64,000 nucleotides of DNA from positions 14,976 to 78,975 of the forward strand of contig JBBIPP010000005.1 in NCBI GenBank assembly GCA_037442745.1, written 5' to 3'. The notes beneath the pieces are model-generated. The model searched no databases. It saw only the letters and a list, made by a program, of their open reading frames with translations, and was not told the origin of the DNA. The stretch's first letter is position 1, and every line of letters starts with the position of its first letter. Made by a program: the position numbers and the translations under genes. Of the stretch, positions 1 through 64,000 are shown piece after piece. The DNA is from an archaeon. Its GTDB lineage: Archaea; SpSt-1190; DYHY01.

Positions 1-2
1 CC

Positions 3-311
3 TCGGATTCGGTAACAGTCCAGCAACAGCAGTCCGCCCAGGCCGAGGCTGTCGAAATAAACGATTTTATGCTGAAATTGGTCCAGGTAATTAACAAGCG
101 GTTCGGAAGTGTCAATTCCCAGATTAATTCTGCCCTGGCGAACGTTGCGAAAAAGGACGATGTCGAGACATTGAAAGCACAGCACAAAAAGGAGATTGAC
201 GCCCTGCAGTCGAGGCTCATTCTCCTTGAAAGCGACCTTCTTGCTTTCAAGAATTCGTCAAAGCCGGTCGAGCCAAAAGTCAACAAGAACATCCTGAAAC
301 ACTTGGAATGA
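3..311 (+). CDS. Coiled-coil hypothetical protein, probably 5'-truncated by window edge
   Basis: Frame of ORF 69..311 stays open back to base 3 (SDSVTVQQQQSAQAEAVEINDFM...); heptad-like helical composition. Confidence 0.6.
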   Translation, partial: SDSVTVQQQQSAQAEAVEINDFMLKLVQVINKRFGSVNSQINSALANVAKKDDVETLKAQHKKEIDALQSRLILLESDLLAFKNSSKPVEPKVNKNILKHLE

Positions 312-312
312 A

Positions 313-744
313 ATGGTCAGCCAGGCAACTGAACTAACTTCCCTCGTCCTCAAGCTATCTGAAATCCTCTCAAGGGAAGGGGAGGAAATCGAGTTAATCA
401 AGGCAGATCTCCGGGTATTGGCAGAAAGCGCGTCCCAGAACGTTTCCAAGTTAAAAGAAAGGCTCGCAAAGGCCGAGACTGCCCTGACAGAGGAACAGCC
501 GAAAGCAGTCTCCGAGCGGTTCTCAAGGGTTGAGGCGAAATTGGACGATGTTTTTTACAGGCTAGGCTCGATTAATTCCAAAATAGCAAAGCTCGAAAGA
601 AAAATTGAGGAAATTGAGCAGGGAGACGAAACTGATTCCAAATACGAGCGGGCAATCCAGACTCTCTCCGGGACTCTCTCGAAAATCCCAACAAATTCCG
701 GAAAACTTGACACCTCGATTCTCTCCGAACTTGAAGCGGACTGA
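313..744 (+). CDS. Coiled-coil hypothetical protein
   Basis: 143-aa ORF 1 nt after previous stop; L/E/K-rich heptads. Confidence 0.7.
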   Translation: MVSQATELTSLVLKLSEILSREGEEIELIKADLRVLAESASQNVSKLKERLAKAETALTEEQPKAVSERFSRVEAKLDDVFYRLGSINSKIAKLERKIEEIEQGDETDSKYERAIQTLSGTLSKIPTNSGKLDTSILSELEAD

Positions 745-786
745 ATTTTCGCCTAGAAGAGTATTTAAGTAACCTAAGAGGGGTAA

Positions 787-2520
787 TTGTCGGAAATGGT
801 CATAACAATCAACGATTTTCTCAGGGAAATGCAGCAAGAGACCCTTTCAGCCAAGGGAATTTATTTTGACGGAGAGAAAAACATCAAGGGGGAGAAGGTT
901 AAACCCTCGGGCCAAAACGCCAAATGGGGCTATTGGGGAAGATGGAACAACTGGGGAAAAGCCCACTGGCAGCCACATGCTTTGATTTTTGGTTCAACCC
1001 TTCCGGAACCAATCTACTATAACGTCGTTGACATGATGTGCGGGACAACAGGCCTTTGGTGGGACTATACCAAAATAAGGGAAGGAATGGCCGCAAGCCC
1101 AGCAAGCAGGGCGCACGGGGAAATTTTGGGAAGGCAGTCATTCCAGAGAAAGGACGCGAAAGAAATGCTTGCGACAGTCCAGACAATGAAAACCGTTATT
1201 CTCAACCTTGAAAGCGACCTTGAGAAAATAAAGGAGCAGAGGACAGCGTTCCATAATTCGAATGTCGAGCAAATCAAGGGCCTCTTCGTTGACAACTACG
1301 GCGGGCCTTCAAGGAGCTGGTCGGCTCTTGCGCATCAGGTCCCGATTGTGAAGAGCGCCCTTACCTGGTTCTACAGGCTGGAAGAGAAGACTCCGGAGCA
1401 ACTGAAAATGAAGAAGGATTCGGGGGAAAGCGATTCCGCGTTCAATTCCCGCTGGCAGAAGGAATGCCAGAAGGACATGGAAGCCCAAGTAGACGTTTTC
1501 GTCTCAAAGGAAGAATTGAACCCTGCTGTCGGAAACTATATGAAGAGGAAAATCCAGGAATACTGGACCTGGCGGAGCAATTACGGCTCGTTCATTAACA
1601 AAACTTACAACTCAATTATTCAGAACATCCGTCAGCAGAGGGCGAACCTCCAGCTCTACATGAAATGGGCGAAAAGGAACATCCAAGAAGCTGAGAATAT
1701 GTTCATTCCATATGAAGAAGTCGATAGCATCTACGGGATGTTTGCAGAAGAGTTTCCCCAATTCGCGCCGCTATTTTATACAGTAACTGACATGTTCTAT
1801 GACCCGGAAAAGAAATGGCCGATTGTTGTTGACCGGCTAAGACCGTGGGTCCCCTGCATGGCTTTCCAGCTCCTTATGACCTACAATCCGGACGTCCACG
1901 GGAACAAGTTCGTCAGAGGTTTCCTTGTAATGAGCTATGGCGTTATGAGCACTAGAAACAAGGGCATTTTGAAAGACAAACTCTCAAAGGAAAAAGCGAG
2001 CTTTATGGAAATAATGAAGACATATGGCGGGCTTTCCGATGACGAGATAAGGTCGTTGGGGCTGACTGAAACTGCTGACGAGAAGAAAGCACAGAAATAT
2101 GACGATTTGCTTTATGAAAAAGACCAGATCGAAGCAGTATCAAAAACGCACAATTTTTCAGATGACAAACAGAAAAGGCTTGAAGAAATAAAAAATGAGC
2201 TCCACACGCTGGGCCAACAAATCGGTCTTGACGAAATCGACAAGGGAAAGCCTCCGGCGGAAGCGAAGAAATCGATAATGAAGGAGTTTGAGGCGTGGTT
2301 CAATCCAGTTGTCAGAAAAGACAAGGAACTCTACTACGAGGCGTGGGAATGGAGGGAAACCTTCTTTGACAACTTGAAGCCGTTCCTAGCGTTCCTAGGT
2401 AACGAGGTCCCGAAACTCATGGACACCAGAAAGAGGCGCGCGTCTTGGTTTGCCTATAACACCTTCCACAAAGTCTATCACGGGCAAAAGGCGGCGAACG
2501 GTTGGCTGGATTATCTCTGA
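787..2520 (+). CDS. Large conserved hypothetical protein (resembles an uncharacterised DPANN family)
   Basis: 577-aa ORF; motifs EPIYY..V.DM, ASPASRAHGE, NLQLYMKWAK recall a DPANN-conserved protein (from memory, not searched); start may be ATG 796. Confidence 0.75.
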   Translation: MSEMVITINDFLREMQQETLSAKGIYFDGEKNIKGEKVKPSGQNAKWGYWGRWNNWGKAHWQPHALIFGSTLPEPIYYNVVDMMCGTTGLWWDYTKIREGMAASPASRAHGEILGRQSFQRKDAKEMLATVQTMKTVILNLESDLEKIKEQRTAFHNSNVEQIKGLFVDNYGGPSRSWSALAHQVPIVKSALTWFYRLEEKTPEQLKMKKDSGESDSAFNSRWQKECQKDMEAQVDVFVSKEELNPAVGNYMKRKIQEYWTWRSNYGSFINKTYNSIIQNIRQQRANLQLYMKWAKRNIQEAENMFIPYEEVDSIYGMFAEEFPQFAPLFYTVTDMFYDPEKKWPIVVDRLRPWVPCMAFQLLMTYNPDVHGNKFVRGFLVMSYGVMSTRNKGILKDKLSKEKASFMEIMKTYGGLSDDEIRSLGLTETADEKKAQKYDDLLYEKDQIEAVSKTHNFSDDKQKRLEEIKNELHTLGQQIGLDEIDKGKPPAEAKKSIMKEFEAWFNPVVRKDKELYYEAWEWRETFFDNLKPFLAFLGNEVPKLMDTRKRRASWFAYNTFHKVYHGQKAANGWLDYL

Positions 2521-2524
2521 AAAA

Positions 2525-2803
2525 CTATCTAGTCCAGCAGGAAAAGAGCTTTCTTGATTTCTCTGTCAGCACGTATTCTATTGAGACTGGCTTTCCTCCG
2601 GAAACCTTCCTTGAGACAAGCCCTTTCTTTTCGAGTTCGGCAAGCCTTCTTGAGAGGATCGATGGGTTTATTCCTTTGAGCCTTCTTTTCAGCTCGTTGA
2701 ACTTGCTCGTTCCATTGAAAATCTCCCCCATTATCGCGAGCGCCCATTTCTTCTCGAAAATCTCGAGCGTTTCAAATACCGAACATCCGACCTTGTGATC
2801 CAT
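2525..2803 (-). CDS. HxlR-family winged-helix transcriptional regulator
   Basis: C-x-V..TLEI..KKW..I, KFNELKRRLKGI....LSRRLAELE..GLV.R, VSIEYVLTE pattern. Confidence 0.9.
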   Translation of the reverse strand: MDHKVGCSVFETLEIFEKKWALAIMGEIFNGTSKFNELKRRLKGINPSILSRRLAELEKKGLVSRKVSGGKPVSIEYVLTEKSRKLFSCWTR

Positions 2804-2888
2804 TGAGGAAAGGGGCGTTTTCGGATTTAAAAAACAATATGTCGTAAAGATTAAAAACTCGATATATAATTAATACCTGGTTTTTGGA

Positions 2889-3677
2889 ATGGGAAGATAC
2901 GTCCTTGAGGTCAAAGGTCTTGTCGCATCAGTCGGCGAGAATGAAGGGAAGAAGAGGATATTGGATTCGCTATCGCTCTCAGTCCCCAAGGGCGAAATAC
3001 ACCTGATAATGGGCCCGAACGGAAGCGGGAAATCCACTCTCGCATATGTTCTCTTCAACCATCCGAAATATGTTGTCGAGTCCGGAAAAATATTTCTTGA
3101 CGGCAAAGACATCACAAATCTTGAGACTGACGAGCGCTCAAGAGCCGGGATGTTCCTTGCTCTCCAGCACCCGACGGAAATACACGGAGTGACGGTCTCG
3201 TCCTTCCTCCGTTCGGCAATTAACTTCAGGAGACCGAAAGACTCGCCAATTTCGATTCTTGAATTTGGGAAGAAAGTTGAGAAAGCGTGCAAAAGGCTCG
3301 GGATTGACCCTTCATTCATCTCGCGCGAGCTCAATGTCGGCTTTTCCGGGGGAGAGAAAAAGAGATTGGAAGTCCTCCAAGCGCTAGTCCTCGAACCGAA
3401 AATAGCCATTTTCGACGAGACGGATTCCGGACTGGATTTGGATTCCCTGAAAACTGTCGCAACGACAATCGAAAAAATGCGGTCAAGGGACTTCTCGGCA
3501 ATCGTAATTACCCACAACCCGCGCGTCCTGAAATATGTAAAGCCGGACAAAATACACATCCTTTCAGGCGGAAAAATTGTCCGTAGCGGAGGGAGGGAGC
3601 TTGCAAAAACCCTCGAGAATTCCGGCTATTCCTTCCTGAACGAGAAGTCTCCCCCGGCAAAAAGAGGGGGCAAATGA
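2889..3677 (+). CDS. sufC: Fe-S cluster assembly ATPase SufC
   Basis: GPNGSGKST Walker [23 protein letters not shown]. Confidence 0.97.
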
Positions 3678-3678
3678 T

Positions 3679-5103
3679 TTGCCGAAACCAAACATTGAGG
3701 AGCGAACACTCAATAAAATAGGCTCGAACTATCTGGAGAAATACGGCTTTCATGAAAAGGAAAAGTCGGTCTTCCGGACAAAGCGGGGCCTGACTGAGGA
3801 GACTGTCCGGGAAATCTCGAAAATCAAGGGAGAGCCTGACTGGATGCTTGAAATCCGCCTGAAAGCTCTCGAAATCTTCAGGAAGAAGTCGATGCCAACT
3901 TGGGGAGCGGATCTCTCCAAAATTGACTTTGGGAAAATAATCTATTATCTCAGGCCTCAGGACAAGAAAGAGGTGAAATGGGAGAATCTCCCGGAGGAAA
4001 TTAAGAGGACGTTCGACAAGCTCGGGGTCCCGGAGGCGGAAAAAAAGTTCCTCGGAGGAGTAGGCGCCCAGTATGAGAGCGAAGTTGTCTATCACAGCCT
4101 GAGAGCCGACCTGGAAAAGAAGGGCGTCGTTTTCCTTGACATGGATTCTGGCCTGAAAATGTTCCCGGATTTGTTCAGGAAATATTTCGGGCGGATTGTC
4201 CCGGCAGGAGACAACAAGTTCTCTGCCTTGAACACTGCAGTCTGGTCCGGGGGGACTTTTCTCTATGTCCCGAAAGGAGTTGATGTCGGAATCCCACTCC
4301 AGGCGTATTTCAGGATTAACGCAAAGAACATTGGCCAGTTCGAGCGGACATTGATTATTGCTGACGAGGGAGCAAAAGTCCATTATGTCGAGGGGTGTAC
4401 TGCCCCAATTTACTCGACAGATTCCTTGCATGCGGCAGTCGTGGAATTGGTCGCCCTCAAGGGCTCGAAAATAAGGTATACGACAATACAGAACTGGTCG
4501 TCTAACGTCTACAACCTCGTCACGAAGCGGGCATATGCTTACGATGATTCGACAGTTGAATGGATTGACGGAAACATTGGGAGCAAAATAACAATGAAAT
4601 ACCCATCAGTCTTCCTGATGGGCCCGAGGGCTCGGGCGGACATCCTCTCAATTGCGTTTGCCGGAAAATGCCAGCACCAGGACGCTGGGGGAAAAGTTCT
4701 CCATCTTGCGCCTGACACTTCATCGACAATTGTCTCGAAATCAATATCTCACTCCGGCGGAAGGGCGAGCTATCGGGGAAAGCTCCTCGTCCAGAAAGGG
4801 GCGAGGGGAATGAAAAGCTCGATTCGGTGCGACGCCCTTCTTGTGGACGAGAAAAGCAGGAGCGACACATATCCCGACATTGTTGTCAATGAAAAGGAGG
4901 CAACAATTGGTCATGAGGCGACTGTCGGAAAAATCGGGGACGAGCAGTTGTTCTATCTCGAGAGCCGGGGGGTTCCGAGGGACGAGGCAGTCTCCCTGAT
5001 TGTTATGGGCTTTATTGAGGGTTTCACAAAGGAGCTCCCGATGGAATATGCGGTGGAACTCAACCGCCTTGTCCGGCTGGAAATGGAGGGCTCTGTCGGC
5101 TAG
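3679..5103 (+). CDS. sufB: Fe-S cluster assembly protein SufB
   Basis: [52 protein letters not shown]; TTG start. Confidence 0.97.
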
Positions 5104-5913
5104 ATGAGGGGCTTGGTTGAAATAAGAGTTCCCAAAGGAAAAACGCTCTCAAGGGATCTGAGGGTTTTTCCAGGGAGCGAAATACGGATTGCTCTTTCGG
5201 AAGGCGCGGAGGCCACAATTTTCCTTGATTTCCAAGATGCCGGAAAATCTTCAGCGAGAATTCTTCTCTGGAAGAACTCAAAACTATCCCTCTGCGAAAT
5301 AAAGGGAGCAAATGGGGAAGGAGTTGATTTTTCCTCGGAAATTGTCCTAAAGGAAGGCGCGGTTTTCAAGGGAGTGAATTCGGTTGTTTCCGGAAACAGT
5401 TCTGTTGAGAACAGGAAAATTTCCCTGGAAGGCAAGGGAGCTCTTGCAACGCAGAACGAGGTTTTCTGGGAAAGGGGAAAAGAAAGCCTCAAAAGCAACA
5501 TACTGATTGTCCACAAGACCCGGGACACTGAAGCGTTCGCATCCTCAAAAGGCCTCCTCTCAGAAGGTGGAGAAGCCCGCTCATTTGGCCTTGTGAAAAT
5601 AGAGAAAGGGGCGCAGAAAACTAACTCGTTTCTCTCCCAGCACGCAATACTTCTTGACAGCATATCCAAGAACGATTCCCTCCCTTCCCTTGAAATTGAG
5701 GCTAACGACGTGAAAGCGAGCCATTCTGCATCTTCCGGCCCTATTGACCCCGAATCAATCTTCTATCTTGAGAGCAGAGGGATTCCGAAGGAGACTGCAA
5801 TAAGGGAAATTGCTCTAGGATTCCTAATGCCAGAACTCGACATTCTCGGGGAAAGGGAAAAATCCCTCGTAACTGAAAGGCTTTTAGCCAAGTGGGGCCG
5901 GGAAGAAAAGTAA
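5104..5913 (+). CDS. sufD: SufD-like Fe-S assembly protein (short)
   Basis: PSLEIEANDVKASHSAS..IDPESIFYLESRGI; follows sufB. Confidence 0.9.
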   Translation: MRGLVEIRVPKGKTLSRDLRVFPGSEIRIALSEGAEATIFLDFQDAGKSSARILLWKNSKLSLCEIKGANGEGVDFSSEIVLKEGAVFKGVNSVVSGNSSVENRKISLEGKGALATQNEVFWERGKESLKSNILIVHKTRDTEAFASSKGLLSEGGEARSFGLVKIEKGAQKTNSFLSQHAILLDSISKNDSLPSLEIEANDVKASHSASSGPIDPESIFYLESRGIPKETAIREIALGFLMPELDILGEREKSLVTERLLAKWGREEK

Positions 5914-7121
5914 TGGCCGGATTTTCAGTTGAAGCCGTTCGGAAAGACTTTCCTCTGATTTCCGGAGGAAAAGTCGCGTATCTTGACAATGCCGCAACAA
6001 CTCAAAAGCCTGCCCAAGTCCTCGGGAAAATGGACTCCTTCTACAGGGAATACAATGCGAACGTTCATAGGGGGATACACAGACTTTCTGAAAAGGCAAC
6101 TGAGGAGTATGAGGGCGCGCGGGAGAAAATTGCCCGCTTCATTGGGGCGAAAAGCCCGAAGGAAATAATTTTCACTAAAAACACTACCGAGAGCATAAAC
6201 CTCCTCTCAAAAACTCTTCCTAAACTATCGGGGAAGAAGGGAACTGTTCTATCAACTGAAATGGAGCACCACTCGAATATTGTCCCTTGGCAGAACTCTG
6301 GGATGAGGTTCGATTATGTCCCGATAAACGGATGGGGTGGCGAGCTTGACCTCGACTCATTCGCGCTAAAGGCAAGAAATGCGTCGATCGTCACTCTGAC
6401 GCACGCTTCAAACGTTCTCGGGACAATAAATCCTGTCGGGAGGTTTGGCAGTCTTGTCCCAAAGGAAGCCTTCCTTATTCTGGACTGCGCGCAGAGCGTT
6501 CCGAATATGCCGGTAAATGTAGGGAAACTCGGGGCGGACTTTGTGGTGTTCTCCGGCCACAAAATGTGCGGGCCGACAGGGATAGGCGTTCTTTGGGGAA
6601 AGGAGGAACTTCTGGAAGAGCTTCCACCGTTCCTCTATGGAGGGGACATGATTTCCTCCGTTTCAATGAAGGGAGCTGAATGGAATTCCCTACCTTGGAA
6701 GTTTGAGGCAGGAACCCCTCCGATCGGGGAGGCAATTGGTCTTGGAGAAGCAGTAACATACTTGAAAAAACTTGGGATGGAACGCATTCATTCCCATGAG
6801 GAAAATCTCGTATCATATTGCATTAAAAGGCTCTCGGAAGAGATTCCAAGCGCCCGCATTCTCGGGTCCCTTGACGCCAAAAAACGGGGTGGTTTGGTCG
6901 CGTTCTCAATTGAAGGGATTCATCCACACGACATCTCTGCAATTCTCGACAACTTCAATGTAGCTGTGCGGGCGGGCTTCCACTGCGCCGAACCGGTCTC
7001 GAAAAAGCTCTCCCTTCCGGGGGGATCCACTAGGGCGAGCTTTTATTTTTACAACACCAGTTCAGAGGTCGACTTGCTTATTGACGGGCTGAAAAAGGCG
7101 GAGTTCCTCTTCAAAAAGTGA
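5913..7121 (+). CDS. sufS: Cysteine desulfurase SufS
   Basis: YLDNAATTQKP, EHHSNIVPW, FSGHKMCGPTG, RAGFHCA; ATG 5913 overlaps sufD stop (TAATG). Confidence 0.96.
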   Translation: MAGFSVEAVRKDFPLISGGKVAYLDNAATTQKPAQVLGKMDSFYREYNANVHRGIHRLSEKATEEYEGAREKIARFIGAKSPKEIIFTKNTTESINLLSKTLPKLSGKKGTVLSTEMEHHSNIVPWQNSGMRFDYVPINGWGGELDLDSFALKARNASIVTLTHASNVLGTINPVGRFGSLVPKEAFLILDCAQSVPNMPVNVGKLGADFVVFSGHKMCGPTGIGVLWGKEELLEELPPFLYGGDMISSVSMKGAEWNSLPWKFEAGTPPIGEAIGLGEAVTYLKKLGMERIHSHEENLVSYCIKRLSEEIPSARILGSLDAKKRGGLVAFSIEGIHPHDISAILDNFNVAVRAGFHCAEPVSKKLSLPGGSTRASFYFYNTSSEVDLLIDGLKKAEFLFKK

Positions 7122-7525
7122 TTTCCAGAAAAATGGACTATTCCGAATATCTCGTTGATTATTACCTCCATCCAAGGAACAAGGGAAAAATTGACAGGCC
7201 GTCCGCGAGCGCGGTGAAGTCAAACCCCCTCTGCGGAGACACTGTCTCAGTTGAGCTAAGGATTTCCAAGGCAGGTAAGGTGGAAACGGCCCGCTTCAGC
7301 GGAACTGGGTGCGCAATAAGCTCCGCTTCCGCATCAATCTTGATGGAGCATTTCGAGGGCAAAAGCACAAGGGAAATAAAGGGGGCGGACGGGAATAAGG
7401 TAAGGGCTCTCCTGGGAATTGAGATAAGCCCAGCAAGGGAAAAATGCGCGCTCGTCGCCCTTGAAGCCCTGAAAACGGCAGTCAGCGACTACGAAAAGAA
7501 GAAGGGGAAAGTGAGAAGAAAATGA
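7118..7525 (+). CDS. sufU: SufU/IscU-type scaffold or sulfur-transfer protein
   Basis: NPLCGD, GCAISSASAS, REKCA; alternative start ATG 7133. Confidence 0.9.
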   Translation: MISRKMDYSEYLVDYYLHPRNKGKIDRPSASAVKSNPLCGDTVSVELRISKAGKVETARFSGTGCAISSASASILMEHFEGKSTREIKGADGNKVRALLGIEISPAREKCALVALEALKTAVSDYEKKKGKVRRK

Positions 7526-8028
7526 AAATGAAGAACAGTTCCGCAAAATTAAGGGTTCCTAGGGCATCCCCTAAATACAAGGGAATAATCGGGGAGGGTG
7601 AAACTGCCCCGGACTTTTCCCTTTGGGCAAGCGACGGGAAAACCCACACGCTCTCCGAATTCAGGGGCAAGAAAGTTGTTCTCTATTTCTATCCAAAGGA
7701 CAACACTCCCGGATGCACTGTCGAAGCCTGCTCTTTTAGGGACGAGAACGCCAAGTTCCTGAAGAAAAAGGCGGTCGTTCTCGGAATAAGCCCGGACAAT
7801 TTCAGGAGCCATGCGGATTTTTCTGGGAAATACTCCCTTCCGTTCCTCCTGCTCTCGGACAGCGACCATTCAGTTGCAAAGGCGTATGGTGTCTGGCAAA
7901 ACAGGGGGATTTTCGGATGGGGAATCTCTCGCTCGACATTCATAATCGACGCCCGTGGAAAAATAAAGAAAGTAATTACAAATATCGTCCCGGAAGGGCA
8001 TGCGAAAGCCGTCCTGAAACTGGTTTGA
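7522..8028 (+). CDS. bcp: Peroxiredoxin, Bcp family
   Basis: VLYFYPKDNTPGCTVEACSFRD motif. Confidence 0.95.
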   Translation: MKMKNSSAKLRVPRASPKYKGIIGEGETAPDFSLWASDGKTHTLSEFRGKKVVLYFYPKDNTPGCTVEACSFRDENAKFLKKKAVVLGISPDNFRSHADFSGKYSLPFLLLSDSDHSVAKAYGVWQNRGIFGWGISRSTFIIDARGKIKKVITNIVPEGHAKAVLKLV

Positions 8029-8068
8029 TAATAAAACAATAAATACTCTTATTTCTGCCTTCAGCCCA

Positions 8069-9853
8069 ATGGCGGGCACTTCAACGGGAAAGACTGATTT
8101 GAGCATAATTATCGGGGGCCCTGCGGGATACGGGATTGCGCAGGCTGGCGCTCTTTTCTCAAAGGCGTGCACAAGGTCGGGCTATTTCGTTTTTGTCAAT
8201 AACGAATATCCTTCCCTTATCAGGGGAGGACATAACACTGTTCGGATGCGGATTCAAGACACCCCTTCTCTCGGGATATCTGATTCCTTAAACATTGTCC
8301 TCGCCCTTGACAGAAACGGGATAATCGAGCATTTGGACGAGCTCGCGGATGACGCAATAATTGTCTATGATTCCGATGAAGTGAAGGAAGATGATGCGAA
8401 AAAGGCTGTCGGGAAAACCCTCGTTCCAATGCCCCTGATAACCCTTGCCCGAGAGGTCGGGGGGGAGAAAATAATGAAGAACACTGTTGGCGTTGGCGCC
8501 CTCTGCGCAATAACCGGGCTTGGTCTAACTGAATTGAACCGGCTGATAAAGGAGAGTTTCGGGGAAAAGAAAGCTGAGATTTCTGAACTGAACATCAAGG
8601 CTGCCCTGTTGGGCTATGAAACAGCCCTCGGGAAATTTTCGGGCACATTAGGGGAGAAAAAAGCCGTCCTTGGAAAAATTGATTTGCCTGAAAAAAGGAT
8701 GCTTATTTCAGGAAACGAGGCAATTGCCCTCGGGGCAATGAGGGCCGGTTGCAGGCTCCTCTGCGCATATCCGATGACTCCTGCTTCCGCAATAATGCAC
8801 TATTATGCCTCGAACGAAAAGGAGGCGGGGGTTGTGATGAAACATGTGGAAGACGAGATTTCAGGGATAACAATGGCAATTGGCGGGGCCTATGCGGGCG
8901 CTAGGACAATGGTCTCAACATCCGGAGGGGGCTTCTCCCTTCAAACGGAGGGCTTGGGCCTTGCTGCAATTACCGAGACGCCCATTGTAGTAATTGAGGT
9001 CCAAAGGCCAGGTCCGGCAACTGGTCTTCCGACAAGAACGGGGCAAGCCGACCTTCATTTCGTGATAAACGCCCATCAGGACGAGTTCCCGCGGGTTGTT
9101 CTCTCCCCGGGAGACGCGAACGAGGCTTTCGCTCTCGCGTTCGATGCATTCAACTGGGCGGAGAGGTTCCAGGTTCCGGCAATAGTTCTCTCGGACAAGT
9201 ATCTTGCTGAGAGCCAGTTCACTGAAGCGCCTTTCCCCCACAAGCACATGAAAATAGACAGGGGTTTTATTGTTGATTCTGAATGGATTGAAAAAAACAA
9301 GCCTTTCCGGCGCTATCTTGCGTCAACTGAGAACGGAGTTTCTCCAAGAGTTCTTCCGGGGACGCCCGGGGGAATACACCGGGAGCCCTCGGACGAAAAG
9401 GACGAATTCGGAAACATTGACGAATCGCCCAATGCGAGAAAGCTCCAGGTTGAGAAGAGGGCGCGGAAATTCGAGGCAATAAGGAGGGAGATTCCGGCTC
9501 CTAACGTTTACGGCAAAACAGCGGGAGCGGAAGTTTCGTTCGTCGGCTGGGGTTCGACCAAAGGGGCGCTAATTGAGGCAATCGGTCGCCTAAGGGAAGC
9601 GGGAGTTGATGCCTGCGCAATTCATTTCACGCACGTCTGGCCTTTTCCGGAAAAAGCGGAAGAATTGCTAAGGGCTCAGAAGAAACTGGTTCTGGTTGAG
9701 GCGAATTCGACTGCGCAGTTGGGGAAACTGATAATGCAGGAGACTGGAATCAGAATCAAGGACAAGATTCTCAGATATGACGGACGGCCCCTTTCCGCGG
9801 GGAACGTTTTCAAGGGGTTTTCAAAAATTTCGAAAGAGGGGGGAAGAATCTGA
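8069..9853 (+). CDS. korA: 2-oxoacid:ferredoxin oxidoreductase alpha subunit (gamma-alpha fusion)
   Basis: EYPSLIRGGH, GNEAIALGA, AYPMTPAS, TSGGGFSL, RPGPATGLPT. Confidence 0.93.
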   Translation: MAGTSTGKTDLSIIIGGPAGYGIAQAGALFSKACTRSGYFVFVNNEYPSLIRGGHNTVRMRIQDTPSLGISDSLNIVLALDRNGIIEHLDELADDAIIVYDSDEVKEDDAKKAVGKTLVPMPLITLAREVGGEKIMKNTVGVGALCAITGLGLTELNRLIKESFGEKKAEISELNIKAALLGYETALGKFSGTLGEKKAVLGKIDLPEKRMLISGNEAIALGAMRAGCRLLCAYPMTPASAIMHYYASNEKEAGVVMKHVEDEISGITMAIGGAYAGARTMVSTSGGGFSLQTEGLGLAAITETPIVVIEVQRPGPATGLPTRTGQADLHFVINAHQDEFPRVVLSPGDANEAFALAFDAFNWAERFQVPAIVLSDKYLAESQFTEAPFPHKHMKIDRGFIVDSEWIEKNKPFRRYLASTENGVSPRVLPGTPGGIHREPSDEKDEFGNIDESPNARKLQVEKRARKFEAIRREIPAPNVYGKTAGAEVSFVGWGSTKGALIEAIGRLREAGVDACAIHFTHVWPFPEKAEELLRAQKKLVLVEANSTAQLGKLIMQETGIRIKDKILRYDGRPLSAGNVFKGFSKISKEGGRI

Positions 9854-10705
9854 ATGGCAACTCTTGGAGAGCTTTCGGCAAGGGTTCCTGACTGGTGCCC
9901 CGGATGCGGGAATTTCGCAATATTGAACGCTCTGAAAAAGTCGATTGTAGACCTGAAAATTGACCCGAAGGATTTCGTCCTGACTGCTGGGATTGGCTGC
10001 TCCGGAAAAACCCCCCAATGGCTGAACACATATTCAATACACACTCTCCACGGGCGGGCGCTTCCGGTTGCGACAGGAGTGAAGCTTGCGAACAGCGACC
10101 TGACAGTTGTTGTTTCCGGAGGGGACGGGGATGGCTATGGGATTGGTATTGGCCACTTTATCCACGCAATGAGGAGAAACATTGACATAACTTATCTTGT
10201 CCATGACAATCAGGTCTATGGATTGACAACCGGTCAGACTAGCCCAACAAGCGAAAAGGGCTATGTCTCAAAATCCACCCCGGCCGGAGTAATAGAGGTT
10301 CCTGTGAACCCTATCGCCCTTGCAATTGAATCTGGAGCAACATATGTTGCGAGAGCCTATGCTGGGGACTTGATGCACCTCTCGGGAATTATTACCGAAG
10401 CAATCAAACACAAGGGATTCTCCTTGGTTGACATTCTCCAGCCATGCGTCACGTTCAACAGGAGGAACACCTACGACTGGTTCCAAAAAGTCATCTACAA
10501 ACTCCCGTCAGAATACGACCCGAAAGACAGGCAAGCGGCGCTCCTGAAAGCGGAGGAATTTGGGGAAAAAACAGGGATTCCGATAGGAGTTCTCTACAGG
10601 TCAGAGAGGCCGACATATTCGGACGAAGTCCCTCAGTTGAAGACGCCGATTGTCAGGCAAAGCCTCGATATTGACATTGACAGGCTGATGGCGAAATTGG
10701 TCTGA
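9854..10705 (+). CDS. korB: 2-oxoacid:ferredoxin oxidoreductase beta subunit
   Basis: WCPGCGN, GIGCS, HGRALP, GGDGD, YGLTTGQTSPT. Confidence 0.95.
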   Translation: MATLGELSARVPDWCPGCGNFAILNALKKSIVDLKIDPKDFVLTAGIGCSGKTPQWLNTYSIHTLHGRALPVATGVKLANSDLTVVVSGGDGDGYGIGIGHFIHAMRRNIDITYLVHDNQVYGLTTGQTSPTSEKGYVSKSTPAGVIEVPVNPIALAIESGATYVARAYAGDLMHLSGIITEAIKHKGFSLVDILQPCVTFNRRNTYDWFQKVIYKLPSEYDPKDRQAALLKAEEFGEKTGIPIGVLYRSERPTYSDEVPQLKTPIVRQSLDIDIDRLMAKLV

Positions 10706-10712
10706 AAGCGCA

Positions 10713-11816
10713 ATGGAGCATCCGGCTCTTCACTGGAAGGCTCTTCCAAACAAATCAATCCAATGCCGTCTCTGTTCCCAGTTCTGCCTGATTAAAGAGG
10801 GCGAAAATGGTTTCTGCCGTGTCAGGAAGAATGCAAAGGGAAAGCTTCTCTCCCTGTCCTATGGAAATGCCTGTGGAATTTCAATTGACCCGATTGAGAA
10901 AAAGCCTTTCTTCCATTTCAGGCCAGGCTCATCCTGCCTCTCGTTTGGCACTCCAGGATGTAATTTCGCCTGCCTTGGCTGTCAGAACTGGGAGCTGTCG
11001 CAAGAGCCCAGACTTGTAGCTGAAGCGGAGCTAAAGTCCGTGCAACTGGATAAATCCCGGGATTCGCGCTGGCAGGGGCCGAGAATAGAGCCTGTTAAGG
11101 GAGAAAATCCTTCTTCAGAGAGAGCAGTCCGCCCAAAGGAAATTGTCGCTCTTGCCAAAGGAACGGACGGGATTGCATACACATATTCGGAGCCGACTAT
11201 TTTCTACGAATATGTGAGGGACTGCGCGAAGCTGGCGAAAAGGCGGGGGCTCTACAACGCCCTAGTCTCCAACGGCTTTTTCTCGCCTGAACTTGCGGAC
11301 GAGCTTTCAAAAGAGAAACTGTTTGACGCAATAAGGATTGACTACAAGTTCCCTGACAACGAAAGCTATCTGAAATATTGCGGAGCGAGGAAAAAACCAG
11401 TAGTTGGGAACATCAAAAAGATTTTTGAATCTGGAATCCATCTTGAGGTAATTAATCTAGTGATTCCTGGTCTAAACGATTCTGAAAAATCTCTTGGGAA
11501 AACTGCCAGAAAAATCGCGGGAATTGACCCTGAAATACCCGTTCATTTCTCAAGGTTCCACCCGGACTATTCGTTCGGGGGAATCCCGACTCCGAAGGAA
11601 ACCCTTCTCCTTGCGGGAAAAATAGCGGCCAAATGCGGGCTAAAGCACGTCTATCTCGGGAACGCGCCAGACATCCCCGGAGGGGAGAACGCCTTCTGCG
11701 CAGGATGCGGGGCCCTTTTGATTGAAAGGAGGGGATTTTTTGTTTCAAAAAACCTTTTGAACAAGTGGGGACGCTGTCCAGAATGCGGAAAGAAATTAAG
11801 GGGGGTTTTTAGTTGA
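10713..11816 (+). CDS. amrS: AmmeMemoRadiSam-type radical SAM enzyme
   Basis: N-terminal CRLC..FC...GFCRVR, DPIEKKPFFHF, GCNFACLGCQNW CxxxCxxC, YTYSEPT, HFSRFHP, C-terminal Cys pairs. Confidence 0.9.
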   Translation: MEHPALHWKALPNKSIQCRLCSQFCLIKEGENGFCRVRKNAKGKLLSLSYGNACGISIDPIEKKPFFHFRPGSSCLSFGTPGCNFACLGCQNWELSQEPRLVAEAELKSVQLDKSRDSRWQGPRIEPVKGENPSSERAVRPKEIVALAKGTDGIAYTYSEPTIFYEYVRDCAKLAKRRGLYNALVSNGFFSPELADELSKEKLFDAIRIDYKFPDNESYLKYCGARKKPVVGNIKKIFESGIHLEVINLVIPGLNDSEKSLGKTARKIAGIDPEIPVHFSRFHPDYSFGGIPTPKETLLLAGKIAAKCGLKHVYLGNAPDIPGGENAFCAGCGALLIERRGFFVSKNLLNKWGRCPECGKKLRGVFS

Positions 11817-12460
11817 AGCTCGAGTCTTTGCCTGAGAAGAAAAAGCGGGCAGGAAAAATACTCTCAATCCTGCGGAAGGAATACTCTTCGGCGAAAATCT
11901 CCCTCAATTATTCCAATCCAGTCCAGATGGCTGTTGCTGTGATACTCTCCGCCCAATGCACTGACAAAAAGGTCAACGAAGCGACCCCTGCTCTCTTCCG
12001 CAAATACAGGAAGCTCTCGGATTTCGCGAATGCAAAAAGAGCCGAATTGGAAAGGCTCATTTTCCGGACGGGATTCTACCGGAACAAGGCGAGAAACATA
12101 ATAGGCTTTGCGAAAGGGCTCGAAAAACTTGGTGGAATTTTTCCTGACTCGCTTTCGGAACTGACCAAGCTACCCGGGATTGGAAGGAAGACCGGGAACG
12201 TCATTCTCGCGAACCTCTACGGGAAAAACGAAGGGGTTATCGTCGACACCCATGTATTCAGGATTTCCCGGCTCCTCGGGCTCGCGAGAGGGAAAACTCC
12301 CGAGAAAGTTGAGAGGGACCTGATTGCAATTATTCCGGGGAAAAACAGGCTAGTTTTTTCCAATTCCATCGTCTTCCACGGGCGAGCTGTCTGCATTGCA
12401 AGGAGGCCGAAATGCCCGGAATGCTCTCTGAAAGGCCTATGTCCTTCGGCATTTGATTAA
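11813..12460 (+). CDS. nth: Endonuclease III
   Basis: ILSAQCTDKKVN, LPGIGRKTGNV, VDTHV, C-x6-C-x2-C-x5-C. Confidence 0.96.
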   Translation: MKLESLPEKKKRAGKILSILRKEYSSAKISLNYSNPVQMAVAVILSAQCTDKKVNEATPALFRKYRKLSDFANAKRAELERLIFRTGFYRNKARNIIGFAKGLEKLGGIFPDSLSELTKLPGIGRKTGNVILANLYGKNEGVIVDTHVFRISRLLGLARGKTPEKVERDLIAIIPGKNRLVFSNSIVFHGRAVCIARRPKCPECSLKGLCPSAFD

Positions 12461-13150
12461 GGAACGCTTGCCAAGTCCGTCTTTGAATACGTGATTCTCT
12501 CGGGGCTTTCCGAAAGAATTTTCTCTGTATAGAATGTGGCGTCAGTCGCAATGGGGACTGGAATTACTTTAACTCCGCGAGAAATTCCCGTAGCTCTCGC
12601 CTCTTTCACATAGCCTTAGGCGTCCCGAGATATTCGATTTCTGAATATTTTGACAAATCCAACGTTTTTCCGAGAACATTGTCAATAATGAACTGGCTTT
12701 GCTTTAACCTCTCGGTCGCGTTCCAGTAGTTTCCCGCATTGTCTTTCCCCGAAATTGCTTTCGACACGTCCGGAAGAGCTATAAGGCAGTCGTAAATCCG
12801 GTGTTCTGAGAAAAATTCCGAAATTATTTTGTTCCGGCTCGTTGAGGGGGCTGCGAAATCGTATTTCCGGTCGAATGAAGCTCCCTCATTGCCTCTGGGA
12901 ATAGTGGGACAATGCCGACCGGGTTTTTCGGCAGGAATTCTTTGTATTCCGAGCGAATTGTTTTCGTATTTGAGCTCTCTTCGGCTGTGTCAAAGCCCCA
13001 AGCGAATCGTATAAATTTGGCCAGAACGGCTCGCAGTAGATTCCCGTCAAGGAGTCTTTGTACGAGAGCCTTTTCGGAATGCCCGGTGAAAGAATCGGCG
13101 ACAGCGCAGTCGAAATCAGGGATTAAAGGCTTTTTCCCGGCTACAACTAC
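12457..13150 (-). pseudogene. Degraded HAD-family hydrolase
   Basis: Manual translation: LIPDFDCAVADS (decayed DxDGT motif I), later YLG then frameshift to VKEARATG...VKVIPV..FYTEKIL; no intact start. Confidence 0.55.
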
Positions 13151-13164
13151 TATGAAAGTGGTTC

Positions 13165-13719
13165 TTAAATAATTGTCGGGAGATAGTTCGCATATTCCTC
13201 TAGGCGCTCCTGGAAGAATTTCGCGTCCCGCCTGAGAATTTCTGTGAACTGCTCAATCTTATCATAATAGAAATATTTCTCGCGAAGAGGCCTGATGAAC
13301 TTTAGTATTGGGCTTGTGCACCATCTTGCAAGATAGTCTGTCTGGGTATAGCCGTCAATCTTGAATTCAACCCAGCCGTGGTTCGCTGTAATCGGATTTT
13401 TCGGGTCAGTGCCGGGTTTCGGTTTCGGTGCGAAATACATTTTCATATTTACCCACATCCAGTTCAGGGCATACTTGTAGTCAACTTCGCCTTGCGCCCG
13501 TATCCACGCCGCAATGAATGTGCCTTCCCCTGGCTGAGTCGGGGGAACATTGACATATCTCACTTCCTGCGGATAATATGAGAGGTCGTTTAGGATCCCG
13601 AAGGTCTTCCTATAAATCTGGTCAATTCCCCAGCCCTCAATCCTGAATGTGATATAATGGAGGGCGTGATAATTGACAGGTCCTGACCAGTCAACAGTTT
13701 CTACTGGGGGGACTCCCAT
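13165..13719 (-). CDS. Conserved hypothetical protein (DPANN-type family)
   Basis: 184-aa ORF; GWVEFKIDGY.QTDY..RW...P..KF.R...EKY pattern recalls a DPANN-conserved family. Confidence 0.75.
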   Translation of the reverse strand: MGVPPVETVDWSGPVNYHALHYITFRIEGWGIDQIYRKTFGILNDLSYYPQEVRYVNVPPTQPGEGTFIAAWIRAQGEVDYKYALNWMWVNMKMYFAPKPKPGTDPKNPITANHGWVEFKIDGYTQTDYLARWCTSPILKFIRPLREKYFYYDKIEQFTEILRRDAKFFQERLEEYANYLPTII

Positions 13720-13814
13720 TTTGCAGCAACCATCCCTGAAAAGGTATTATTAAGCGTTTTGGTCGAAAATCGCCCGAAAAACGTTTTAAATTTCAATTGC
13801 TCAAAGGATTCGCA

Positions 13815-14585
13815 ATGGCTCAGACAGCTCCTTCCCAGACATTTCCCGGCACTCTTCCAGATTCAAGGGAAAAGCGTGGGGCGGGAGTTAAACAGAGGCT
13901 CGGCTCGAAAATTGCCGGGGAAATTGTAATGTCCGAGTCCCCCCCAAAGGCGCTCAAAAAATGGCGGGAGATTTTCAAAATAAAGCAAAAGGAACTCGCA
14001 AAGGCGCTGAAAGTCAAGCCGTCCGTTATCAGCGACTATGAGAGCGGGAGGCGGAAGAGCCCGGGAACTGTTGTCGTAAGGAAGGTTGTCGAAACTCTTC
14101 TCGCAATTGATGAAACAAAGGGAAGCCAGACAATATTCGAGTTCTCAAACATGCTTTCAGGGGACGCGATTTTCGAGATAATTCTCGACATCAAAGAATT
14201 CCAAAAGCCCCTGAAAGTGAAGGATTTCGTAGAGGCGACAAAGGGAACGGTTGTGAGCGGAACCCAGTATATTGACAGGGACGTTTTCGGATACACTGTT
14301 ATTGACTCAATCAGGGCAATTGTGGAGTTCTCTCCGTTGGAACTTGCGAAAATATACGGTTCAACAACCCAGAGGGCGCTAGTATTCTCGAAAATAACAT
14401 CCGGAAGAAGCCCGATGATTGCAATAAAATTGACAAGCCTAAAGCCGGCTGTCGTCATTTTCCACGGCCCCCAGGAAATTGACAAATTGGCAGTGAAGAT
14501 TGCGGAGACCGAGAAAATTCCCGTGATTCTCTCCAATTTCCCGACTCTGGACGAATTGATTGCATCCCTTCGGTCGAAATTCTGA
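13815..14585 (+). CDS. Archaeal XRE-type HTH transcriptional regulator (COG1709-like)
   Basis: KIAGEIVMS..P..ALKKWREIF...Q.ELA, SVISDYESGRRKSPG, GYTVIDS, GRSPMIAI. Confidence 0.9.
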   Translation: MAQTAPSQTFPGTLPDSREKRGAGVKQRLGSKIAGEIVMSESPPKALKKWREIFKIKQKELAKALKVKPSVISDYESGRRKSPGTVVVRKVVETLLAIDETKGSQTIFEFSNMLSGDAIFEIILDIKEFQKPLKVKDFVEATKGTVVSGTQYIDRDVFGYTVIDSIRAIVEFSPLELAKIYGSTTQRALVFSKITSGRSPMIAIKLTSLKPAVVIFHGPQEIDKLAVKIAETEKIPVILSNFPTLDELIASLRSKF

Positions 14586-14587
14586 TT

Positions 14588-15073
14588 ATGGAAAGAAAGT
14601 CGCAGTTGGCGCTGGAGTTCTTGGCAATAGTCGCAGTCGGGGCTCTTGCCCTCGCGTTCTCAGTCGCCCTCCTATTTGGTGGTTTTTCTGGGATTGAAAG
14701 GGCGGCTCTCGGTAGGAACGCGCAGGAAGTGGAAGACTTTCTATCTTTTGCGGGAAAAGCAGGGGGGCCGGGAGCATTCTCGTTGAAAAAGGGCTTGCGT
14801 GTCTTTCCAACCGGGGAGCTGGCAATTTTCTCTGGAAAAGGGGCAACTTTTGTCGCAACATGCGGGAAATTCTCCGGATTTTCTGAAAAAATTGTCTCTG
14901 AAGAGTTCCTTTCGGCCGAATTGCCGGAAGGATTCCTGCAATCAGGGTGTAGCAGGGGGCGTTTCAGTAGCGGAAAGGGGCTGTCCGGAAAACTTGTCAT
15001 TCGGGCACTAGGGAGTTCGAGAGGAGAAAGGGTGATTTCTGTTGAGAAGGCCGAGGGAGAGTCTTCCAGATGA
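14588..15073 (+). CDS. Class III signal-peptide (pilin-like) protein
   Basis: MERKS/QLALEF followed by hydrophobic stretch. Confidence 0.75.
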   Translation: MERKSQLALEFLAIVAVGALALAFSVALLFGGFSGIERAALGRNAQEVEDFLSFAGKAGGPGAFSLKKGLRVFPTGELAIFSGKGATFVATCGKFSGFSEKIVSEEFLSAELPEGFLQSGCSRGRFSSGKGLSGKLVIRALGSSRGERVISVEKAEGESSR

Positions 15074-15324
15074 AAAGCCAGATTGCGCTCGAATTCCTCC
15101 TCGTCTTCCTTGCGGCAGCCATTTCATTCTCGTTCGCTCTCGCATTCTCAAACGGAGCTTTTGGGGAAGGGGATCTGGGCGGGAAAGAGGGCGCGGAAAG
15201 AATTTCAAACTCGCACATAATCGGCTCCGCGCGGCATCTGGGAATCCCGTTCAGAACGGAAGTTATCGGGAATTCTACCGCGCCTTCCGAATTCAGGAGC
15301 TATTCGAGGGGGCGCCCGGGATGA
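15070..15324 (+). CDS. Class III signal-peptide (pilin-like) protein
   Basis: MKS/QIALEFLLVFLAA; ATGA overlap with previous gene. Confidence 0.7.
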   Translation: MKSQIALEFLLVFLAAAISFSFALAFSNGAFGEGDLGGKEGAERISNSHIIGSARHLGIPFRTEVIGNSTAPSEFRSYSRGRPG

Positions 15325-15680
15325 AGCGCGCCCAGATTTCCGCGGATTTCATTTTCTCGATTTTCTCATTCTCGCTTGTCTTCCTCTCGTTCCTCCATTT
15401 CGCAGTCTCGGTCGGGGACGAGTTCTCTGAAAGCGCCCGCTTCTTCAGGGAATTTTCCCAAGCTTCAATTGAAGGGGACCGGATTCTCATTAACCCTGAA
15501 GATGGGCTGGCGTCCCGCGAATTCGGAAGGGCAAGAAACCATTTGCTAAGAGCAGTCCCTGAAGAGAGGAATTCCTCGGATTCATTTGGCTATTGCCAGT
15601 TTCGGGCTGGAAGTTTCAAGGGAGAAGTTGTTGTGTTCAGGTCCTGCGCGAACAATCAAAATGAGGAAAGAGGAGAGTGA
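15321..15680 (+). CDS. Class III signal-peptide (pilin-like) protein
   Basis: MKRA/QISADFIFSIF; true start ATG 15321 inside ORF 15042..15680, ATGA overlap. Confidence 0.7.
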   Translation: MKRAQISADFIFSIFSFSLVFLSFLHFAVSVGDEFSESARFFREFSQASIEGDRILINPEDGLASREFGRARNHLLRAVPEERNSSDSFGYCQFRAGSFKGEVVVFRSCANNQNEERGE

Positions 15681-16550
15681 AGACTCCGGTCAACCTGAGT
15701 CTCAATTCCCGACTCGAAACCTTTCTCGCTGACATATCCTCCGAAGGATTCCGTCTCAATCATTCTTTTAGCTTCAGGGTCCTGAAGAATTGAGGGACGG
15801 AAGGTCCCAAAACCTGGCGTTAGGGGAAGGATTGATTCCGCATCTTTCTCCTCCAATTGAACTCCGAGGGATTTTCCCACGCAGACTGCTTCCAGAGCAG
15901 CTGACTTAAGCTCCCTTGTAAGTTTGTTTGAGACAAGTTCCCAGCAGTTCTTTCCCGTAATTGCGCAAACATGGTTGAAGCCGACGTTCCAGAGGAATTT
16001 TTCCACTTGGAGTGCCTGATGTCATTTTGGATAACAAAGGGGATTTTCGCTTTCCTGAAAATTTCCGAGAGAATCATTATCCGCTCGATTCCGTTGTTCC
16101 CGTCCCTTTCCCCGAATTCTGCCTGCCCCGGCCAGGAGATTTCTATTTTCCTCGGTCCAGCCATTGAAAACCAGCCATTGACAAGGGAATTGGCAGGTCG
16201 TATTCCCAAAATTTCCTCGGCCAGCTCCTCGTTTCCAAGGCAGTTCTGAAAGCAGATGGCAATTTTGCCTTCTTTTACAAGGGGTTTTGCGGAGAGGCAG
16301 GCAGATTCTAGGTAGAAGGTTTTCGTTGAAATTGTTAGGCAATCAACAGGGCTTGTTGTTTCCGGCGCATTGGTCGCATTCACCCTTGAGACCGATTTCC
16401 CCCAAGTCTCCGAGATTTCAATCCAGTTCTTCATTGTTTCTTCCAGATTGGCTCCACTGGCAACGAGGGGGAATGAATAGCCAGCGCGCTCGAAGAAATA
16501 TGCGAAAGAGCATCCGACGGCGACAGCGCCAATTATTGCTATTTTTTCAA
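15656..16550 (-). pseudogene. panE: Ketopantoate reductase (PanE/ApbA) pseudogene
   Basis: KIAIIGAVAVG (decayed GxGxxG), STKTF, FQNCLG; frameshift near 16005 into KFLWNVGFN...PSILQD...E. Confidence 0.8.
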
Positions 16551-16555
16551 TTAGC

Positions 16556-17236
16556 CTAGAACCCGGAGATGATTTCCCTGACAGCAGCTTTCACGTCCTT
16601 TGCAAGGGTTATGTAGGATGCCAAAAGGACGCCTTCTGCTCCCAGTTCAATTGCTTTCCTGACATCTTCGCCAGAGGAAATTCCCGCTCCGCAGAGTACT
16701 TTTGCCCCGGGGGAATTAGCTCTTACAGCTCTAACGCTTCCGTAAATGACCTCCGGCTTTGAGGAGGAGACCGAAATCCCCGAACCAATCAATTCTGGGG
16801 GTTCGACTGATACGAAATCGGGGGAGATCTTGGCGACAATTGCGGAATCAGCCTCGTCTGTTGCGCAGGCAATTGTGACAAGGCCGGTCTCCCTGCAGAG
16901 GGAAACAGTTTTCCCGAGAACCTCCTTTGGAACCTGGTGTTCTGCATGGTTGAGAAGAGTCCCCCTTGCTCCGGATAAGAAGATGGCGGAAGGGCTAAGG
17001 AACCCTGTATTTTTTCCGGGAGATATAAGATCAGCGTGCTGGGCGAAGACCTTGACTTTTTTGACCGCTTTTGAGACAAGCGACAAGTCTGTTGCCTGAG
17101 GGCAGACAATTGCCTCAATGTCTTTCCTCTTCGTTCTCAAGAGTTCGGATTCAATTGCCTTGGCAATTTTCACGGCGTTCTTTCCGCTCGACTCTGAATA
17201 TGTCTTCAGGTTAACGACAAGATACTTTTTCTCCAT
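16556..17236 (-). CDS. tpiA: Triosephosphate isomerase, archaeal type
   Basis: VNLKTY, AQHAD, LLNHAEH, VEPPELIGSG, LCGAGI, GVLLAS. Confidence 0.96.
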   Translation of the reverse strand: MEKKYLVVNLKTYSESSGKNAVKIAKAIESELLRTKRKDIEAIVCPQATDLSLVSKAVKKVKVFAQHADLISPGKNTGFLSPSAIFLSGARGTLLNHAEHQVPKEVLGKTVSLCRETGLVTIACATDEADSAIVAKISPDFVSVEPPELIGSGISVSSSKPEVIYGSVRAVRANSPGAKVLCGAGISSGEDVRKAIELGAEGVLLASYITLAKDVKAAVREIISGF

Positions 17237-17296
17237 AGTGCTTTCGCTTCTTGCCCCTTTCTTTAAATCCCTTTCCAGAAGAAATCCTTATTGGCG

Positions 17297-18445
17297 TTAT
17301 GCGATTTTTTCGAACATGTGCTCGAGCTTTTTCATTATCTCGGGCATTGTCGTGTATTCCAAGTCGTCCGCAGGAAGGCGGTGTGGTTCGAAAGGACAGA
17401 GATTCCGGAGGAAATGCCAAATCTGGTTGGCATCATCCCTCACATTGTCAAAATATTGGTCATCGAACATGTCAACCGGCCCGCGAGCTTTCCGTTGCGG
17501 ACTTGATCAGAGGGCAACGACCCTCTGGAGGCCGTCAAACCTTGTCGTATTTGATTCACTCTTGGAGACTGGCATCAGTGGCCAGTTATGGCTTCCCCCG
17601 CATCAAGCCGGAAACAATCCAAGGAGTTGTGAATGCTTCAATGACTTTGCCAACCGCAGGAAGGCCGGACTGGCACCTGACAATTGCGACTGGGTCGTCC
17701 TTTCCGACATATTTTCCGGCAATGAAGCTCAGGAGATTTGTAGAAGATACTGCCACGACAAGGCAGTCTCCTTTCTCCTAATTGATTTTATCACATACTT
17801 GCTTGTCGAGCCGATGAAGGCAATTAGCGCGTAGATTTCCTCTGGACAGGAGAATTCTATTTTCTTGTTCGCCTTGACGTAATTGACCTCGAAAATAAAG
17901 CAATCATTCATTGATTTGTCAATAACAAGCCCCGCAGTGTTGAAGGTGTCGGCGAACATTTTGTATAGGGGCAAGTTCCATGACGAGGGCGTTGTCTTGT
18001 CCGCAATTAGGACAATTACCGGCTCGCTTTTTCTCTCATAGAACCCAATTTCAGCAACGCCCGGGCCGATTCCCTTCACGTTCCCGGAAAAGCTGTCCGC
18101 GAGAATGTCTTGCCCCGCCCAGTGGAGCTTGAGCCCCTTAAGAATCCGTGCAGGAAAGGAAAACTTCCAATGCTAGCTTGTGGACACTTTCAGAATCAAT
18201 TCCGTGGCGATGCGTCATTATCAGTTCCAAATAATCCCTGCAGGAGGAGACATTGTAGTTTATCAGGAACCCTTTTGCCTTTTCGTCATCAAGGTGCTTT
18301 TTCGCTCTTGTCGAAAGAATGGGTTGACTGAGACCTGCCCCGGATATTCCCAGAAATCCGCCTTGATTGCGCTCATGGTTATTTTCCACTCTGACTTTTT
18401 TCCGACTTTTGCCTTTTCAGTTGAGACAGCCCCTTTCTTTTCCAT
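17297..18445 (-). pseudogene. fbp: Bifunctional FBP aldolase/phosphatase (class V FBPase) pseudogene
   Basis: Fragments in several frames: ITMSAIKAD, LELIMTHRHG, GQDILADSFSGNVKGIGPGVAE, ERKSEP, ADKT, NLPLYKMFADTFNTAGLVID, PFEPHRLP.DDLEYTTMP. Confidence 0.9.
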
Positions 18446-19030
18446 TTTCGCCCTGAGCCCGGCCTCCTTCATAAGAGTATTACATTGTATTACCTTCTGA
18501 TTTAAATATTGTTTTCAATTTGTATGTGACCGCTAAAAGGATTCTCAATTGGGCTTTATTGACAACTCCGCAAAATGGAGAACTGGCTTGCTTGATTTTT
18601 AAGAATAATGACACTCTCCAAAAGCCGGAATTTTTTCCTCTTGTTCAGCCGGATTCCGTGGAGGGAAGCTCAATTGACTATTTTTCGGGGCAAGTTTCCA
18701 AGGTTTTTCCGGAAGCTTCCCGTTATCTTGGAGTTGAAGGGCAGTTCCCGAGAAATCGGCTTTAATTGAGGGGATTGCAAGCAGGATTGTCTAAGAAATC
18801 TGGCATCCAATCCCCGGCTATTCTGATGTTTCCGAAAGTTAGAGGGCGCGCAAAATCCTAGCAGTTTGCAGGGCTTTTGCGGCAAAGGAGGTGTGTGAAA
18901 AAACAATCCTTGACGAATACGATATTGGCAAGGAGTATCTCGCAATAGTGGCAGTTGAAATTGACCCTATTTGTAAGAAAGATTTTCTAAGAGGGGTTGT
19001 CAGGGGAACTTTCAGGGGAAATTCCGTTCC

Positions 19031-20041
19031 TCAGTATTTCTGGTAATATTTGTCGGAGAATGCCGAATTGCGCTCGTGAAAGACCGTCTCCCAGACAGGC
19101 TTTGCGTTCGCGCTCACAATGTTGTTTATCTCCCGCATCCTCTTCAGTGATTCGTTCCTCAAGAAGCCGGAAAAGTCTGAAGAGGAGAAAGCTTCCTGCC
19201 AGACTGCGCGTCCTACTGCATATCCGCTCGCGCCAGCCTTCGATGCCAGGTAAATCTGCTTCCTGAAAATGTTGAAATGCGCCCCTTGGGAAAGAAGTAT
19301 CCATGGAACGCTTGTCGCCTCATCCAGAGCTTTCGCGTGCCCTAGGGCCTTTTCAAGGTCGTGCTCATAGTTCAGGTCGCAGGGAAAGTCGGTCTTCAGT
19401 ATGTCAATTCCGAGTTTCGAGAACCTCTCAGCAGTCCTTATTATCAGTTCGGGCTTTTTCTTTGCGAATTCGGGCGAATTCTTCTTCTCAGAGAGGCTGT
19501 AGGGGAGAGGCTCGACAAGAAAGAGGATGTCTTCCTTCCTGCACTCTTTCGAGAGCCCCCGTATCAGATTTTCTGCGCGCCTTGAGGCCCGCTTGTATTC
19601 CGGGCTGTAGAAAACGAAGAGCTTCACTCCGTCCGCTCCCGCCCTCTTGATTTTTCTGACTCCCCAATTCTTCAGGAGAACGGTGTTTCGCCCCGCCTTG
19701 TTCTCAAAATATCCCGTTTTCTCAATTGACGTCAGTACGCCCTTGTCCGAGAGGAGGCGCGAATATATTGTCGGGAAGAGTATTGTCTCCGGGTCGAGGA
19801 TGAATGCGTTCGCTTCTGGCGAGAGAATTGAGAGAATCTCCTGCTTTTTCGAGAATATTTCCACGAATTTGGCCTTGGCGGGATCGGACGGGCTTATCAG
19901 CTTCTTTATCGAGTCCCTGTGGTCAATTGCCAGAATTCTGAAGAATCCGTCCCTCGCAATCCGGGATAGCCCGAGGAACTTGCCCGGGGCAAGCCTGTCG
20001 TGCGTTTTTTCTGCTTTGCTCTGCTTCTTTCTTGTTGCCAT
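19031..20041 (-). CDS. lacD: Class I aldolase, tagatose-1,6-bisphosphate (LacD)/YihT family
   Basis: ILAIDHR, LDPE, GADGVKLFVFY, FLVEP, DILKTDFP, PWILLS.G, GASGYAVGRAVW; substrate uncertain. Confidence 0.85.
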   Translation of the reverse strand: MATRKKQSKAEKTHDRLAPGKFLGLSRIARDGFFRILAIDHRDSIKKLISPSDPAKAKFVEIFSKKQEILSILSPEANAFILDPETILFPTIYSRLLSDKGVLTSIEKTGYFENKAGRNTVLLKNWGVRKIKRAGADGVKLFVFYSPEYKRASRRAENLIRGLSKECRKEDILFLVEPLPYSLSEKKNSPEFAKKKPELIIRTAERFSKLGIDILKTDFPCDLNYEHDLEKALGHAKALDEATSVPWILLSQGAHFNIFRKQIYLASKAGASGYAVGRAVWQEAFSSSDFSGFLRNESLKRMREINNIVSANAKPVWETVFHERNSAFSDKYYQKY

Positions 20042-20056
20042 TCCGTTCTTTTCCCC

Positions 20057-21010
20057 TCATATTTTCGGACGGGCTTTTCCGGCTTTCCTGATTGCAAGAT
20101 GCTCCTTGTTTTTCCTGAAGAAAGAGTCTGCCTCCTTTTTTCTCGGAAGGCCGTCCGCCCCCTCCCGCGTGGCTTTCAAGGCTCCGCATGCGTTCCCGTA
20201 TTGCACAGCCTCCTTTAGGCCCGCCCGAGAGAGGAGCTTTACAAGAAGCCCTCCTGAAAATGCGTCCCCCGCGCCAATTGTATCCTTGACTTTGATTGGA
20301 ATTGTCCCTATTGTGAAGAAGGCATCTGTTTCCGCCTCATATACAATTGTCGGGAGCTTTCCTCCCTTGATAACAAATGGCTTGCCCGGGAAAATATTCT
20401 TGAGAGCTTTTCCGCCCCCGAGTTCTCTCGCTTCCTTGGAATTTATTATCAGAATATCCGAATTTCTGAGTATTTTTGAGAGCTTTGAACTGCCTAGCCG
20501 GGAAATTGACCTGCCGGGGTCGAAGGTAACTGTTTTTCCGGCCGATTTAGCGGCTGATGAGACTGCTTCCAGAAGCTGAATGGGCGCACCCGTCAGGTGG
20601 ATTATCTTTGCATTCCGTATAAGGGAAAGGTCTATTTCGGGGAGGGTTATTTTCTCGTTTGCTCCAAGCATTTCAATTACTGCAGGAGTTCCATTAGAGT
20701 CTATTACAACAATTGAGGTTCCGGTCCTTGCCTTGGAATCAATCCGTACTCCCGAAGTGTTGACTCCTATTTTCCTCAGGGAATTGAGGACAATCTGTCC
20801 CCTGTCATCGAATCCGATTTTTCCAATTATTGCGGAAGTTTTCCCCAATTTGGCGGCATTGCAACAAACGTTTGTCGCGCTCCCTCCGACCGAACCCTTG
20901 AAATTCCCCTTTACGAAGCTTGTCTTGTCTGGCTTGGGGAAACTCTCAACATAGCACCTCAGGTCGTATAGGATGTGTCCGAAACCGACAATTTCCGGGT
21001 GCTTTGCCAT
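20057..21010 (-). CDS. PfkB/ribokinase-family carbohydrate kinase
   Basis: GGSATNV, GKIGFDDRG, DTIGAGDAF. Confidence 0.93.
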   Translation of the reverse strand: MAKHPEIVGFGHILYDLRCYVESFPKPDKTSFVKGNFKGSVGGSATNVCCNAAKLGKTSAIIGKIGFDDRGQIVLNSLRKIGVNTSGVRIDSKARTGTSIVVIDSNGTPAVIEMLGANEKITLPEIDLSLIRNAKIIHLTGAPIQLLEAVSSAAKSAGKTVTFDPGRSISRLGSSKLSKILRNSDILIINSKEARELGGGKALKNIFPGKPFVIKGGKLPTIVYEAETDAFFTIGTIPIKVKDTIGAGDAFSGGLLVKLLSRAGLKEAVQYGNACGALKATREGADGLPRKKEADSFFRKNKEHLAIRKAGKARPKI

Positions 21011-21062
21011 TTTCTTCGGGAAAGCAGTTGTTTTTTATATTAATCCCTTACCAATTTCACCA

Positions 21063-21611
21063 ATGGTTTTCCTATCAGACAGGGATTTATTGAGCGCAAT
21101 AGGGAAGGGGGCTCTTAAAGTGGAGCCCTTTGACCCTGAAAAAATCAATCCGGGATCAATTGATTTCTCCCTCGGAACAGTTTTTCGCATTTTCAAATAT
21201 TACCCTATGCTTGAAATTGACCCGAAAAACCGGGACGGGCTTGAGGAAATGACTGAAACTGTCGAGGTTCCTGTCGGGCAGGTTTTCATTTTGAAGCCAA
21301 GGGCGCTTGTTCTCGGAACAACTCTTGAGAAAATCGGGCTTTCTCCCGGGCATGTCGGGTTCATTGAGGGGAAATCAAGCTATGCAAGGCTAGGAGTCTC
21401 AATACATGTTACTGCTGGGTTCATCCATCCGGGGAGCTATGGCCTTCAGACACTTGAAATAAAGAACTTGACGGACAACCCGATACGCCTCTATCCTGGA
21501 GCGAGAATATGCCAGATAATTGTTGCTGAAACGAAAACTCCGGCGGACAAGCCCTATTCTGGCAAATACTATGACCAGAAAGGGCCCCTTGCGTCAAAAG
21601 TCACTGTCTAG
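21063..21611 (+). CDS. dcd: dCTP deaminase
   Basis: LSDRD, PGSIDFSLG, GKSSYARLG, TAGFIHPG, TLEI, ICQ, YSGKY. Confidence 0.93.
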   Translation: MVFLSDRDLLSAIGKGALKVEPFDPEKINPGSIDFSLGTVFRIFKYYPMLEIDPKNRDGLEEMTETVEVPVGQVFILKPRALVLGTTLEKIGLSPGHVGFIEGKSSYARLGVSIHVTAGFIHPGSYGLQTLEIKNLTDNPIRLYPGARICQIIVAETKTPADKPYSGKYYDQKGPLASKVTV

Positions 21612-21722
21612 TGTTCAAAACCAGAAAATTGGAAATTTTACCGGGAATTGCCCGAATTTGGGCTTATCTGCCAAAAGAGTTAAAAATGGGGTTGTTTTCA
21701 AAAAAATGGGGACAAAAATAAA

Positions 21723-21926
21723 ATGGAATTGTCAATTGCACCAATGAGACGGCTAATCAAGGTTTCCGGAGCGGACCGAGTTTCGGACGATGCGGCGCTC
21801 GCTTTGGGCGAAGTTCTGGAAGAAATTGGGAAAAGCATTGCAGTCCGTTCCCTTGAATATGCCCGGCACGCAGGAAGGAAGACTGTCACTAGGGAAGACA
21901 TCAAGCTTGCGGCAAAGAACTCTTAG
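21723..21926 (+). CDS. Archaeal histone (HMf-like, nucleosomal type)
   Basis: ELSIAPMRRLIK..GADRVS.DA, ARHAGRKTV..EDIKLA. Confidence 0.95.
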   Translation: MELSIAPMRRLIKVSGADRVSDDAALALGEVLEEIGKSIAVRSLEYARHAGRKTVTREDIKLAAKNS

Positions 21927-21959
21927 ATTTTTCTTGGTAAGTTATAGTCCTGCCATCTT

Positions 21960-22280
21960 TCACTTTTCCGGTGTTTGAAAAGCCCTTTTTGAAATATAGG
22001 GGATTTCTGCGCCCTTGTCCGACGCAGTCTGGTGGCGGAAGCCCTTTTCAACGAATGCGCAGTCCCCTTTCTTCATGGAAAGTTCCCCCAGATCTTCTCG
22101 GACAATCAACTTTCCTTCAAGGCGGAGGAACATTTCGTCCTCCTAATTTTGGTAATTTCCGTGGAGTTCCACCTCGCACTTGACAATTACTGAACAGCAG
22201 TTCAATTTCTTGATTTAATTCGGGCTCCAGAATTTCGAGAATTTCGAGAGTTTTTCGGATAGGCTCACCTTTTCAATGAG
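21960..22280 (-). pseudogene. Cupin-domain protein pseudogene
   Basis: Manual translation EKVSLSEKLSKFSKFWSP*..LN...*EDEMFLRLEG...KKGDCAFVEKG; stops and frameshift. Confidence 0.65.
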
Positions 22281-22445
22281 CTGTTGTTGGCAGTTGGAAA
22301 TATTTAACTCTGCTTGTGCTCGAATCCTGGAATTGAAAGGATTGTCCCGAACCTCTGGTTCAACTAGAACTCATTGGAGGCTGTTGAATTCTATTTCTCA
22401 GTTTCCAAAAATGGCGTCCTTTCGGTTGGGAGAATGGAATAGGTC

Positions 22446-22523
22446 TGGTGGGGTCGCTGGGATTTGAACCCAGGTCTCAAACACCCCAAGCTTGAAGCCT
22501 AGACCAAGCTAGCCGACGACCCC
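22446..22523 (-). tRNA. tRNA-Pro(GGG), CCA encoded
   Basis: GGGGTCG/CGACCCC acceptor, CAAGC-TTGGGGT-GTTTG anticodon arm, CTGGGTTCAAATCCCAG T arm, ends ACCA. Confidence 0.93.
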
Positions 22524-22664
22524 GTCAGTTTTAAATGTTCAGTTGTCGCCTAGGGATGCAACCGGAGATTTTTCCCGCTTTATAACAATATTCACGCAAG
22601 GTAGGGAATGACATAAGCTATGCGAATGAAATTATTATTCGAATTTTTCGGTCTTTTGAAAGGC

Positions 22665-23852
22665 CTAAGGAGGGCATCCCAATGCTATCAACGCCGAGTC
22701 CAATTTTGTGTTCTGGTCTGAGAGAAGAGGAATTACATTCTTCCCAGAATATGCGTTGAAAGCCGAGACCTGTGCTTGCCCAACACGCTCGTTCCCTTCG
22801 GCAAGAGGAGTCATACCGAGGAAAATATTCTCCGCAAGCCCGGTTGCCATGAGGCCAGCCCGCATATAGTCAACTACCTGCATGTCATAAGTATATTTGG
22901 CTGAATTGAGTTTAGCTTGGGCTTTGGCAACATCCCTTGCTTCCGCAGGAATTGTGAAATTGTCCATCCAGACCTTTTGGAAAAAGGCTGGAATTTTCTC
23001 GAAAAAGGTGCCGTTGAGATATTGACGCTCAAGCTGCGCCCGCTCGGAAACCGTTGAATTGTATTCTGATTTCTGGAGGTCCAGCTCAGCCGTGAGAGTG
23101 GCTAGCTCCTCTCTCTTGGCTCCAAATCCAGCAAGTATTTCGGACTGGGCAACCTCATACTTCTGCAGTTCCGGAGATTTTCCTAGAGCGGAATCTGTCT
23201 CGGAAACTAGGAATCTCGATGCATCAATCAAATCCTGCATTTCCGGTCCAGAGTCAGGGAGGGCGGAGAAATTAACTGCCTGCCTGATGTCCTGAAGGCA
23301 TTTTTGAGTTGCTTGTCCGATGTCCCCTGCATTGAAAAATGCCAAAGTCTCCAGAGAAACTGTCTTGTTGAACGTTGTCGGATCTGTCTGCCCTGCAAGT
23401 ATTTTCCCGTATTTGTCAGCCTCCTGTAAATATGCATTTAGCCGGGTACAGCTATCTGACGGAAGAGCAGTCGTTCCGTCGAAAGGATATGCGAAAAGGA
23501 GACTCTCTCCTGCATTTGAGCGTTCAGTAAGTAGGTTTATTACCGCCTGCCGGTCGTCCTTATAACCTTCTAGACGAACGCATGAATCCGCGAAATCCCC
23601 GGAGAGGTCACTCACTGGAAAATTCCTGTATTGGATTCCCGGGTCAAGATATTCCCCTCCATTCGAGGAATTCTGGTAAACAGAATATCCTCCGGCGGCA
23701 GTTCCGGCAAGTGCAAGGGCAAGCCCGGAATAAACAATTGCTTTGGAATATTTACTTTGAACGCCATTCATCTCAAGAGAGTTCGCCAAAGAGTCAATAA
23801 CTCTTTTAGCTTGCCTCGGGAGCGCCCTCAGACTCTGGACAAATCCGTTCAT
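22665..23852 (-). CDS. Membrane-anchored helical/coiled-coil hypothetical protein
   Basis: 395-aa ORF; one hydrophobic segment (IVYSGLALALAGTAAGGYSVY) then soluble helical region with several Cys. Confidence 0.8.
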   Translation of the reverse strand: MNGFVQSLRALPRQAKRVIDSLANSLEMNGVQSKYSKAIVYSGLALALAGTAAGGYSVYQNSSNGGEYLDPGIQYRNFPVSDLSGDFADSCVRLEGYKDDRQAVINLLTERSNAGESLLFAYPFDGTTALPSDSCTRLNAYLQEADKYGKILAGQTDPTTFNKTVSLETLAFFNAGDIGQATQKCLQDIRQAVNFSALPDSGPEMQDLIDASRFLVSETDSALGKSPELQKYEVAQSEILAGFGAKREELATLTAELDLQKSEYNSTVSERAQLERQYLNGTFFEKIPAFFQKVWMDNFTIPAEARDVAKAQAKLNSAKYTYDMQVVDYMRAGLMATGLAENIFLGMTPLAEGNERVGQAQVSAFNAYSGKNVIPLLSDQNTKLDSALIALGCPP

Positions 23853-24045
23853 GCCAATCCCTCAGAAACCTTCATTGAAGAGGTTGTTTTTACCATTTTC
23901 CCCACTCCTGCAGGGGAACCGAATTGTCAGATATATACATATTTGCATAAAAAGACCAATTATTGCCCTAAATTTTCATTCCCATTCAATGATGAATTGG
24001 ATGCGCAGGGCTCTCGCTAGGGAACAAAAATAAAAAGTTTTCCAA

Positions 24046-24243
24046 CTAACCCTTCCTGAATTTAGCAATCTGCTCTATCAGGTCAACTTGGCCTAGGAGC
24101 ATCCGCCTGCAACAATACCTTTTTACCCCAAAGGAATCAATTACTGCTCCCGCATCCTCGCCCTTTCCAACCCTTTTCTTGAAATCCTCGTAGAATCCGG
24201 AAACCGGAAATCCGCAGGAAAAGCATCTTACAGGTATTATCAT
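24046..24243 (-). CDS. rpoN: RNA polymerase subunit N (Rpo10)
   Basis: MIIPVRCFSCG...RYCCRRM. Confidence 0.97.
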   Translation of the reverse strand: MIIPVRCFSCGFPVSGFYEDFKKRVGKGEDAGAVIDSFGVKRYCCRRMLLGQVDLIEQIAKFRKG

Positions 24244-24251
24244 CTTTAAAC

Positions 24252-24665
24252 TTACCTCTTTGATTTCTGCGCGGACGTTCTTGCAGTAGAAGGTCCTGGT
24301 TTTCTGGTCTCCTTCCTTCTCGGGTCAGCGACCAGGAGGCCTCTGTCATAGGACATGAACCTCTCCCTTATCTCCTGGCTGTTGGAATATTTGACAATCG
24401 CTTTCCCGACAGCAAGGCGCGCCGCGTCCGCCTGGCCAATCGCTCCTCCGCCCCGGACAGTTATTGTAATGTCCAAGCCAGAGGCAACCTCGTTTGCAAG
24501 AGAGAGGGGCTCCATTATTTTCTGCCGTGCCAAGAAAGGCTGGTGGTTCTCAAGAAGGGTTGAGTTTATCCTGACAATTCCAGTTCCTGGAATTGCGACT
24601 GCTCTTGCAATTGCAGATTTCCTCTTCCCGGATGCAACGACTGCTTTTGATTCTTTCTGTGCCAT
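24252..24665 (-). CDS. rps9: 30S ribosomal protein S9
   Basis: SGKRKSAIARA, GGGAIGQADAAR, LLVADPRRKE, QKSKR. Confidence 0.97.
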   Translation of the reverse strand: MAQKESKAVVASGKRKSAIARAVAIPGTGIVRINSTLLENHQPFLARQKIMEPLSLANEVASGLDITITVRGGGAIGQADAARLAVGKAIVKYSNSQEIRERFMSYDRGLLVADPRRKETRKPGPSTARTSAQKSKR

Positions 24666-24670
24666 TTTTT

Positions 24671-25138
24671 CTACTCCTTCTTACCGACCCTGTGTGCAAC
24701 CGCTTTCGGCTTTACCCCGAGATGTGCGAACGAATATTCCCTCAAAGTGTGGTATTTGTGGGGGGCTGCAAGAGTCCTGACAGCGATTTTTTCAGCGGGA
24801 ATTCCGACAAGCTTTGCGGGGATTCCCTCATATGCCCGGAACCTTCCGAGAGCGAGTTTCCCTCTTGTTATTTTCCTTGGGACCATTCCGCGGACAGTCC
24901 GCCTGAACCAGAGCGCCGCATTTCTCGGCATATAGGGTCCCCAGTCCCGCCCTCCTCTCTCGGACTTTATTTTGTAGTCGTTCGCCGAACTCTCGCTAAC
25001 AAGCGCCTTTTCCGCGTTAATAACATCTATCTTCTCTCCGTTAAGGAGACGTTTTGCAATCAATGATGCCGCCCTTCCGAGAGTTGCGCCAGCTACATCA
25101 ATTACAACCAGTTTTCTTCCGCTCTCGTTTTCTGCCAT
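24671..25138 (-). CDS. rpl13: 50S ribosomal protein L13
   Basis: LGRAAS.IAKRLLNGE, NAEKA, RRTVRGMVP. Confidence 0.96.
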   Translation of the reverse strand: MAENESGRKLVVIDVAGATLGRAASLIAKRLLNGEKIDVINAEKALVSESSANDYKIKSERGGRDWGPYMPRNAALWFRRTVRGMVPRKITRGKLALGRFRAYEGIPAKLVGIPAEKIAVRTLAAPHKYHTLREYSFAHLGVKPKAVAHRVGKKE

Positions 25139-25492
25139 CTAAATCATCAGCCTCAGCCCGGTCCCTTTCGGGTTCTCCTTTGCAAGTTCGTCAATATAGA
25201 GGAATTTTCCGCCAGCCCTCTTGATTTTCTCGAGAGCGGAAGTTGATATTGCTTGAGCTGATATTGTGAATTTTCCGGAGAGTTCGCCGTTCCCGAGGAC
25301 TTTGCCGGGAACAACAATTGTCTCCTTTGTTTTTTCTGCAACCCGGGAAATCTCGGACAGATTCGCCTCAGCCCTTATTTTCGTCGGCTTTTCGAGAATT
25401 TCGGCTGCCCGCTTCCATATTCCCGCTTTTGTTTTCCGTAGTTCCCTGATTGTTCCAATAGTAATCGGATTCGTTGGACCGCGTTTAACCAT
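25139..25492 (-). CDS. rpl18e: 50S ribosomal protein L18e
   Basis: TNP, IWKRAAE.L, VVPGKVLG.G, NPKG. Confidence 0.95.
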   Translation of the reverse strand: MVKRGPTNPITIGTIRELRKTKAGIWKRAAEILEKPTKIRAEANLSEISRVAEKTKETIVVPGKVLGNGELSGKFTISAQAISTSALEKIKRAGGKFLYIDELAKENPKGTGLRLMI

Positions 25493-25564
25493 TTTTACCT
25501 GAAATTGGGAGGGTTTCAGTCCTTTTTAAGTCTTATCTTGGCTGAAAACCCGCGTTTTCCGCTA

Positions 25565-27448
25565 CTAGTAAAGCATCCGGATTATCCGAAATAGGCCGGT
25601 TGACCCCCCAATTGCTTTTGTTTTGCTATGCAAGTATTTTCCTGGAAAGAGATCTCCTGAAAGTATTGAGCGGGCAAGACAGTCAGAAGCCCCCTGTATC
25701 CTTCTTGTATCATATTGCTCTACTCCGACGGAATAGAGGAGCTTTGATTCTTTCATCAGCTTCGCGCCTAGGAGCTCAGTGTCAATGTCCGTTTCGACGC
25801 CAGCTTTTTTTACTGACTTGGCAAACTCATTGGAAATTCTCAAGAAACCTTCCCTGATCTCGGCTTTCCTTTGTTCGCTAATGTCTGTTAGGGGATTGTG
25901 TTCAAATTCACTTTTGTTACCTACAACATTTACTATTTTCTCAAGGCCGGCGGAATATGCCTTGTATGTCAGGTCTCGGACAATTTCCGCTTTCCTGACT
26001 TCTTGCGAATACTCAGTTATCCTGTTCCGCCCCATCAGTTTCGAGTAGTTCGCCGCATCGTCCGCCCACGAAATTAGCTCTTGGGAATTTTCCTTTCCCC
26101 CGGAAATTCCGATTGATGCAGTTATCGGGGAATCGTCAGAAGGAGATGCAACTATTCTTTCTCTTGAAATCCTCTCCTGCACTTTTTCTGCCAGTTCGCG
26201 GGCGCTCTCAACCCCTCCACCGACCGAAATTATGAACTCCTCGCCCCCATACCTTATTGCGGAAGCTCTTTTGGCTCCGAGAATTATCTTTCTGGCTTTT
26301 GCAAAAATTCCCGCTCCCTCGTTAGCCCTGTTGTATTCGGAAACAGTTTCCTCAATTGCCTTTGCAACCCTTCCAAGGACAACGTCTCCTCCGGTGTGGC
26401 CGTAGCGCTGGTTCTTGACGCTGAAATTGTCCAAGTCAATCATTACAATGGAGTTCTCCTCTCTTCCCGAGGCCTGTGTTTTCCCAATCTCGCGTTTTGC
26501 CCCGTCCCTTGAAGGGAGAGAGACTGGTTCAGGGTTTCCGGAAGGAGTCAGAACTTGTGTGTATTCATTAGGAATGTCTTTGATGTTGAAATTCTCCCTG
26601 AGAAGCGCCCTTGATACTGCGTCTGAAAAGCCAAGGACCTCCCGATAGGAGTTCGGGTCAACGCCCGAGGATTTCATCAGAGTTATGTTGTCTCTGAAAA
26701 GAGCGCTTGCGGGTTCTGGGAGAAGGCTGGCTATCTCGTTTATTTTGTCTTCGTTCTTCATTGCGGAATAGTGCATGTTCCAGACTGCGCTCCTGAGGAT
26801 TTCGGCTATCGCAGAGTTCCTCGTATTGCCGGAACTCAGGTTCCTCCCCAAAAGCTTTGAATATTCGACTGCGAAATCAGCCCCTTCCCTTGCCGAAGCG
26901 GCCGCATTCTGAAAACCGTTGCCCCCGACAATGGAAGAATTATATCCGACTGAAATTGTGAGCTTTCTCGCTTCAGGATGTTCTTCGGGGACTATTTGTG
27001 CGCCTTCAACCGCTTTCCGAAGTCCCTCCGCAATTTCCCTAACCCTCTCTCGGTCAACAGTTGAAATGAGAAAAGTCTCCTCCCCGCCATATCGGAACAG
27101 TTTGACTGTGTCGACCTGGCCGGAAAATGCTTCCGCAAGAAAATCAAAATTAATTGCCCGCCCGGCCCTCCGAATATTTTTCTTCAGTAATCCGGAGATT
27201 CCTTTCAGGGATTCGTCCTCAATTGACCTGTTGACCTTTTCGACATATTCCCGAGCAACTTCTCCGTATTTCCGGAGAACCTCGTCCCCAACATTGTGGG
27301 AATATGTGTTATAACCTGAGAAATAGTCCAGATCCCCGAAAACTGCGGAGAAATTTCCTGTCTTTTCAGCGCGGGCAGCTAGTTTTCCGACTTGCAGTTT
27401 AACTTCGGATTTCGAGAGGAAACCTGTCAGCAAGTCTTTCTTTGCCAT
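25565..27448 (-). CDS. Protein with two tandem GGDEF (diguanylate cyclase-like) domains
   Basis: Domain 1: DLLTG, DLDYF..YN.YSH..GD.VL, RYGGEET, TISVG, AD....SK..GRN; domain 2: IDLDNF...N..YGH..GD.VL, RYGGEEF, TASIG, AD.A...SK..GRNR. Confidence 0.88.
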   Translation of the reverse strand: MAKKDLLTGFLSKSEVKLQVGKLAARAEKTGNFSAVFGDLDYFSGYNTYSHNVGDEVLRKYGEVAREYVEKVNRSIEDESLKGISGLLKKNIRRAGRAINFDFLAEAFSGQVDTVKLFRYGGEETFLISTVDRERVREIAEGLRKAVEGAQIVPEEHPEARKLTISVGYNSSIVGGNGFQNAAASAREGADFAVEYSKLLGRNLSSGNTRNSAIAEILRSAVWNMHYSAMKNEDKINEIASLLPEPASALFRDNITLMKSSGVDPNSYREVLGFSDAVSRALLRENFNIKDIPNEYTQVLTPSGNPEPVSLPSRDGAKREIGKTQASGREENSIVMIDLDNFSVKNQRYGHTGGDVVLGRVAKAIEETVSEYNRANEGAGIFAKARKIILGAKRASAIRYGGEEFIISVGGGVESARELAEKVQERISRERIVASPSDDSPITASIGISGGKENSQELISWADDAANYSKLMGRNRITEYSQEVRKAEIVRDLTYKAYSAGLEKIVNVVGNKSEFEHNPLTDISEQRKAEIREGFLRISNEFAKSVKKAGVETDIDTELLGAKLMKESKLLYSVGVEQYDTRRIQGASDCLARSILSGDLFPGKYLHSKTKAIGGSTGLFRIIRMLY

Positions 27449-27602
27449 GTCAATATTAATTACTATTAAGTGATTAAAAACACTTTCTATAAATAGCCTC
27501 TAAAAAGACCTAAAACGATATTAAAAAATAAAAGTCCAAAAAAAAGGCTTTATTTCAGGTCAAGATTTTTTTAAATAAACAAAGGTGCGTCCTTTTTGGA
27601 AA

Positions 27603-28048
27603 ATGAAGAAGATTTCCGATTTCCCTCCAGCGGAAGAAATGCCTTGGGCAACGGCAGTGAAGGCATTCATTGTGAATGAAAAAGAAGTCTAGTCCTCAAG
27701 AGGAATTCCAACCTCCCGCACTCTCCCGGAGAATATTATATTCCGGGCGGAAGACTTGAGAACGGGGAAGACCCGGTAGCGTGGGTGAAACTGGAGACTA
27801 TCGAGGAAACTGGCCTAGAAATCTGGGTCGGGCAAGTTATTGCAGTAAATAGCTTTGACAGAGACGACCTCCAGAGAATAACAATGCTAATTTTCCTCTG
27901 CTCAATTGAGGGGCGAGGTAAAGTTTCTCTCAAGGAAAAGGAAGCAGTCTCTTTCGAATGGCTGTCTGTGAAGGATGTCGAAAACATCTCTCGAAGTTCA
28001 AAGTAGTTGTCGAGAACTATCTGAAGTTCTTCAAGGGAAGATTGCCTA
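27603..28048 (+). pseudogene. NUDIX hydrolase pseudogene
   Basis: AVKAFIVNE then frameshift/stop, IPGGRLENGED......ETIEETGL Nudix box. Confidence 0.75.
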
Positions 28049-28684
28049 GTAGCTTATGAAAATGAACTCCGCTCCAGTCATTTTCCTGTAAAAATCGAGG
28101 TCTGGCACTTTCTGGCCGGCCGATCGCAGGGTTTCAAGACCAGTCCATGACAGGAACCATCCGCCGGGTTCGAGGATTACGAGAATCATGTTCGTGAGAA
28201 GGCTTCCCTCCCAAGTATATACAATCCCTCCGAGGAAAAGGAAAAGAAGGCCTATTCCGGTGAATATTTTCCCCTCATTTTTCACCTTGTTTAGGGCATC
28301 TTGTTTCTCCTTATTTGCCTTTGAAAAATGCCTCTTCAACCTCTGCTTTATGAGCCCCTCAGATATTGCGTCCCGCTTTCCGGATGGAATCATTATCCGT
28401 ATTTCAAGGCCCCGCTCAACTTTCCCTATTGACGCCCTCTTGCATTCCTCCAAAAAGTCCTGGGAGAGCGTCCTCTGGGAGATGTGCCGGGCGTCAAAGT
28501 CTGAGAATATGTCGTCATAAGTGTCAATCATTAGGGAAATGTTCCAGTTGTCGAGGGCTTCCGGAGAAATTTCAGAATCCTTTTTCGTTTGGATCTTTTT
28601 CCTTATAGGAAAAAGCGATGAGGCTGCAAGAGTCTTTTGCAAATCTTCCTTCTTTTCAGGCGCTGTCCGGGAATCTTCTGACAT
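28046..28684 (-). CDS. Conserved hypothetical membrane protein
   Basis: ISL.IDTYDDIFSDFD.R....R.LS.DFL, two C-terminal TM segments with EP.GWF..WTG; start taken at ATG 28684. Confidence 0.8.
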   Translation of the reverse strand: MSEDSRTAPEKKEDLQKTLAASSLFPIRKKIQTKKDSEISPEALDNWNISLMIDTYDDIFSDFDARHISQRTLSQDFLEECKRASIGKVERGLEIRIMIPSGKRDAISEGLIKQRLKRHFSKANKEKQDALNKVKNEGKIFTGIGLLFLFLGGIVYTWEGSLLTNMILVILEPGGWFLSWTGLETLRSAGQKVPDLDFYRKMTGAEFIFISY

Positions 28685-29285
28685 GAAAGGAGGGAAAATG
28701 AAAGTAGGATAAATGCCTATCGGGAACAATATCTTGGTTAACTGATGTCAGGGACGGGTCAAGGAATACGCAATTTCTTGCGTCAATTTTCCGTATTCTG
28801 GGCGAGGAAAGCGAAAGTGTTTGCATTCTGTTGCCGGGGGGCGTTACTTTGAAAATTGAGCGGATTTTTGCGCTCTTACATTAATAGTAATTTAAGGTTA
28901 GTAGTTTCGCTTATTAAAGGGCGGAAAACCGTAAGCAGTAGAGGGGCTCGGGAAAAACTCCGGCGGAGCATTATGCAGAAAGCTTTCTTTCAAAAGGTTG
29001 TTAGGGAAGGGAAAGAGCTTGTAAATTACGCTCTCGGCGTTGGCTATGTCGCGGATTTGCAAAAATACAACGGGACAAGAAAAAAGGTTGCTTACTAGTC
29101 CGTTGCCTGGCAAAGTAAGGTTCTCTTTTTGACATTGAAAGGATTTTTGTTTTCAAGAAAAGAGGGTTTCTGGCACCAGTGCAGTGGCACGGATCTAGCC
29201 TATATTTTCGACAGAGGGAAGTCGGAGCGTTGGCGGAAATCTCAGACTGTGCCTGTCTAGAATTACGCCCAATAAAAAGAACAGG

Positions 29286-29372
29286 TGCAGGAGGAGGGAT
29301 TTGAACCCACGAAGGCACTTATGCCACGGGATCTTAAGTCCCGCCCTTTTGACCAGGCTCGGGCACTCCTGC
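29286..29372 (-). tRNA. tRNA-Leu(TAA)
   Basis: GCAGGAG/CTCCTGC acceptor, CGGGA-CTTAAGA-TCCCG anticodon arm, long variable arm GGCATAAGTGCC, GGTTCAAATCC. Confidence 0.95.
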
Positions 29373-29428
29373 AAAGGTTGTGTGGAATAATCGGATTAAT
29401 AAGGATGCTGTCCGGATTTTCAGGAAAA

Positions 29429-29830
29429 ATGGATGCGGATTGCGTTTTCTGCAGGATTGCGAATGGAATTGCCCCGGCGGACATTGTCTATGAGGACGAC
29501 AGATTCATTTCGTTCCTTTCGATTGACCAAAAAACCCCGGGCCATTCTGTGGTAATACCGAAGGAGCATTTCAGGTGGTTCTATGACGTTCCTGAAACTG
29601 GGGAATATTTCGAGGTAGTGAAAAAAATTGCCCTTGCAACGAAAAGGGCTCTTTCAGCTGACTCGGTCTCAATTCTCACACTGGGTTTTGAGATACCCCA
29701 TTCACATGTCTGGGTAATTCCTAGGAAGGAAGGGGACGGCCATGGAGCTAACATAGACTTTTCACTGCATGCAAGAATGTCCCATGCCAAAAGGAAGGAA
29801 ATTGCGAGAAAAATTAGGGAATGTTTATAA
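29429..29830 (+). CDS. HIT-family nucleotide hydrolase (HxHxW variant)
   Basis: DCVFCRIA.G, VYEDD, PGHSVVIPK.H, IPHSHVWVIPR; start ATG 29429 (upstream part of ORF overlaps tRNA). Confidence 0.88.
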   Translation: MDADCVFCRIANGIAPADIVYEDDRFISFLSIDQKTPGHSVVIPKEHFRWFYDVPETGEYFEVVKKIALATKRALSADSVSILTLGFEIPHSHVWVIPRKEGDGHGANIDFSLHARMSHAKRKEIARKIRECL

Positions 29831-29855
29831 CTCTAAATCCGGGATAATTGGGACA

Positions 29856-30065
29856 ATGGTCTCTTCAAAAGGCAGGAAGGGCTTCGAAGGGGTTTTCTTC
29901 TCAAAGCTCCTGATAGGTATTGCGATAGGCATAGGAATACTTGTTTTCGCAAAGCAGGGAATTGGTCTCTGGACTGTAGCGCTCGTTGCCCTGATTTTCC
30001 TCTTCTACATGGGCTTTTCCGACCCCAGAGGCGACTATCCCCAGAACAAGTACAAAGTAAGGTAG
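29856..30065 (+). CDS. Small membrane protein (2 TM)
   Basis: MVSSKGRK... with two hydrophobic helices; AT-rich promoter-like tract upstream. Confidence 0.55.
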   Translation: MVSSKGRKGFEGVFFSKLLIGIAIGIGILVFAKQGIGLWTVALVALIFLFYMGFSDPRGDYPQNKYKVR

Positions 30066-30088
30066 AAAGAGGCGCACTTTTCTTGGAA

Positions 30089-30432
30089 AATGGAAAGCCT
30101 TCAAGAAACACCTGTCCGGGATTCAAGTTGAGTAGGCGCACTGGGGAAGCGGAAAGAGAAAGGCAATTCTCTCGAAAACCGATGCAGTTTCAACAGCACT
30201 GCATGCGCTGACAAAGGGCTTTCTTTCGGGCGGAAGCGAATTTTCCTAGCATTCCAATGAGAAAATTGACAAGTTCTTCCTTGTTCTTCTTGGAAATGGA
30301 CAAGTTAAGTTTGAAGAGGAGCTCTCTTTTGACTATTTGGAGGGCGACCTAATATATGTTCCTGCAGGCGAAAGGCACAGAATATTTGCGAAGACAGATA
30401 GTTAGTTCTTTTTCGTGAGGCTTGACGGCTGA
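30089..30432 (+). pseudogene. Cupin-domain protein pseudogene
   Basis: FS*HSNEKIDKFFLVLLGNG.....EGDLIYVPAGERHRI; in-frame TAG stops. Confidence 0.65.
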
Positions 30433-30483
30433 ATTTTCCCGACTGAAAAATCTTTTAAACCTCGGAAACCACCGATTCCTCGA

Positions 30484-30558
30484 GCTCCTGTCGTCTAGTC
30501 CGGCCAAGGATTCGGGCCTTTCGAGCCTGAGACCCGGGTTCAAATCCCGGCGGGAGCA
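30484..30558 (+). tRNA. tRNA-Glu(TTC)
   Basis: GCTCCTG/CGGGAGC acceptor, CGGGC-CTTTCGA-GCCTG anticodon arm, CCGGGTTCAAATCCCGG. Confidence 0.95.
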
Positions 30559-31053
30559 CTCAAATTCCAAGAACTTGTTTTAATTTGGAATTTGAGCACT
30601 TTGCTCGTACCTCGCTCGGAACCAGTAATTATCCTCCTGACATTGCCGAATTCAAATTAAGTATTGGCTCAGCCGGCAACTGAGCTTTGGCGAGGTCTGA
30701 AGCCTCGGCAGAAAGTCGCGGATTGTCTGCGGACAAGAGCGCCCCACGCATTTTTTAGGGATTGACTGCAAAGACCGAACTACAGCGGCATAAATACCGC
30801 GGATTCTCCTGCCCTTTGGCGGGATCCGTGCGCATCCACAGGAAAATCTTGAGCGCGCATATCTCCGACCTTGAAAGCGTGTAGTTTTGCGCGCGAAAGA
30901 ATAAATTGCGTTCTGACAGGATTTTGACCGGAAAAGGGGTGAATTTTCCAGACAATTTTCCGCATCCAGACCCTTCGGGCGGAGGGAGTTTCTTGGTGGT
31001 TTTTCAATAACTTTCGGAAAAATTGATTTAAATGTCGTGAGCAATCCCGGGGA

Positions 31054-31846
31054 ATGAAGAACGGAGGAATTTTCGCTCTTGTTTTCGGAGCAATGATGAA
31101 CTTTCTCTTCTTCCTTGTCATCCACAAGAACGCAAGCTACCAGTATCTCATGAGTTCAGATATTCTCGTTTTCTTCGTAATGATGAAGCTCTCGTTCGGG
31201 GGCTTTGCGCTTGGGCTCCTTTTGAGAAGGTTCCTTGCGAAAAGGGACAAGTATTTCCCGGGCAAGGGCGAAACCCTCGGAATTCTCGCATACCTGAGCC
31301 TGGGAATATTCCTCGTGCTAAACATCTTAGGAACGCCTTCGCCTTGGAGGAGGCGTTTTCGTTTATGTTGTGTCGTTCATGTGCGCTTTCGTTCCTTCAG
31401 TTTTCTGGGGGATTCTCTACTCCCTGCTAATTAAATCCGAAAAGGGAGCGAGCAGGATTCTCATCGCGCTTCTTTTCGGCTCAGTCATTGCCCTGATTAT
31501 CTACAACTATTTCCTTGTATACCTTCCTTTCGTCGCAATATACTCGGCATTTTTCCTCGTCTTGCTTCTTGCGGAGTTTTGGGAAAGCCGGAGTCTGCGT
31601 TTCGTCTAGGCCCTTCCAGCACTTTCATTCGTTTTCTTGCTCGCCCAAAGCGCGCTTCTTTCCGGGGAATATGACCTTCCGCAGAGGTATGGTGGAGTGG
31701 AACGCCTGAACCGCTCTTTTTTCGGTCAATATGGTATTCTGGACATTGTTGTTTTTGATAACGCGCCGGGCTATCACATGTTTTCTGACAAAATTAGCCC
31801 CTCGCCAATTGCCGTCAAGGGAGATGTTGAGAATGTCCAAATCTAG
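31054..31846 (+). pseudogene. Frameshifted multi-pass membrane protein
   Basis: Overlapping hydrophobic ORFs 31054..31434 and 31370..31609 plus downstream fragment read like one broken gene. Confidence 0.45.
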
Positions 31847-32166
31847 GCGATTGTTCCGTATTTTGTCAGGGAATATGAAAAGTCCCTGATAATAGGTGCT
31901 GGCAGAGGCCAAGACATTTGCAATGTTTCCCCAAAGGAGGATTGATGTTGCTAATTTTTTCTTTGCCAGCAGGCGGGAGAGTCTTTCTGCCCAATTGACC
32001 GGCTTCTCTTTCAGGAAGTTGAGCTGGACTGGCGTTATTTAGAGGAAAGCGACTTGCCTTGCGGCGAAGAATGCGGAGAAGAGAATGAAAAAAGAGTAAA
32101 ATGAGCGCCTCACCAAGGGAAAGAAGCATGACAATTTCGGATGGTTTTTGCCCGGGGTTAAGGAGA

Positions 32167-34350
32167 TTATCGCTTTCCAACTCCAAAAAGGCTCTTGAAG
32201 AAATTTGCAAGGAAATCGAGCAACTTGGAGATTATTGGTATTGAGGTTCCTTTGCTTTCTTCTGGGAGTTTCGGAAGGGGGGTTGTTCCGTTCACGACTA
32301 GGATCTCCTCAGTTGGACTTTCTGATTCCACAAGAGCTCCTCCGGAAATCAGTTCCCTTATTTGCTCAGTTATTGTGTCATCCCCAGTTGAGGAGACTAT
32401 TTCTGATAAGGGGGCAGTTCTTCCGGAACCTCCAAATCCTCCGGAACCTCCAAATCCTCCGGACGACGATGAGGGGAAAGAGGGGGGAAAGGAGGAAGAG
32501 GAGGAAGAGGAGGAAGTCTCCAGAATCTGGTCGTGTATTTCCTCCGGTAGAACCTCTTCGGGAATTGCGTCTGAGGACGAGTTGTCAGGATATGTAGCGT
32601 TCTCGGGAATTTCAAAGAAAGTGAATTTCAAGTCAGGCTCAATTAAGCTTCCTAGTTCAAAGGAGAATCTGTCATTTTCCAAGGAAGAATTTTCCGGCTC
32701 CGTCACGTTCGATGCTAACTCGAATATGTTCTTCGGGAGGACAATATCCCCAACCTCAAAGAAGAACTTGCCATCCGAAGGAGTGGAAGAGTTCCAGAGT
32801 ATCTTGTTCCGGGTGAGGGCCGCCTTCGTAAAGGGCATTACATATGGAGTAATATTTACGCTCCACTTGTGAGTCAGGGAATCCGAATCATATACATGGA
32901 GAGCTTTGCCCACATTTACCGGATAGGCAATTCCCGCCGCATCAAGGACATAGAGCTCCTTCCCGTCCGCCGATACCGAGATGCTTTGCGCAATTCTCCC
33001 TGAAGGTATCTGGGAGAGTCTTGCAAATTTTTCGGTTGTTATCAACTCATTTTCAGGGAGGGAGAAATCGGTTGTTGAGGGATGTGTCGATTTCAGGCCG
33101 CCCGCTCGGTATATCACCTTACCCAAAGTGCCCATATTGACATTCACTCCGACGCCGTAGAGGTTCCTGCTCGGATGAGTCTCAATGTCGACTAGAAACG
33201 CTTCAGCCGGCCAAGCTTGCCTGTCTAAGCCCCCCGCATACTTTAGGTAAATTATATTGTCAGTCGTCATTTTAGAGAAATATATTTTTCCGTGTTCTTC
33301 GGAAATTGAGGAGATTGCTCCGGAAGTATATTGCCCAAGATTGTGGCGGTAAAGAATTGTTGAAAGCCAGTTTGCCTCATATATATATCCGGGGCTCGGG
33401 GAGACTCCAATGAATGCCCTCAAGCCATCTGGGGAGAATGCGATTGAGGAAACTGAGATGTTTTTGTGCGCTCCGAGGAAGGAAACATAGTTGGTTGGAG
33501 ATAGTGAACCTCTCCAGAAAATATGGATGAATCCCTTCCCAGACGGTAAGTGCTCGCCCGAAACATATATTGTCCCCATTGGGTCAACATAGAGGTTCTC
33601 CGCCCAGAAACTATATGAAAAGGAATAGGAAGAGAGGATTGCAAGGTTTGAGGAATTTACCCTGAAAAGCTTGCTGACAGGTATCCCTGCAAAGGGCCTT
33701 CTCACACCCAATACATAGAGAACCTCGTCAGTCGGGTTGAGGGCGACATCTAGTGGCGTGAAATTCAGGGAGAGGTTCGCTATCTGCTTCCTCAAATCTC
33801 TGTCAATTACCGCAACCCCTTTTCCCGCAGCAACAAATGCGAGGGATTTCTTCGAAAAAGATTCAATTACAGAATCAGAGAAGCCGAATTCCTCTTCAGA
33901 AACCGCTAGGCCCGGAAGAGTCAATCCGTCCGTGGAAAGGTTTTCCGAGCCGTTTGAGGCGGGAACGGATGTTGCAGTCGGGTTCGATTGGATTGGCGTG
34001 ACTATTTTGACGGAGGTTGTTGTCAGGTTCTTTGCGGAAGTTGTCGTAATTGGATTGAGCGAAGTTGTCAGAAGAGGAATTGTTGTAAGAGTTTTTATCG
34101 AGGTTGTTGCGACAGGTATTGTCGAGAACGTCTTTATTGAAGTTGTCGTAATCAAAGGGATTGTCGAGAGCGCCTTGATGGAGGTTGTCGCAAATGTGGT
34201 TGTTGTTGTGTTGTTAACAATTGGAATCGGACTGGGAGAAACAACCCTTATTGTGGAAAGAGTCAATGCGAAAGATGGCAGGAGAATGAGAGAAAAGAAA
34301 ATTGCCAATAGGGAGAGCTTTCCGAGGAAATTTTCGAACTTGTTTGCCAT
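32167..34350 (-). CDS. Secreted/surface protein: signal peptide, Thr-rich repeats, YncE-like beta-propeller, acidic Ser/Gly linker, C-terminal amphipathic tail
   Basis: N-terminal hydrophobic leader; TTSIK(A/T)xxTIP repeats; blades VALNPTDEVLYV, IAFSPDGLRAFI, ISVSADGKELYV; ends LLDFLANFFKSLFG. Confidence 0.8.
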   Translation of the reverse strand: MANKFENFLGKLSLLAIFFSLILLPSFALTLSTIRVVSPSPIPIVNNTTTTTFATTSIKALSTIPLITTTSIKTFSTIPVATTSIKTLTTIPLLTTSLNPITTTSAKNLTTTSVKIVTPIQSNPTATSVPASNGSENLSTDGLTLPGLAVSEEEFGFSDSVIESFSKKSLAFVAAGKGVAVIDRDLRKQIANLSLNFTPLDVALNPTDEVLYVLGVRRPFAGIPVSKLFRVNSSNLAILSSYSFSYSFWAENLYVDPMGTIYVSGEHLPSGKGFIHIFWRGSLSPTNYVSFLGAHKNISVSSIAFSPDGLRAFIGVSPSPGYIYEANWLSTILYRHNLGQYTSGAISSISEEHGKIYFSKMTTDNIIYLKYAGGLDRQAWPAEAFLVDIETHPSRNLYGVGVNVNMGTLGKVIYRAGGLKSTHPSTTDFSLPENELITTEKFARLSQIPSGRIAQSISVSADGKELYVLDAAGIAYPVNVGKALHVYDSDSLTHKWSVNITPYVMPFTKAALTRNKILWNSSTPSDGKFFFEVGDIVLPKNIFELASNVTEPENSSLENDRFSFELGSLIEPDLKFTFFEIPENATYPDNSSSDAIPEEVLPEEIHDQILETSSSSSSSSFPPSFPSSSSGGFGGSGGFGGSGRTAPLSEIVSSTGDDTITEQIRELISGGALVESESPTEEILVVNGTTPLPKLPEESKGTSIPIISKLLDFLANFFKSLFGVGKR
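32421..32462. repeat. 18-bp tandem repeat encoding GGFGGS units
   Basis: TCCGGAACCTCCAAATCC occurs twice in tandem inside the surface-protein gene. Confidence 0.8.
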
Positions 34351-34814
34351 CTTTTCTATGGAGGGAGAGAAGGGTTTAAAAATCTTGATAATCGTATTTT
34401 TTACAGGTTTTTCGGGCAGAGAGGAATTTTAGAGCCTCATAAACTAGCTTGCCAAAGGAGGCTTTTCAAGAAAAGGACAATTGCGCTCAAGAAGCCAGTT
34501 GCCTGGGGAAGTAGTAGAAAATGGAGCCAACAAGCCAGATTCAATACGCCAATCAGCATCCGCCTTAGGAAGGTTTCTTCCGGCTCTTACAGAAAAATTC
34601 GCATGAGAAGTTCCAATTGGTTTTCTTGGAAAGTTTCTTGGCTTCAACTTTCTCTGACATTTGTAAAAATTGGCTGGCCGGGCATTAAACAATTTTTCTC
34701 CCCGAATTGCCTGCGAGTTAAGTCCTCTTGTTTTTCGGGCGGCCGGAGGGGGGCGCAAATCCCTTTGAATATCTTTGGCAAGAAATAAAAGCCCGCCCCA
34801 CTATTATTGGAAAA

Positions 34815-35258
34815 ATGGCTGAAACTCTCTCAAATTTCATTGTCCTTGCAAAGAAGAACACATACTCCAAGTCTGCGAAGGAAAAAATGAATCCGGACGG
34901 CTCGAGGGATTTCTTTTTCAAAAAAGGGAACCTCTCCTGTTCGGACAAATACTACGGAACCCGCTCGTTCTCCTGTCAGGAAACATTCTTCTCAGGAAAA
35001 ACCCTGCTCTGGTCAATCGTCTATACAGGAAGGTCCCTTGTTTCTGGGAGCGAGGAGAAAATGTTGGAGGAGTTCCTGAAAAAGTTCCTCTCAAGAGTCG
35101 AAAGGGACTCTCAATTCCGAGGCCAATTGAGTTTCAGAATTGGGAAGTTCTCATATGAGAACACTTTTTTCGGAAGCCTCTCAATGTTCTCTGGCTCAGG
35201 CAATGAAATCCTGTGGGGAAGTAGTTCTAGTTCTCTCCTATTCCGGGGGGGCTGTTGA
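34815..35258 (+). CDS. DUF5680-like protein (possibly decaying)
   Basis: F...AKKNTY, GSRDF, D.YYG...F..QE, W...Y.G, FRG, Y.N...G....FSG. Confidence 0.6.
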   Translation: MAETLSNFIVLAKKNTYSKSAKEKMNPDGSRDFFFKKGNLSCSDKYYGTRSFSCQETFFSGKTLLWSIVYTGRSLVSGSEEKMLEEFLKKFLSRVERDSQFRGQLSFRIGKFSYENTFFGSLSMFSGSGNEILWGSSSSSLLFRGGC

Positions 35259-36089
35259 ATGACACGCTCAAAGGGAACTGTCGCGATAATAGGTTCGGGA
35301 GCTGTCGGCTCCTCAACGGCTTTTGCCCTCATTCTCCGGGAATCCTGCGAAAGAATAATTCTCTATGACGCTTTCCCGAAAATTTCCCGGGGGAAATTTC
35401 TTGACCTCTCTCCGGCAACATGGGCTTTTGGAAAGAAAGTCGAGGTTGGGTTCTCTGAAAATTTCCCGGATAAGGCGGACATTTTCGTGATAACTGCGGG
35501 CCTTCCAAGAAAAGCGGGAATGACAAGAAAAGACCTCCTTGGGGAAAACGAGGGAATAGTCCTCCCAATCCTTGAGAAATTGAAGAACTCCGGGGCAATT
35601 GTTCTGCTTGTGACAAACCCGGTCGACCTCCTTGTTAAAGCGGGCGTTGAGAAAGTCGGCTTTCCGGAAAAACTGCTTGTTGGCATTTCCTCCCTCCTTG
35701 ATTCAGTTCGGCTTTCAGACACTCTTGGGAAAGGGGCGGTTGTTCTCGGGCCCCATAACGAGAAATTGGTTGCTCTTGGCGCAGGGGAAGGGGACGAATC
35801 TGCAGTCAGGTGGAGAGGCGCGGAAATAATCTCTCTCCTCTCGTCAAGCGCGCAGTATTCTCCCGGTGCGGTTATTGCGAAAACTGTTGAACTGGTTCTT
35901 TCCGGAAACCAGGAGAAAGAAATTATTCCCTGCTCCGTCTATCTTCGGGACTGGAACGGCTTTTCAAAAATCGCTTTCGGAGTTCCGGTTCTTCTCGGGA
36001 AGGGGGGAATTGAGGGGTTCCCGGAAATCGAATTTACTGGTCCCGAGATTGAAAAATTGATGGAGGGCGCGCGCTCCCTTGAAGGCTGA
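35259..36089 (+). CDS. mdh: Malate/lactate dehydrogenase family (MDH-type, Arg at specificity site)
   Basis: IIGSGAVG, TAGLPRKAGMTRKDLL, VTNPVD, LDSVR, GPH. Confidence 0.85.
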   Translation: MTRSKGTVAIIGSGAVGSSTAFALILRESCERIILYDAFPKISRGKFLDLSPATWAFGKKVEVGFSENFPDKADIFVITAGLPRKAGMTRKDLLGENEGIVLPILEKLKNSGAIVLLVTNPVDLLVKAGVEKVGFPEKLLVGISSLLDSVRLSDTLGKGAVVLGPHNEKLVALGAGEGDESAVRWRGAEIISLLSSSAQYSPGAVIAKTVELVLSGNQEKEIIPCSVYLRDWNGFSKIAFGVPVLLGKGGIEGFPEIEFTGPEIEKLMEGARSLEG

Positions 36090-36786
36090 CTCTCTGCGTT
36101 TCCTTCGCCAAGAGAAACTGATTTCTCGGAAATCCCTCTTGGAAAAAACAATTGCGATAATCGGCCTCGGCGGCCTCGGATGCCCTTCCGCGGAATATCT
36201 AGGAGCGGCAGGCGTCGGAAAAATTTTCCTTGTTGACAGGGACGTTATTGAACTGTCGAACCTGAACCGCCAGTTCCTCTATTCGGAAAAGAGCGTTTCA
36301 AGGGAAAAGGCGTTTGTTGCAAAAGAGACTCTTTCAGAAAAATATCCGGATACTGAATTCGTTTCAGTCGTCGGTTCGGTAAAGGCTCTTTCGGAATTCT
36401 CCCTGTCAGTTGTCCTCGACTGCACGGACACTCTTGAGAGCAGACGGGAGATAAATTCATTTTTCACTCGGAAAAAAATTCCGGTTGTCTACGGTTCGGC
36501 CCTCGGGTGGACGGGAGCAGTCTCCTCTTTAGTTCCGGGCGGATTCTGCCTAGAGTGCTTCCTTCACGGAAAGGGAAAGAACTGGGCCTGTGAAACTTCT
36601 GGGATTGTCGGGCCTGTTGCCGGAGCAATCGGGTGCATGCAAGCAATGGATGCGCTGAAAATTCTTTCCGGAAAAATGAAAAAGCCCGAGGGAATCAGGT
36701 ATTTCGATTTCCTCTCCGGGGAAAACTGGCTTGTTCCTGTGAGAAAAAGGAAGGATTGTCCTGTTTGCCCAAAAAATGGCAAATAG
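36079..36786 (+). CDS. ThiF/MoeB/HesA E1-like adenylyltransferase
   Basis: IGLGGLG, DRDVIELSNLNRQ, DCTD, CLEC, CETSGI.GP, CPVC. Confidence 0.92.
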   Translation: MKADSLRFLRQEKLISRKSLLEKTIAIIGLGGLGCPSAEYLGAAGVGKIFLVDRDVIELSNLNRQFLYSEKSVSREKAFVAKETLSEKYPDTEFVSVVGSVKALSEFSLSVVLDCTDTLESRREINSFFTRKKIPVVYGSALGWTGAVSSLVPGGFCLECFLHGKGKNWACETSGIVGPVAGAIGCMQAMDALKILSGKMKKPEGIRYFDFLSGENWLVPVRKRKDCPVCPKNGK

Positions 36787-36827
36787 AAAGAAACAAGCCT
36801 TATATTCAAAAACAACTCAATAACTAT

Positions 36828-37448
36828 ATGGCTATTCGCAAAGGCGATTTCCTACTAAAAGATGGGCGTAGGGCCCATTTAGAAGAGTGGAACTATGACG
36901 ACCTCGCCGAGTTTGTCACGAGAAAAAGCCATCCCTTAGAAGAGCGTCCCGGAAAGACTGTGATAAAGGGATTCTCCTACTTGCGTCCATCTCTTGCGGA
37001 CGATTTGAGGGAAACTGACAAAACTAATCCGTATTCTTCCGAGAAAAATCTTTCCGAAATGGAAACGCAGCCAGACAATTCATGTCCCAATGAGTCATAC
37101 CATCGAGCAATTGTGGCAAAGGACTCCGAGACGGGCGCAGTAATGGGAGCGACCCTCCTTGTGTGGAAGAAGGACGACAGGAATTTTTGGAGATACCGGG
37201 CGAGGTTCGTCGACGTTCACTCTGATTACAAGAACAATGGCGTGGGCACGGCTCTCGTGCAAGCAATCGACGGAGCGGATTTTCTTAAATGAAAAATACT
37301 CGAAGCCACTTTTTTCACGGAGGAAGGCCATGAACATCTCAAAAGCGTGATGGAAAGGGAACTAAAAGCTGAAAATTACGCGCTGGTTTTTGAGGGGCTT
37401 GGTCTGAAAGAAACCCCTAAAAAGCCGGGAAAGTATGGAAAATTTTAA
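36828..37448 (+). pseudogene. GNAT-like acetyltransferase with one in-frame TGA
   Basis: FVDVHSDYKNNGVGTAL (motif A); reading continues in frame after TGA 37290-37292 (FLK*KILEATFFTEEG...) to TAA 37448. Confidence 0.65.
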
Positions 37449-37617
37449 TGTTGCTTCGAGGTTTCGACAAAAAATGAAAGTGGTTGCGCGCTTCAGCAGG
37501 GGGCTGAGCCGAAGGCGAAGTCGCCGGAAAACTGATGTAATATGAGAGCAATTGTAATTTTTTCCGGATGCCGAAGCGACCGAGGGGAGCGGAGGTCCCC
37601 TGAAAACCGGATGTAGA

Positions 37618-38295
37618 ATGAATGTAGTTGTTTTGTTTTCAGGGGGAAAGGATTCAACCTACTCAATCTGGTGGGCAATCAATCAGGGTTTTGAAGTTGT
37701 CTCCCTTCTCTCGGCAATTCCGTCTGAAGAGAGCATGATGTTTCACCATCCGAACGCCCTTCTCACCGAGAAATTGGCGGAGTGTATTTCAATTCCTTGG
37801 AAGGGTTTTTCCTCGGGAGTCGGGGAGAGAGAGGAGCTCAGGAACTTGGAAAAGGCTCTTTCCGAATTCAGGGGAAAAGCAGAAGCTGTTGTCTCCGGAG
37901 CCATTGCGTCAGACTATCAGAAGAACCGGATTGACAGGATTTCGGAAAAGCTCGGGCTGATTTCTTATTCCCCCCTTTGGCACAAGAATCAGGAGAGTTT
38001 GGTGAGGGAAATCATCTCGGCGGGTTTCGATGTCCGAGTTGCGGGGGTCTTTGCCGAAGGTTTGGGTGAGAAGTGGCTTGGACGGAAAATAGATTCGGAC
38101 GCAATTGACGAGCTAGTCTCCCTTGAGAAAAAGTTCGGGGTGTCCGTCGCTGGGGAGGGAGGGGAATGGGAATCCATTGTTGTTAATTGCCCGATTTTCG
38201 AAAAAAGGCTCGAGATTCTTTCGGCGGAAAATGTCTGGGAAGGGAATTCCGGAAAATATATTGTAAAAAGCTGGAAAATTTCGGGAAAATCCTAG
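37618..38295 (+). CDS. Diphthine--ammonia ligase (Dph6)
   Basis: LFSGGKDS, SMMFH, GAIASDYQ, PLW, AGEGGEWES. Confidence 0.92.
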   Translation: MNVVVLFSGGKDSTYSIWWAINQGFEVVSLLSAIPSEESMMFHHPNALLTEKLAECISIPWKGFSSGVGEREELRNLEKALSEFRGKAEAVVSGAIASDYQKNRIDRISEKLGLISYSPLWHKNQESLVREIISAGFDVRVAGVFAEGLGEKWLGRKIDSDAIDELVSLEKKFGVSVAGEGGEWESIVVNCPIFEKRLEILSAENVWEGNSGKYIVKSWKISGKS

Positions 38296-39104
38296 AAATT
38301 GGAAATGAAAAGCTCGCTTCCCAAAGGCGCGTTCCCCTTCCAGGCGTTGTTCATCCCGTATTGGAGGGACCATTCCTCGATTTTTCCAAAAGAAAACAGT
38401 TCCCTTATTTCTGGGGAGTTGTCATATGTTACTAGCCATTTGTGGGGGCAACGTTTCACCAGTCCCGCGAGTTTCCAATGGTCAAAGTCGGTGTGCAAAA
38501 TCCCCCGCTTTCCGTAGAGCTTCGATTTCGTCCTTGAAAGATAGGGCGGGTCGAGGAAAATGAAAACCCCTGTTCCCCTTTCGGAGAGAATGTAGGAATA
38601 GTCGGAGTTCGTTATCCGGACATTTTGAAGTGGCTTTTCAAGAGAGCGCACCCTCGAGATTGCTGACTGGGTGAATCTCCCCTCGAAAGCTTTCCTTGAG
38701 AAACCCCCTGCTTCCGTTGTCCCGGAGAAGCTTATCCTGTTGAGAATGAAGAAGCGGACAGCCCGCTCCAGTTCGTCTGATGGGGATTTTTTCGAAAGTT
38801 TCAGGAAAAGCTCCTTTCCGTTTCCGGCATCGGTCTTTTCCCTGGAAATTGCCTCAACCAAGTCCCCATTCCTCTCCTTTGCAGTCTTCCAGAACGAAAC
38901 CAGCCCAAGATTGATGTCATTTATCCAGTATTTCCTTCCGGGGAATTTCTCTAGGCAATACAGGAAAACCGAGCCTCCGCCGACCATTGGCTCCCGGTAT
39001 TCCGAGAAATCTTCCGGAATCTTCGGTATTATTCTCCTTGCCGCCCGGTACTTTCCTCCCGGATACCGGAGAGGGCTCCGAAGAGTCCGCCAATAGGGAA
39101 TCAT
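38292..39104 (-). CDS. DNA adenine methyltransferase (Dam-like, alpha class), apparently orphan
   Basis: SPLRYPGGK, EPMVGGGSV, NDIN, LNR.SFSG, FLDPPY; ATG 39104 overlaps mtaD stop. Confidence 0.92.
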   Translation of the reverse strand: MIPYWRTLRSPLRYPGGKYRAARRIIPKIPEDFSEYREPMVGGGSVFLYCLEKFPGRKYWINDINLGLVSFWKTAKERNGDLVEAISREKTDAGNGKELFLKLSKKSPSDELERAVRFFILNRISFSGTTEAGGFSRKAFEGRFTQSAISRVRSLEKPLQNVRITNSDYSYILSERGTGVFIFLDPPYLSRTKSKLYGKRGILHTDFDHWKLAGLVKRCPHKWLVTYDNSPEIRELFSFGKIEEWSLQYGMNNAWKGNAPLGSELFISNF

Positions 39105-40483
39105 TTTTTCGTGTCCGCCCCGAAAAAATCGGGAAGGGGAACTCCCGCCCGCTTGCATATCCGCGCGGTAGCCTTCCCTAGAGCTTCTGATGTTTTCCTT
39201 GAATCGAATTTCAGATGTAGCGAGTTGGAGACAATTTCCTGTCCCCTGACATAGACATCTTTTGGTATGTCTCCTGTAGCCGAATAGACCAGGAGGGAGA
39301 CAGGGTTTGCAATTGGCTTCAGCCGGAAATTCGAGAGATCGAGAAGAAGAAAGTCAGCTTCTTTTCCTATTTCAATAGAACCGGTCTCTTTTTCAATTCC
39401 CAGAGCCCGGGCACCCCCGATTGTCGCATAATCGAGCGCCTTTTGGGCGGACACTGCGGTAGCGTCCCACCTGTGATGCTTGTGTATTAGGGCAGAAAAT
39501 TTCATTGTGTCGAACATGTCAAGCGTGTTGTTCGATGCCGGACCGTCCGTTCCGAGGGATATTTTGGCGTCATAGGAGTCGAGTTCGGGGATTGGGGAAA
39601 CCCCTCCGGTTGCAAGCTTCATGTTGGATACCGGGCAGTGCGAAACTCCCGCTCCTGTTCTGGCAATTGTCCTAGCCTCTGACTTTGATATCCATCCGCA
39701 GTGCGCAAGGGTTGTTCTCGGGGAAAGGACTCCAAGGGAATCGAGGACCTCTATCGGCCTCTTTCCCCTCGAGATTTCGGAATCAGAGACCTCTTTCCTT
39801 GTTTCGCTTGCGTGTATCTGGAAAAATGTGTTGTATTTCTCGGCAAGGGAAAAGCATTCTTTTATTGTCTCGTCCCCTGTAGTGTAAATTGCGTGGGGCG
39901 CGATTCCTGGCCGGACAATTGAGCCGGCCTTGCTTTTTTTCAGAATTTTCTCCGCTCGCTTGACTTTCTCTGAAGGGTCTCCGAAATCGGTAATGCTATA
40001 GCCGGAAAATACCCGCATCCCCGATTTTTCAAGGGACTCGTAATAGAGTTCAGTTCGCATATACATGTCAAGGACTGTCGTAGTCCCGGTGAGCGCGGCC
40101 TCCATTAGTGAGAACTCCGCCCCTGAGACATATTCCGTTTTCCCCATTTTTTCCTCAAGTGGGAAAATTCTTGTTGTCAGCCATTCGTGAAGTGGGAGAT
40201 CGTCACCCAAACCGCGCAGAACGGACATTGGAAGGTGGTTGTGCGTGTTTATCAGGCCAGGCATCATCAGCCGGCCCTTGCAGTCAATTTGCTCCTCCCC
40301 TCTGTTGCGTTTCAAGCCGAACCCTATTTCCAAGAAAAGCCCCCGGGAAACCCTGACATCGCAGGAGCGAAGAATCCTCCTTTCAGAATTCTGGGTAACT
40401 GCGAGAGAGACTCCTTTCAGGAGAAAGCTCCCTCTTGCTCCATCCAGCCCGGCCGTCCTCCTGCGAGCCTCCCGTCCTGCCAT
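39101..40483 (-). CDS. mtaD: MTA/SAH deaminase-type amidohydrolase
   Basis: PGLINTHNH, PHAIYT, IHASET, AHC, HCPVSNMKLA, GTDGPASNN.LDMF; adjacent to ahcY. Confidence 0.85.
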   Translation of the reverse strand: MAGREARRRTAGLDGARGSFLLKGVSLAVTQNSERRILRSCDVRVSRGLFLEIGFGLKRNRGEEQIDCKGRLMMPGLINTHNHLPMSVLRGLGDDLPLHEWLTTRIFPLEEKMGKTEYVSGAEFSLMEAALTGTTTVLDMYMRTELYYESLEKSGMRVFSGYSITDFGDPSEKVKRAEKILKKSKAGSIVRPGIAPHAIYTTGDETIKECFSLAEKYNTFFQIHASETRKEVSDSEISRGKRPIEVLDSLGVLSPRTTLAHCGWISKSEARTIARTGAGVSHCPVSNMKLATGGVSPIPELDSYDAKISLGTDGPASNNTLDMFDTMKFSALIHKHHRWDATAVSAQKALDYATIGGARALGIEKETGSIEIGKEADFLLLDLSNFRLKPIANPVSLLVYSATGDIPKDVYVRGQEIVSNSLHLKFDSRKTSEALGKATARICKRAGVPLPDFFGADTKK

Positions 40484-40485
40484 TA

Positions 40486-41784
40486 TCAGGTTCCTTCCGA
40501 ATATCCGGAGAGGTATTTCTCCTGCTCCTTTGTAAGTTTGTCAATTGAAGAGCCCATTGAGATGAGCTTCATTCTCGCGACAAGCGCGTCTTGCTCGGGC
40601 GACACAAGCCTTACTTGGGGCTTTGCATTCTTTCCTGAATTCTTGTCCCGGACAATCTCGAGAATTGAGAGGAGCTGGTTCGCAAAGGACATGTCCATTA
40701 CTTCTGAAGGATGTCCTTCTGCAGCGGCGAGGTTGACGAGCCGACCTTCCGATAGAATGAAAACGCGCTTTCCCTTCACAACATATTCGTCCATATCCGG
40801 GAGCACCCGCCTCTTCTTCCCTCCAGCCTCCCTGAGAATTGCCGGAACATTGATCTCAACGTCAAAGTGCCCGCTGTTCGCAAGTATTGCCCCGTCCTTC
40901 ATTTCCCTGACATGTGATGCGGTTATCACGTCCCGGCATCCAGTAGCTGTTATGAAAATGTCTCCCTCCTTTGCGGCATCGGTCATTTTCATTACCCTAA
41001 AGCCGTTCATTCTCGCCTTGAGGGCTGCCATTGAATCTATTTCAGTAACAATAACGTTCGCTCCTAGGCCCCGTGCCCTCTCGGCAATCCCGCTTCCGAC
41101 ATGGCCGTATCCCGCGACTACCGCAGTCTTGCCCGCAAACATTGTGTTGGTTGCCCGGAGAATCCCGTCAATTGTCGACTGCCCAGTCCCCCAGATGTTG
41201 TCAAAGTCAGCCTTTGTCTTGGCGTCAGCAACCGAAATTACTGGATATTTCAGTTTCCCGTCCCGGGCCATTGCCCTGATTCTCATTGCGCCAGTCGTAG
41301 TCTCCTCGCATCCGCCAATCATTCCGGCAAGGTATTCGGGCATTTTCTCGTGGATGTAGAAAACAAGATCCGCCCCGTCGTCAACAGTAATGTTCGGCTT
41401 TATTTCGAGGCATTTTCGTATGCACCAGTAGTATTCCTCGTTGTTCTGCCCCCTCCATGCGAACACCTGCACTCCAGCTTGGGCGAGCGCCGCGGCAACG
41501 TCGTCTTGGGTTGAGAGTGGGTTACAGCCTGACCAAGAAACCGTTGCCCCGAGGTCTCGGAGAGTCTCGACTAGCACTGCAGTCTCCTTTGTCACGTGAA
41601 GGCAGCCGGATATCCTTATTCCCTTCAGTGGTCGCTTTCCCTTGTTAGCCCTGCGAAGCTCCATTAAGACAGGCATGTTTTTCTCGGCAAGGGATATTTT
41701 CAGACGGCCTTCCTTTGCGAGGGAAATGTCTTTCACCTTGAACTTTTCGTTTCCTGACAGTCCGGATTCATTTTCAGCTTTCAT
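40486..41784 (-). CDS. ahcY: Adenosylhomocysteinase
   Basis: CLHVTKETA, CNPLSTQD, EETTTG, NSGHFDVEI, GRLVNLAAAEGHP.EVMDMSF. Confidence 0.97.
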   Translation of the reverse strand: MKAENESGLSGNEKFKVKDISLAKEGRLKISLAEKNMPVLMELRRANKGKRPLKGIRISGCLHVTKETAVLVETLRDLGATVSWSGCNPLSTQDDVAAALAQAGVQVFAWRGQNNEEYYWCIRKCLEIKPNITVDDGADLVFYIHEKMPEYLAGMIGGCEETTTGAMRIRAMARDGKLKYPVISVADAKTKADFDNIWGTGQSTIDGILRATNTMFAGKTAVVAGYGHVGSGIAERARGLGANVIVTEIDSMAALKARMNGFRVMKMTDAAKEGDIFITATGCRDVITASHVREMKDGAILANSGHFDVEINVPAILREAGGKKRRVLPDMDEYVVKGKRVFILSEGRLVNLAAAEGHPSEVMDMSFANQLLSILEIVRDKNSGKNAKPQVRLVSPEQDALVARMKLISMGSSIDKLTKEQEKYLSGYSEGT

Positions 41785-42404
41785 TTTCTAGTAATTCCTT
41801 TCCTTTCTTTTTCTCTCTTTCTCTCAGAAGGATTTCGCGGGGCTTCTCTCGCCTCGGCTGAGAGTATTGAATTGAGGATTCCTCGGACGAAATCCTTCTT
41901 TTGCCTGAAAGACGGGACAACAAAGTCGGGATAATCGAATTCGCTGAAGAATTCCCCGACCTGCCTTGCGCAGTCCGCGAGCATTAGCGTCCTCTTCTCA
42001 TTCCCGGAAATCCTTGCCTCAAGATATGCCCGGTTGATTTCCCCTATTGAATCGGCAAGTCCCAGGAGAACCGCTTCGGGAGGAATTCCCTCCATTTCCG
42101 GGAACCGCCCATTCTTCGAGACTGAAAAGAAAATCAGGGCTTCGGAATACTCCTGGAAAGCGAGCTGGACAGGGAAACTGGAATAATAGATTGAGGGATT
42201 TTTCCTCAGGGCTCTCTTGAGAATTGAGATTTTTTTTCCGGCATTTAGAAGGAGGATGCGCGCCTCCTCCTTTTTTCCCGAATGATATAGCGCAATTGAG
42301 CGATCAGAGAGTATTTTCACCACTCGGGCAATCGGGTTTAGTAAATCTGATTCCGAGAGCTTTTTGTCAAGAGCCTTTTTTGAGGACAGGAGAGTCGATT
42401 TCAT
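41781..42404 (-). CDS. Translin/Trax-family protein
   Basis: QEYSEA, LLGLADSIGE..R, R.K.D..R; helical. Confidence 0.8.
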   Translation of the reverse strand: MKSTLLSSKKALDKKLSESDLLNPIARVVKILSDRSIALYHSGKKEEARILLLNAGKKISILKRALRKNPSIYYSSFPVQLAFQEYSEALIFFSVSKNGRFPEMEGIPPEAVLLGLADSIGEINRAYLEARISGNEKRTLMLADCARQVGEFFSEFDYPDFVVPSFRQKKDFVRGILNSILSAEAREAPRNPSERKREKERKGITRK

Positions 42405-42463
42405 GCAGTGTTTCTGAGCCGAAAACGGGCGAATTTAAAAGGTTTCGAGAAATCCCCCGGTGA

Positions 42464-43114
42464 ATGATTGTTGCGGGAATTGATGAGGCAGGAAAGGGAC
42501 CGGTTCTCGGGCCAATGATAATTGCGATTTTCGAGGTTGATGAGGCCTGTCTTGGGGAGGTGCTGGCATCTGGAGCGAAAGACTCAAAGCTCCTCTCGGA
42601 GAACAAAAGGGAGGAAATCCTTTCTCGCCTTGAGAAAATAGGCTCTGGAAAAGTCAAGGTAATCTCCCCACAGGAGCTAGACTCCCGGGATTGCTCACTG
42701 AACGAGTTTGAGATGAGGGAAATTGCAAAGCTTATTGACAGTTCCCGGGCTGAGGAATTCTATATCGACTCTATTGAAGCCAATGGGGAGAGGCTTGCTG
42801 AGAAAATAAGGGCGCACCTAAGGGTGAAAAGAACGGTCCGGATAATTGCGAAACCAAAGGCTGACCGGGATTATCCGGTTGTCTCCGCGGCAAGCATTTT
42901 CGCAAAAGTGAGAAGGGAGCTTGAAGTAGCAAAGCTCAAGAAGGTTTTCGGGGATTTCGGCTCCGGCTATCCTTCGGACGAGCGGACACTTGAGTACTTG
43001 AAGAATTTCATTGCGGAGAATGGCGCACCTCCATCAATTGCAAGGAAATCGTGGGAAACTGTTCGAAAGCTTATTAAAGGGGGAAAAGACCCCGTTCAGA
43101 AGAAGCTTTTTTAG
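42464..43114 (+). CDS. rnhB: Ribonuclease HII
   Basis: GIDEAGKGPVLGP, DSK.L, KAD..YPVVSAASI.AK, GSGYPSD, RKSW. Confidence 0.96.
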   Translation: MIVAGIDEAGKGPVLGPMIIAIFEVDEACLGEVLASGAKDSKLLSENKREEILSRLEKIGSGKVKVISPQELDSRDCSLNEFEMREIAKLIDSSRAEEFYIDSIEANGERLAEKIRAHLRVKRTVRIIAKPKADRDYPVVSAASIFAKVRRELEVAKLKKVFGDFGSGYPSDERTLEYLKNFIAENGAPPSIARKSWETVRKLIKGGKDPVQKKLF

Positions 43115-43175
43115 GAATAGCAATACAATTTTCAAGCATTGCAATCTTGAAGAACGGAAAAAGTGATTTGAAAAA

Positions 43176-44021
43176 ATGGAAAAGAAAAAAAACAGCGCTT
43201 ACCAGACAGCGAGCCTCAAGAAGAATTTGATTGACTCTGCGAATAGGATAATTGACTCTGAGCTCGCAGGACATGAAAAGGCGCAAAAGTTCGCGGAAAT
43301 ACTCCGGAAGAACAGGACAATATCTTTCTACCAGGAGCAGGCGAACATACTGACTGTAAAGAGGCTTTCATTCAACGACCACGGGCCGGTCCACTCCCTG
43401 ATTGTCACGGGAAACGCGCTAAAGCTCCTCTCGCTTTTCGAAAAGGCCGGGCTCACGCCGAGCGTAAAGGATGGCAGCCCGGTTTTCGGCTCAGATGAGG
43501 CACGGCTTGTAGTCTTTGCGGGCGCATATTTGCACGACATCGGGAACATGATCCACCGGGAAAAGCACGAGTTCTTCTCGACAGTCCTCGCAAAGGACAT
43601 TGTGGAGAGGGCGCTAATTGAGGTCTATCCGGAAAACGAGAGGAGCAGGGCATATCTCCTGGGAGAAATACTCCACGCAATACTCTCCCATGACGAGGAA
43701 ATACAGGCAGTTAGCATAGAAGCCGGCATTGTGAAGATTGCTGACGGAACGGACTGCACTGAAGGGAGGAGCAGGGTTCCTTTCATTCTCGGGGACTTTG
43801 GAATACACACAATGTCTGCGAGATCAATAACTGACGTGAACCTCCTTTCGGGAGAGGAAAACGAAAAGCCGGTTGTAATTGAGGTCAGGATGAAGGACTC
43901 TACAGGAATTTTCCAGATTGAGCAGGTCCTCATGAAGAAAATAAAGACAAGCGGTCTTGCGGACAAGGTGAAGGTAAAGGCAGTCGTTGAGACTGAAAAA
44001 GGCAAGGAGATAACCTTCTAA
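43176..44021 (+). CDS. HD-domain phosphohydrolase (COG3294-like)
   Basis: NDHGPVH, YLHDIGN.IHR, ILSHD, ADGTD...GRSR. Confidence 0.88.
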   Translation: MEKKKNSAYQTASLKKNLIDSANRIIDSELAGHEKAQKFAEILRKNRTISFYQEQANILTVKRLSFNDHGPVHSLIVTGNALKLLSLFEKAGLTPSVKDGSPVFGSDEARLVVFAGAYLHDIGNMIHREKHEFFSTVLAKDIVERALIEVYPENERSRAYLLGEILHAILSHDEEIQAVSIEAGIVKIADGTDCTEGRSRVPFILGDFGIHTMSARSITDVNLLSGEENEKPVVIEVRMKDSTGIFQIEQVLMKKIKTSGLADKVKVKAVVETEKGKEITF

Positions 44022-44080
44022 GGGGCTAAAAGAACCAAAAAGCTTTTTTAACCGGCCGGGCAGCGGGTTCGCTGTTTCAG

Positions 44081-44416
44081 ATGGATGAAAAAGGGGGAGA
44101 TTCCTTGGAAGCGAAAACCGAAAATCCCCAGGTAATTATCCTGAAAAGGGCCACCTCAGTTCAGCGGGAGAAAAAAGACGTCCCAATGGGCATAGTTCTC
44201 CTGGTAGGAGTCCTGATATGGGTCCTTGTTTTCGGAACAATTTTCTCCTATGCGGCGTTTTCCCCGTGCAGTTTCGTTGCAGTTGTTATTGGCGAAAGGA
44301 AGACCCTTGAGACAATTGCCGACCGGCTCTCAATGGACTTTACTGACGAGAACCATTGCAGGCACTTCTTGAGGCTGACAGTCGTCACTCCCGGTTTTGT
44401 TGCGGAAGAAGGATAG
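44081..44416 (+). CDS. Single-TM hypothetical protein (paralog of 45932..46300)
   Basis: KKDVP + TM helix + PCSF shared with downstream paralog. Confidence 0.7.
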   Translation: MDEKGGDSLEAKTENPQVIILKRATSVQREKKDVPMGIVLLVGVLIWVLVFGTIFSYAAFSPCSFVAVVIGERKTLETIADRLSMDFTDENHCRHFLRLTVVTPGFVAEEG

Positions 44417-44491
44417 CAAAAGTTGCTTGCGTTGTCGGGAATAGCCAAGGAACTCTGAAAAGAAGCAATTCCGGAGATTGGTTGAAAAAAC

Positions 44492-44887
44492 TCAGGTCTT
44501 GAGGAGATGCCTCTCCATTACAACCCAGTAATCAATCTGGTTTCCGGGCTGAGCCTTTGCCCGGATGTCGTTGAAATCCTCCTTTTCGGGAATGTCGATT
44601 TCAAAAGTCTCATAGCTAGCATTGTCCATTAACTGGAGCCTGTTCCCGCTAACAGAGAGTATCTGGGCCTGCCTCTTGTCAATTATCGGAATGTCGCATT
44701 TCGCGTGCGTTGGCGATATTGTCGAGTGCCTCGAGCCGTCAAACATTGAAAAGCCGTCAATTCTCGCCTTTGCGTGCCCGTGTTTTCCCGGGGCGGAGAT
44801 GTCGACTGAGACAATCTTGCAGGGATGACCGTCCATTATTAGGAAGCTTCCCTTTTTTATTTCGCGTATTTCGCCCTGTCTTTTCAT
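44492..44887 (-). CDS. eif5a: Translation factor aIF-5A
   Basis: PCKIV, SAPGKHGHAK hypusine loop, PIIDKR.AQ, LQLMD..SYETF. Confidence 0.96.
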   Translation of the reverse strand: MKRQGEIREIKKGSFLIMDGHPCKIVSVDISAPGKHGHAKARIDGFSMFDGSRHSTISPTHAKCDIPIIDKRQAQILSVSGNRLQLMDNASYETFEIDIPEKEDFNDIRAKAQPGNQIDYWVVMERHLLKT

Positions 44888-44961
44888 TGGAGATTCGGCA
44901 CCCTGAAAACCGCTCCTTGGGAAAGGTATAAAAGCTTTTTTATCACGGATTGGGAGGTCGA

Positions 44962-45423
44962 ATGAATTTCATTTTCCATTTCTTCTTCAATTTCGCGGTC
45001 GCATCGCTCTGCTTTGGCCCTATTGAGGCGAAGAGGGCGGTTATTCCAATAGCGATTTTCTCGACAATAATTGACGTTGACCATGTCAGATATATTATCA
45101 GGGAATGGCGGGGTATATTGAAAAAGAGGTTCGGGGCGAAATCGAGGACAATTTTCCACGATTTTCTCGGGCTCGCAATCTTCTCCTGGATTTTCTCAAT
45201 AATCTTCTTCCTCCCATATAGGGAATTCCTCTTCCTCGAGGCGTCAATACTCTCGGTAATCCTTCATCTTGCAGTCGACTTCCTAGCTGGAAAAGCTCAT
45301 CCACTCCAGCCTTTCAGCTTCGTTGAGACCTGCTTTTTCGCTATTTCCGCTCGCGCAAAAATTATTCTGGAAATTTCCCTGACAGTTGTTTTCGGAGGTG
45401 TTTTCCTTTTCCTGTGGCAGTGA
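44962..45423 (+). CDS. Membrane metal-dependent hydrolase (YdjM-like)
   Basis: H near N-terminus, IDVDH, RTIFH, HLAVD; hydrophobic. Confidence 0.75.
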   Translation: MNFIFHFFFNFAVASLCFGPIEAKRAVIPIAIFSTIIDVDHVRYIIREWRGILKKRFGAKSRTIFHDFLGLAIFSWIFSIIFFLPYREFLFLEASILSVILHLAVDFLAGKAHPLQPFSFVETCFFAISARAKIILEISLTVVFGGVFLFLWQ

Positions 45424-45881
45424 ACAGGAGGGCGAAGAAGAGGAAGCGGATTCTCCCCTTTTTCGACTCAATCAGGAATTTCTATGAAAGGTCTGCAAAC
45501 AGGCTCCCACTTCCTAACGTTTCCCCGAATCTCCTCTCGGGAGCGTCCCTTTTCTTGAGCATTGTTTTTATGGTAATTGCTTTCAGGAGAGCCTTCGTCC
45601 CGGCAATCGCTGTTCTTGGGCTGGTTTTACTAATGGACGCCTTGGACGGAATTATTGCAAGGAAATATTCCCGGGAAAGCGAAAGTGGGGCTGCAATAGA
45701 CTTTTTCGTCGACAGGCTGTCTGAGGGCATAGTAACCCTTCCTTTCTTCTTTCCTTGGTTCATTCTTTTCGGGCTAAACAACCTTGTCTCAATAATCGGG
45801 CTTGCGAAAAAACGGCACACCATCCTTCCAATAAGGCTTTTCCTCATGATATGGCTTGTCAGGGAAGAATTCTTTCCTTAA
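45414..45881 (+). CDS. CDP-alcohol phosphatidyltransferase
   Basis: SPN.LS, DALDGIIAR......SGA.ID...DR motif. Confidence 0.9.
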   Translation: MAVNRRAKKRKRILPFFDSIRNFYERSANRLPLPNVSPNLLSGASLFLSIVFMVIAFRRAFVPAIAVLGLVLLMDALDGIIARKYSRESESGAAIDFFVDRLSEGIVTLPFFFPWFILFGLNNLVSIIGLAKKRHTILPIRLFLMIWLVREEFFP

Positions 45882-45931
45882 AACCAATTAAAAACGTTTA
45901 AATATTCGGATTCCCAAAGTTATAAAGGATT

Positions 45932-46300
45932 ATGAGGCGGGGACAGGTTCCTTTGGGAGCTTCCGGCAATGCAAAGCAGGATTACTACTCCCGGCTCTAC
46001 AGGCAGGCGGAGAAAAAGGATGTCCCTCTTGCAGTCGTTATAATTGTCGGGGTTTTCATATGGGTCCTGATTTTCGGCTCAGTCCTAGCGTTCGCTGTTC
46101 TTGCGCCGTGCAGTTTCACGAAAACCCTTGTGGGAGATGACACTTTTGAAAAGTTCCAAAATCCGGCAATAAGAAGCCCGCCTTGCGATCCTGCCCGGGA
46201 CGCGACCTGTGTTGTCTGGAAGCTCGATGATGCAAGGTCCTGCGGATGCTTTTTGAGATATACTGTTATGGGAACTGGTTGCCCTGGCTATCTTGAATAA
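45932..46300 (+). CDS. Single-TM Cys-rich hypothetical protein
   Basis: KKDVP + TM + PCSF, six Cys after TM; paralog of 44081..44416. Confidence 0.7.
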   Translation: MRRGQVPLGASGNAKQDYYSRLYRQAEKKDVPLAVVIIVGVFIWVLIFGSVLAFAVLAPCSFTKTLVGDDTFEKFQNPAIRSPPCDPARDATCVVWKLDDARSCGCFLRYTVMGTGCPGYLE

Positions 46301-46724
46301 ACCACCGGTTGTCCTTGATTCGACCTGTTTCATACTTGCTTGGAAGCTTCCCTGCTCAATGAACAGATTCTCTTTTTTCACTACAGGAATGGTTTCCGGG
46401 GAAATGCGCTCGCCGGAGGCAATCCGGAGATTTTCAGCAGTCTCGCCAGCCGTCAAAAACCCGGGAAAGGAGAGCGTGGAAGAGGCGAAAAGGATTTCCA
46501 AAAAATTAAATGACAAGAAGCTTTCCGAGGCAGACATCTCAGTCCTTGCCCTAGCTCTTGAGCTAAATTGCCCCGTTGTCACTGATGACTATTCCCTCCA
46601 GAACGCTTGTTTTGGAGCAGGAATCGAGCCAATTCCCCTGAGTTTCAAAGGGATTTCCGAAATGAGAAAATTCACCCCTGATTCCGCCAATAAGGGGCGA
46701 TTGGGCCGGCCAAAGGATAAATAG
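46293..46724 (+). CDS. Nob1-like PIN endonuclease lacking zinc ribbon
   Basis: VLDSTCF, LSEADISVLALALEL, VVTDDYSLQN. Confidence 0.8.
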   Translation: MNKPPVVLDSTCFILAWKLPCSMNRFSFFTTGMVSGEMRSPEAIRRFSAVSPAVKNPGKESVEEAKRISKKLNDKKLSEADISVLALALELNCPVVTDDYSLQNACFGAGIEPIPLSFKGISEMRKFTPDSANKGRLGRPKDK

Positions 46725-46816
46725 GAAAAGGCAATAGTCATACTGTCTCGTTCTGCAAGCAGTTCTCTAGCCAGAAATATTGCTAATTGTCCTGCGAAAT
46801 TGTCTTTCATCAGGTA

Positions 46817-47028
46817 TGGTGACACAAACCGAAATGACCTCACAGCAGAAAATAGTGCTCAAAGAAAAGCAAGGCCAGTTTGAAAAAGAGTTAGAAGGAG
46901 AAATTCTCGAGCAGGCTGGCTCCCCTGAAAAGAAGGACACAGTCCTCCTCCTCTGGCGGGATATCTCGATGGAAATTGTCCAGATGGACATTTCAGCAAT
47001 AAGGGAAAAGCTCGACCGCCTGAGCTGA
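46817..47028 (+). CDS. Small acidic hypothetical protein
   Basis: MVTQTEM... helical ORF within 46780..47028; start approximate; no family recognised. Confidence 0.4.
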
Positions 47029-47229
47029 AAAACACTCACACGGGAACGCAAGACGGAAATCTCCAATAGACTGCCAAAGAAGGAAACTGGAAGAACTTAT
47101 TCAATCCCCCCCTCTTCCCCACCAATTCATGTTCTGTTCGGCCGACATTCGGGGAGTTTCCACGCGTTCCATTCATTTTTGCTGAAATTTCATGAAAACT
47201 TCAAATAATCCAGTGAATTATTTATTGAC

Positions 47230-48100
47230 TCAATAAGGCTTTTTATTTAGAAAAATCGTTTTATGTCCAAGTTTAATGTATTCCTCAACTTCGTTATTGG
47301 GTAATTCAATGGAGGGCTTTTTCTGCATTTTATTCGGCAAGCAAATAGCGTGTCCCGAACTGGAAATAACAAACAATGGCGAAGAATGCGCTTCCCTAGC
47401 AAATACTAAAATGGTCGAGAGAATTCTGTTATGTGTTTTGGATATTTGAAGGAAAGGGGAATATTCATCTATGTTCTTTAGGGAGGAAGTTATCATTTTT
47501 CCGCGCGCGTCTTGTGTTGGTGCCGCTTTTAGGAAACCACAAGTAAAGTTCCCAAGCAACCATTTTGAACGAATTCGGCGATATGCAGACCGCTCAATCC
47601 AAATTTGCTATTCGGAATCTTTGTCCGCAAGTTGCTTCTCTTTCTTTGATTATTTTTTAAGAGCAAATCAAATTTGAGCAAGAACACGAATTTCTTTGTC
47701 CTGTATTTGCTTCTAATAACTGGCCAATTGGCCTTTTTCTTTGCTCAACAATCAATTCTTTTGTTTCTTCATTGCCTAAGAAAGCCAATTCTCTGTTCTT
47801 GAATTTTTTAACAAAATAAATTATTTCATCTTTTGACAAGATGAGCTTCTCTCTGGTTGCTCCTTCCATTAAATAGGTAGAATAACTATAAGAATCAACA
47901 ATCACCTATTTAGAAAATATCCAGGTGTTCTTCCAAATAAATCGCGAGACCGAACGGATTATCGTCGAGGATTGTTGCGCTTCCGGAAGAACGAGCAAGT
48001 TGTTTATATCTACAGGTTCACCTATATGCTTGTCAAATATTCGCATATTGTTGGAATCAATGACAAAGTTAAACTCATCTAATCAAAAACCTATTTGCTC
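47230..48100 (-). pseudogene. AT-rich degraded gene, possibly PIN-domain
   Basis: FNFVIDSNN near 48075, NRILSTIL...LFVISS near 47400; several stops/frameshifts. Confidence 0.35.
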
Positions 48101-48241
48101 AGAAGAGCTTTCTTAACATCCAGAGGCTGGTTCTTTGGAGAAAGAAGCTCAACATAATGAAAATAGTGACTTGATTGTATAACTTTTTATCAAATTTCCT
48201 TGTTTGAAAACTCTTTTAAACCAGAAAAAACCTCCTACTCA

Positions 48242-48315
48242 TAGGTCTGGCGGAATGGATAACGCCGCGCCAGAACCGGTAGACTATTCGGCGTACCAAA
48301 TAGGTGTACAGAAAA
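48242..48315 (+). promoter_or_regulatory. Structured 5' leader of rps15
   Basis: GGTCTGGCG/CGCCAGAACC stem; loop ACGCCG complementary to downstream CGGCGT; TTTTAAA box ~25 nt upstream. Confidence 0.55.
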
Positions 48316-48777
48316 ATGGCACGAATATACGCGCACAAGAAGGGAAAGAGCGGGAGCACCAGGCATGTCAGGTCCTCGAACCCCTCCTGGGTTAGATTTG
48401 CCCCGGAAGAGATTGAGAAAATCGTCCAGAGGCTCGGAAAAGAAGGAAAGCAGACATCTGAAATAGGGATGCTTCTCCGCGACCAGTGGGGAATCCCCTC
48501 GGTAAAGCTTGCGACAGGGAAGACAATAACCGAAATTCTCTCGGACGCTAAACTGATTTCCGATTATCCTGAAGACCTCCTGAACCTGATGACAAAGGCG
48601 GTCAAAATCAGAAAGCATCTCGTTGTTGCAACAGCCGACAAGCACTCTACAAGGGGGCTCAAGAACACTGAGATGAAAATTCTCAGGCTAGTCAAATACT
48701 ACAAGAAGGAAGGACGGCTTGCGGCTAACTGGCAATACGACCCGGAAACCGCTGCAATAATCGTATCAGGGAGATAA
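48316..48777 (+). CDS. rps15: 30S ribosomal protein S15
   Basis: MARIY..KKGKSGS, IGMLLRDQWGIP, PEDL.NL, RLVKYYK. Confidence 0.97.
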   Translation: MARIYAHKKGKSGSTRHVRSSNPSWVRFAPEEIEKIVQRLGKEGKQTSEIGMLLRDQWGIPSVKLATGKTITEILSDAKLISDYPEDLLNLMTKAVKIRKHLVVATADKHSTRGLKNTEMKILRLVKYYKKEGRLAANWQYDPETAAIIVSGR

Positions 48778-48792
48778 AGGTGATAACGAAAA

Positions 48793-49527
48793 ATGGCAAC
48801 TAAAGGAACTGCGCAGGACAGATGGAAACGAAAGGACTGGTATACAGTCCTAGCTCCGGACTATTTCCACAATGTGGAGGTCGGAAAAATCCTCTCAACA
48901 GAGGCAAAAACCCTTCCTGGGAAGAGCATTGACACGACAGTCTATGACATGACGAACGACCCGAAAAAGGCGCACATGAAAATGCTCCTTGAGATAACTC
49001 ACCTCGAGGGTAAAAAGGCGCACACAAAAATAAGGGACTTGGAGCTCGTCCGCGCGTTTGTTCGTAGCCTAGTCAGGAGACGGATTACAAAAATAGAATC
49101 CGTCGTGTCTGTTGAGACAAGGGACGCAATCAAGGTCAGGATAAAGGCTCTGACAATAACTGCCGCGAAATGCAGGTCAAGCCAGAAGGGGAAAATCAGA
49201 AGGGCAATGATGAAAGCGACCTTCGAACTCGGAAAAGCCAAGACTTTCGAGGAGCTCCTGATGGACACTATTGGGGAAAAGCTTCAGAAAGTGATCAGGG
49301 AAGAGATAAACCTGATCTACCCTGTGCGGAACGTCGAAATCAGGCGGATACAGGTTATAAACCCGCCGATTTCAGTAGGCCGTCCGAAATCGAAGAAGGA
49401 AGGGGCGTCCTCTGAAAAAAAGCTCTCTCCTCAGGAGGAAGAGGAAGGAATCCGGGCAGACCAGTTCCCATCGGACGAGGAAAAAGAAGCTTCTTCTGAG
49501 GAAGAAACTGAACAAAAGGGAGAATAG
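48793..49527 (+). CDS. rps3ae: 30S ribosomal protein S3Ae (eS1) with acidic tail
   Basis: DRWKRKDWY.VLAP, VRSLVRR, IYP.RNVEIR. Confidence 0.95.
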   Translation: MATKGTAQDRWKRKDWYTVLAPDYFHNVEVGKILSTEAKTLPGKSIDTTVYDMTNDPKKAHMKMLLEITHLEGKKAHTKIRDLELVRAFVRSLVRRRITKIESVVSVETRDAIKVRIKALTITAAKCRSSQKGKIRRAMMKATFELGKAKTFEELLMDTIGEKLQKVIREEINLIYPVRNVEIRRIQVINPPISVGRPKSKKEGASSEKKLSPQEEEEGIRADQFPSDEEKEASSEEETEQKGE

Positions 49528-49539
49528 TTAGTAGGGATT

Positions 49540-49589
49540 CCCGCCGCCGGTCTTTTGTTTTTGAGGGCGGCGGGCAATTTTCATTTTTT
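49540..49589 (+). terminator. GC hairpin plus T-tracts after rps3ae
   Basis: CCCGCCGCC (49540-48) / GGCGGCGGG (49566-74), T-rich loop and tail. Confidence 0.6.
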
Positions 49590-49654
49590 AGCAATTTCAA
49601 GGGATTTTCATGGAAGGTTCCAATGGTCTCTCCTGAACGCGGGAATACGAATAA

Positions 49655-50220
49655 TCAGCCAATTTCCTTCCCGAACCTCCGGGCAGTCTTCCGCATTATC
49701 TCGTCATCCGCCATGCGCAACTCTTCAGTGTTCCTGACTGCCTTCCAGTCGGCAAGCTCAGGGACATCTAAGATTTCATCCGGGACTTTCCTCATAATTG
49801 CCGAATATCTAGGGTTCGGCTCCCCTTTAAGGAGGAAAATCCCCTGCATCCATTCCACGTAGAAATAGAGGACTCTGTCGTGGTTGGGGGTGCCTATGGA
49901 CATTTTCTTTAGAGACAGTTCCTTGTCCTCTTTGCCTTCAATATATTTGCAGGATAGTCCGGTTTCCGGAGCAAGGGAATCCAAAGCCTCACTAGTCTTG
50001 TCCCTGAACTCTCCGAACTTTATTCCGGGAATAACTTGCTCGCGGGAATTGTCGACAGTCTTTTCATGGCATTTCCCAATATGCTGAAAATGTATTGCTC
50101 CCCTCTAGCCAAAAATCGAGTCTGCGTATTTGGGCTCACGGAGATATTGGGAATGCTCTTCCCTTGGCAGTTCCTTGAAATTGACAACACGCCTTTCTGT
50201 AACCAAGAAGACATATCCAA
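49655..50220 (-). pseudogene. Frameshifted hypothetical gene
   Basis: Protein-like 3' ORF 49655..49984 stays open upstream to ~50105, then stop; 5' ORF is in another frame. Confidence 0.4.
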
Positions 50221-50295
50221 TTTGTTTCAGGCGAGCAATAGAAAATAGGTATGTTTTTATGTGTATTTAGACATGTTTAAACATATTGAAACAGT

Positions 50296-50451
50296 ATGCG
50301 AAAGATAGAGCTGAAGAAAAGCAATATTTTTCTCTAAGACGACATTGAAGAGATTTTTGAGGAAGTTGTCAAACCGATAGGAAGCTGGGCAATGATACTG
50401 GCAATGAAGAAATTCATTGGAAAAAATGTCTATATTTTTGTAAGAAAATAA
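50296..50451 (+). pseudogene. DUF2080-like (transposon-associated) small protein remnant
   Basis: MRKIELKKSNIFL*DDIEEIFEEVVKPIGSWAMI.AMKKFIGKNVYIFVRK; one in-frame TAA. Confidence 0.6.
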
Positions 50452-50518
50452 TAAGATTTACGAAGCCCTAACAGGCTTGGCTAGTCCAGTTGGCTAATTA
50501 TGCGACACAGCTCTGAAC

Positions 50519-51082
50519 TCACTCCTTTCTCTTTTCAACCTCTTCTTTCTCCTTTAGGACTTTATCGGAGAGAGTCTTTATGCTCTGTGCCAGATAAGCT
50601 GGCTTTTCAGGAAAATACAGAGGTTCAGAGAGTGTGTCAATACCTTCTCCGTCAAGATAGCGAAGAGTTGCGAATTCCCCAAAGAAGGGGATTTTGGTAA
50701 TCTTCACTTCCTTGAACTTTTCTAATGGAACATACTTCACCTTCTTATCCTGAAGGGCGTGCTGTACTATTATGTTTTTTTCAGTCAGAAAGACTTTTTC
50801 CTTTTGGAAGCGCTCTCCCGCGTTCTTGACTAGCTTCCAATAGAGGAGGACTATGGAAGTCGAGGAAGCAAGGAAAATGAGGATTGGGAATGTTGAAAAA
50901 ATGTTTCTTCCAAAGGAAATTATTCCGGCAATTGAGAAAATCATGGCAAAGGAAAAAACCGCCTTTTCAATGTTTTGCTTTTTTCCGCTGTCAATTAGAA
51001 GGTAATAGCTTATTGCTCGCTCTGACTGGAGAAATTCTCCCCTGATTTTTTCCGCGCCTTCGAGGGAGAGTATCCCGGGCAT
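50519..51082 (-). CDS. Membrane protein with 2 TM and bacterial PH-like domain
   Basis: Two TM helices then FLTEKNIIV...YVPLEKFKEVKI..FGEF. Confidence 0.65.
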   Translation of the reverse strand: MPGILSLEGAEKIRGEFLQSERAISYYLLIDSGKKQNIEKAVFSFAMIFSIAGIISFGRNIFSTFPILIFLASSTSIVLLYWKLVKNAGERFQKEKVFLTEKNIIVQHALQDKKVKYVPLEKFKEVKITKIPFFGEFATLRYLDGEGIDTLSEPLYFPEKPAYLAQSIKTLSDKVLKEKEEVEKRKE

Positions 51083-51089
51083 CTTTTCC

Positions 51090-51305
51090 CTATTCCTTGG
51101 ATTTCTTCGAAATTGTTATTACCGCAACCCCTATCCACAAAAGCCCTCCGAACATTATCAGGAGAAGGGAGAGGACTAGTGCCAGAATTGAGTCAATGTT
51201 TGAGAAAGCGCCGAAACCGCCAGCTGCAATTCCTGAGGAAACAAGAACGCCCCCAAGAATGCAAAAAGAACCGAGAATCCAGTAGAATACGTTTCGAAAG
51301 TTCAT
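51090..51305 (-). CDS. Small 2-TM membrane protein
   Basis: 71-aa hydrophobic hairpin ORF, co-oriented with next gene. Confidence 0.65.
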   Translation of the reverse strand: MNFRNVFYWILGSFCILGGVLVSSGIAAGGFGAFSNIDSILALVLSLLLIMFGGLLWIGVAVITISKKSKE

Positions 51306-51473
51306 ATCAGATTAATTGACACAAGGACTATATTTTAACTCTTTTGAAGGAACCAAAAATGGGCCATAATAGGAAACTGGAATTATTGAAAAAATAAAAA
51401 TTGGCCGGGACTCCCGAGAAAGATTTGTCCCGAGCCGGTTTATTGACTATTTTGCTCCCTGTTTTTCAGGAAC

Positions 51474-51644
51474 TTAGAGGTCCTGAGGCATTACTGTTTT
51501 TCTGCCGTTCGCGTCAGCCCTTTTGAGAGCTCCTGCGACCAATTCCTCTATTTTCTTGTCAATTGCGTCATAGGTGTCAGCAGACATTCTCATGTCCTTC
51601 TTCCTAACTACTTCCGCAACAGCCGATTTTACTACCATTGCCAT
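51474..51644 (-). CDS. Second, short histone-fold protein (56 aa, truncated alpha3 type); absent from ORF track
   Basis: MAMVVKSAVAEVVRKKDMRMSADTYDAIDKKIEELVAGALKRADANGRKTVMPQDL; AGGTG RBS-like site and TATATA box upstream. Confidence 0.9.
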   Translation of the reverse strand: MAMVVKSAVAEVVRKKDMRMSADTYDAIDKKIEELVAGALKRADANGRKTVMPQDL

Positions 51645-51749
51645 TGGCTTTTTTTCACCTGTTTCACCGGCTCTAGTGCCGGTATATAAGTATTTGGTTT
51701 TCCGGCTATTTAGGGCTTCTCGTGGGTTTTTAACGGATGATTGTGTTAC

Positions 51750-52835
51750 TTAGTAGAGTTCCTTTCGGATTTTTTTGGACAAGTTCTCGTTTCCTTTCGC
51801 CTTCACAAGAATGTCGTCCTCAAGCCTTACCCCGAACTTTCCCTTGAAATAGAGTCCCGGTTCAACTGTCACAATCTGGTTTTCCAGAAGCCTTCGTTTT
51901 TCCCTTGAATAGAGGCCGGGCCCAACCTCGTGGACAAGGAATCCGAGGGAATGCCCGAGGGAATGGAGAATTGCCCTCTCCGGAAAATTCTTTTTCAGAA
52001 GTTCGACAGAACAGTTGTTTATTTCCGAGCCATTTCTCCCTGCTGAGACTTTTTTAATTGACTCTTCCTGGGCGAAATTGACTGCGGAATGTACTGCAAC
52101 GAAGCTCTTCGAGGGATTTTTGCCAACCCATATTGTCCGGGTGATGTCGGCACAGGATTGGTTAATTTTCGCCCCGAAATCAACAAGGAAAGGCTCCTCT
52201 TTCTTCACAATCCTCCCAGTCGGGACATGGTGCGGGTTCGCCGAGTTCGGGCCGGAGGCAACTATTGTCTCAAACGCTTCCTCCCCCCCAAATTCAAGAA
52301 ATTTTTTCCTGATGGTAAGTGCGATTTCCCGTTCAGAGAGCCCCGCGAATTTCCCGTCGAAGGATTCTAGCGCGTGTCCGGTTATTGCTATTGCCTTCCG
52401 GTGGTCCTTCAGTTCCTTTTTCGACCGGACCGCCCGGAGTTCCTGCAGGCTTTCAGAGGAAACAAATTTCCTTTTAGGAAGGGATTTCCTCAAGAAATCG
52501 AACTGGGATTTGGAAAGGTAATCGCATGAAGAATTGTCAGAAAAATTGAGAGCAACTGTCGAGCCTTCGGGAATCCTTCCTGCCAAGAGTTCTCCGCAAG
52601 CTTCCGTTACTGGAGGAAGGGGAATTTTCTCGAAATGGCCCGGCACCTGGGCAGCCTCCATCCCCCCGATAATGAAGAACGGCCGGCTTTTCCTCGAAAA
52701 CCCGATTATGTGGAATCCAGATATTTTCTTTCCGGCGAAAGCCTCCGAGTTAGGGTCCTTTCCTTCGGACGAGACTGTGAGCCAATAGTCAACTTTGAGT
52801 TCGGAGAGCCGTCTTTTCACGAGCGAAGAATCCAT
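51750..52835 (-). CDS. Xaa-Pro aminopeptidase (M24)
   Basis: FETIVASG.N.A.PH, DFGA....ADITRT, HSLGHSLG..VHE, TVEPG.Y, GVRLED; start ATG 52835. Confidence 0.93.
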   Translation of the reverse strand: MDSSLVKRRLSELKVDYWLTVSSEGKDPNSEAFAGKKISGFHIIGFSRKSRPFFIIGGMEAAQVPGHFEKIPLPPVTEACGELLAGRIPEGSTVALNFSDNSSCDYLSKSQFDFLRKSLPKRKFVSSESLQELRAVRSKKELKDHRKAIAITGHALESFDGKFAGLSEREIALTIRKKFLEFGGEEAFETIVASGPNSANPHHVPTGRIVKKEEPFLVDFGAKINQSCADITRTIWVGKNPSKSFVAVHSAVNFAQEESIKKVSAGRNGSEINNCSVELLKKNFPERAILHSLGHSLGFLVHEVGPGLYSREKRRLLENQIVTVEPGLYFKGKFGVRLEDDILVKAKGNENLSKKIRKELY

Positions 52836-52866
52836 TTGGAAAGTTGGTTCTTCTTGTTTTATTAGC

Positions 52867-53844
52867 TTATTGGGGAAAGGCCTTTCTCTTGATAATCCGT
52901 CCGTTCTCAGACAGTCTGTCCTTGGAAAGCAAAACAACCCTTGATTCAGGGAATTCATCAGTAATTAGATAGCCGGAATAGTCCGCGATTTTTCGGGCAA
53001 AATCCCGGATTTCCTCATGAGCCAGCATTTCGTTCTGCGTCAGCCGTCTCCTCGAGTATCCTACATTGACATAGCTTTTGACTTCAACATAGTGGGGCTT
53101 TGCCAACTTTATCAGTGAGGCGTATTTCTCCGGGGAGGAAAAGTTCCTTCCGCGGACAAGGGTGAGGCGAAGCACCTTTCTTGTTCTCAGCTTCGGAAGG
53201 AGCCGGAGAGTTGAGAGCAATTTCTTCCACATACCCCGCTCAATTGGAACGCATGTCTTCTTGTAGCTGGTTTCGTCGGGCGCCGGAAGGGTAACATATA
53301 GCTGGGTTGGCAAGGGCGAGAGTTTCCGGAGAATTTCTGGCAGTGTCCCGTTAGTGACAAGAAAAGTCGTTGCCCCGAATTTTTTGTATCCGGAAATCAG
53401 TTTTCCCAGCTGGGGAAATGCGGTTGGTTCCCCGGAAAGGGAAATTGCCACCTGGTTTGGCCTGATTGCCTCCTCGAACTTTTCCCTGGGAACGTTCGGG
53501 TTCCCCTTGAATCCGACAAGGAGCTTCTTCTGGGCCTCTATTGTCTCCGAAACAAGGACAGGGATGTCTTCAGGCTCCCCTTTCATTGGCTTTCTTCCCA
53601 TAGTTCTCGTGTCCCTCCAGCAGAAAATGCACCTGTGGTTGCAGGAGAAAATGTCTGGCGCCATCTGGAGGCACCGGTGGCTTGCAATTCCGTAGAACCT
53701 CTGCTTGTAGCATCCGCCCTTTCCTAGGAGCGCCTTCTTCGTATATGTGCATACCTTCACTCCAGCCCTCCGGCTTTTTCCGGAAATCCGGTATCCTGCG
53801 TTTTCCAGCCTGTTCTCGGTTTCAAGAGGGAATTCTTCTGCCAT
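52867..53844 (-). CDS. taw1: 4-demethylwyosine synthase Taw1/TYW1
   Basis: CYKQRFYGIASHRCLQM, CNHRCIFCWR, ISLSGEPT, TFLVTNG, EVKSY. Confidence 0.95.
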   Translation of the reverse strand: MAEEFPLETENRLENAGYRISGKSRRAGVKVCTYTKKALLGKGGCYKQRFYGIASHRCLQMAPDIFSCNHRCIFCWRDTRTMGRKPMKGEPEDIPVLVSETIEAQKKLLVGFKGNPNVPREKFEEAIRPNQVAISLSGEPTAFPQLGKLISGYKKFGATTFLVTNGTLPEILRKLSPLPTQLYVTLPAPDETSYKKTCVPIERGMWKKLLSTLRLLPKLRTRKVLRLTLVRGRNFSSPEKYASLIKLAKPHYVEVKSYVNVGYSRRRLTQNEMLAHEEIRDFARKIADYSGYLITDEFPESRVVLLSKDRLSENGRIIKRKAFPQ

Positions 53845-53850
53845 TCCTCC

Positions 53851-54747
53851 TCAAACCTCTATTTTCTCAAGATCCCTTGCAGAAAACGAGTTCGGGAAAA
53901 TTTTCCTTGCGGACGCTTCCTGGAGCGAGACATCAGTCACTCTTCTTGAGAAATGGACGAGAGCGAGTTTTTTCGCCCCGGCTTCCCTTGCGACCCTGGC
54001 AGCGTCAAGTGGGGTTGAGTGGAAATATTCCTCCGCCTTCTCCTGGTTGTCCTCAGGGAACGTCGCCTCGTGAATCAGAAGGTCCGAGTCTTTCGCCAAG
54101 TTGACGAGGTTCTGGCAGTATTTGGTATCCCCTCCATAGGTTATCTTTATTCCCTTCTCTGCAGTGAAATATTCGGGAAAAGGGCCTCCTTTCTTCGGCA
54201 GTGGGATTTTCGAATACTCTTTCGTTTTCCCCCTCAATTTCTCTGGGAGCTTATCTGGAACAAGATGGAGCCGTTCATTTTCAACGAAGGAATAGCCAAC
54301 GGAGGGCGTGTGATGGAAAGTTTTGCAGGAGAAGATTGAGTACTTCTCGCCCTTGAAAATCTCCAGTGGCCCCTTTGAGAGCTTTACCGGTATGAACTTG
54401 GTCGGAAACTTCGGCTTCCTGTCAGAAAGCCGGACAATTCTCTGGAGTTTTTCAGAAGCGGCCTTTGGGGAATAAATCTCAATCCTCGCTTTTCGCCCGT
54501 AGAGCTCGAGGGATGAGAGAAGGCCGGGGAGGCCGAGAAAATGGTCCGGATGGAAGTGTGTTATGAAAATCTGTTCTATTTTCATCGGGTTTATCCCAGC
54601 CTCTTGAATCCTGACCTGCGTCCCTTCCCCGCAGTCGAAGAGGATGTTCTCTCCCTCGAAAGAAACGACAATTGCTGGGTGAGCCCTCTCTTTTGAGGGA
54701 ACTGTTGAGCCGGTTCCAAGAAAAGAGACGGATACCCTTCCTGCCAT
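53851..54747 (-). CDS. rnz: Ribonuclease Z
   Basis: FLGTG..VP..R, DCGEGTQ, THFHPDH.LGLPG, GDT, HEAT, HST, HFS.R. Confidence 0.94.
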   Translation of the reverse strand: MAGRVSVSFLGTGSTVPSKERAHPAIVVSFEGENILFDCGEGTQVRIQEAGINPMKIEQIFITHFHPDHFLGLPGLLSSLELYGRKARIEIYSPKAASEKLQRIVRLSDRKPKFPTKFIPVKLSKGPLEIFKGEKYSIFSCKTFHHTPSVGYSFVENERLHLVPDKLPEKLRGKTKEYSKIPLPKKGGPFPEYFTAEKGIKITYGGDTKYCQNLVNLAKDSDLLIHEATFPEDNQEKAEEYFHSTPLDAARVAREAGAKKLALVHFSRRVTDVSLQEASARKIFPNSFSARDLEKIEV

Positions 54748-54753
54748 TTTCCC

Positions 54754-56049
54754 TTACAGCTCCCAAGACCTTTTCTTTGAAACGAATTGGAAAATGCGAG
54801 CCCGTTCGCATTCGGGCAAATCCGAATAGATTGACTGGAATGCTTTCTGGCTGTCAATTATCTCGAATGTCGGAAGGAACGTCCGCCCCATTGAGATTAC
54901 CGCCTGCCTTGCCTCGAAAATTCTCCTAGTGTCCTTTGCATAGAGCCGGCCATTTTCCTGATAGACCTTTTCAGCCCCGTGTTTTGCAACGAACGCCTCG
55001 ATGTAGTCCCTCCTCACGTTCAGGGGCGGGCCTTCGAACAGTTTGGTTCTAGGGAGAATGGGCTTTTGAAAATCCAGTAGGAGAAGAGTGTCTCCAGTAT
55101 TTGGATTGACTCCAAAAGCACTCCCAGTTATCTGGAACTCCAAGTCTGAGACATCCTTTTCAATCTGGCAGACGCTTTTTCTCGCCTTGGAATAAGTTGC
55201 ATCCTCGTTCGCACTCTTCTCAACATAGGATATTCCTATAATACCCTTCCCAAGTTTCGGAAGGCTGGCTGGAACGCTCTTTGGAAAGAAGAAAGAGTCC
55301 GAAGGTTTCTTCAGGAAGGCTTTTGCCCCTTCCTTCAACAGTTCAATTGCTTCCTTTGAGACTGCGGAGGCAACGTTCCTCTCAGGGTCAATCGGGTCCG
55401 GGAACTCCATTGGGAAGGAGAGGCCCTCTGCCGCCCGGAGTATTCCCTCGAATTTCTCGTGCCGTATTGCCAAAAGCTCGCAGAGATATCCGGAGAAACC
55501 CTGGTTCCTCGAGTCAGCCCCGTAAACCCCAATTCCCCTTGCGAAAGCCTTGAAGAGGCGCGCAGATTCCCTGTTCTTGAGATTTGCATTTACATATTCG
55601 GCGTGGAGGGGTGTCCTGTCAACCGCGCTTCTCAACTCTTCGCCCTGTTTGAAGCAATATGCAGGAACAATGTCAAAATTGAGCCCTTTGAACTCGCATG
55701 TGAAGTATTCGTGGGATGCTAATTTCTTCTCGAATTTTTTCGGGGAGAGGGCCCTTGCGCAGGCTTCTGCGTCAACGAGACCTTCGACTTCCGCGGATTT
55801 TCCGTCTGAGACAATCAAGAACAAATCAACATCTCTTATTCCGGAAAGATAAGTGTCCTTTGCGAAAGAACCGCACACAATAGGTTCGGAATTCTTGCAG
55901 GCTTTGCGGCATATTTTGAGCGCAGCTTCGACAGCAAGCGAGGCTGATTTTCGTTCCTTGTCGGACGGATTTATTCTCAGGGATATTCTCTCAACTGTTT
56001 TTTCAAATGAATTTTTCGGCAATTTTCTTTTTGGGGATTTCTCTGCCAT
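54754..56049 (-). CDS. cca: CCA-adding enzyme, class I
   Basis: GSFAKDTYL..DVDLF, ASHEY, DIVPA, SAVDRTPLH, GFSGYLCEL, DPIDPERNVA.A. Confidence 0.94.
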   Translation of the reverse strand: MAEKSPKRKLPKNSFEKTVERISLRINPSDKERKSASLAVEAALKICRKACKNSEPIVCGSFAKDTYLSGIRDVDLFLIVSDGKSAEVEGLVDAEACARALSPKKFEKKLASHEYFTCEFKGLNFDIVPAYCFKQGEELRSAVDRTPLHAEYVNANLKNRESARLFKAFARGIGVYGADSRNQGFSGYLCELLAIRHEKFEGILRAAEGLSFPMEFPDPIDPERNVASAVSKEAIELLKEGAKAFLKKPSDSFFFPKSVPASLPKLGKGIIGISYVEKSANEDATYSKARKSVCQIEKDVSDLEFQITGSAFGVNPNTGDTLLLLDFQKPILPRTKLFEGPPLNVRRDYIEAFVAKHGAEKVYQENGRLYAKDTRRIFEARQAVISMGRTFLPTFEIIDSQKAFQSIYSDLPECERARIFQFVSKKRSWEL

Positions 56050-56171
56050 TTTAGAGGGCTTTCTGGAGAGAGCCTTTTAATTCTTGGGCAAAATGAGATA
56101 TGGTCTATTTTCAGGCAGTTGCAAAAATAAAGGCTGAAAAAAATACTTTTCTGAGCCATTAAAAAGAAAAT

Positions 56172-56486
56172 CCGGGTAGGTGGCGAGGTCCCTTTTGGGG
56201 AATGTCAGTCGGAATTGCCGACAAATATCACCCGCCGCCCGGGATGAAGTTAGAATATCTACCTTCAATTTGGTTATAAAGCAGGGGAGAGGGCGGTTTT
56301 CCGGTATTCGGCGAGAACGGATATTATTTCGCCAAATATTGAGGTTCTACCGAAATCCGGTTCGTAAGCCGGGCCGATTTCTCCTGCGACAATTAAATTT
56401 CTGTCGCTGGCCCCTCTGAGGAGGGACTTCGTACTCGGAGATTCCGAGCCTCGCTTTTGGCTAATCCTAGCTTGGCCGGTCTTTTT
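56172..56486 (+). ncRNA. Candidate structured non-coding RNA (~310 nt), identity unknown
   Basis: Many nested stems whose G-U pairs favour + strand; 5' and 3' ends complementary; ends in T-tract; no credible ORF. Confidence 0.55.
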
Positions 56487-56514
56487 GCCTGAGGACAGCA
56501 TATTTTCCGGATTG

Positions 56515-56970
56515 CTATTTTTTCTTCCCGACATAAACTCCGGCAGTGCGCTTTTCTCTCTTGATTGCTAGGGAAAGTTCCTTTTTCATGAATTCCGGGA
56601 AGAATTTTATTTTCGGCAAAGCGTTCAAAGAAACACATTCGAGGGAATAGTCCTCGAATTTTTTGCACGGATCGAAATCGTTCGTCAACATTCTTTCCGA
56701 TGTTATTTTCCCTAGAAAAACTGGTTCAATCACGTGCTTCTTTTTCAAGGGAATGAAATCGCGGAGATATAGGAGGTTTCCGACATTTATTTCCTAGTTC
56801 GTTTCCTCAAGAATTTCCCGCTTCAATGCATTTTCAATTGTCTCGCCCAATTCAACCCGTCCTCCCGGAAGGCAGAAGAATTTGTCTTTCCTCCTTTTTA
56901 TTAGGAGAATTTTTCCCCTGTCAATTATTACCGCGCTCACCCTGACATATGGTTCTTTTTGTTTTGGCAT
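56515..56970 (-). pseudogene. NUDIX hydrolase with one in-frame TAG
   Basis: LPGGRVELGETIENALKREILEETN*EINVGNLLY...; TAG 56794-96, frame continues into ORF 56515..56748. Confidence 0.8.
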
Positions 56971-57027
56971 TGCTTTCCCTGCTGGAAAACCGGCACTTAA
57001 ATAGGTTTTTCCGGAAAAATCCGCAAT

Positions 57028-57695
57028 GTGAAAAAGGCGGGTGGCTGCGCTCATGATTGGCGCTGACGGGGTTCTCCTGAAAAAGGGCGCCCTCTTCAGC
57101 GAAGGGCTTTCTGTCCGCCAAAAAATCCCGAAAACGAAAATAAACGCATTCTTCAATGAGTTCAGGGACTTCCTCGTTGGGCGGGCGGATGTTTCGGAAA
57201 AAATCAAGAAATGTCTCAATTACTTGGACTGGAATGGTTCAGTTGAGTGGCTTCTTTCGTTCTGGCACGGGGAAATTGAGCCGGGCGCATCCCTTTTCAA
57301 ATGGGCGCTCTCAGCCGGGAAAAGGAGTGTTTTGGTGTTTCTCGCAAAAAACAACGACAAAAGAAGGGCGGAATCTTTATCGAAAAGTCTGGGGCTTAAA
57401 GAAGTTCGATGGAGTCCTCTCGTCTGCATCTCTTTGGGCAATGAAGCCGGAAAGGGATTTTTGCAGGAAAGCCCTCGGCGTTCTCGGGGAGATTCGCCGG
57501 GGTATTTTGAAGAGCCAAATACTCCTTGTTGACGACGACCTGAAGAATGTCCTTGGCGCAATGGAGGTCGGGTTCTGGGAAATCCGCTACTCGAGCTTTT
57601 CAGACTTCTCAAAAACTCTCAAGAAAAAATCCCGGAACTCGTTACTTGATTTCAATCCCGAGGGGCGTTGCCTCGAACTCTATCCAGTCTGTTAG
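57028..57695 (+). pseudogene. HAD-family phosphatase pseudogene
   Basis: MIGADGVL (first catalytic Asp lost), LAKNN, frameshift ~57400 to SASL..MKP...ILLVDDDLKNV.GA..VG. Confidence 0.7.
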
Positions 57696-58334
57696 GACTT
57701 TTCCCGTTGGTCTCCTCGGCACCCTGAAATAGTCCCGCCCCCCTTCGCTCTTGAACTCAATTGTGGCGTCAGTCAGATGCTCGAGAGTGGTTATTACCCG
57801 CTCGTCATGCATCCCCGCCTCTATTGAGAACAGCGTTGTTGCTCCCAATCCCTTCAGGCGGGCGCCCATTACCTGTATGAACCTGAACACAATGTCTGCG
57901 TTGTTGTAGAGGACAAGGGTTGAGAGGGAATGGAAAGACATTCGGGAGTTCGCCCCCGGTTTTGAAATCTCAGAGAGCGCTCTTGACACTGCAATTGATA
58001 GCTCGTTTAATGAAGAAGGTCCGGGAACTATGATATCTGAATTCCTTCCTTCTGGCATCTTCTGCTGGAGCGCCCAGGAATAGCAGTCAACGAATTTTGC
58101 CCTTGAGAGATCCATTCCGAAGGATAAAGCCCGCTTCTCAAGATCGGCAGGCGAATTGTCAGTCGTAACATATGCGCAAGGTTCGCCAATCTTTGTTCCA
58201 TATGCCAGGAATTGGGAGAGGAACAGGTCTTTTTTCGAGGAAGGGGAGCCTATAACTAGGAAATTGGTTTTCTCGGAAAAGCCCCCATCAAGGAGCTCGT
58301 CAAATTTCCCTATCCCTATTTTCAAAAAGAGCAT
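57642..58334 (-). CDS. KaiC/RAD55-family ATPase-like protein, degenerate Walker A
   Basis: GI..FDELLDGG, GSPSSKKDLF, GEPCAYVT, FVDCYS, HSLSTL, LEHLTD..IEF. Confidence 0.88.
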   Translation of the reverse strand: MLFLKIGIGKFDELLDGGFSEKTNFLVIGSPSSKKDLFLSQFLAYGTKIGEPCAYVTTDNSPADLEKRALSFGMDLSRAKFVDCYSWALQQKMPEGRNSDIIVPGPSSLNELSIAVSRALSEISKPGANSRMSFHSLSTLVLYNNADIVFRFIQVMGARLKGLGATTLFSIEAGMHDERVITTLEHLTDATIEFKSEGGRDYFRVPRRPTGKVLTDWIEFEATPLGIEIK

Positions 58335-58346
58335 TTCTCTGTTAAT

Positions 58347-58721
58347 TCACCCCAATTTCAATGATATTTTCTCGCTCGCCCTGCCCATTTCGAGGAGCAC
58401 TAGGCCAAGATTCCCTGTTGGTCTCACAAGGCAGACTAACAGAGCCTGGTTTCCGGCAGGAATTGCGATTAGTTTCCCCTTTTCTGATTCGACTATTATC
58501 TGCGGGAATTTCCCGAGATTAAGCTCTCCTGCGGAAGTCTCGGCAGTTCCGACAATTGCGGCTGACATTGCTGCAATTGTCCGGGAGTCTATTTTCGTGG
58601 AAAGGGAGGAGGAAATCATTAGCCCGTCCTTTCGGGCAATTGCAGCCCCTTGGATGTCTCCGAATTCCTGGAGGTGCGCAAGTACAGTTTCAAGCTCTTT
58701 CTGTTTCTCTTCCAGTCCCAT
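58347..58721 (-). CDS. Roadblock/LC7 (MglB-like) protein
   Basis: AIARKDGLMISS, IAAMSAAI.G.AE....EL..G, NLGLVLLEM. Confidence 0.93.
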   Translation of the reverse strand: MGLEEKQKELETVLAHLQEFGDIQGAAIARKDGLMISSSLSTKIDSRTIAAMSAAIVGTAETSAGELNLGKFPQIIVESEKGKLIAIPAGNQALLVCLVRPTGNLGLVLLEMGRASEKISLKLG

Positions 58722-58723
58722 TT

Positions 58724-59923
58724 TCAGGCAGTCCCTCCGGGAGCCTTTCCTTCATTCTTAAATCCTATTATCAGGTCAAAAAGGGCGACAAGAGTGTCGA
58801 AAATCCCAGTTCCGTCAAGGGCAATTGTCCGTATTAAGGGAACTCTTGGGGAAATTGAGAGGGCTTTTCTGATTTCTTCCGATTCGATTGCGCCTTCAAG
58901 GTCGCTTTTGTTCGCTGCAACAACGAAAGGAAGCCGCCCTCCGGAAACAAGGTAAATCATTTCCCGCGCCCTTTGGAAAGATTCCCGGTCAGTCGAATCG
59001 ACAACGAGAATTACCCCGAAAGTGTCCCTCGCAAGTATTGGGAGAATGAAGTTGAACGCCTCCTGGCCGGGAGTCCCGAACAAGTCTATTGAAAATCCCT
59101 TGTATTCAACATATCCGTGGTCAAGGGCAACTGTTGTTCCTAGCCTGTCGACTGAGACTGCCTTTGTCGAGATTTTGTGTATGAATGTTGACTTTCCCGA
59201 GTGGTAGGGGCCTGTGACAATCACTTTCGGGACATATAGGGAAATCCCTCCGCCTGTTGACGAAACCTTGAACGGTATGTGGAGGTCCTTTCTTGATGAA
59301 ACAGTATAGAAGCTCCTCTCAATGAAATTCTCCTCAACTGAATCTATTGTTATTGTGCAAGGGAAAAGATTGCATAGGCTTTTTGCGAGCAAATCGTCCT
59401 CTTCGGTAATTCTTGGAAAGAGAAAAATCGGGCACATTCCGCCCTGTGCGGATTTTTCCATTAGCGCAAGTATTTGCTCGGTCAGTTTTTTGTCGCCTTC
59501 GTTGAAGAAGCCGGACGCAAGGGAATCGAAAACAATCAGCTTCGAGCCTGTCTTTTCCGAATATTCTGGGATAATTCCGCTCATTTCCGAGAGGGATTTC
59601 ACTGAAGTGATTCCCTCCTCAGCCCCGCCTGACGGGAAAATCCCCAGGTTCGCGGAATATGCGTCAATGAACTTGAGGTTTGCCGGATTGAATGCAAGCC
59701 TCATTGACAAGAGTCTCTCTCGGACGAATGACGGCATTTTGTCGGAAACGAAATATGTGCAAGGGACGCTCTTCGACGCTTCCGCAACAATCTGCTGGCC
59801 GAATACCTCAACATCCGAGCCCAAGGATCCAGTTATTAGGACTGGGCTTTTCAGGGAGAGCCCTCCGCCCAAAAGCTCGTCCATTTTCGGTATTCCTGTT
59901 CTGATAATTGAGTCAGCCGTCAT
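58724..59923 (-). CDS. Fusion of inactive KaiC/RAD55-like domain and small GTPase (MglA/conservon type)
   Basis: N: TGIPKMDELLGGG, GSLGSDVE, FIDAYS, VFDSL; C: GPYHSGKST, TTVALDHG, FGTPGQ, NKSD; start ATG 59923. Confidence 0.9.
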   Translation of the reverse strand: MTADSIIRTGIPKMDELLGGGLSLKSPVLITGSLGSDVEVFGQQIVAEASKSVPCTYFVSDKMPSFVRERLLSMRLAFNPANLKFIDAYSANLGIFPSGGAEEGITSVKSLSEMSGIIPEYSEKTGSKLIVFDSLASGFFNEGDKKLTEQILALMEKSAQGGMCPIFLFPRITEEDDLLAKSLCNLFPCTITIDSVEENFIERSFYTVSSRKDLHIPFKVSSTGGGISLYVPKVIVTGPYHSGKSTFIHKISTKAVSVDRLGTTVALDHGYVEYKGFSIDLFGTPGQEAFNFILPILARDTFGVILVVDSTDRESFQRAREMIYLVSGGRLPFVVAANKSDLEGAIESEEIRKALSISPRVPLIRTIALDGTGIFDTLVALFDLIIGFKNEGKAPGGTA

Positions 59924-59924
59924 C

Positions 59925-60323
59925 TCAGAGAGTTCCCTCCGCGAGAATCTGGGAAACCTTGTTTGCAACCCGCCCCATTTCAAGAAGGACGAGCCCGAGG
60001 TTCGCCCTGTCGCTCACAAGGCATATCAAAAGGGCGAAACTGCCCGCCCCAGTTGCAATTAATTTTCCCTTTTCAGCCTCGACAACAATCTGGAGGAACC
60101 TTCCAAGCTGGAGTTCGGCAGAGCAGGTTTCCGCCGTTCCGACAAGGGCAGCCGACATTGCGGCAACCATTTTTCCGTCCGTTTCCTTTGGAAGGAGGGA
60201 TGCTACCATTAGTCCGTCCCGCCGGACAACTGCGACACCTTGAATTTCTGGAAGAGTCTCTAGGAAAGCGAGGACATCCTCCAATTGCTTTTCAATTCCG
60301 GGTTTCTCTGAAACAGCTTCCAT
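59925..60323 (-). CDS. Roadblock/LC7 (MglB-like) protein, paralog of 58347..58721
   Basis: VVRRDGLMVAS, VAAMSAALVGTAET, NLGLVLLEMGR. Confidence 0.93.
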   Translation of the reverse strand: MEAVSEKPGIEKQLEDVLAFLETLPEIQGVAVVRRDGLMVASLLPKETDGKMVAAMSAALVGTAETCSAELQLGRFLQIVVEAEKGKLIATGAGSFALLICLVSDRANLGLVLLEMGRVANKVSQILAEGTL

Positions 60324-60698
60324 CTAACCAGCCCCCTTGCCTGGCTCCTTGACGAAACTGTTGTTTAACTCTAAAAGCCAGTTGGGAAGAAGATCTTGAC
60401 AGCTACTCGGCTCGACAATTTTGGATTTGCAGGGCTTGTCCAATCCTGAACAGGCACGTCCGGCGAGTGTTTTTGCAACAGGCCCGATTATTTTCACATA
60501 AAGGTTGACGAATGCGTCAACGCCTTCTTTTGAAAAATCCTCCGGAACTGTTATTTTTCCGTCTTTTGAGGCTGATACTCCCTTGAGAGACCCGGCAAGA
60601 GTATATGCAGTTCTCCCTATTATTTTGGCAACATTTTCGGCAATTGCCGAGCAGAGGGAATTGTAAAAACGGGTTTTCTCTTCAGCGGAAAGTTCCAT
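60324..60698 (-). CDS. Small helical protein with internal KIIG repeat, first gene of Roadblock/GTPase operon
   Basis: KIIGRTA...A and KIIGPVA...A; abuts the Roadblock start. Confidence 0.7.
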   Translation of the reverse strand: MELSAEEKTRFYNSLCSAIAENVAKIIGRTAYTLAGSLKGVSASKDGKITVPEDFSKEGVDAFVNLYVKIIGPVAKTLAGRACSGLDKPCKSKIVEPSSCQDLLPNWLLELNNSFVKEPGKGAG

Positions 60699-60812
60699 TG
60701 GCAATTTGGAACAGATATTAACAAAATCTTTATTTATATTTTGTTAATTGGCTCTTTTTAACAAGAATTCGTGAAATAAGCATTTCCTAGTGGTTTGATT
60801 CCTTTTTGAATG

Positions 60813-61646
60813 TTAAAATGAATTCAGTTTGACATTCAATTTCGCTTTCAGGTCATAATAATTCTCCTCGTCAATCTCGCCTGCGAAATATTTGCGGGTA
60901 AGTTCTGATAGCGTTCCTTCGACTTTTTCAGGCGCTTCGGTTTTTTTTGCATAACTGACGAGAGCCTCGGAGAGTTCTTCAATATCAGAAATTGCCTGTT
61001 TGAAATTTGTGTTAATTTCGGAATATTCTTGTATAAGTGCCAATTTTTCGTCAATTTTCCCCAATTCTCTTATTATTCTGGATTTAATATCATAATAGCT
61101 TGAATCAGATGCAAGTCCGTTAAGATGCTCTTTTTCAAGAGTGAAGAGCGCGTTTTCGAGCTCATCCTTGCGCTTAATTTGAGAATCTATTGAAAGTTCT
61201 CCAATTATTGAAGCAAGAAGGAGAATCTGTTTTGAGAAAAAGTCAATTATTTCATTTTTTGGCCGATTTTTCTTTCCAAGAGAATATTTGAATTTAGATT
61301 CCCCCAAGGAGAACTCTGGAATGCTGGAATCGTCAGTTGAAAAGTTTTTGGTCCTATTCAAGGCCGCCGCTTCGAAATTTCTTTTGTCTCGTTCCAGAAA
61401 ACTTTTTTCGCTACCTTCAGAGTTTCCGACAAAGTTCTCCTTGAGGAGTTCAGTGACGGACTTGCTCATATTAGGCTCCCTTTTCGGGTCCGGAAAATTG
61501 GGAGGTTCCTTTTGGTTGATTAGGGAAGTTCTTTTCACTTCTTTGGGTTCACCAATAGGTTCCTTGGAGGAAGAAACTGCTGTTTTCAAGTCAATCAGAC
61601 TTTGGGGTTTGGTAAATTTGTTTAGAAATTTATCTGACGGGTTCAT
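60813..61646 (-). CDS. Coiled-coil protein with two SHOCT-like motifs
   Basis: LEKEHLNGLASDSSYYDIK and LTRKYFAGEIDEENYYDLK; ATGA overlap with upstream HTH gene. Confidence 0.75.
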   Translation of the reverse strand: MNPSDKFLNKFTKPQSLIDLKTAVSSSKEPIGEPKEVKRTSLINQKEPPNFPDPKREPNMSKSVTELLKENFVGNSEGSEKSFLERDKRNFEAAALNRTKNFSTDDSSIPEFSLGESKFKYSLGKKNRPKNEIIDFFSKQILLLASIIGELSIDSQIKRKDELENALFTLEKEHLNGLASDSSYYDIKSRIIRELGKIDEKLALIQEYSEINTNFKQAISDIEELSEALVSYAKKTEAPEKVEGTLSELTRKYFAGEIDEENYYDLKAKLNVKLNSF

Positions 61647-62131
61647 TCAGTCTCCTGCTCCCCTCCCGAAGATTTTTCCGACATACCAGAGTTCAATATG
61701 AAAAAGCTCACTCTTCCCTCTTTTTCTTTGGAAATTGCTGATTTTCTAGTAAGAGAATTAAGCACTTCGCTTGTTCTGGTCCTAGAAAGGCCCGAAAGAA
61801 GAGAAGCTTCAGGAGCGCTTATTTTACCGCTTTTTTTAACAAGATCAAATATTGCTCTTTCAACCTCATTAAAATCCGGCTCTTTTTTCTTTTTTGAAAC
61901 AGGTTTTTCAACAGTTTTTGTCAAAAGTTCAAGATTTTCAAGCTTTTCTCTTACCTGAAGCAATTGGTGGTTTGAATATGCAACAGAATCGGAAGTGTGT
62001 TTCATTTGTCGATCAAGTTCCTCAAAACGGGCCAGAATAAGTGATTTAAGTTCCGACAAATCCCGTTCAATTTCATCGAATCCGACGGCTTTCTTAAAGA
62101 AACTTGACGGCGGATTAAGCTGTTCGGGCAT
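61643..62131 (-). CDS. Coiled-coil + C-terminal winged-helix DNA-binding protein
   Basis: N-terminal heptads; ISAPEASLLSGLSRTRTSEVLNSLTRKSAISKEKEGRVSFF wHTH. Confidence 0.82.
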   Translation of the reverse strand: MPEQLNPPSSFFKKAVGFDEIERDLSELKSLILARFEELDRQMKHTSDSVAYSNHQLLQVREKLENLELLTKTVEKPVSKKKKEPDFNEVERAIFDLVKKSGKISAPEASLLSGLSRTRTSEVLNSLTRKSAISKEKEGRVSFFILNSGMSEKSSGGEQETE

Positions 62132-62596
62132 TATTTATTCTACCTAGAGCTATTCTAACATCCTTTTATTTATCTATTGTGTTACAACTATCGACAGGTA
62201 TTTAGCCATTGAGTAGTTCTTCCGACATATTGAAAGGTATTACCAAAGTTTTGAATGTTCAAAGATTTCGCGTATCGGGACTTGAAATTCAGGCTTTATT
62301 TGACGGAGAATTAGCCAGGAAAAAGCAGTTCTTCAAACGTCAAGATGTGTCGAAAAACATGTTTTAAAAAAAGCTAAAAATTCCAACTATCTAAAGTGCT
62401 AATAAGGGAGGCTATAAGTTCTTAACTGAATCTTCTAAAAACCTATCTGTTCATTGGAGGACGCCAGTTATGTACAATTCAAACAATAAAACGGTGTTCG
62501 ACAAATAAGACTCTTTGGACACATATGGACACATTGAGGTTTCTAGTAATCAAATAAAACACCCATTAATTTGTTTAATTGGCAGTTTCGACACAT
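61677..62596. repeat. Cluster of ~10 dispersed 10-mers, consensus about YYCGACANAT
   Basis: TCCGACATAC 61677, rc ATCGACAAAT 62004, TCCGACAAAT 62052, ATCGACAGGT 62190, TCCGACATAT 62221, rc TTCGACACAT 62345, TTCGACAAAT 62497, TTGGACACAT 62515, ATGGACACAT 62525, TTCGACACAT 62587. Confidence 0.65.
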
Positions 62597-62654
62597 TATT
62601 AATCTGACGAACAAATTAACTCCAGTTCAACAATAGGGCGAATAATCAGCCGTC

Positions 62655-63422
62655 TTATCGGTATCTCAACCAATTGACAACTCTTTCAAGAATATATTTC
62701 TCTTTGTATTCAATTTCACATAACCAGGAAGCAATTTTTCTGTAACTTTCAACTGTTTTAGAATTTGGCCGATAATAAAGCAATACTTTTCGTTCAGACA
62801 GTGCTTTGTGTATGTTGGTATCGAAAGGAATTTTGCCAACAACGGGAAGATCTGTAAGAGTCTCAATTTCAATTGAAGAAAATTCATGGCCCTTATTATG
62901 AATCATATTAACAACAACACCCAAAGGAGTTCTATTGTATTTTTGGATTAATTTATGGCATCTCATAATGTCGACTGCTGACGGAGCCTGAGGAATTGTG
63001 ACGAACAGGGCTTCGTCACATGCTTTCATTGTAACAATTGCTTCTCTCCCAAGACCTGCTGCAGCATCAAGAAAAACAAAATCAGCTTTCTTGACCAGTT
63101 TTTTCACAACTTTCTCTAGGTCAATTAAATCAACTCCCTTGAGATCGTTAACTGAAAGACCGGCCGGAATAACGCTCATTCCACTTTTATGTTTGTAGAT
63201 TGCATCCTCAAGATTAGCTTTGCCTTGCAGAACTGTGTTAAGAGTAACTGGCGTATCATATAGTCCCAAATAAAGGCCAAGATGCGATGTTGTGAAATTA
63301 CAGTCAAGAACAACAACATTCTTTTTGAATTCTTCAGCAAGAACTGCTCCGAGGTTTGCAACAAGAGTTGTTTTTCCAACTCCGCCCTTGCCACTAATTA
63401 CCCCAATTATTCTTGTATTCAT
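62655..63422 (-). CDS. minD: MinD/ParA-family ATPase
   Basis: SGKGGVGKTT deviant Walker A, LDCN, LDAAAGLG, GVVVN, IPFD; C-terminal amphipathic ILERVVNWLR. Confidence 0.92.
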   Translation of the reverse strand: MNTRIIGVISGKGGVGKTTLVANLGAVLAEEFKKNVVVLDCNFTTSHLGLYLGLYDTPVTLNTVLQGKANLEDAIYKHKSGMSVIPAGLSVNDLKGVDLIDLEKVVKKLVKKADFVFLDAAAGLGREAIVTMKACDEALFVTIPQAPSAVDIMRCHKLIQKYNRTPLGVVVNMIHNKGHEFSSIEIETLTDLPVVGKIPFDTNIHKALSERKVLLYYRPNSKTVESYRKIASWLCEIEYKEKYILERVVNWLRYR

Positions 63423-63423
63423 T

Positions 63424-63963
63424 TCAATTCGTCTGGCCTTTTATTTGGTTTATTTTTCGTTGAAGTTCCTCAAGTTTCCGCTCGTTTCCCATCTTCAGTT
63501 CAGAGTAGCTTTCAGCTGAAATAAAACCTTGTTTGTATTCCCTTTCAAGAATTAAGAGGATTTTCCTGACTTTGGAAAGCTCAGTTTCAAGGGAATTGAT
63601 GTTCAGATCTTGACTGTCAAGAAGATCCTTTATTCTCCGAAGACTTGCCATATCCCCTTCCAAACTGCGCAATTTTTCGATTTGAACTGCTTTTTCATTG
63701 TTCTGAGCCCGTTCCTGGAAAATTTCGGATTGGGGTTGTTTCGAAAGGATTGGAGAGCTTTCCCGTTCAAAAGAGTCTGCCTTTTCTTCGAAAGTTCTGC
63801 GGGAAATTGAAATCCGTTCCTCTTCCTCTTTTTCGCTGTTCGCTTCCTGGTAAATCATTGCTTCCCGCTCGCCCGCAGTCTGTCTTTTCAGGAAACGGAA
63901 ATTTTCATCCATTCTTACCTCGGGTTGGGGTATTGGAGCTTCTTTAAAGCCAATCTTTCTCAT
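63424..63963 (-). CDS. Coiled-coil protein with SHOCT-like motif, directly upstream of minD
   Basis: LEREYKQGFISAESYSELK; 1-nt gap to minD. Confidence 0.75.
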   Translation of the reverse strand: MRKIGFKEAPIPQPEVRMDENFRFLKRQTAGEREAMIYQEANSEKEEEERISISRRTFEEKADSFERESSPILSKQPQSEIFQERAQNNEKAVQIEKLRSLEGDMASLRRIKDLLDSQDLNINSLETELSKVRKILLILEREYKQGFISAESYSELKMGNERKLEELQRKINQIKGQTN

Positions 63964-64000
63964 TACTCTTGTAAAAAAGGTTGTGCGTTCTTTGTATTTT

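Follow-up and report, generated by a model that had tools for sequence, protein, structure and literature searches.

The window, a 64,000-nucleotide stretch of an archaeal genome, carries on its minus strand at positions 25565–27448 (stop codon included) an open reading frame that starts with ATG and encodes a protein of 627 amino acids. The ORF list and the translation showed that the protein consists of two GGDEF domains, each followed by its own tail. Domain 1 comprises residues 1–205 (26834–27448, minus strand), tail 1 residues 206–311 (26516–26833, minus strand), domain 2 residues 312–480 (26009–26515, minus strand) and tail 2 residues 481–627 (25568–26008, minus strand). No transmembrane segment was detected in the 627-residue protein (highest Kyte-Doolittle mean over 19 residues, 0.63) and Pfam searches returned no domain besides GGDEF, of which PF00990 found two. 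This agrees with the first-pass annotation, made from the letters of the DNA, which had described a soluble tandem GGDEF protein. A TATA-like box, CTATTTATAG, was read from the sequence at 27487–27496 (minus strand), 39–48 nt upstream of the ATG within an AT-rich spacer. The block is also kept upstream of the orthologue described below. The box is regarded as a candidate archaeal promoter element.

The gene is situated in the neighbourhood L18e-L13-S9-RpoN, with archaeal genes on both sides on a single 91.6-kb contig. These flanking genes and the relatives of the genome confirm that the host is an archaeon, as had been assumed. The same synteny was found on an independent 57-kb metagenome contig (L093), whose orthologue shows 84% identity and a dN/dS of 0.21; both copies are intact frames of 624–627 amino acids, and the gene was recovered in four assemblies. 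Comparison with the L093 orthologue revealed purifying selection on all four segments of the protein (dN/dS 0.13–0.22 at a dS of 0.46, with tail 1 at 0.13 and tail 2 at 0.22), while dS of the adjoining ribosomal genes was 0.44–0.52. Among 506 ORFs the gene ranks at the 13th percentile for GC and at the 40th percentile for codon-usage likelihood, and among 1.84 billion representatives no bacterial protein matched better than E 4e-17. On the other hand, the gene is absent from the syntenic locus of a same-genus genome and was not found in 16 other genomes of the phylum (0/16), indicating that it is dispensable.

This patchy distribution, the empty syntenic site and a frameshift in the adjoining NUDIX gene of this genome would be expected of an artefact or a decaying passenger, that is, a chimeric bacterial fragment or a recent transfer heading for loss. 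Such an origin is very improbable and already largely refuted by the archaeal genes on either side, the identical gene order on L093, the two intact frames under selection, the native codon usage and the distance to any bacterial protein. The gene is archaeal and native, and the chimeric contig named in the first-pass annotation as a possible source can be ruled out on the basis of the conserved synteny, the intact frames and the codon usage. A defence or phage origin was also considered and rejected: PADLOC gave no family for the protein or for two of its neighbours, and the PHROG matches are to generic GGDEF domains, with none in the tails.

Profile searches clearly identified both domains as GGDEF. 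PF00990 matched with 114.5 bits (E 5.2e-33) in four stretches representing two domains, exceeding the curated cut-off of 23.8, and TIGR00254 matched both domains with 130.1 bits (cut-off 37.4), so that the HMM check proposed earlier had a positive outcome. The extent of domain 1 was defined by these stretches, by a jackhmmer domain (residues 15–204) and by residue mapping in the alignment, that of domain 2 by the same kinds of evidence and by relatives of solved structure, the closest of which are DosC, WspR and PleD (E 4e-12 to 4e-8). By sequence and alignment, domain 1 contains the DLLTG wide turn, DLDYFS, N47, T48, G54-D55, RYGGEE-T-F, K198 and R202, and domain 2 contains DLDNFS, N346, Q347, G354-D355, RYGGEEF, K470 and R474. 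Kept in both domains are the metal-binding Asp (D39/D338), the guanine-contacting Asn (N47/N346) and Asp (D55/D355), GGEE, and the phosphate-binding Lys (K198/K470) and Arg (R202/R474). In PleD the equivalents are D327 for the metal, N335 and D344 for guanine and K442 and R446 for phosphate, with roles as given in PMC7288161 and in the accessible text of PMC12943098. The GG(D/E)EF signature has both acidic residues in both domains and is conserved across all orthologues. Since the Asp and the Asn are kept in both domains, guanine is predicted to be bound at both sites. The proposal that both half-sites retain their nucleotide- and metal-binding residues was therefore borne out by the alignment.

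The gene is the sole GGDEF gene of the 1.1-Mb genome, which is 94.5% complete. Genome-wide searches at E ≤ 0.1 revealed no PilZ, MshEN, EAL or HD-GYP domain (PF07238, PF05157, PF00563 and PF13487). Likewise, among c-di-GMP riboswitches the best score for RF01051 in the genome was 16.7 bits compared with a gathering score of 35, and RF01786 gave nothing. The earlier observation that no receptor is evident in the window thus holds for the whole genome.

Several deviations from canonical cyclases had been noted before, namely a Ser for the FK lysine, NT or NQ for ND, the missing RxxD I-site and an insertion before the signature, and each was found again in both domains. The FK lysine corresponds to PleD K332, a transition-state stabiliser according to the accessible text of PMC12943098. 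It is replaced by Ser in 7/7 domain copies of the family, while 198 of 238 other domains carry Lys. ND is altered to NT in domain 1 and to NQ in domain 2. A spacer of 63 residues (domain 1) or 43 residues (domain 2) separates the guanine Asp from the Arg before GG. In 194 of the 238 other domains it has 21 residues; the difference reflects insertions of 42 and 22 residues, respectively, before RYGGEE. In domain 1 the insertion lies at about residues 70–116 (27101–27241, minus strand), the position of the RxxD I-site loop, as defined by the spacer and by columns of the alignment that are gaps for 47 other tandem GGDEF proteins. The insertion fills this loop; the RxxD of feedback-inhibited cyclases, which lies five residues before GG(D/E)EF, is absent from domain 1, and domain 2 reads SEYN at the aligned position. 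Furthermore, the two domains differ from each other, as the signature of domain 1, GGEE-T-F, has one extra Thr within the motif, and domain 2 does not have the DxLTGxxNR start.

These features raise the idea that the protein is an active enzyme with another product, such as a linear dinucleotide as the final, released product or a cyclic di- or oligonucleotide of mixed or other composition, or that it performs nucleotidyl transfer. Within this explanation, which we consider improbable, a different product would result from the altered P-loop (FS for FK, NT/NQ for ND) together with the asymmetric halves, one with GGEE-T-F and DxLT and the other with neither. The changes beside the phosphate-binding loop are indeed systematic, affecting both domains, a c-di-GMP-specific partner is absent from the genome, and there are GGDEF variants producing cGAMP (Hallberg 2019, cited in the accessible text of Sidorov et al., Mol Microbiol, Sept 2026; PMC13725321). 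However, the signature of Hypr cGAMP synthases, where by the same text Ser takes the position of the xxGD Asp, is absent from both domains; D55 and D355 are retained, and with the conserved Asn they predict guanine at both sites. Nothing in the results suggests any other product.

The two halves align over the GGDEF domain and through the insertion, and this alignment marks them as homologues (E 8e-12, 31% identity over 222 residues). In a FastTree phylogeny of 245 domains they form sister clades with a local SH-like support of 89. Moreover, a 27-residue motif is common to both tails, located at residues 257–283 in tail 1 (LMKSSGVDPNSYREVLGFSDAVSRALL; 26600–26680, minus strand) and at residues 570–596 in tail 2 (LLYSVGVEQYDTRRIQGASDCLARSIL; 25661–25741, minus strand). 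The former is identical across four orthologues, and the latter was defined by orthologue comparison and by its match to the tail-1 motif. The two motifs gave a Smith-Waterman score of 47, compared with 24.4 ± 4.3 for shuffled sequences, and none of 2000 shuffles reached it. The pattern S-G-V / R / G-x-S-D / R is invariant. Since neither half has a closer relative than the other one and both carry the tail motif, the duplication of the GGDEF+tail unit took place in this lineage. Tail 1 ends in a Pro-rich linker (TPSGNPEPVSLPS), but the tails, described earlier as helical segments, are as a whole not generic linkers; they are a duplicated, conserved module.

The tails did not match any Pfam, PHROG or PDB family at the thresholds applied (E ≤ 10 or E ≤ 1; for Pfam, none at E ≤ 10). 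A tail profile recovered only the protein itself in its own genome, and in 400 other archaeal genomes it gave one match at E ≤ 0.01, a frame with five stops that corresponds to chance level. An ESM Atlas search with the tail of one homologue returned no usable match. A degenerate HD-GYP remnant was considered, as BLASTP aligned tail 2 with a GGDEF-HD-GYP protein (E 3e-5), and was rejected because this alignment rests on the C-terminus of the GGDEF domain and the profile tests were at or below shuffle level: in hhalign with nine HD-GYP domains, tails 1 and 2 scored 10.8 and 10.5, whereas shuffles averaged 11.6 and 12.9, and a jackhmmer HD-GYP profile did not report the 627-residue protein. The sole PDB match of the profile of both tail motifs was the helix-turn-helix (HTH) of Aca1, of which residues 24–64 align with the motif. 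The E-value is weak, 0.013–0.015, and was 1.1–1.4 with a single sequence. In hhalign, 28 archaeal HTH_3 domains placed the motif in HTH register with a score of 16.2, which 1 of 60 column shuffles reached. Genome scans with HTH_3 (PF01381) and YdaS_toxin (PF15943) did not match the ORF. As the profile match of the tail motif to the Aca1/Xre-type HTH has an E-value of only 0.013 and Pfam gave no HTH match, we take the HTH as a weak lead and not as family membership.

If the tails did act as an output, for example as HTH-like DNA- or protein-binding modules, the protein could be a nucleotide sensor or regulator that binds GTP at the intact A-sites of both domains, is non-catalytic or barely catalytic and needs no messenger. 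This possibility, which we hold to be unlikely though worth keeping in view, would account for the loss of the transition-state Lys from both domains and for a genome without a c-di-GMP partner. The tails are in places the slowest-evolving part of the protein, as seen for tail 1 and its unchanging motif, and the only kind of PDB match they gave, improved by the two-motif profile, is to an HTH, in line with the hhalign register. GTP-sensing and scaffold GGDEF domains are also known from bacteria, as the accessible texts of PMC13725321 and PMC12943098 report. Nevertheless, the HTH evidence is weak, given the shuffle that equals the hhalign score and the empty Pfam, HTH_3 and YdaS_toxin scans, an invariant Arg occupies a position where HTHs usually carry a small residue, and the tails, with a net charge of −3 and +4, lack a basic character. 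In pure sensor GGDEF domains, GGEE and the metal-binding residues are usually free to diverge, whereas this protein retains every one of them in both copies, at an identity of only 31%.

The protein shares the PF00990 fold family with PleD, WspR and DosC/DgcO, including GG(D/E)EF, the metal Asp, the guanine Asn and Asp and the phosphate Lys and Arg, and two half-sites are needed in this family. In contrast to these canonical cyclases, it lacks an N-terminal sensor or dimerisation domain as well as the RxxD I-site, carries Ser for the FK Lys, and combines in one chain two domains, each with its own tail and an insertion of 22 or 42 residues in the I-site loop. The view that c-di-GMP signalling is essentially bacterial is outdated. 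A search of 200 further archaeal genomes revealed PF00990 in 12 of them, and GGDEF proteins from archaea and DPANN MAGs showed cyclase activity in reporter hosts (PMC13725321). According to the accessible text of this study, 3 of 7 archaeal MAG proteins gave a signal in a Vc2 riboswitch assay that depended on the catalytic residues, as judged by mutants, and one of these three contains 12 inserted residues on the N-terminal side of GGDEF. As described there, these proteins resemble ours in their archaeal flanks, small genomes, sporadic occurrence, usually single copy, non-canonical motifs and insertions near GGDEF, and they differ in being GGDEF-only or in having N-terminal GAF, REC, PAS or 7TM domains. 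The terms 'tandem' and 'GGDEF-GGDEF' are absent from the main text of PMC13725321; its supplements list 20 MAG proteins, which may include relatives. Archaeal GGDEF cyclases are therefore already known, as is the commonness of tandem GGDEF proteins described below, and both lower the novelty of the protein.

The explanation we prefer, with a probability of roughly 0.4, is that the protein is a lineage-specific, single-chain pseudo-dimeric, GTP-binding divergent GGDEF cyclase. A diguanylate cyclase requires two GTP-loaded GGDEF half-sites. A single chain providing both through duplication would fit the sister halves of equal conservation. The ancestral unit would have combined a Ser at the FK lysine position, a helical insertion replacing the I-site loop and, at its C-terminus, a tail bearing the S-x-G-V...R...G-x-S-D...R...L motif, and would have been duplicated in tandem within one gene. 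The two domains would pair inside one chain, perhaps held by the homologous tails, and might condense two GTP to c-di-GMP or to the linear precursor pppGpG. Such an enzyme would be subject neither to product feedback through an RxxD I-site nor to control by a fused sensor domain. In a genome without known c-di-GMP partners, the reader of the signal may be the protein's own tails. In the furthest version of this idea, the gene would be a complete signalling device in which the cyclase halves act intramolecularly and the tails represent a new nucleotide-receptor or DNA-binding class that reads the product or GTP in cis; this we regard as quite improbable.

As support for the cyclase we counted the PF00990 and TIGR00254 scores, the kept residues, the sister relationship of the halves, the purifying selection, the native gene and the precedent in the accessible text of PMC13725321. 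Counted against it were the Ser at the K332-equivalent position in both domains of all orthologues, the extra Thr in the domain 1 motif and the missing DxLT start of domain 2, the lack of a known c-di-GMP effector or phosphodiesterase in the 94.5%-complete genome, and the absence of the gene from the same-genus locus and from the 16 other genomes of the phylum.

An answer to whether c-di-GMP is used in Archaea at all is only just starting to emerge (PMC13725321). This gene provides a clear-cut test: it is the sole GGDEF gene of a genome free of known receptors and phosphodiesterases, yet it is under purifying selection and has two complete predicted nucleotide-binding sites. If c-di-GMP is made, a fused pseudo-dimeric cyclase would work without the 'essential' loop lysine, and archaeal effectors of an unknown kind would be implied. 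If GTP is only bound, a GGDEF domain would have been recruited as a sensor in Archaea.

The gene also points to tandem GGDEF proteins as a large class that has gone unstudied. The architecture is not unusual in the databases, as 85 of 149 representative matches have two domains. Within the openly accessible literature, that is, outside subscription journals, no publication on a GGDEF-GGDEF architecture was found, and 'tandem GGDEF' in the texts examined refers to GGDEF-EAL. A Novosphingobium locus (L023) was discarded as a bacterial example, since the 2.4-kb span of the match covers two separate genes. Uncharacterised tandem proteins from the metagenome and genome protein libraries, for example with about 490 (P0122, P0127 and P0129) or about 700–800 (P0121 and P0125) amino acids, likewise have two domains per chain with both catalytic sets kept. 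They differ from the archaeal protein in having canonical domains of about 120–140 bits each with the 21-residue spacer, an N-terminal region and none of its tails, and are unrelated to it beyond the GGDEF domain (E ≥ 4e-17). Their second domain often does not carry the same lysine either: the FK Lys is missing from 34 of 85 second domains, mostly in the form FG..N[KR], compared with 2 of 84 first domains.

The 627-amino-acid protein P0001 is encoded by an uninterrupted open reading frame on the reverse strand (25565-27448). The Pfam GGDEF profile PF00990 matched it with an E value of 5.2e-33 (114.5 bits), the four matching stretches corresponding to two domains, and the NCBIfam model TIGR00254 scored 130.1 bits. 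A PDB sequence search returned 47 distinct chains at E ≤ 1, every one a GGDEF protein or fusion, with DosC (3.9e-12), WspR (2e-11) and PleD (4.3e-8) as the best matches. The GGDEF domains cover residues 1-205 and 312-480 and each is followed by a tail (residues 206-311 and 481-627). Pfam found no further family in the whole protein nor, at E ≤ 10, in the inter-domain and C-terminal segments when scanned separately, and no membrane segment was detected (top 19-residue hydropathy mean 0.63). This bears out the first-pass annotation of two GGDEF domains in one chain free of transmembrane segments and of sensor or EAL/HD-GYP domains.

Active-site residues were read from an alignment of P0001 and its three orthologues with 47 further proteins that have two GGDEF domains, and from a second alignment with 245 single domains, using the customary PleD residue numbers and residue roles after passages of PMC7288161 and PMC12943098. 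Both domains keep the metal-binding Asp (D39/D338), the guanine-reading Asn and Asp (N47/N346, D55/D355), the GGEE sequence and the phosphate-binding Lys and Arg (K198/K470, R202/R474). The Lys of the D-x-D-x-F-K loop (PleD K332) is replaced by Ser in all seven domain copies of the P0001 family and is Lys in 198 of 238 other domains; a passage of PMC12943098 describes it as a transition-state stabilizer and one of PMC7288161 has its backbone touching the phosphates. In place of ND, domain 1 has NT and domain 2 has NQ. Both domains lack an RxxD I-site, with SEYN at the aligned position in domain 2, and the I-site loop is the exact location of insertions of 42 (domain 1) and 22 (domain 2) residues: from the guanine Asp to the Arg preceding GG, the spacer measures 63 and 43 residues, respectively, compared with 21 in 194 of the 238 other domains. 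Domain 1 in addition carries an extra Thr within its signature (GGEE-T-F), and the DxLTGxxNR start is gone from domain 2. As the kept residues and the shared deviations were found in both domains, the earlier description, which had listed the retained metal, Asn and Asp residues, the Ser and NT/NQ exchanges, the missing I-site and the insertion ahead of the signature, was accurate.

The two halves of P0001 align across 222 residues (31% identity, E 8e-12), and this alignment takes in the insertion and the first helix past the domain. In a FastTree phylogeny of 245 GGDEF domains, the domain-1 and domain-2 clades are sisters with a local SH-like support of 89; deeper placement is poorly supported (35-42) and involves long branches. 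Outside the domains, one 27-residue motif is common to both tails (LMKSSGVDPNSYREVLGFSDAVSRALL and LLYSVGVEQYDTRRIQGASDCLARSIL), with a Smith-Waterman score of 47 between the copies versus 24.4 ± 4.3 for shuffles, none of 2000 reaching 47. Both motifs are among the best-conserved stretches of the orthologues: all four proteins have the same tail-1 motif, and the tail-2 motif varies at one residue. Because the halves align, the clades are sisters and the motif is shared, we conclude from the sequence that a GGDEF-tail unit, already with the Ser and the insertion, was duplicated in tandem inside this lineage.

A cyclase reaction of two half-sites requires GTP-Mg bound at both domains. Since the full residue set is kept despite only 31% identity, both copies would be expected to need GTP-Mg binding, and retention of all guanine, phosphate and metal residues in two diverged copies is the strongest argument on function, an evolutionary one. 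The simplest mechanism would be a fused pseudo-dimer (probability approximately 0.4), which might derive from an ancestral GGDEF-tail homodimer, the tails possibly supplying the pairing of the two GGDEF halves. Thus, the first-pass observations are confirmed, and their interpretation as a candidate self-dimerizing cyclic dinucleotide synthase is supported in part. In the 94.5%-complete genome, the P0001 frame is the sole GGDEF; PilZ, EAL, HD_5 (HD-GYP) and MshEN gave no match at E ≤ 0.1, a c-di-GMP-I riboswitch was not found (top score 16.7 bits versus a gathering score of 35), nor was a c-di-GMP-II riboswitch, and no DAC domain scored above cut-off. The lack of a receptor, noticed before in the window, hence extends to the genome, although at this level of completeness a partner gene could have been missed. 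This absence of reader and eraser, together with the missing loop Lys, the odd GGEE-T-F and the loss of DxLT in domain 2, keeps a GTP-sensing or scaffold role in play, which we consider possible but doubtful; the same features leave room for an altered product, for which the chances appear slim. P0001 thus occurs in an archaeon in which no other part of a c-di-GMP system was found.

When domains were counted with jackhmmer, two GGDEF domains were present in 85 of the 149 representative database matches of P0001 (P0121-P0269); because domain scores add, the ranking favours such proteins, and this number marks the architecture as common without measuring its frequency. A Pfam check of 15 of them gave two GGDEF stretches in 14 and three in P0244. 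The loop Lys is absent from 34 of 85 second domains but only 2 of 84 first domains; where it is lost, F-K..N-D usually becomes F-G..N-[KR] (D-x-D-x-F-G..N-[KR]). This large class with a systematically altered second domain includes P0122, P0127, P0129, P0132, P0137, P0141 and others, of about 480-500 amino acids, and a Woesearchaeota GGDEF carries the same variant. Loss of the Lys is thus a recurrent, conserved variant and does not in itself indicate decay. The wide occurrence of two-GGDEF proteins lowers the surprise of P0001; our literature search found no paper on them or on their second-domain Lys loss. Separately, the 722-amino-acid protein P0034, with sigma-70 regions 1.2, 2, 3 and 4 and a GGDEF domain in its precomputed Pfam list, is apparently a fusion of a sigma factor with GGDEF.

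The tails belong to no family in Pfam, PHROGs or PADLOC. A profile of both tail motifs had a sole PDB match, the Aca1 helix-turn-helix (E 0.013-0.015; 1.1-1.4 with a single-sequence query), and hhalign against 28 archaeal HTH_3 domains placed the motif in helix-turn-helix register with a score of 16.2, equalled by 1 of 60 column shuffles. Genome scans with HTH_3 and YdaS_toxin did not match the GGDEF frame, the motif has an invariant Arg at a position usually small in such folds, and the net charges of the tails are -3 and +4. A helix-turn-helix is a lead that we think rather improbable. We also tested the tails for descent from a degenerate HD-GYP domain and discarded this origin. The motif profile had no match in its own genome beyond the GGDEF frame itself, and its scan of 400 other archaeal genomes gave no credible match.

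The gene immediately precedes L18e, L13, S9 and RpoN (Pfam); its contig, of 91.6 kb, belongs to a genome of 1.136 Mb (20 contigs, 0.62% contamination). On L093, an independent 57-kb metagenome contig, the orthologue (P0270) is 84% identical across residues 2-626 and the order DUF protein, NUDIX, GGDEF, L18e, L13, S9 is the same; P0002 and P0003, orthologues from two further assemblies, are 81-82% identical to P0001. In codon usage the gene is typical of its genome (40th percentile of 506 long ORFs), and its GC is at the 13th percentile. Archaeal neighbours, shared gene order and codon usage exclude the chimeric bacterial fragment considered in the first pass. Between window and L093, dS is 0.46 (0.44-0.52 for the adjacent ribosomal genes) and dN/dS 0.21 overall, with 0.19 for GGDEF1, 0.13 for tail 1, 0.21 for GGDEF2 and 0.22 for tail 2; L18e, L13 and S9 have 0.02-0.04. 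An artefact or a decaying passenger is very unlikely. A TATA-like box, presumably the promoter, lies 39-48 nt 5' of the ATG and is conserved on L093, where ACG replaces the ATG and the listed starts begin with a TTG five codons further on.

The adjoining NUDIX hydrolase gene (27604-28040, forward strand) is broken in this genome: its frame ends after MKKISDFPPAEEMPWATAVKAFIVNEKEV, another frame resumes in an A run at about 27680-27692, and a second shift lies near 27975-27985. Intact orthologues exist on L093 (149 amino acids) and in a same-genus genome (153 amino acids); the break in the window copy reflects either a pseudogene or an assembly error at a homopolymer. Two conserved reverse-strand proteins of no Pfam or PADLOC family, of 227 (28046-28729; probably with C-terminal membrane helices) and 395 amino acids (22665-23852), are syntenic on L093, the former also in the same-genus genome. 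A five-gene cluster (57642-60704, reverse strand) encodes a KaiC-like ATPase (230 amino acids), a Roadblock/LC7 protein (124), a 419-amino-acid protein that joins a KaiC-like domain to a small Ras/Arf-type GTPase, another Roadblock/LC7 protein (132) and a 126-amino-acid protein of no known kind, and looks like an MglA/MglB-like GTPase switch coupled to KaiC modules.

The GGDEF gene has a very narrow distribution. The same-genus genome lacks it at this locus, where NUDIX and the DUF gene come straight after L18e. With P0001 as query, none of 4 same-order genomes and none of the phylum's 16 other genomes (17 species in GTDB) matched, and 1 of 60 relatives did so weakly. Among 5.8 billion clustered proteins, P0002 and P0003 were the sole close ones (next best E 3.8e-8), and a full read of 1.84 billion representatives gave one protein, P0002, at E ≤ 1e-30 (next 4.1e-17). 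In sum, P0001 is a GGDEF protein that has diverged, is restricted to its lineage and arose by internal duplication, and its tails are novel. PF00990 itself scored above cut-off in 12 of 200 other sampled archaeal genomes; the family is sporadic, not rare, in small archaeal genomes, in agreement with PMC13725321, a 2026 paper on archaeal GGDEF proteins. Of 16 archaeal GGDEF frames extracted from such matches, none combined two domains and none had a tail of the P0001 type.

Among the closest single-domain matches to P0001 domain 2 (35% identity) is the C-terminal GGDEF, reading MIDLDNFGRINK and RYGGEEF, of a 459-amino-acid archaeal protein on a Woesearchaeota MAG contig (L014) and a metagenome contig (L095); its long Lys/Glu-rich N-terminus is probably coiled-coil. 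Section 3.2 of PMC13725321 describes archaeal GGDEF copies as usually single. A complete 1.3-Mb archaeal genome has several, with two adjoining GGDEF genes (L209, G198:C1:876689-878760; frames of 358 and 493 amino acids) and a third copy.

Follow-up and report, generated by a model that had tools for sequence, protein, structure and literature searches.

Genes, gap and boxes at the locus

The window, i.e., the whole stretch of 64,000 nucleotides that was analysed, ends in a run of minus-strand genes interrupted by a long non-coding gap in which a short sequence box recurs. In the window's family the layout is MinD-long, MinD, gap, wHTH gene and coiled-coil protein; this arrangement is derived, and the 277-aa coiled-coil protein fills the slot held by MinD in other lineages. 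The features are listed here by position, with the fate of the boxes in L019, the sole further locus found in a metagenome scan.

60813-61646, minus strand: coiled-coil protein of 277 aa, overlapping the stop codon of the wHTH gene by 4 nt
61643-62131, minus strand: coiled-coil wHTH protein of 162 aa (AF2 model, alignments, Foldseek)
62132-62654, no strand: non-coding gap with the box array inside (ORF list, composition)
62162-62174, minus strand: TATA-like element GATAAATAAAAGG, which precedes the wHTH start codon by ~30-42 nt
62190-62230, minus strand: promoter-proximal boxes ATATGTCGGA (62221-62230) and ACCTGTCGAT (62190-62199), both kept in L019
62345-62354, plus strand: lone inversely oriented box, reading ATGTGTCGAA on the plus strand, lost in L019
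62375-62430, no strand: central block ..CAGTT..AAC.TTT..CCTTATT.G..TAGTTGGAA.T, kept in all four family-f1 gaps (alignments)
62497-62596, minus strand: MinD-proximal cluster in gene orientation, with ATGTGTCGAA (62587-62596), the variants ATGTGTCCAT and ATGTGTCCAA (62515-62534) and ATTTGTCGAA (62497-62506)
62655-63422, minus strand: MinD255, an archaeal-type MinD of 255 aa (TIGR01969, structure relatives)
63424-64000, minus strand: 3' part of MinD-long, continuing past the window edge (CbiA/AAA_31/ParA Pfam matches; TIGR01969)

The gap that separates minD from the wHTH gene, described in an earlier note on this DNA as AT-rich, ~520 bp in size and unusually long, measures 523 bp with a GC content of 0.34 (vs 0.475 window-wide) and no ORF-free stretch of the window is longer (ORFs of at least 70 aa; runner-up, 481 bp). 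The AT-richer zone that the same note placed to the right of ~60700 is real in composition. Positions 60000-64000 gave no Rfam match at E<=1, and no small ORF is common to all four family gaps. When the central block was folded as a consensus of four sequences, the two strands gave -0.9 and -0.8 kcal/mol, with no notable helix. The TATA-like element, of which GGATAAATAA is kept in G001 and G003, is the putative promoter of the wHTH gene.

The GC content of the cassette is 8-11 points under that of its flanks in G000, L019, G001, and G003. Such a lower-GC island would be explained if the cassette were the remnant or resident partition system of an integrated plasmid or virus, and the combination of ATPase, DNA binder and repeats is typical of plasmid par loci. 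However, synteny is held in the family-level relative G003, cassette GC follows that of each host, no tRNA lies within the surrounding 19.6 kb, and no integrase family occurs among the neighbouring ORFs scanned. The wHTH protein also lacked a match in plasmid and phage collections, which hold few DPANN elements, and we consider an extrachromosomal origin very improbable.

Exact copies of YYCGACANAT stand at 62052, 62221, 62345 (minus strand), 62497, and 62587, and copies with one mismatch were found in the gap at 62298 (minus strand), 62515, and 62602 (minus strand). The wHTH gene had been credited with three internal boxes; one of these, at 62052, is exact, and the other two, at 61677 and 62004 (minus strand), carry one mismatch each. 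The previously described exact inverted pair TTCGACACAT (62345 in reverse complement and 62587) was confirmed, as was the tandem TTGGACACAT-ATGGACACAT at 62515, its ATGGACACAT copy occupying 62524-62534. The box at 62190-62199 reads ACCTGTCGAT in gene orientation and ATCGACAGGT on the plus strand. It lies 65 nt upstream of the wHTH ATG, and ATATGTCGGA lies 96 nt upstream. In gene orientation, the core of the boxes is A-Y-N-TGTCG-R.

Box density in the genome and in relatives

The enrichment of boxes is real and locally unique. Nine matches to YYCGACANAT occur in the window, five of them at this locus, where shuffling expects a window total of 1.84 and none of 100 shuffles reached nine. The 1,136,343-bp assembly holds 81 matches, and the locus is its sole 600-bp span with more than two. 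This initial motif definition came from the window itself; a second motif, AYNTGTCGR, was refined from relatives and has 158 matches genome-wide, with six in one 550-bp span here (0.076 expected) and three in the second-best span. Motif density against the genome background, which the earlier note had named as a check, thus identifies the locus as the densest cluster in the 1.14-Mb assembly. Bare TGTCG is frequent, at 2.7 per kb, and coding regions of high GC equal the count at the locus; in a sample of 675 segments of 523 bp whose GC lay below 0.40, this locus alone had at least five TGTCG. The other TGTCG-rich spots (C10:4200, C4:51390, C7:4790, and C12:48600) were discarded as candidates, all of them lying within coding frames; the one on C10 is a Thr-Pro-Thr repeat.

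Relatives were compared in a core set of 11 wHTH loci (E<=1e-27) from five archaeal families, which are related genomes and not independent samples. Boxes are present and enriched upstream of the orthologous wHTH gene in 10 of the 11 core loci, in keeping with what had been anticipated for orthologous regions; G320 is the core locus with none upstream of the gene. Taken together, the upstream regions of the 11 loci contain 46 TGTCG in 3.5 kb, where shuffles predict 4.5, and the remainder of the same loci contains 63 in 31.9 kb. At flanking positions that were not used in selection, A occurs at -3 in 31/45 boxes, Y at -2 in 36/45, and R at +5 in 42/45. Between L019 and the window, the wHTH proteins are 93% identical and the gaps are identical in 341 of 524 alignment columns (65%). 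L019 retains four of the five canonical boxes in place, those at 62587 and 62497 among them.

An AT-rich gap with two box clusters around a conserved central block could also be a replication origin, the boxes being initiator sites that flank an AT-rich unwinding element. This alternative, raised in the earlier note, is now disfavoured to the point of being barely credible, because neither Orc1/Cdc6 gene shares a contig with the locus (the genes are at C3:71662 and C7:75946, the locus on C5), and the C3 copy has an inverted repeat of its own upstream. In three relatives (G005, G044, and G376) the module and orc1 share a contig, and 88, 118, and 150 kb separate them, so that orc1/cdc6 is adjacent neither here nor there. 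Furthermore, the boxes track the wHTH gene and not orc1, and the skew shows no clear turn here.

In other families, the wHTH gene and a divergently transcribed surface-protein gene flank a compact region of ~130 bp that contains the boxes. The array there lies upstream of a TATA-like element, and a direct pair of boxes 27-28 bp apart is found in six of the seven box-bearing loci. The surface-protein gene, whose product has an NPCBM_assoc-like domain, is homologous in G005, G007, G010, G011, G108, G129, G206, G187, and G282. A compact array facing a conserved divergent neighbour is what a transcription-factor operator classically looks like, and the nearest solved sequence relatives of the wHTH protein are ArsR/HlyU-type regulators (E 2.7e-6). 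The protein might therefore be an ordinary transcription factor that regulates its own gene and, in other lineages, the divergent surface-protein gene, with MinD merely co-transcribed or a neighbour and having no physical link to the DNA. Among 14 more distant wHTH loci, four have at least three boxes and none has MinD nearby. Since these distant relatives keep TGTCG boxes without MinD, plain autoregulation stays a strong rival, and we allow it a substantial, if minority, chance of being the whole explanation. It accounts less well for the core loci, all 11 of which have an archaeal-type MinD no more than 1.5 kb from the wHTH gene and eight of which have it directly downstream. In addition, the window's family conserves boxes 370-460 nt before the start codon, a long way off for a simple archaeal operator, and in characterised systems a Walker ATPase combined with a small site-specific DNA binder and nearby repeats usually constitutes a partition module, as in SegAB and HpaAB.

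The wHTH protein and its MinD neighbours

In its AF2 model (mean pLDDT 84.7), the wHTH protein comprises a helix (residues 18-74), a flexible linker and a wHTH domain (residues 89-146), and Foldseek matched it to MarR/ArsR-type wHTH folds. A conserved helix in the window's protein reads SRTRTSEVLN; SRTRxSE is invariant in all six sequences of alignment A3, and the 41 sequences of alignment A4 share an unvarying SRTR, with conservation of 90% or more at the S and the E. The family amounts to 112 representative clusters (E<=1e-10) among 1.84 billion, and the ESM Atlas matches of the protein are solely unnamed archaeal wHTH clusters. Its score against TrmB (PF01978) was 18.7 bits, under the gathering cut-off of 25.6, and the NCBIfam families gave no match. 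The segment FFKKAVGF near the N-terminus was considered as a membrane helix and dropped, another segment being more amphipathic.

Both MinDs pass the archaeal model TIGR01969 (minD_arch; cut-off 201.75 bits), MinD255 with 218.1 bits and MinD-long with 213.5 bits, and both remain under the 180-bit cut-off of NF041546 ParA_partition (52.6 and 44.4 bits, respectively). The coupled MinDs of G005 and G044, two genomes in which the wHTH and MinD frames overlap by 4 nt, score 188.8 and 171.0 bits, which is under the TIGR01969 cut-off, yet this is their top family. MinD255 carries the deviant Walker A motif SGKGGVGKTT (residues 10-19), with K12, G13, G14, G16, K17, T18, and T19 invariant across 61 homologues, and its closest solved relatives are the archaeal MinD structures 1HYQ, 1G3Q, and 1ION. 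MinD-long has a full length of 431 aa (L001:6400-7695), including a C-terminal coiled-coil extension of ~180 aa with a SHOCT-like motif in its tail. The tail of MinD255, ILERVVNWLRY, has a hydrophobic moment of 0.69 (95th percentile, 0.58), which supports the amphipathic C-terminus that had been proposed for MinD. Within the last 28 residues, moments ranged from 0.48 to 0.97 for MinD tails overall, from 0.65 to 0.76 for the f1 short MinDs, and from 0.48 to 0.93 for the coupled MinDs.

After the archaeal MinDs, the nearest solved relatives of MinD255 include the antiactivator FleN (E about 1e-21), and a surface-protein gene diverges from the coupled wHTH-MinD operon. MinD could accordingly be pictured as an ATP-dependent modulator of the wHTH factor, tuning linked surface or positioning genes and not moving DNA. 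We regard this as improbable: MinD255 is recognised by the archaeal MinD model and not by a FleN model, and FleN acts on FleQ, a type of partner that is an AAA+ enhancer-binding protein, unlike the small wHTH protein.

The genomes considered here (0.6-1.2 Mb) carry 3-5 MinD paralogs each, and MinD255 belongs to a common DPANN MinD group (about 50% identity). In two unrooted MinD trees, the wHTH-coupled MinDs formed a clade (split support 93/94) that included none of the four MinD paralogs of G000. These trees were built without G005:C12, G011:C15, and G007:C5b, which the P-loop pattern missed, and without the partial G001 MinD; X residues were removed from the G003 MinD-long beforehand. Since the window's MinDs lie outside the coupled clade, the neighbourhood here may not mirror the ancestral partnership. 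An ATPase and a candidate site-specific DNA binder are encoded together at 11/11 core loci, with the 523-bp gap between them in the window.

A possible DNA handle for archaeal MinD

Five families share the boxes, the recognition helix and the MinD neighbourhood as a conserved set. It is highly probable that the boxes are binding sites of the wHTH protein. Since they recur in distant relatives beside a wHTH protein that is nearly always paired with MinD, this protein is a candidate DNA-handling partner of archaeal MinD. The earlier note had suggested that it binds the boxes and couples the DNA to MinD. That suggestion is strengthened by boxes that track the wHTH gene and by the constant adjacency of MinD; it is weakened by the window's own family, in which the wHTH protein is uncoupled from the usual MinD type.

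We infer binding, autoregulation, contact with MinD and a role in DNA positioning from comparisons of sequences and predicted structure. In the mechanism we propose, the long N-terminal helix of the wHTH protein would form a parallel dimer bearing two flexibly linked wHTH domains, each reading one A-Y-N-TGTCG-R half-site, so that either orientation and irregular spacing would be tolerated. Boxes beside the TATA-like element would control the wHTH operon, and the entire array would give the adjacent MinD-type ATPases, with their predicted membrane-seeking C-terminal helix, a specific handle on the DNA. Such a module, partition-like or membrane-tethering, would be comparable to type Ib par loci and SegAB, in both of which the centromere binder also represses its own operon. 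We hold this dual reading as a whole, i.e., operator plus DNA handle for MinD, tentatively and with confidence a little short of even. A broader proposal, in which a DPANN-wide MinD system tethers or segregates a specific chromosomal locus, the wHTH protein on TGTCG "centromere" boxes passing DNA to membrane-bound MinD, seems to us doubtful.

Type Ib loci (ParF-ParG-parH of TP228; delta-omega of pSM19035) combine a small MinD-like Walker ATPase, a dimeric DNA binder and repressor of the ribbon-helix-helix type, and short repeats of mixed orientation upstream of the operon. The present locus resembles them in its MinD-like ATPase, small predicted DNA binder and short mixed-orientation repeats. 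It differs in its coiled-coil wHTH binder and in an ATPase that scores above the cut-off of the archaeal MinD model and ends in an amphipathic tail of the membrane type. The locus is chromosomal and belongs to DPANN archaea, and in most lineages the order is binder and then ATPase. In the AspA-ParB-ParA system of pNOB8, the archaeal wHTH protein AspA is encoded first in the operon, and the centromere sites that it binds lie upstream of the aspA gene; AspA lacks a long coiled coil, and the system requires ParB as a separate adaptor. Structures of this system (4RS8 and 5K5Q) matched the wHTH protein with a Foldseek E of about 1e-3, a level shared by many MarR/ArsR proteins, and with a sequence E of about 0.1. 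The likeness is thus weak and generic, and the window's protein has a long coiled coil. The bacterial DNA-membrane tethers Noc and RocS carry the amphipathic helix within the DNA binder itself. Here too a DNA-binding protein would be linked to a membrane-seeking amphipathic helix; however, that helix is on the MinD partner, and there is no sequence relationship.

SegAB of the Sulfolobales consists of a ParA-like, DNA-binding SegA and an archaea-specific ribbon-helix-helix SegB, whose 23-bp imperfect palindromic sites sit just upstream of the segAB operon and whose N-terminus activates the ATPase (PMC8682754). Both SegAB and the present locus are archaeal chromosomal cassettes with a Walker ATPase, a DNA binder and sites upstream. 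Unlike SegA, the ATPase here is of the MinD type (ParA_partition, 52.6 vs 180 bits), and unlike SegB, the binder is modelled as a wHTH after a long helix, with predicted 5-bp cores, and not as a ribbon-helix-helix protein. HpaAB is an archaeal operon of an ATPase and a DNA binder able to position replicons, HpaA being a bacterial-type ParA and HpaB a ribbon-helix-helix protein (PMC13722703); the MinD-type ATPase and wHTH binder again set the present locus apart. In Haloferax volcanii, MinD2 and MinD4 position the motility machinery; archaeal MinD paralogs have conserved small neighbour genes, and HVO_0596, the neighbour of MinD2, gave no phenotype (PMC11588486). An archaeal MinD with a conserved small neighbour gene is likewise what we find.

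To our knowledge, the mechanism of DNA segregation in DPANN archaea is not known, and our literature search found no paper describing a wHTH-MinD pairing. Archaeal MinD proteins are widespread, and a role and partners are known only for motility positioning in Haloferax (PMC13228585). The analysis yields a defined DNA motif, a small partner family with a conserved helix, and a MinD linkage that recurs in five families. If the broader proposal of a DPANN-wide MinD system holds, the system would be the first candidate chromosome-handling machinery of DPANN archaea and would give archaeal MinD a first DNA-linked role. If the wHTH protein is merely an autoregulator, it would still represent a new family of archaeal transcription factors with a predicted operator. 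Under the same broader proposal, the window's family would have an expanded, four-protein version comprising two MinDs, the wHTH protein and the coiled-coil protein, with shared SHOCT-like tails; SHOCT-like repeats are common to the 277-aa protein, the tail of MinD-long and a 615-aa protein.

The box array and its neighbourhood

The earlier note had described an AT-rich, unusually long gap between the genes of a MinD and a coiled-coil winged-helix (wHTH) protein, carrying an inverted pair and tandem copies of a 10-bp box. The gap, with a GC content of 0.34, is indeed long: no other stretch of the window runs as far before meeting an ORF of at least 70 aa. Its inverted pair and its tandem copies were confirmed as described. 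The window covers positions 14976-78975 of contig C5 in a source assembly (G000) of 1.14 Mb and 20 contigs; the genes, in minus-strand order, are as follows.

Features of the locus
63424-64000, minus strand: 3' part of MinD-long (431 aa), first in gene order
62655-63422, minus strand: MinD255 (255 aa), second, after MinD-long
62132-62654: 523-bp gap between the MinD255 and wHTH genes
61643-62131, minus strand: wHTH protein (162 aa), after the gap
60813-61646, minus strand: coiled-coil protein (277 aa), its start overlapping the wHTH stop codon by 4 nt

Downstream of the 277-aa gene are a 126-aa ORF and, in a directly adjoining cluster (57642-60323), two Roadblock/LC7 proteins, a 419-aa fusion of a KaiC-like protein with a small, Ras/Arf-like GTPase, and a KaiC-like protein; the cluster looks like MglA/MglB with KaiC modules.

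Nine exact matches to YYCGACANAT were found in the window, five of them between 62052 and 62596, while shuffling predicted 1.84 and reached nine in none of 100 shuffles. The motif is also denser here than in the genome at large, with 81 matches in the whole assembly and no other 600-bp span holding more than two. The bare TGTCG core is frequent, at 2.7 per kb, and GC-rich coding regions can contain about as many. What sets the locus apart is therefore the longer motif, together with its composition: in a sample of 675 AT-rich windows, five or more cores occur at this locus alone. The flank consensus derived from relatives, AYNTGTCGR in gene orientation, occurs six times in 550 bp here against 0.076 expected, and the next best span holds three. 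An intragenic run elsewhere in the genome, TTCGACATTGTCGGAACTGTCGGAA (G000:C4:51385-51415), resembles the box arrangement of the G001 and G003 gaps; it may have arisen by chance or may be a secondary site.

Gene order is kept in G001 (same genus; gap 560 bp), G003 (same family; gap 364 bp) and L019, a metagenome contig with 93% identity in the wHTH protein. Boxes recur at these orthologous loci, every gap of the window's family (f1) containing TGTCG(A/G), read in gene orientation, in both orientations. Between G000 and L019, 341 of 524 gap columns are identical and four of five canonical boxes occupy the same aligned positions, a retention with a chance of roughly 1 in 1000 by our own rough arithmetic. 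Also conserved are a TATA-like GGATAAATAA ~30-45 nt upstream of the wHTH start codon and, in all four family relatives, a central block of ~55 nt (62375-62430). Neither an RNA fold nor a shared ORF was found for this block in those four relatives, and searches of the whole gap for RNA genes or small proteins likewise found nothing. Words of the central-block type, ACAGTT and AGTTGGAA, recur near boxes in G005 and G108.

The wHTH family and its boxes across archaea

The proposed architecture agrees with an AF2 model (mean pLDDT 84.7), in which one long helix (residues 18-74) is joined through a linker of low confidence to a wHTH domain (89-146). The protein scored 18.7 bits against Pfam TrmB, under the cut-off of 25.6, and matched no NCBIfam family. 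Foldseek and profile searches returned generic MarR/ArsR/HlyU wHTH folds; AspA, the pNOB8 centromere binder, is among the matches, as weak as the rest. With 112 representative clusters at E<=1e-10 among 1.84 billion, the family is small. Its members are mostly 120-125 aa, and the few that have a name in their source are called 'hypothetical' or 'transcriptional regulator'. Across a 41-sequence alignment the recognition helix keeps SRTR without exception, and the S and E that follow reach at least 90% conservation. Three long proteins, P0173 (1182 aa), P0195 (581 aa) and P0267 (1019 aa), contain 6-10 wHTH domains of this type in tandem within a single chain.

When 401 archaeal genomes were searched with a profile (E<=1e-10), 24 gave matches, at 25 loci in all; 11 of these formed a core set at E<=1e-27 and 14 were weaker.

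Core loci by family
f1: G000, G001, G003
f3: G005, G007, G010, G011
f30: G044
f60: G108, G320
f135: G376

An archaeal MinD lies inside the 1.5-kb flanks of 11/11 core loci and 0/14 weaker loci. In all eight core loci outside f1, the MinD gene directly follows the wHTH gene, and the two frames overlap by 4 nt in G005 and G044. Upstream of the core wHTH genes TGTCG occurs 46 times in 3.5 kb, where dinucleotide shuffles predict 4.5, and 63 times in the remaining 31.9 kb, although core-locus counts overstate independence because the genomes are related and because the motif had been picked out in the window to begin with; the five families are the fairer number. One core locus, G320, has zero upstream boxes. 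Flanking positions, which played no part in choosing boxes, show A at -3 in 31/45, Y at -2 in 36/45 and R at +5 in 42/45. Two direct boxes stand 27-28 bp apart in six of the seven non-f1 loci having boxes, with further boxes closer to the gene, mostly in opposite orientation; some boxes form palindromes, e.g., TGTCGACA and TGTCGATCGACA. On these sequence patterns, the boxes are very probably binding sites of the wHTH protein. Half-sites of mixed orientation and spacing would suit a dimer joined through a coiled coil, its wHTH domains on flexible tethers.

MinD paralogs

Both MinD255 and MinD-long score above the cut-off of the archaeal MinD model, and their best solved relatives are archaeal MinD structures. 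G000 has four archaeal-type paralogs above the TIGR01969 cut-off (C10:19571-20275, C4:62336-63043 and, in the window, 62655-64000). In five relatives, with genomes of 0.6-1.1 Mb, there are 3-5 MinD matches each, and 3-5 paralogs is a heavy investment for genomes so small. The C-terminal MinD tails are, as had been suggested, amphipathic by computation and may target the membrane; MinD-long has a similar stretch after the ATPase domain, ahead of its coiled-coil extension. Coupled MinDs, i.e., those directly downstream of a wHTH gene, group together (support 93/94, two unrooted trees). Since all four G000 paralogs fall outside this group and MinD255 shares only 30-36% identity with coupled MinDs, against ~50% with many DPANN proteins that bear the name 'cell division ATPase MinD', the f1 arrangement is, judged by these comparisons, derived. 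The slot after the wHTH gene is occupied in f1 by the 277-aa protein. A repeat, L..L.keY..G.IseEsY..lK, is common to this protein (60813-61646), the MinD-long tail (L001:6400-6950) and a 615-aa protein 13 kb away (L001:17656-19503), which are otherwise unrelated. We presume the repeat to be SHOCT-like; it had no Pfam match and may serve these proteins as a shared module for oligomerisation or docking.

Candidate roles of the array

With type Ib par loci and SegAB as models, the array is a candidate for a dual role as operator and DNA handle for the neighbouring MinD ATPases, a reading we hold tentatively. That the boxes serve autoregulation by the wHTH protein alone is somewhat less likely but a strong rival, and the following observations speak for it. 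Outside f1, the boxes occupy a short divergent region facing a small surface-protein gene, conserved across lineages and encoding an NPCBM_assoc-like domain, and 4/14 weaker loci, all without MinD, have at least three upstream boxes. The boxes therefore go with the wHTH family itself, whose ancestral job was probably autoregulation. G000 has no surface-protein homologue (tblastn, E<=1e-3). Such genes lie at L005:2012-2401 and L026:910-1353 and upstream in L049, L050 and L055; some versions have an N-terminal HTH and a membrane segment.

Full-text searches of main articles found no paper in which an archaeal MinD is linked to a wHTH partner and its boxes; supplementary files might list MinD neighbourhoods. 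In related work, the four Haloferax MinDs are not division proteins (PMC13228585), MinD2 has a neighbour, HVO_0596 (PMC11588486), HpaAB pairs ParA with a ribbon-helix-helix protein (PMC13722703), SegB, also of the ribbon-helix-helix type, has its sites upstream of segA (PMC8682754), ParA/MinD ATPases are reviewed in PMC11407121, and the Arco oscillator is an unrelated system (bioRxiv 10.64898/2026.07.23.738820).

What probability the dual role and plain autoregulation leave is shared by a FleN-like scheme of MinD acting on the regulator, a mobile-element remnant and an origin. A remnant would fit the cassette's GC, 8-11 points under its flanks in four genomes (window 60700-64000 and homologous cassettes in L019, L015 and L016; overall GC ~0.48 to 0.63). 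However, cassette GC follows each host's GC, synteny is conserved, and there is no tRNA near the cassette and no integrase among the ORFs scanned; since the same offset occurs in four genomes of differing GC, it is conserved and not a mark of recent transfer. The replication origin proposed earlier fared poorly: both Orc1/Cdc6 genes lie on contigs other than that of the locus, one has its own upstream inverted repeat, and in G005, G044 and G376 orc1 lies 88, 118 and 150 kb away from the module. The repeat, 16 nt long (GTTGGATTCTTTTTTT / AACAAAAGAATCCAAC, arms 111 nt apart; L063:1139-1281, on G000:C3), precedes the best Orc1/Cdc6 gene and is plausibly an origin element.
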